A stretch of 12,336 bases of DNA, taken from positions 1 through 12,336 of the forward strand of contig JASLZZ010000048.1 in assembly GCA_030754595.1 (NCBI GenBank). The letters are read 5' to 3'. Below are positions 1 through 12,336 of this stretch, in pieces. The stretch comes from Nitrospinota bacterium. GTDB lineage: Bacteria > UBA8248. The position numbers and the translations under genes are program-made. The notes under the pieces are model-generated. The model had not been told where the DNA came from. It did not search any database and saw only the letters and a program-made list of their open reading frames with translations. Position 1 is the first letter of the stretch. Every line of letters starts with the position of its first letter.

Positions 1-1
1 C

Positions 2-100
2 ATTGCCAGGGCCCGAACCAGGATCGGAATGATGAACCTGGTCTACAACATGCGCCGCCTTGTCTGGTTGGCCAGAGACGGGATACCTGCGCGCGCATGA
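2..100 (+). CDS. IS5-family DDE transposase, C-terminal part (5' end outside window)
   Basis: Frame 2 reads IARARTRIGMMNLVYNMRRLVWLARDGIPARA*, matching the typical IS5 transposase C-terminal motif (IGxxRAxxKIGMMNLxYNxxR). Not in the ORF track. Confidence 0.88.
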   Translation: MARARTRIGMMNLVYNMRRLVWLARDGIPARA

Positions 101-107
101 GAAAAAC

Positions 108-143
108 CGGCCACCGGGAGGCTCTTCGGAGTTCCGATGGCCG
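108..143. terminator. Stem-loop just after the transposase stop, inside the IS
   Basis: CGGCCA(108-113)/TGGCCG(138-143) outer stem; inner CTC-TTCG-GAG gives a C(UUCG)G tetraloop; A-run at 102-106. Confidence 0.45.
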
Positions 144-364
144 AAGGTAAAATGGGTATGAATTGTGGCTAAAATGTTGCGATAACACAAAATCGGGGGA
201 AGTTAGGCGGTTTTTAGAGGTTCCCTAATGTCTTTTGTTTAGCCCTATTGGGTTGTCTACAGAAACCTTATTATTGCCTTATTAAAATTAGACTGACCAG
301 ATTGAACTTATGTAAGTATTTGTAAAAATGCGTATAAATATCGCCGTTCGCCCGTTTCCTTGAT

Positions 365-540
365 AATTCCCTGTTCGGTTTCCGGGGTGAAAACCCTGAA
401 TCCCTTTAAACACAGGCGAATCTTGGAGATTTTGGGGAAATAAGCCCTCAAAAACGTAAAAATTCCCTGTATTTTCCCTGTCAAACAGGGAATTTGGCAG
501 AGAAAGGTTTGCGGCTGACTCTCCCCACCGCCAAACAGTC
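365..540 (+). mobile_element. Putative attachment-site/end region of an integrative element, with a tRNA-3'-end-like core
   Basis: TTCCCTG at 367, 463 and 474, inverted at 486-492. Perfect 11-bp IR AAATTCCCTGT(460-470)/ACAGGGAATTT(485-495). CTCTCCCCACCGCCA (519-533) resembles a tRNA acceptor-stem 3' end, flanked by GACT/AGTC. Confidence 0.55.
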
Positions 541-656
541 TCCCCGATTTTTCTCCGGCCCCGGCCTGACGCCCCTTTGTCCTGTCTTTGCGGGGATGCC
601 TCGGATCAACCGTCCACTTTCATATTCTCCGGGGCTGTTCACTTGGCATAAATTGG

Positions 657-693
657 CCTGTGAGTGGTGAATTAGAAATTCGCCATGCACAGG
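657..693. repeat. REP-like palindrome, copy 1
   Basis: CCTGTG-AG-TGGTGAATT-AGA-AATTCGCCA-TG-CACAGG. Bases 669-692 match 8351-8374 at 23 of 24 positions. Confidence 0.8.
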
Positions 694-719
694 ATGGAAT
701 TTTTTCGGGGTACACCCAG

Positions 720-2093
720 CTAATCGTAACAGGCTGAAATCAATTCGGCGGGGCTCGCCATTTCATCCAGATGCGCTACGGCATCGATGATGCGTTGTAT
801 CCCGTCAGGCGGCAGTGCATGTTCAGCGTTCCGGCGAAATTTCTCCTCGACATCTTTTTTTTCCATTGGATTTTCCGGGTTCCCCCAGTTGATGGGCTCC
901 TCCCTCTCCAGGATGCGCCCGTCCGATAGCTTCATCCGGACGCCTCCGTGCAGGTACATCGGAAAACGGTCCGATGCGACGGTGGCGTAGCTGAATTTTC
1001 CGGCGAGTTCGAGGACTTCCGGATCGTTTAGATTCTCTTCCTTGAAGTCATCGAGAGTTGCGTTGCCTTTCGCCGCGGCCAGCGCTACGCAGTAGGGGAG
1101 GCTGAAAAGCGCGGCGTAAGAGGTATTTGGCTTGCGCTTGAGTTCGATCGGCTCGCATACGATGTGGGCGATCGGCTCGGGGATGATGGCCTCGATAGAG
1201 TCGATATTTCCCAGTGCGATACCGGTCTCGCGGACCAAATTTTTTGCCGCATCCATGGTAGCGTGATTGAAATGGCAACAGGGATAGGGCTTGAAGGAGA
1301 TGTTCTGCGTCTCCCACCGCTCGCCCAGGCCGCCCGCCAGGGCTTCGGGGTCGTACTCGGCGTCCTGAACATGAGTGGCGTACAGGCCAAATCGGCCCTC
1401 GAATATCTTTCGCGGGCCGATAAATCCGTGGCCTGCGAGCTGGGTGGCGGTAATTCCCGCGTGGCAGGCCCAGCCGGGGTGAAAGCGTTTCGCCCAGGAG
1501 CCGTCGTCGAGAAATTCCTGGATGCCGGAGGCTTGGCTGCCGACCGTTCCGAGCGCATTGGCTATGGTGGCTGGATCATGGCCCCATAGGCGGCCCGCAA
1601 TCGCCGCGGCTCCGAAGGCGCCGCATATCGGTGTCGCATGGAATCCTTTTGCGTGAAATCCTCCCTCCATGGCGCCGCCCACGCGGGCGATGAGTTCGTA
1701 GCCCGCCACCATGGCCGCAAGAATTTCCCGGCCATTGGCGGCGCACGCCTCTCCCACGGCGATGGCTGTGGGCACCACGCAGGCGCTCACGTGCGTGATG
1801 GAGCCGGTGTGTGTGTCGTCAAAATCGATGCCGTGCACGAGGCTTCCATTCGCCATGGCGGCATGCGCGGCGGGTAATTTATCTCCATGACGCCAGAGCG
1901 TGGCTTGAGGCGTTCCGCCCCAGTCCCGCACCAGCGAGATGATTCCTTCGGCGTAGGGCTCCTCGGTGGACGCAAGCGCGATTCCCAAAGCGTCGAGAAC
2001 GTGGAGCTTAACCTTTTCGATGACCTGGGAGGGGATGTCCTCAAAGCGGAGGTTGGCGGTAAATGTGGAAAGTTTATCGCTCATCGTTTCCAT
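720..2093 (-). CDS. MmgE/PrpD family protein (457 aa)
   Basis: Family motifs HGIDFDDTH, GFHATP, WAKRFHPG, FKPYPCCHFNH, FSLPY and GNPENPM; GGAG RBS at 2101-2104 (minus strand). Confidence 0.95.
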   Translation of the reverse strand: METMSDKLSTFTANLRFEDIPSQVIEKVKLHVLDALGIALASTEEPYAEGIISLVRDWGGTPQATLWRHGDKLPAAHAAMANGSLVHGIDFDDTHTGSITHVSACVVPTAIAVGEACAANGREILAAMVAGYELIARVGGAMEGGFHAKGFHATPICGAFGAAAIAGRLWGHDPATIANALGTVGSQASGIQEFLDDGSWAKRFHPGWACHAGITATQLAGHGFIGPRKIFEGRFGLYATHVQDAEYDPEALAGGLGERWETQNISFKPYPCCHFNHATMDAAKNLVRETGIALGNIDSIEAIIPEPIAHIVCEPIELKRKPNTSYAALFSLPYCVALAAAKGNATLDDFKEENLNDPEVLELAGKFSYATVASDRFPMYLHGGVRMKLSDGRILEREEPINWGNPENPMEKKDVEEKFRRNAEHALPPDGIQRIIDAVAHLDEMASPAELISACYD

Positions 2094-2140
2094 GGATTTT
2101 CTCCGTTTGGTGGATGATTGCCCGTCTCAATCATTGCATG

Positions 2141-3529
2141 TCACGCTTGCGACGCCTGAATTGGGGCGGCAAGCCGTCCCGGAAGAGGTTCCATAGATTC
2201 CATTTGATCGATTTTTTGCGCCACCTCGATGAGATGGATTTGCGTGCCGCTGTCTATGACGTTCCCGGTGACCCACCGGAATTTTTCGGCGACATCATCG
2301 AACCCCATGGGGTTTAGCGGCGAGCCCTTGGGCCCCGGCCGATAGCTGGTATAGGTCTGCCCGCCCCGGGTCCGGACGATGACCTTTCCGGGGAATTGGT
2401 GGGGGTAGATTTTTTCGATCTCGGGATCGACCGTGAAGCGCGCCCTATGCGCCAAGGCAACGACTTCGGAGTCGGAGAAGCGCTCCTCGGAAAATTGGGC
2501 CGGTCCGGCCGCACCGTCCGCCAGCGAGATGGCAGCGCAGTATTCGATGTTCATCTGGGCGCTCAGTGTGGTTGAGGGTTCGTATTTCCAGCTACACTGC
2601 TTCTCAACAACGCTGTGATTGAAAATTTCGATTTCATCCACATCCTCCGGCCTCAGGTTATGCTTTTCGCGGAGTTCCAGGATGGCGTCGATTGTGGAGT
2701 GAGTGCTGCCGCAGCAGCAATAAGGTTTGATGGAAGTGTTTAACATCTCCCAGCGCGAGCCGAGTTCTTCGGTGAGCAAAGAGATATCCCCGGAACCGCT
2801 GAAAGCCGAGATAAAACCGCCGTCGCCGTACTCGAAAACCTGTTTCGGTCCGGTGAAGCCCCGGCTGGCGAGGTCCGCCGCCATGAGGCCGGACTGCGCC
2901 GCCCGGCCGCCGTGAAACCGTTTGGTTTCCGAGCCGTCGCTATTGAAGGCAAACAGGCCCGCGGATTGCGTTCCGGCCAAGCCCAGCGCGTTAGCCGTTG
3001 TTTCCGGGTCGAGTTCGAGCAAGCGGCAGGCCGCCGCTGCCGCACCGAAGGTGCCGCACAGGCCGGTAATATGAAACCCGCGATTTCGGATATTAAGCGA
3101 CCCCGCCGTCAGGCTAGCGCGAATCGACGTCTCGTATCCGGCTACGACGGCCGTCGTGAATGTTTTGCCGTCGGACCCCAAAAACTCCGCTAAAGGGATG
3201 GCGGCGGCGAATACCGGCACACCGACATGGAGCTTGGCGCCGCTGTGGTAGTCATCCAACTCGTAGGCGTGCATCCATGTGCCCAAGCACAGCCCGACGC
3301 TTTCGGCGGGGCCGCGCCAGCCTCGGCCCCAGAGGGACGCTTCCTCCCTGCCTCCCTTGTCCATTACATGCTCGGCGAGAATCCGGCCCGACCGGGTGGT
3401 TGCTCCGTATAGCCCGCAGCCCACGGCGTCCAAAAGAAATTTATTTATTGTAGAACGCAGGTTTTCGGGAAGGGCGTCGAACGTAATCCGGTTGATGAAA
3501 TGGGCAATGTCGAGTGTGGGTGAAGACAT
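2141..3529 (-). CDS. MmgE/PrpD family protein (462 aa from the preferred ATG)
   Basis: Motifs HAYELDDYH, GFHITG, TKRFHGG, IKPYCCCGSTH and GSPLNPM. ATG at 3529 (MSSPTL) has a GGAGG RBS at 3536-3540 and is preferred over the ORF-track start at 3571. Confidence 0.95.
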   Translation of the reverse strand: MSSPTLDIAHFINRITFDALPENLRSTINKFLLDAVGCGLYGATTRSGRILAEHVMDKGGREEASLWGRGWRGPAESVGLCLGTWMHAYELDDYHSGAKLHVGVPVFAAAIPLAEFLGSDGKTFTTAVVAGYETSIRASLTAGSLNIRNRGFHITGLCGTFGAAAAACRLLELDPETTANALGLAGTQSAGLFAFNSDGSETKRFHGGRAAQSGLMAADLASRGFTGPKQVFEYGDGGFISAFSGSGDISLLTEELGSRWEMLNTSIKPYCCCGSTHSTIDAILELREKHNLRPEDVDEIEIFNHSVVEKQCSWKYEPSTTLSAQMNIEYCAAISLADGAAGPAQFSEERFSDSEVVALAHRARFTVDPEIEKIYPHQFPGKVIVRTRGGQTYTSYRPGPKGSPLNPMGFDDVAEKFRWVTGNVIDSGTQIHLIEVAQKIDQMESMEPLPGRLAAPIQASQA

Positions 3530-3552
3530 GAAACGCCTCCCGTCCGGTTGAT

Positions 3553-4950
3553 TTAGGAATTTTTGAAACAACCTGCAATTTCGATGAGTTTCCCCATTTC
3601 GTCCGATGAAAGATTTTCCAACGAATCGCAGAGAGCAATCAATCGTTCGGAGGCGGATTCATCTAGCTGTGACCGCAGGCAGCCCCGGATTTTCTTCAGA
3701 TGCTCTTCCTTGGTGAGCTTGGGCGCTCCCCAGAAGTCTTTCGGACCGTCGCATCGATCCCTGATGCTATCACCGTTTTTGAGTGTGACCGTTATTTCCA
3801 CATGCATCTTGTCCATGCCTATGGGGATGTCTTTGGATTGGACGAATGTGATTTTGCCGAGGAGTTTCTGAATATCCGACTTTTGTAGGCGTTCGTTGGT
3901 GAAGGTATCGATTATGATCTCTCCATCCAGAAGCGCGGCGGCGGCGACGTATTGAAAGCTGAATTTTCCTTCGATGCCGGTTCCGGGCGAGGGCCGATTC
4001 ACATAGTTCATGGCGGGGCCGACGATCTCGACGGATTCGATTTCGGAGGCATCGGAGATTTTCTTTTGGCTATCCAGCGCGGCGGTAATGGCGAAATGGG
4101 AAGGATATTGGGAGGGAAATTGCTTGATGGCGAAGCCGGGGTCTACCATGCGGTAGGGTTTACCGAAACTCAGAAGTGCTTCGAAGTCGAACTCTTCGAG
4201 GAAAAAAGCGTCCCGGTATCCGTTTTCCGCTTCAATGATTGAAGGGTTCCCCGTAAAGCCCCGCGCCGCGAGCATAGCCGATTCCAACCCCAACGAGGCA
4301 GAGTAGCCACAATGAGTGGCCTTGGTCATGGAACCGATGTTGCCGATGAGGCTTCCCGCCCGGGAGGCGGCGATGCCCAGGGCGTTTTGCAGCTGCTCGG
4401 GGCTCAGACCGAGCAGTTGCCCCGCGCCTACGGCAGACCCCATCACGCCCAGGTAGTCCGGCGGATGGTGAACGAGAAGCGCCGGTGCGAGGAGTTTTCC
4501 CGCGAGGTTGAGGCGTCCTTGTATCTCGCAGGCCTTGACGAAGGCGGCGGCGACCTCGCGGCCGTTCGCCTTTTTCATTTCAGCGGCCGCAAGGACCGAG
4601 GGCAGCGAGGGCGAAACCGCGTGGGTTGGAGGCATCCACATCGGCTCAAAATCGAGGATGTGGATCGAAATGCCGTTGACGAGAGCCGCGGATACCGGAT
4701 TGGCCCGAAAACCCATTCCGAGGACGACGGAATCGCCCGTTCCGCCGAGACTGCGAATATGATCCGCCGCGATTCGAGGACCTTCCTCGTGGACGCCTGC
4801 GATCGCGACCGCGATGCCGTCCAGAATTACTCGCTTGGCTACATTGACGGCTTCCTCGGGAATAGAGTCCGAGCCGATTTCGGCGATAGTTCGGCAGAGG
4901 CGTTCAGTGACACCGGTGAGCCGCTCCGGAGTTGCCTTTTTATCTTGCAT
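3553..4950 (-). CDS. MmgE/PrpD family protein, cis-aconitate decarboxylase (ACOD1/IRG1)-like branch (465 aa)
   Basis: VNGISIHILDFEPMWMPPTH, EIQGRL, HHPP, TKATH, AIKQFP, YVNRP, SFQYVA..LLDG and EITVTLKNG..DR.D parallel the recalled ACOD1 sequence. Starts 3 nt after the tcuA-like stop. Confidence 0.9.
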   Translation of the reverse strand: MQDKKATPERLTGVTERLCRTIAEIGSDSIPEEAVNVAKRVILDGIAVAIAGVHEEGPRIAADHIRSLGGTGDSVVLGMGFRANPVSAALVNGISIHILDFEPMWMPPTHAVSPSLPSVLAAAEMKKANGREVAAAFVKACEIQGRLNLAGKLLAPALLVHHPPDYLGVMGSAVGAGQLLGLSPEQLQNALGIAASRAGSLIGNIGSMTKATHCGYSASLGLESAMLAARGFTGNPSIIEAENGYRDAFFLEEFDFEALLSFGKPYRMVDPGFAIKQFPSQYPSHFAITAALDSQKKISDASEIESVEIVGPAMNYVNRPSPGTGIEGKFSFQYVAAAALLDGEIIIDTFTNERLQKSDIQKLLGKITFVQSKDIPIGMDKMHVEITVTLKNGDSIRDRCDGPKDFWGAPKLTKEEHLKKIRGCLRSQLDESASERLIALCDSLENLSSDEMGKLIEIAGCFKNS

Positions 4951-4953
4951 CGA

Positions 4954-6459
4954 TCAATCGTCTCTCGCCGCGGAGGCGGCGTTGGTCCCGCCGATTTTGC
5001 CGAAGACGGCCCCGCGCATCAGCCCCGCGCCGCCGGGGTAGTTGATGTAGAAAAACCCGCCCGTGGCCTCGCCCGTTGCAAAAAGGCCGGGAATCGGCCG
5101 CTCCAGGTGATCGAGCACTTCCGCGTCCGTGTTGATGCGAATCCCGCCGAAGGTGAAGGTGATTCCGAGGGAGACGCCGTAGACGACATAGGGTGGCTCG
5201 TCGATCTTCGCCGCCCAGTTCGTCTTTTCCGGATTCAGCCCCTTTGTGGCCTTCTCGTCCTTCAATGTTGGATCGAACTCGCCTTCCTGGACGGCGGCGT
5301 TAAAGTCATGGAGGGACTGGATGAATTTCGCCTTGCCGAAGCCCATGCGGCCGAACTTTTCATCCACCTTTTCGGCCAGCTCTTCGATGGTGTCCGCCTC
5401 GATGGGAACCCCGGTGCTGTAGCGGGGTTCGAGGAGCGGCACCGTCTTCTGATCGAACACCTGAAACGTGACCGCGTTGCGCTGTTTGAGAATTTCCCGG
5501 CCCATCTTGGCGTAGGTGTAAAGAACCAGATCCTCGCCCTCATCGACGAAGCGCTCGCCTTCGAGATTCAGCATCACCCCATAGAGGTAGGAGAGCCGGT
5601 TCGTCTTGTCGGTGAGATTGAGATCGCCGTAGGTTGGCGAGTCGGAGTCGATGGGCGTCGCGTGACAGCCCGACCATTCCCCATAGCTCTGCGCGCCTAT
5701 GTCGATGGCGGCGCGCGTCAGGTCGCCCGTGTTGAACCGGGTTCCGCGCACCTTGACGAGGCTCCAGTCCGGGCCCATGTAGGAGGTTCGCATCTCGGGG
5801 CTGGCCTGGAAGCCACCGCTGCCAATCACCAGCGCACGGCAGTTGATCGTCCGCTCGCCTTCGGGGCCGCGCACCTCGACGCCCGCCGCTTTTCCGCTAT
5901 TGTCAGTCACGATCCGGTGGGCCCGGGTCTCGTAGAAGACGGGTATATCCGCTTCGTCCAGCAGGCGGAACAGGTTGGCCGAGAGGCCCACGCCCTCGTG
6001 TAGGCTGCGAATCGCGCCGCCGGGGGCGAGCGTGACTTTTTCGGACCCGCTTACGCCGCCGACAACCCGGCTGAACTCGAAGGGCACGCCGAGATCGGCC
6101 ATCCAGCGCACGGTGTCGTAGGAGCGATCAATCAGGACATCGGTGAGTTCGGGGTCGGAGCGCCCGCCCGTCACCCGGGCCATGTCGCCCAGATAGTCAT
6201 CACGGGTGTAGGGTTTGACGATAACGTCGTCCGCGTTGTCATTGTCCATAACGATAGGGAGGAGGTCGCCCGGGCCATTGTAGGTGTGCCGGAAAATGCC
6301 GCCGGTGAAGCGCGTGTTTCCGCCCCGGAGCGCTTTGTCGGATTTCTCGAGGACCGCCACTTTCGCGCCCTCCGCATGCGCCGCGAGGGCGGCGGTGATT
6401 GCCGCGTTCCCGGCGCCGACAACCAACACATCCACTGAATTATTATTAGAATCGCTCAA
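4954..6459 (-). CDS. tcuA: FAD-dependent tricarballylate dehydrogenase TcuA/CobZ-like flavoprotein (501 aa)
   Basis: DVLVVGAGNAA FAD-binding motif, RGGNTRFTGG, GGFQA, KVRGTRFNTGD, WSGCHA, RFVDEG, GITFTFGG and NYPGGAGL..GAVFG. TTG start preceded by an AGGGAGG RBS. Confidence 0.88.
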   Translation of the reverse strand: MSDSNNNSVDVLVVGAGNAAITAALAAHAEGAKVAVLEKSDKALRGGNTRFTGGIFRHTYNGPGDLLPIVMDNDNADDVIVKPYTRDDYLGDMARVTGGRSDPELTDVLIDRSYDTVRWMADLGVPFEFSRVVGGVSGSEKVTLAPGGAIRSLHEGVGLSANLFRLLDEADIPVFYETRAHRIVTDNSGKAAGVEVRGPEGERTINCRALVIGSGGFQASPEMRTSYMGPDWSLVKVRGTRFNTGDLTRAAIDIGAQSYGEWSGCHATPIDSDSPTYGDLNLTDKTNRLSYLYGVMLNLEGERFVDEGEDLVLYTYAKMGREILKQRNAVTFQVFDQKTVPLLEPRYSTGVPIEADTIEELAEKVDEKFGRMGFGKAKFIQSLHDFNAAVQEGEFDPTLKDEKATKGLNPEKTNWAAKIDEPPYVVYGVSLGITFTFGGIRINTDAEVLDHLERPIPGLFATGEATGGFFYINYPGGAGLMRGAVFGKIGGTNAASAARDD

Positions 6460-6588
6460 AACATGCCCTCCCTAGGCGTACGATGGAATAAGCCGCAATA
6501 TTCAAGAAAAAATCTAAGTTGTTGTTTTACGACCAGCTTTTTCAGTAAAGAGGCCGATGAAAAACAATATAACCGGCATAGCCCCCGA

Positions 6589-6655
6589 AGGCTGTTGAAA
6601 TTCGAATGACGGCTCCTTGTCCCGATGAGACGATCGGGAGATGTCGTCAACCCTA
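6589..6655. mobile_element. Possible miniature element or IS-end scar
   Basis: GGCTGTTGAAAT (6590-6601) matches the reverse complement of 6641-6652 (GGTTGACGACAT) at 8 of 12 positions. Internal hairpin TCCCGAT-gagacg-ATCGGGA (6620-6639). Abuts the truncation point of the CoA-transferase gene. Confidence 0.4.
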
Positions 6656-6658
6656 ATA

Positions 6659-7096
6659 TTAAGGAGCAGCGCCATAGCTGCATGTGCCGTCCGGGGCGGG
6701 CGGAGCGAGGGAAACCACGGCTACGTCGAGCTTTCGCGGTCCTTCGAAAAATAGACGGCCGATCTCGTGAAAATATGCGGGGGTGAAATCGGCGTTTCCC
6801 TCCGCCACGGCGTCGCGCATCGACTGGGGTACCAGCGTTGTGTTCAGGCGGATATGCCTAGCCATCTCGGGTCGTGTGTCCGGCGATTTCCCCAGAAGCC
6901 GCATATGTATGAGCTCGACTCCTTCGAGCTTGTCGGCGCGCTCGTAGAGCGCATTCAGGAACGCCACGGGCGCGCTGGCGTTGGCGCTTAAGGCAACCCT
7001 GTTTCCCGATTTCACGAGCTCCGCCGCTTCCCCGGGGGAGCAGACTTTTGCCCGGGAACGAGGGTTTTCCGCGGCGGTGGCCCGTTTCTTTGTCAT
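6659..7096 (-). pseudogene. Truncated acetyl-CoA hydrolase/transferase-family (4-hydroxybutyrate CoA-transferase-like) gene, N-terminal ~145 aa only
   Basis: EAAELVKSGNRV, R.AV.EG.ADF.P.YFHE and LDVA.VS..PP..DG.CSYG are the family's N-terminal motifs. The frame stops right after CSYG, about a third of the usual length. AGGAG RBS precedes ATG 7096. Confidence 0.85.
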
Positions 7097-7216
7097 CGGG
7101 CGATACTCCTGTCCTGGCCCAGCGAATCTTTGGTTGGCTTTCACTACAGGAACGACTTGATTTACCGGCGTTTATAGTACTCCCAGAGGCCCGACTGAAA
7201 ATACTTTTTGGGGCCA

Positions 7217-7268
7217 TAATTTCCGCTAAATAGGCAGGACTGGCGCGCTTCCCGCCATTCGGAAATTA
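7217..7268. terminator. Inverted repeat at the 3' end of the Gfo/Idh/MocA gene
   Basis: TAATTTCCG(7217-7225)/CGGAAATTA(7260-7268) with a nested TGGCG/CGCCA (7241-7257). No clear U-tract. Confidence 0.3.
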
Positions 7269-8303
7269 ACGTTCCTCCTCCTCGATAATCTCTGCAATTT
7301 CTACCGGCTGACCCCGCTCGGCCGAGCATAAGCCTGCCCGAACCACCGCCAGAACGTGAAGGCCCTCCTGGCCACCAACCTCGGGCGCACGGCCCTCTCG
7401 GACTGCTCCAGCGAAATCTTCCAGATTTTCCCCTACTTGCCCTTGGCCAGGGAATTCCTCGAAGGGGACATGCTCCATTTTTTCACCGTCTCTCTTTAGA
7501 ATGGAAACACCGTCCCAACGGTCGTAGTATATGTTCGCTTCGCTGCCAAACGTGTTCAGGGATAATGTGAAGCGTCCTTTTCGGTTTGTCGGACTGATGA
7601 AACTGGAACCAAGAGTACCCAGGAGCCCGGATTCGAACTCGAGCCAAAGAACGGCCACGTCGGGAATTTCCGATTTCGTCATCACCTTACTGAACGCTGC
7701 CGATACCCGGCGAATCGGGCCAAACAGATAGAGCATGTTGTCGATTTGATGTACTGCTACTTGCATCAAGGGCCCGCCGGGGGACCCATCGGTATACCAC
7801 TGCCAGTCATTGGGAGTGTAAAAGAACCCGCGATCATTCGAATAATTGGCTTCGACCATGGCGAGTTCACCCACGACCCCTTCCTGAAGCATCTGGCGGA
7901 CGATGCGCAGGCCACGCGTGAACCGATAGCTGGCATTCACGGTCAACACGACACCCGCCTCTTCACAGGCCCGAATCGCGGCCTTGGCGTCTGAGATGGT
8001 GGTGGTGATTGGTTTATCCACACGGACATGTTTGCCTTGACCTGCCGCCGCGATCGCTTGTTCTGCATGCAAGTTATTGGGTGTCGTGAGAATCACACCT
8101 TCCACTTCGGGATGCTGTAATACTGCCTCGTAACTTTCCTCCTGCTCGCATCCGAATTTTTGGCTGAAGGCCTCTCGCTTAGCCGGCGTTCGCGTGAAAC
8201 AAGTAACCAAATGCAACTTGGGCGAATCCTTGATTAATTCCGCAGTTGTATTGGCCCATCGCCCAAGCCCGACAATTGCGACCTTTAGTGGTTCGGCGTT
8301 CAT
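7266..8303 (-). CDS. Gfo/Idh/MocA family NAD(P)-dependent oxidoreductase (345 aa)
   Basis: KVAIVGLGRWA Rossmann motif, TPNNLH, GKHVRVDKP (variant of the EKP motif) and GG.L....VHQID; GGGAGG RBS. Confidence 0.93.
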   Translation of the reverse strand: MNAEPLKVAIVGLGRWANTTAELIKDSPKLHLVTCFTRTPAKREAFSQKFGCEQEESYEAVLQHPEVEGVILTTPNNLHAEQAIAAAGQGKHVRVDKPITTTISDAKAAIRACEEAGVVLTVNASYRFTRGLRIVRQMLQEGVVGELAMVEANYSNDRGFFYTPNDWQWYTDGSPGGPLMQVAVHQIDNMLYLFGPIRRVSAAFSKVMTKSEIPDVAVLWLEFESGLLGTLGSSFISPTNRKGRFTLSLNTFGSEANIYYDRWDGVSILKRDGEKMEHVPFEEFPGQGQVGENLEDFAGAVREGRAPEVGGQEGLHVLAVVRAGLCSAERGQPVEIAEIIEEEER

Positions 8304-8339
8304 GAATGTCCTCCCAAATTAGATAGACACACACCTAGC

Positions 8340-8374
8340 CTATAGATGGCGAATTAGTAATTCGCCATGCACAG
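8340..8374. repeat. REP-like palindrome, copy 2
   Basis: Perfect IR ATGGCGAATTA-G-TAATTCGCCAT (8346-8368). Flanks CTATAG/GCACAG extend the stem on the minus strand through G-U pairs. Confidence 0.85.
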
Positions 8375-8394
8375 CCCCCGGCGCAGACGATTTC

Positions 8395-9234
8395 CTATTC
8401 CGCTTCCAGCAAAGCAGAGGACGCCAGGAGACTTTTTTCTTTTAGCTTCTCGGGGAGAGATGTGAGCCTCGGGTCCATCGAGCAGCGGATCTGGCAAATG
8501 GCACAGGTGGTGGGGCCACTGTCTGTGTAGGCCATGGACTTGGAGGAAAACAAAAGGTCGGGAAGTTCGCTGAGGTTTTTGTAATGGTCGATGTCATGTC
8601 CAGATCGGCCGGCGGCACAGCCAAAGTGGCTCAGGCCGTTCTCCTCCGAGATGGCGTCCCAGGGGCAGAGCCTCACGCAGAGGTAGCCGCACTTGTCGGG
8701 AAGGCAGAGCTCCCCTTCGAAAAGAGGATCTGGCGGAAGCTCCGCTGTGGTTACCACCGAGCCCAGGCGGACGTTTGCGCCGAACTTTTCTGTGATGAGG
8801 CATCCGCTGAGGCCAATCTGGCCCAGACCCGCGAGCTCGGCCGCGTGCCGCTCGGAGAAAGAGCCCATGAATCGAATTTCGGGCTCCGGCTCCTCCCGGA
8901 CGATTTCGGGTGCGCCCGAGTCTCGGGCCGCGGGCATGGGCATGGTGGTGAAACCCCGGTCTTCTAAGAGGATGGCAAGGCGGTAGGCCGCGAGGTTCAG
9001 AATCTCGTTCAGCCTGAGCCAGCCGAACTGAAGAAAAGAGTAGTTCGGTGCCGTCAGAAGGGTGCCCACGGGTATGCGGACGGCGAAGGAGACGACACTC
9101 CTGGCATCACGAAGCAGATCGCCCGGTCTGTGGCCTTCGGGTGCCCCGGCGAACCGCTCGACGGGAGCCACACCCACGAGGTCTATCCCCGACTCCCGGG
9201 CGAGCTTGGCAACTTCGCATTTGAGTTTTTCCAT
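8395..9234 (-). CDS. QueG/reductive-dehalogenase-like 2x[4Fe-4S] protein (279 aa)
   Basis: G.DLVGVA..ERF..AP.G.RP.D.L..A.SV and SERHAAELAGLG.IG..G.LIT..FG..VRLGSV.T.A. Eight C-terminal Cys (CLPDKCGYLCVRLCP...C...CAICQIRC). GAGGT RBS at 9244-9248. Confidence 0.88.
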   Translation of the reverse strand: MEKLKCEVAKLARESGIDLVGVAPVERFAGAPEGHRPGDLLRDARSVVSFAVRIPVGTLLTAPNYSFLQFGWLRLNEILNLAAYRLAILLEDRGFTTMPMPAARDSGAPEIVREEPEPEIRFMGSFSERHAAELAGLGQIGLSGCLITEKFGANVRLGSVVTTAELPPDPLFEGELCLPDKCGYLCVRLCPWDAISEENGLSHFGCAAGRSGHDIDHYKNLSELPDLLFSSKSMAYTDSGPTTCAICQIRCSMDPRLTSLPEKLKEKSLLASSALLEAE

Positions 9235-9263
9235 CCGACGTTTACCTCGAGAAGTAAGCTGAA

Positions 9264-9292
9264 ATTATACGGTAGTGCTCTCAATTGAGCAA
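9264..9292 (-). promoter_or_regulatory. Sigma70-type promoter of the QueG-like gene, with an overlapping palindrome
   Basis: Minus strand TTGCTC (9292-9287), 17-nt spacer, TATAAT (9269-9264), 30 nt upstream of the ATG. Palindrome CTCAATTGAG (9280-9289) overlaps the -35 box. Confidence 0.7.
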
Positions 9293-9313
9293 ATTCAGAC
9301 CCTTTTTTCCTTA

Positions 9314-9334
9314 GTAGGAGGCGCTTCCTGCCGA
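9314..9334 (+). repeat. Short GC hairpin, second repeat type (copy A)
   Basis: GTAGGAGGCGCTTCCTGCCGA resembles GGAGGCGGTCTTCCTCCCGA at 9498-9517 and begins with GTAG. Confidence 0.4.
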
Positions 9335-9466
9335 GGAGGTGTACTACCCAAATATACGTTCGAGTCTTAAATTCCTGTTTGAATGGGATTTTATCGGATT
9401 TCAAAAGCATTGAAATTTCAGAGGATCCAATTATTGCGGAGCGCGGTCAGGTGCATTCGCTCAGAA

Positions 9467-9494
9467 TGGGCCGAATTAGTAATTCGCCACCCAC
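9467..9494. repeat. REP-like palindrome, copy 3
   Basis: GAATTAGTAATTCGCCA (9473-9489) is identical to 8351-8367. Outer TGGG/CCCA arms. Confidence 0.75.
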
Positions 9495-9495
9495 G

Positions 9496-9517
9496 CGGGA
9501 GGCGGTCTTCCTCCCGA
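9496..9517. repeat. Short GC hairpin, second repeat type (copy B)
   Basis: CGGGAGG(9496-9502)-cggtctt-CCTCCCG(9510-9516), directly adjacent to REP-like copy 3. Confidence 0.45.
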
Positions 9518-9571
9518 AGCGGCCGGAAAGACTCAAGACCTTATCGGCGCACTCTATAAAACTTTCACCAC

Positions 9572-9760
9572 CTACCACCTGCGCGGATGATCCTCGGGCA
9601 GCGGCGAGCCGAAGGGGCCGGTCTCTGAGCTCTGGTGGACATAGGCGATCTTCTCATGGCCGGCGGGCACGTTTCCGTTCAGGGCCTCGCGGAGCCAATC
9701 GATCACCAGCGGATTCAGGTCCAGCCCCTCCTGTTCCGGTCCAGCGATTTTTCGGGTCAG
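9572..9760 (-). pseudogene. 3' remnant of an unidentified gene
   Basis: Start-less frame ...EGLDLNPLVIDWLREALNGNVPAGHEKIAYVHQSSETGPFGSPLPEDHPRRW* (TAG 9572-9574) with mostly G/C third positions. Upstream the frame runs into AT-richer sequence and a stop. Confidence 0.5.
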
Positions 9761-9852
9761 GTTTTCCGGATGTAATGCCTTGAATTTATTGAGTGTTCAA
9801 CAACCCTGAGGAATCTGGATTCATTGCCCCGCTACTGGAGCGGACGAAGGGC

Positions 9853-11271
9853 TTATTTATTCTTTAGCGTTAGCTGTAAGAGTTTGTCGGCGCGATCTTG
9901 CCTGTCGAGGTTGCGGCAGGTCTCGATGATCGCCTCGAACTGCTCCGCCGGTATCGGGATGCCGGGTATGATATCGCGGATACGGCGCGCCTCCTCGTCA
10001 AAATCCCACATGAACTCGCGTCCGGTGGATTGCTTCGTGTAGCTCTTGCCGTCCTTGGTGTGGATAGTTATTCGCGGGCCGAAGAGGGTCATTCGGTGGG
10101 ACGGGATGATCGTCACCCGCTTCATGAGTTCTAGCACCTCGGGCGGGTCGTCCAGGTCGGCCGGGACGGCCGACACACCCGGGACGGCTCCCATGCTTCG
10201 CAGCACGGGGAAGCCGCGTTTTACGGCACCGTACGCAGTGTAGTAAGAGGTTTCGCCCACCCTGGCTTCTCCATCTTCTCGCCGGCTCGGGAAAGCGGGG
10301 CTGGGATACTGTGTTTCGAGCCAGTTCACCACGGCTTCGATACGGTCCACGTCTTTGTGATTGATGTTGTTCTCTTCGCAGAGCTTTGCCGTCACATCTA
10401 CGTGCGCGATGTTGTAGCCGGCGGTCGAGTAGATGCGATAGAGCGTCTCGGTGAACATCCACTTCTTGCCCAGATCGGCGGTGATATTGTCCAGGCTGGC
10501 CTGGGTGTCGCCGGTAAAGCTGTAGGTGAGTTGGCCTTTGTTATTCCCTGCGTAGGCGTGATAGAAACCCGCGTCGCCTTCGAGGACAGTCTCGCCGCCG
10601 ATGTGCCCCTCTCTTGCCAGTGAGACTGCGAGCATGGCGTTGCGTACAGCGGCGCCTTCGCGCAGGGAGTGGCCGCCACTTCGAGGCCCTTCGAGGTTGC
10701 CCCCGGCCAGGTTCACGCAGAGCGCTATCGCGGCGTTCACCTGGTCTTCGTTGAAGCGCATGATCTTCGCGGCGGCGATTGCAGAGCCGAAAATGCCGAA
10801 CACCGGACTGGCGTGGAAGCCGCGTGCCATCACCGTCGGGATGAAGTCGGCCGCCATCCGCTCCATGACTTCGTAGCCCGCAGCGAGGCCTGCGATGAAG
10901 TCCTTTCCGGAGACGCTCTCTGTTTCCGCAGCGACGAAGGCACTCGGGACGATGCATGTACCGGGGTGCATGAGCATGCGGAAGGTGTCCCACTTTCCGC
11001 CAGCCTGCATCAATTCCGCGTTAGCATAGGCGGCTCCGCCCTTTGTCACCTTGGCGCCGTCCACCATGATGGTGGCGCCGTTTTGAACGCCGATTTCTTC
11101 TTCAGCGATTATCTTTACGGCCTGTTGACCGCCCGATGACTGAGAGCCAAGGAGTGCGGACGCGAGGTTCTGGAGGGTGACTCCTTTGGCGCGATCGACC
11201 ACTTCGGAGGGTAGATCTTCATAACCCAGGCCAACCACCCAATGCGCCAGCTGCCGGCTGAGAGATGTCAT
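9853..11271 (-). CDS. Divergent MmgE/PrpD family protein (472 aa)
   Basis: Scaffold motifs YEDLP.EVV..AK, HPG, GYEV, RGFH.SPVFG.FG.A.A and LEG..GFY are present, but the usual HxxDxDD and Lys motifs are altered. AAGGGG RBS. Confidence 0.9.
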   Translation of the reverse strand: MTSLSRQLAHWVVGLGYEDLPSEVVDRAKGVTLQNLASALLGSQSSGGQQAVKIIAEEEIGVQNGATIMVDGAKVTKGGAAYANAELMQAGGKWDTFRMLMHPGTCIVPSAFVAAETESVSGKDFIAGLAAGYEVMERMAADFIPTVMARGFHASPVFGIFGSAIAAAKIMRFNEDQVNAAIALCVNLAGGNLEGPRSGGHSLREGAAVRNAMLAVSLAREGHIGGETVLEGDAGFYHAYAGNNKGQLTYSFTGDTQASLDNITADLGKKWMFTETLYRIYSTAGYNIAHVDVTAKLCEENNINHKDVDRIEAVVNWLETQYPSPAFPSRREDGEARVGETSYYTAYGAVKRGFPVLRSMGAVPGVSAVPADLDDPPEVLELMKRVTIIPSHRMTLFGPRITIHTKDGKSYTKQSTGREFMWDFDEEARRIRDIIPGIPIPAEQFEAIIETCRNLDRQDRADKLLQLTLKNK

Positions 11272-11400
11272 CGATCCCCTTTCGCTGTGTCAAAAGTTAT
11301 GGGCAATTGTGTGGTCCGGTAATTTAGAAATTATTGTAATAGTACTTAAGCTCTATAAGCGTGGCTTCATCGATTACATCGACCCTTAAGGGCCCCCTTT

Positions 11401-11946
11401 TCATTTTAAATTCTTGAGGATCTCTTTCATGTTATCCACCCTGGCGGAAGAGAATATTCGGTCATAGTAATTTAAAACCTGGTTCATGTTGTGTTTCGTC
11501 ATGTCCACGCCATCGGCTTTTGCCATGATCTCTATGGCCCGCTCGTCGGCCTCGAATTCCGCCTGCTCGCGGCTCTCGGCGCCTCAAATCGTATGATCTA
11601 ACACATCGTGGGCTACTTCGTGGGCCAGTACAAAATCCATCAAATTGTGGGAGGCCAACTTAATAAAATAATCGGGCAAGAACACTTCCCTGTGTCCGTA
11701 GCTCGAAGGCGACTTTTTTGAGTTCCGAAAATAGAGCTTCCAGTAGCTATCGGGCGCCCCGGGCAGCGCCGCCCGGCCATAGATCAAAAGACGCGAATTT
11801 AGATCTGCCCACGTAGTGTCGTTCTTGTAGTCGGCGGGGCGGTACGTACCGGGAACAACCCCCGTATCGTCGCCTATCGTAAAATACGCCCCCTCGCACC
11901 CGGAGAGCAAAACCGCCGCCAGAAATAATCCCGTAGCTGCCCGCAT
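11401..11946 (-). pseudogene. M48-like zinc metallopeptidase lipoprotein gene with one in-frame TGA at 11584-11586
   Basis: AGGAGG RBS and ATG 11946, signal peptide with LSGC lipobox, FVLAHEVAH (HExxH). After the TGA the same frame continues GAESREQAEFEADERAIEIMAKA... (ExEAD motif) for 60 codons to TGA 11401-11403. Confidence 0.75.
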
Positions 11947-12029
11947 CGATGCCCTCCTGTTCACACCGAATCATGTGCCTTGAATTTTCAATCTCAGCGA
12001 ATACCGCTTTATTGTCATTTATGCCGAGA

Positions 12030-12224
12030 TTATGCAGCAACGACCTCCCCTTTGTAGGTTTCGACCCATTTGCCCTTTTTCAGGTGATGCTTCTCGCAGA
12101 GAAGACCACCATGGCCGCTGAAAGACATTTCTCAAGGCGCCCCTTCCAGGTAAAACCCCGGCCAGTAGGCGTTTCTTTTCTTTCCGGACGCAATAATCTC
12201 TTCTCCTCCTGGCTCAACACCGTT
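12030..12224 (-). pseudogene. Possible 3' gene remnant cut by the IS3 element
   Basis: Frame NGVEPGGEEIIASGKKRNAYWPGFYLEGAP*EMSFSGHGGLLCEKHHLKKGKWVETYKGEVVAA* runs from the IS boundary to TAA 12030-12032. Family not recognised. Confidence 0.3.
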
Positions 12225-12225
12225 T

Positions 12226-12336
12226 TGACCTGCCCCCTCCAAACCGGTCCATGCTGAATGAGATAATTTTCGATACTCTTTCGGTGTGACCGCCCAATCC
12301 AGGGGGATTTAGATGAGCAAGAAGCGCCATACACCC
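12226..12336 (+). mobile_element. Left end of an IS3-family (IS407-like) insertion sequence
   Basis: IRL-like TGACCTGCCCCCTCCAAACCGGTCCA starting with TG at 12226, followed by an RBS and a transposase OrfA start. Confidence 0.8.
12313..12336 (+). CDS. IS3-family transposase OrfA, N-terminus (runs off the window)
   Basis: AGGGGG RBS (12301-12306), then MSKKRHTP, the typical OrfA start (MxxKRHTPEQI). Only 8 codons are visible. Confidence 0.7.

Follow-up and report, generated by a model that had tools for sequence, protein, structure and literature searches.

A TcuA-like FAD flavoprotein and an IRG1/CAD-like MmgE/PrpD protein, here PrpD_C, are encoded by a conserved gene pair that lies without TcuB in the window analysed, a 12,336-nt stretch of a Nitrospinota genome (contig JASLZZ010000048.1). 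The pair probably degrades some polycarboxylic acid, and we put at about evens the more specific reading of a conserved catabolic module that works independently of TcuB on a substituted succinate taken up by the cell, either a tricarballylate-type or an alkyl-succinate polycarboxylate. Tricarballylate itself is probably not the substrate, and production of itaconate by the pair is possible. The catabolic-module reading is built on the conservation of the pair, the sequence motifs shared by its flavoproteins, a PrpB-like lyase gene found in related clusters, the enoate-enzyme and ETF genes that neighbour relatives, the TctCBA transporter genes, and the set of active-site residues kept in PrpD_C.

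Gene organization of the module

On the minus strand, the flavoprotein gene (4954..6459, 501 aa, TTG start) is directly followed by the PrpD_C gene (3553..4950, 465 aa, ATG start). The positions and the 3-nt gap given for the two genes in the preliminary description proved exact on re-reading of the minus strand, where the flavoprotein stop codon TGA (4956-4954) and the PrpD_C ATG (4950-4948) flank the spacer at 4951..4953. A 3-nt spacer by itself is ordinary in operons. The module's upstream leader (6460..6667, minus strand) carries a Shine-Dalgarno-like ribosome-binding stretch, AGGGAGGG (6467-6474), 7 nt upstream of the flavoprotein TTG at 6459, and an ATG close to it, at 6465, lies in a different frame. 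Two further MmgE/PrpD paralogs, missed earlier, were found downstream of PrpD_C in the same direction, namely PrpD_B (2141..3529, minus strand; Pfam N domain 5e-63, C domain 1e-41) and PrpD_A (720..2093, minus strand; Pfam 4e-67 and 4e-33). Judged by sequence, PrpD_B more likely starts at the ATG at 3529, which is preceded by GGGAGG, than at the mechanical TTG at 3571, from which the gene would overlap PrpD_C by 19 nt. The best PDB matches were B. subtilis 'IRG1' and iminodisuccinate (IDS) epimerase for PrpD_B (both ~1e-31) and B. subtilis 'IRG1' for PrpD_A (6e-45). At the related locus L013, a 72% ortholog of PrpD_B occupies the same position and a PrpD_A ortholog (79%) is also present.

Upstream of the module lies an acetyl-CoA hydrolase/transferase-family remnant (6659..7144, minus strand, 161 aa), which comprises the N-terminal domain only (PF02550, E 3e-08, profile positions 8-144 of 198 matched) and overlaps the block conserved in the relative L001 by only 9 nt (6659-6667), with only 200 nt left upstream of the flavoprotein start on the remnant side. 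The remnant probably does not belong to the module. A reading of it as a relic itaconate CoA-transferase was set aside, given its truncation and its position beyond the block common with L001. A GFO/IDH/MocA gene (7266-8303), an Fe-S protein gene (8395-9234) and a fourth MmgE/PrpD paralog (9853-11271) were likewise rejected as module members, not being kept beside the pair in L001 or L013. The genome encodes 11 MmgE/PrpD and 7 TctA paralogs in total.

A promoter and terminator scan of 400-7300 returned no promoter-like sites and seven terminator-like ones, where 8.7 were expected, and an ESM Atlas search gave family-level neighbours only. In three metatranscriptome runs of two studies, contigs matched the flavoprotein gene (5677-5882 and 6108-6433), the leader (6524-6750), PrpD_B (2595-2834) and the remnant region, each at 99% or more, matches that may reflect DNA carry-over. 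None of the contigs of the three runs covers PrpD_C, and none bridges position 4950 to link the pair in one transcript.

Family placement of the two proteins

The flavoprotein matched NF006130 (PRK08274) with 484 bits (cut-off 369, E 4.6e-145) and PF00890 with an E value of 9e-35, and TcuA is its nearest characterised relative. NF006130 cannot separate subfamilies, because every TcuB-less relative tested passes it (437-596 bits). Against the TcuA equivalog TIGR02485, the flavoprotein scored 218.4 bits and failed the cut-off of 372.55; in the controls, all four TcuB-linked TcuAs reached 581-687 bits and all four other TcuB-less relatives 239-285 bits. In a quick IQ-TREE phylogeny of 36 rows, it was placed in a clade of 13 PrpD_C-linked flavoproteins with an SH-aLRT of 99, apart from the TcuB-linked clade (SH-aLRT 100). 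The PrpD_C-linked flavoproteins formed two clades (SH-aLRT 99 each), and the motifs CHATPI and TD(K/R)(T/S)NRL, present in the window flavoprotein as CHATPI and TDKTNRL, are common to both and absent from the other subfamilies. No TcuB was found in the window, and a search of the 96.9% complete genome with TIGR02484 gave none either. In each of the four control loci the TcuB gene overlaps tcuA or adjoins it, and among five Binatia chromosomes carrying the module only one encodes TcuB, ~190 kb off. The genome's second TcuA-like gene (C116) has neither an MmgE/PrpD nor a TcuB neighbour. The preliminary description had made membership in the TcuA clade a test of its proposal; the flavoprotein was found outside that clade and, by its sequence, is no canonical TcuA but belongs to a sister subfamily independent of TcuB.

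The flavoprotein has the same PF00890 fold as TcuA of Salmonella enterica, the FAD-dependent tricarballylate dehydrogenase encoded in TcuRABC, and carries the two signatures that distinguish the TcuA family from fumarate reductases, GITFT(F/Y) where those have HHTMGG and N/G-Y where they have the carboxylate-binding Arg. Its N-terminus begins directly with the FAD-binding GxGxxG and has no leader sequence. Like TcuA, it probably dehydrogenates a succinate-type C-C bond. It differs from the four TcuB-linked TcuAs, with which it is 31-36% identical, in being ~35 residues longer, in having no TcuB, TcuC or TcuR neighbours, in carrying Y-T-Y where canonical TcuA has K-R-Y, and in the added TDKTNRL segment.

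PrpD_C consists of an MmgE_PrpD_N domain (PF03972, 4.5e-58) and an MmgE_PrpD_C domain (PF19305, 5.7e-27). Its best PDB sequence matches were the mouse and human cis-aconitate decarboxylases (CAD, ACOD1/IRG1; E 4e-61 to 1e-56), with IDS epimerase (5e-47) and PrpD (1e-10 or weaker) as further matches, and the bit scores were 210 for CAD, 164 for IDS epimerase, 121 for B. subtilis 'IRG1' and at most 50 for PrpD. The AF2 model (pLDDT 87) shows the two-domain MmgE/PrpD fold of mammalian CAD, with a Foldseek TM of 0.84 to 7BR9, 6R6T and 6R6U at 30-32% identity; IDS epimerase is structurally near too (TM 0.83, 27-28% identity), and identity to PrpD structures is 18-19%. PrpD_C stayed below the PrpD/MmgE equivalog cut-offs TIGR02330 (56.5 of 458 bits), NF006943 (66.5 of 575) and NF042438 (67.5 of 950). 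Mouse and human CAD/IRG1 are its nearest solved and characterised relatives.

Six of the eight mapped CAD active-site residues are kept in PrpD_C (D100, H110, H162, K210, K276 and Y316, corresponding to D93, H103, H159, K207, K272 and the gate Tyr in human CAD numbering), and M104 and Q281 stand for hCAD T97 and H277. All eight positions, M104 and Q281 included, are invariant in 30 homologs, and the M/Q replacement is fixed in the bacterial clade. The four residues found in every known CAD, hCAD H103, H159, K207 and K272, are among those kept (H110, H162, K210 and K276), and according to the available text of PMC6789909 they are conserved in non-CAD family members also and are thus not diagnostic. 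The same source reports that the human variants T97M and H277Y lose activity and that the Aspergillus enzyme, which keeps only four of the eight residues and differs at D93, T97, H277 and Y318, is still a CAD. In two-base members of the family, the conserved His is preceded, at a distance of five residues, by a second catalytic Tyr (Tyr148 in P. aeruginosa Msi and Tyr145 in IDS epimerase, as given in the available part of PMC12290011). In a poorly aligned loop, and in an alignment without an isomerase sequence, this site is occupied by Ala157 in PrpD_C and in most homologs by Gly, and in the same poorly aligned loop the four window paralogs read A, A, R and T. Read from this alignment, PrpD_C seems to lack the second-base Tyr of methylsuccinate isomerase and IDS epimerase, a residue that CAD lacks too.

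Conservation of the pair and its genomic neighbours

The pair is conserved in several lineages, on one strand in 34 of 80 related loci, a count which, like those that follow, includes related genomes that are not independent and many loci from one class. No flavoprotein was present in the retrieved stretch of 46 of the 80 PrpD_C-type loci. Where at least 5 kb was available on both sides, flavoprotein and PrpD_C occurred together in 23 of 37 loci, and in 17 of 19 with a PrpD_C identity of at least 49%. In a 151-genome sample from the class of G051, both orthologs were found in 12 genomes, where they are always neighbours on a single strand, 36-1674 nt apart; the flavoprotein was found alone in two, PrpD_C alone in one and neither in 136. 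The association is above chance because it recurs on one strand elsewhere, in those 34 loci and in 12 of the 14 flavoprotein-bearing genomes of the sample. By record titles, the pair occurs in both flavoprotein clades and in Nitrospinota, Binatia, Alphaproteobacteria and Betaproteobacteria, in several gene orders; an in-frame TGA inside two Binatia PrpD_C matches was identified as the natural stop codon. With L001, only 3289-6667, the pair plus short flanks, is common (94.4% identity, blastn); the homology ends at 6667, and nothing is common beyond either end of the block. Within the genus the partner varies, as the flavoprotein is directly followed by PrpD_A (74% ortholog) in G037 and by no MmgE/PrpD gene in G049. 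The host lineage of the module is marine, and records of its relatives are labelled nitrite oxidisers.

A PrpB-like lyase gene lies between the flavoprotein and PrpD_C genes in 22 of 27 loci of clade I, the clade of the window flavoprotein, and its product scored 306 bits against TIGR02317 (cut-off 354). The window contains no PrpB-like gene, and the genome's best match, 49% identical, is on another contig. Tripartite tricarboxylate transporter genes TctC, TctB and TctA are directly upstream in L001, and TctCBA follows in a Deinococcus relative. Other TcuB-less relatives are found beside a LeuCD-like hydratase and PrpF (Hydrogenophaga), PrpF (Halalkalicoccus), an MmgE/PrpD gene (Variovorax), or the ETF alpha and beta subunit genes (Bradyrhizobium).

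Proposed chemistry and alternative readings

The substrate, direction and chemistry of the module are what we infer from these placements and neighbourhoods. Judging from its family, the flavoprotein would act as a cytoplasmic FAD enzyme that takes two hydrogens off a succinyl C2-C3 bond, giving an aconitate-, citraconate- or mesaconate-like enoate and handing the electrons not to TcuB but to another acceptor, perhaps ETF or quinone. PrpD_C would then hold the 1,4-dicarboxylate backbone of the enoate with its conserved His/Lys set and convert it via an enolate intermediate; the available text of PMC12290011 describes a 1,4-dicarboxylate backbone and C2 protonation or deprotonation for all characterised MmgE/PrpD enzymes. 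For this second step we tentatively favour a hydration, which would give a hydroxy acid of the malate or isocitrate type, and CAD-type decarboxylation with a double-bond shift appears slightly less likely. On similarity alone, decarboxylation would be the better guess, given the 210 bits of PrpD_C to CAD and at most 50 to hydratase-type PrpD. In Binatia-type clusters the PrpB-like lyase may cleave the hydroxy acid to a 2-oxo acid and a carboxylate, and PrpD_A and PrpD_B may process the same backbone further, for example by epimerising, isomerising or hydrating it. Against this catabolic reading stand the lack of a PrpB-like gene here, the varying partner within the genus and the loci without a flavoprotein.

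Besides TcuA and CAD, two known systems resemble the module in its parts. In the methylcitrate cycle, PrpD, of the MmgE/PrpD family, and PrpB, a lyase of the ICL/PEP-mutase family, are encoded together and act on an aconitate-type enoate and the corresponding hydroxy acid, and Binatia-type clusters have the same pairing; the module, however, has no PrpC or PrpE, and its enoate would derive from the flavoprotein dehydrogenase and not from methylcitrate dehydration. According to the available part of PMC12290011, the (S)-(R)-methylsuccinate isomerase of the Pseudomonas/Cupriavidus itaconate/methylsuccinate cluster and IDS epimerase are MmgE/PrpD enzymes acting on free, non-CoA substituted succinates, and their genes, like those of the module, adjoin a dehydrogenase of the same carbon skeleton; methylsuccinate isomerase clusters also encode an acyl-CoA dehydrogenase, a CoA transferase, a hydratase and a lyase, CoA-dependent enzymes that the module does not have.

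The route originally proposed for the pair, in which cis-aconitate formed by the flavoprotein from tricarballylate is turned into itaconate and CO2 by PrpD_C as a true CAD, seems unlikely to us in this literal form. It would agree with TcuA and CAD as the nearest relatives, the 484-bit NF006130 match, the six kept hCAD residues, which include the four of all CADs and the gate Tyr, the apparent lack of the second Tyr in the alignment, the TctCBA genes upstream in L001, and PrpF, of the aconitate-isomerase family, beside some TcuB-less relatives, which suggests aconitate-like products; the activity of the Aspergillus enzyme with four of eight residues (PMC6789909, available text) also allows it. 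But the T97 to M and H277 to Q replacements are fixed in 30 homologs, and the human variants T97M and H277Y lose activity according to that same text of PMC6789909. The flavoprotein is moreover outside the TcuB-linked clade, below the TIGR02485 cut-off, without TcuB and equipped with Y-T-Y for K-R-Y; the route gives no role to the PrpB-like lyase of the clade-I loci, and the module contains no itaconate-degradation genes, the CoA-transferase remnant lying outside the conserved block. Cis-aconitate is a normal TCA-cycle intermediate, handled by aconitase; because the cycle supplies it, a cis-aconitate decarboxylase would not need a dedicated dehydrogenase, and the obligate dehydrogenase link would be left without explanation. 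Of the preliminary description, the fallback to related polycarboxylates is most likely right, and the literal step from tricarballylate to itaconate is doubted for want of a canonical TcuA, for the T97M/H277Q changes and for the PrpB-like lyase.

The flavoprotein might also work in reverse, as a soluble enoate reductase for acids made or isomerised by the MmgE/PrpD proteins (for example itaconate to methylsuccinate), serving as a low-oxygen electron sink, which we regard as improbable. Its nearest solved structures are indeed soluble flavocytochrome fumarate reductases and urocanate reductase (E 2e-29 to 3e-24), and the record title of the closest relative suggests an oxygen-deficient-zone source. 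But the flavoprotein has no signal peptide, heme domain or neighbouring electron-input protein; its gene is first in the operon, and the transporter and lyase neighbours indicate catabolism. TcuA, its closest characterised homolog, reportedly acts as a dehydrogenase (Lewis and Escalante-Semerena). The available text of bioRxiv 10.1101/2022.12.26.521950 nevertheless places the itaconate reductase IrdA in PF00890 too and describes active reductase clades with Tyr for the catalytic Arg. Equally improbable is that the MmgE/PrpD proteins are epimerases or isomerases that supply the correct stereoisomer to a stereospecific flavoprotein and do not use its product: three successive paralogs would fit several stereoisomers, the TM of IDS epimerase is close to that of CAD, and two of the four characterised family activities are of this kind (PMC12290011, available part), but the second catalytic Tyr appears to be missing from all four window paralogs in the poorly aligned loop, PrpD_C carries the CAD-type Tyr316, and the flavoprotein comes first in gene order. 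Adjacency through shared descent in related genomes, with no functional coupling, would fit counts inflated by kinship, with many loci from one class, and a partner that varies in the genus; it is very improbable given a pair that occurs in two flavoprotein clades, several lineages and different gene orders, outlasts rearrangement on both sides in L001, and in the 151-genome sample is found whole far more often than as either gene singly.

We found no published description of the substituted-succinate route or of a tricarballylate to itaconate route, and no published functional test of the bacterial IRG1/ACOD1 relatives. Such relatives are numerous and carry the automatic label 'aconitate decarboxylase' (JGI names); an origin of the animal gene from among them has been proposed, according to the available text of bioRxiv 10.1101/2022.06.17.496652. 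The NCBI naming of TcuA spans at least two functionally different groups, one working with TcuB and one TcuB-less and linked to MmgE/PrpD, PrpF or LeuCD-like enzymes, and the conserved partner enzyme is a concrete lead to the substrate of the bacterial IRG1 relatives. More broadly, and rather doubtfully as yet, bacterial IRG1-like enzymes might be dedicated to the step that follows a TcuA-like dehydrogenase working independently of TcuB, in a CoA-free degradation of free substituted succinates that runs through dehydrogenation, IRG1-like enoate conversion and PrpB-like cleavage, with methylsuccinate, tricarballylate or analogues as candidate substrates and with true decarboxylation in some lineages to itaconate or an itaconate-like methylene-succinate. 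If animal IRG1 came from the PrpD_C clade, this broader reading would also point to the ancestral role of the immune enzyme. If true, the catabolic-module reading would mean that substituted succinates can be catabolised without CoA, or else that bacteria have a way of making itaconate-like acids.

The flavoprotein–PrpD_C pair as a conserved module

Every gene relevant to the pair lies on the minus strand of the window, which is the entire contig C48 of a 3.55 Mb metagenome-assembled genome (MAG; 138 contigs, 96.9% complete, 6.4% contaminated). The TcuA-like flavoprotein ORF (4954-6459, 501 aa) starts with a TTG, carries AGGGAGGG 7 nt upstream of this start, and ends with a TGA at 4956-4954; the ORF of the IRG1-like MmgE/PrpD protein PrpD_C (3553-4950, 465 aa) begins with the ATG at 4950-4948, leaving three bases between the two genes. 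The coordinates and 3-nt spacing reported in the preliminary description were thereby confirmed by reading the sequence on the minus strand. Two further MmgE/PrpD genes that it did not mention lie downstream in the same direction on the minus strand, PrpD_B (2141-3529) and PrpD_A (720-2093); for PrpD_B, GGGAGG precedes the ATG at 3529, which is a better start than the mechanically called TTG at 3571.

Aligned PrpD_C homologs, used as the query of a pattern search, yielded 80 loci, and a same-strand TcuA-like gene was found in 34 of them. Flanks of 5 kb or more on either side were available for 37 loci, and such a gene was present in 23 of these, comprising 17 of 19 at a PrpD_C identity of at least 49% and 6 of 18 below 49%. 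By record label, the 34 pair loci belong to Binatia (20), Betaproteobacteria (5), Alphaproteobacteria (2), 'Deltaproteobacteria' (2), Gammaproteobacteria (2), Nitrospinota (1) and Thermodesulfobacteriota (1), with one unlabelled; some labels are doubtful, Klebsiella- and Enterobacteriaceae-labelled MAG contigs grouping with Binatia. Eight MAG contigs (L005, L006, L007, L014, L019, L043, L051 and L075) are labelled Klebsiella pneumoniae, Enterobacteriaceae or Bordetella parapertussis, and their genes cluster with Binatia or environmental Betaproteobacteria; judged by this clustering, the organism labels look wrong. Cultured carriers of the pair are Paraburkholderia sp. PREW-6R, whose plasmid NZ_CP155075.1 encodes the flavoprotein at 438630-440024 and a PrpD_C-like protein at 445373-446677, and Paracoccus pantotrophus (NZ_CP038206.1).

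To count without bias, we searched 151 sampled genomes, related rather than independent, from the class of one Binatia carrier. With thresholds of E ≤1e-160 for the flavoprotein and E ≤1e-120 for PrpD_C, orthologs were detected in 14 and 13 genomes, respectively, and both in 12, leaving two genomes with the flavoprotein alone and one with PrpD_C alone; in all 12 genomes with both, the genes lie on one strand, 36-1674 nt apart. Within the window's phylum (51 genomes), the window-type flavoprotein (at least 80% identity) occurs in only four other genomes, while a second TcuA-like paralog (44-47% identity) is widespread, so that the two types together give a match in 35 of 41 other genomes of the family. 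PrpD_C lies directly downstream of the flavoprotein in two of these four; in a third (G037), PrpD_A takes this place and PrpD_C and PrpD_B are missing, and in the fourth (G049) no MmgE/PrpD gene was found within ~1 kb after the flavoprotein. With L001, a relative at 94% identity, the window has only positions 3289-6667 in common, namely the pair and the first 240 nt of PrpD_B; in L001, TctC-TctB-TctA lie upstream and an Rrf2 regulator gene lies downstream. The same four-gene order as in the window was found at 77% nucleotide identity in L013, a record labelled Nitrospinota. Therefore, the pair is the stable core in these comparisons, around which the surroundings and extra paralogs vary. The conservation across genomes that had been proposed as a check was borne out, and the module formed by the pair is genuine and conserved.

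Elsewhere on the minus strand, a truncated acetyl-CoA hydrolase/transferase-family gene (6659-7144) retains its N-terminal domain only and looks like a rearrangement breakpoint, because its end coincides with position 6667, where similarity to L001 stops. Outside the shared gene block, a 53-nt stretch (12225-12277) is 85% identical to L001:8267-8319 and may be a small repeated element. In a fourth, divergent MmgE/PrpD paralog (9853-11271, minus strand), the N-terminal domain alone gives a Pfam match. Alignment places His and Tyr at the positions of the two family-wide catalytic lysines (equivalent to K207 and K272) and Gly at that of D93, and this paralog may have lost the family chemistry or gained a different one. 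Between a GFO/IDH/MocA oxidoreductase gene and this paralog, the minus strand encodes a Cys-rich 279-aa protein (8395-9234), for which a Pfam search returned no match and which weakly matches the QueG/reductive-dehalogenase Fe-S region (TIGR00276, 2.5e-09; TIGR02486, 1e-06). In view of the strong family matches of the minus-strand genes, a 563-aa open frame on the plus strand (4312-6003), antisense to the junction of the flavoprotein and PrpD_C, most probably arises as an artefact of the high G+C content. Near-intact copies of the window stretch are present in 17 metagenome runs (seawater, marine or vent) of at least nine studies; some of these runs may be the source sample, and one independent DNA contig covers 2000-7271 with three differences. 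Parts of the flavoprotein gene are also represented in RNA-library contigs, none of which spans its junction with PrpD_C.

Relation of the two proteins to TcuA and CAD

The flavoprotein belongs to PF00890. It passes the NCBIfam 'TcuA' model NF006130 (484 bits vs a cut-off of 369), stays below the cut-off of TIGR02485, the other equivalog for TcuA (218 bits vs 372.55), and lies outside the clade of TcuAs linked to TcuB, their Fe-S electron-transfer partner. Four canonical TcuAs with a tcuB gene directly downstream, from Salmonella pHCM1 (tcuR-A-B-MFS), Burkholderia multivorans, Methylobacterium nodulans and Palleronia, were used as controls and all passed both models, with TIGR02485 scores of 581-687 bits. 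Four TcuB-less relatives passed NF006130 and not TIGR02485 (239-285 bits), as did two PrpD_C-linked relatives and the genome's second TcuA-like copy. In a tree of 36 rows (33 TcuA-type proteins and three outgroup flavoproteins from the window's genome, after 15 near-duplicate Binatia rows had been removed from 51), the TcuB-linked TcuAs formed a single clade on a long stem (SH-aLRT 100), while the flavoprotein was placed in a separate clade of 13 PrpD_C-linked proteins (clade I, SH-aLRT 99), and a second PrpD_C-linked clade was proteobacterial (clade II, SH-aLRT 99). The flavoprotein is 31-36% identical to the four canonical TcuAs. Where canonical TcuA carries K-R-Y and CHAVAID, the window type has Y-T-Y and CHATPI, and it contains an additional TDKTNRL segment; the CHATPI and TDKTNRL motifs are common to both PrpD_C-linked clades and found only there. 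Across the TcuA family, the His and Arg of fumarate reductases are missing (GITFTF stands for HHTMGG, and N-Y for N-R); the roles of these residues are partly stated in a preprint (bioRxiv 10.1101/2022.12.26.521950). A TIGR02484 search of the window's genome for TcuB gave no match, and TcuB was found in only one of five Binatia chromosomes with the module, ~190 kb from it. Taken together, the failed model, separate clade, low identity, motif differences and lack of TcuB make the flavoprotein a TcuA relative and not a TcuA ortholog, and 'TcuA' as its name is a mislabel. The second TcuA-like gene of the genome (G000:C116:54935-56428, equal to L081:8936-10429; NF006130 563 bits, TIGR02485 257) is 44% identical to the flavoprotein and stands alone beside PAS/GAF histidine-kinase genes.

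For PrpD_C, the best sequence matches among solved structures were mouse and human cis-aconitate decarboxylase (CAD; E 4e-61 to 1e-56, ~200-210 bits), followed by iminodisuccinate (IDS) epimerase (164 bits), Bacillus subtilis 'IRG1' (121 bits) and PrpD (at most 50 bits); the other three window paralogs are less CAD-like (126, 88 and 49 bits). An AlphaFold model built from 31 sequences (pLDDT 87) gave TM 0.84 to CAD (30-32% identity), 0.83 to IDS epimerase (27-28%) and 0.61-0.67 to PrpD/MmgE (18-19%). Both the sequence matches and the model thus agree with the earlier statement that ACOD1/IRG1 is the closest characterised look-alike. Eight active-site residues of human CAD (hCAD) are mapped in Chen et al. 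(PMC6789909). PrpD_C retains D93, H103, H159, K207, K272 and the gate Tyr, which a count of the HMMER alignment numbers 319 in chain 7br9_A and the papers call Tyr318. T97 gives way to Met (M104) and H277 to Gln (Q281), and all eight positions are invariant among 30 homologs of 48-77% identity. According to the same paper, four of the eight residues are not the same in Aspergillus CAD, and the human variants T97M and H277Y lose activity (PMC6789909); the Met and Gln changes therefore decide neither for nor against CAD activity. Prokaryotic sequences are placed next to metazoan IRG1, without a functional test, in another study (bioRxiv 10.1101/2022.06.17.496652).

Gene neighbourhoods and candidate chemistry

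Between the two genes, 22 of 27 clade-I loci carry a 291-aa ICL/PEP-mutase-family gene whose best match is the methylisocitrate lyase PrpB (TIGR02317, 306 bits, just under the cut-off of 354). A CMD-family (AhpD-like) gene with AEYEY or CDYEY instead of the peroxidase-type CxxC motif follows PrpD_C in 19 of the 27 and is still present in five PrpD_C loci lacking the flavoprotein; given this linkage, the IRG1-like enzyme may have in its product another conserved partner besides the flavoprotein. In Binatia-type loci, the CMD gene is tightly linked to PrpD_C-type genes (L002:7560-8099, L007:7376-7942 and 22 others). Clade-II loci carry a PrpD_B-like gene in five of seven cases. The neighbours of other, plasmid-borne TcuB-less relatives vary, and most of these relatives adjoin an enzyme for an alpha,beta-unsaturated acid or a carboxylate transporter: LeuCD-like hydratase and PrpF on a Hydrogenophaga plasmid, PrpF on a Halalkalicoccus plasmid, MmgE/PrpD on a Variovorax plasmid and TctCBA on a Deinococcus plasmid. 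The TcuB-less TcuA-like genes of Bradyrhizobium guangxiense (L087) and Paracoccus versutus pTAV3 (L086) both lie beside a sulfonate-type ABC transporter, together with ETF alpha and beta genes in the former and a ComA-like (phosphosulfolactate-synthase-like, sulfolactate-type) gene in the latter, and these neighbours hint at a role of the two TcuA-like genes in sulfonated carboxylate metabolism.

On an evenly balanced judgement, we favour a desaturate-then-convert scheme on a substituted succinate, in which, as family placement suggests, desaturation of a succinate-type C-C bond by the flavoprotein would yield an enoate on which the IRG1-like enzyme would then act. In one source (PMC12290011), the characterised MmgE/PrpD enzymes (2-methylcitrate dehydratase, CAD, IDS epimerase and methylsuccinate isomerase) all bind a 1,4-dicarboxylate backbone and protonate or deprotonate C2, and the chemistry of the family therefore extends to hydration, decarboxylation and isomerisation. 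Within this scheme, hydration ranks marginally above decarboxylation. A hydration that yields a hydroxy acid open to cleavage would fit the PrpB-like lyase and the analogues with LeuCD or PrpF, and the similarity of PrpD_C to CAD favours decarboxylation. This similarity also speaks for the literal route from tricarballylate to itaconate, which we nevertheless regard as unlikely. Cis-aconitate is a TCA-cycle intermediate already handled by aconitase, and from this and the obligate link to a dedicated dehydrogenase we infer that the real enoate is an analogue. Neither a bacterial route from tricarballylate to itaconate nor a TcuA-like/IRG1-like gene pair was found described in open-access papers and bioRxiv, in keeping with the preliminary description, which knew of no report of the route.

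The remaining readings have still smaller chances. A reductive direction for the flavoprotein is distinctly improbable. We give just as little weight to an epimerase feeding the flavoprotein; the alignment, poor in the loop concerned, suggests that the second catalytic Tyr seen in epimerase and isomerase members is missing from PrpD_C. That the two genes have no functional coupling at all seems very improbable. Several readings thus stay live, among them the specific itaconate route, which is not the likeliest.

The window's genome encodes 11 MmgE/PrpD paralogs, seven TctA-like transporters and five ICL/PEP-mutase-family proteins, with ~20 GFO/IDH/MocA matches, and the records of its relatives are labelled Nitrospinota and 'ODZ_NOB'. 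Judged from this gene content, the genome looks like one with a large organic-acid uptake capacity in a supposed nitrite oxidiser.
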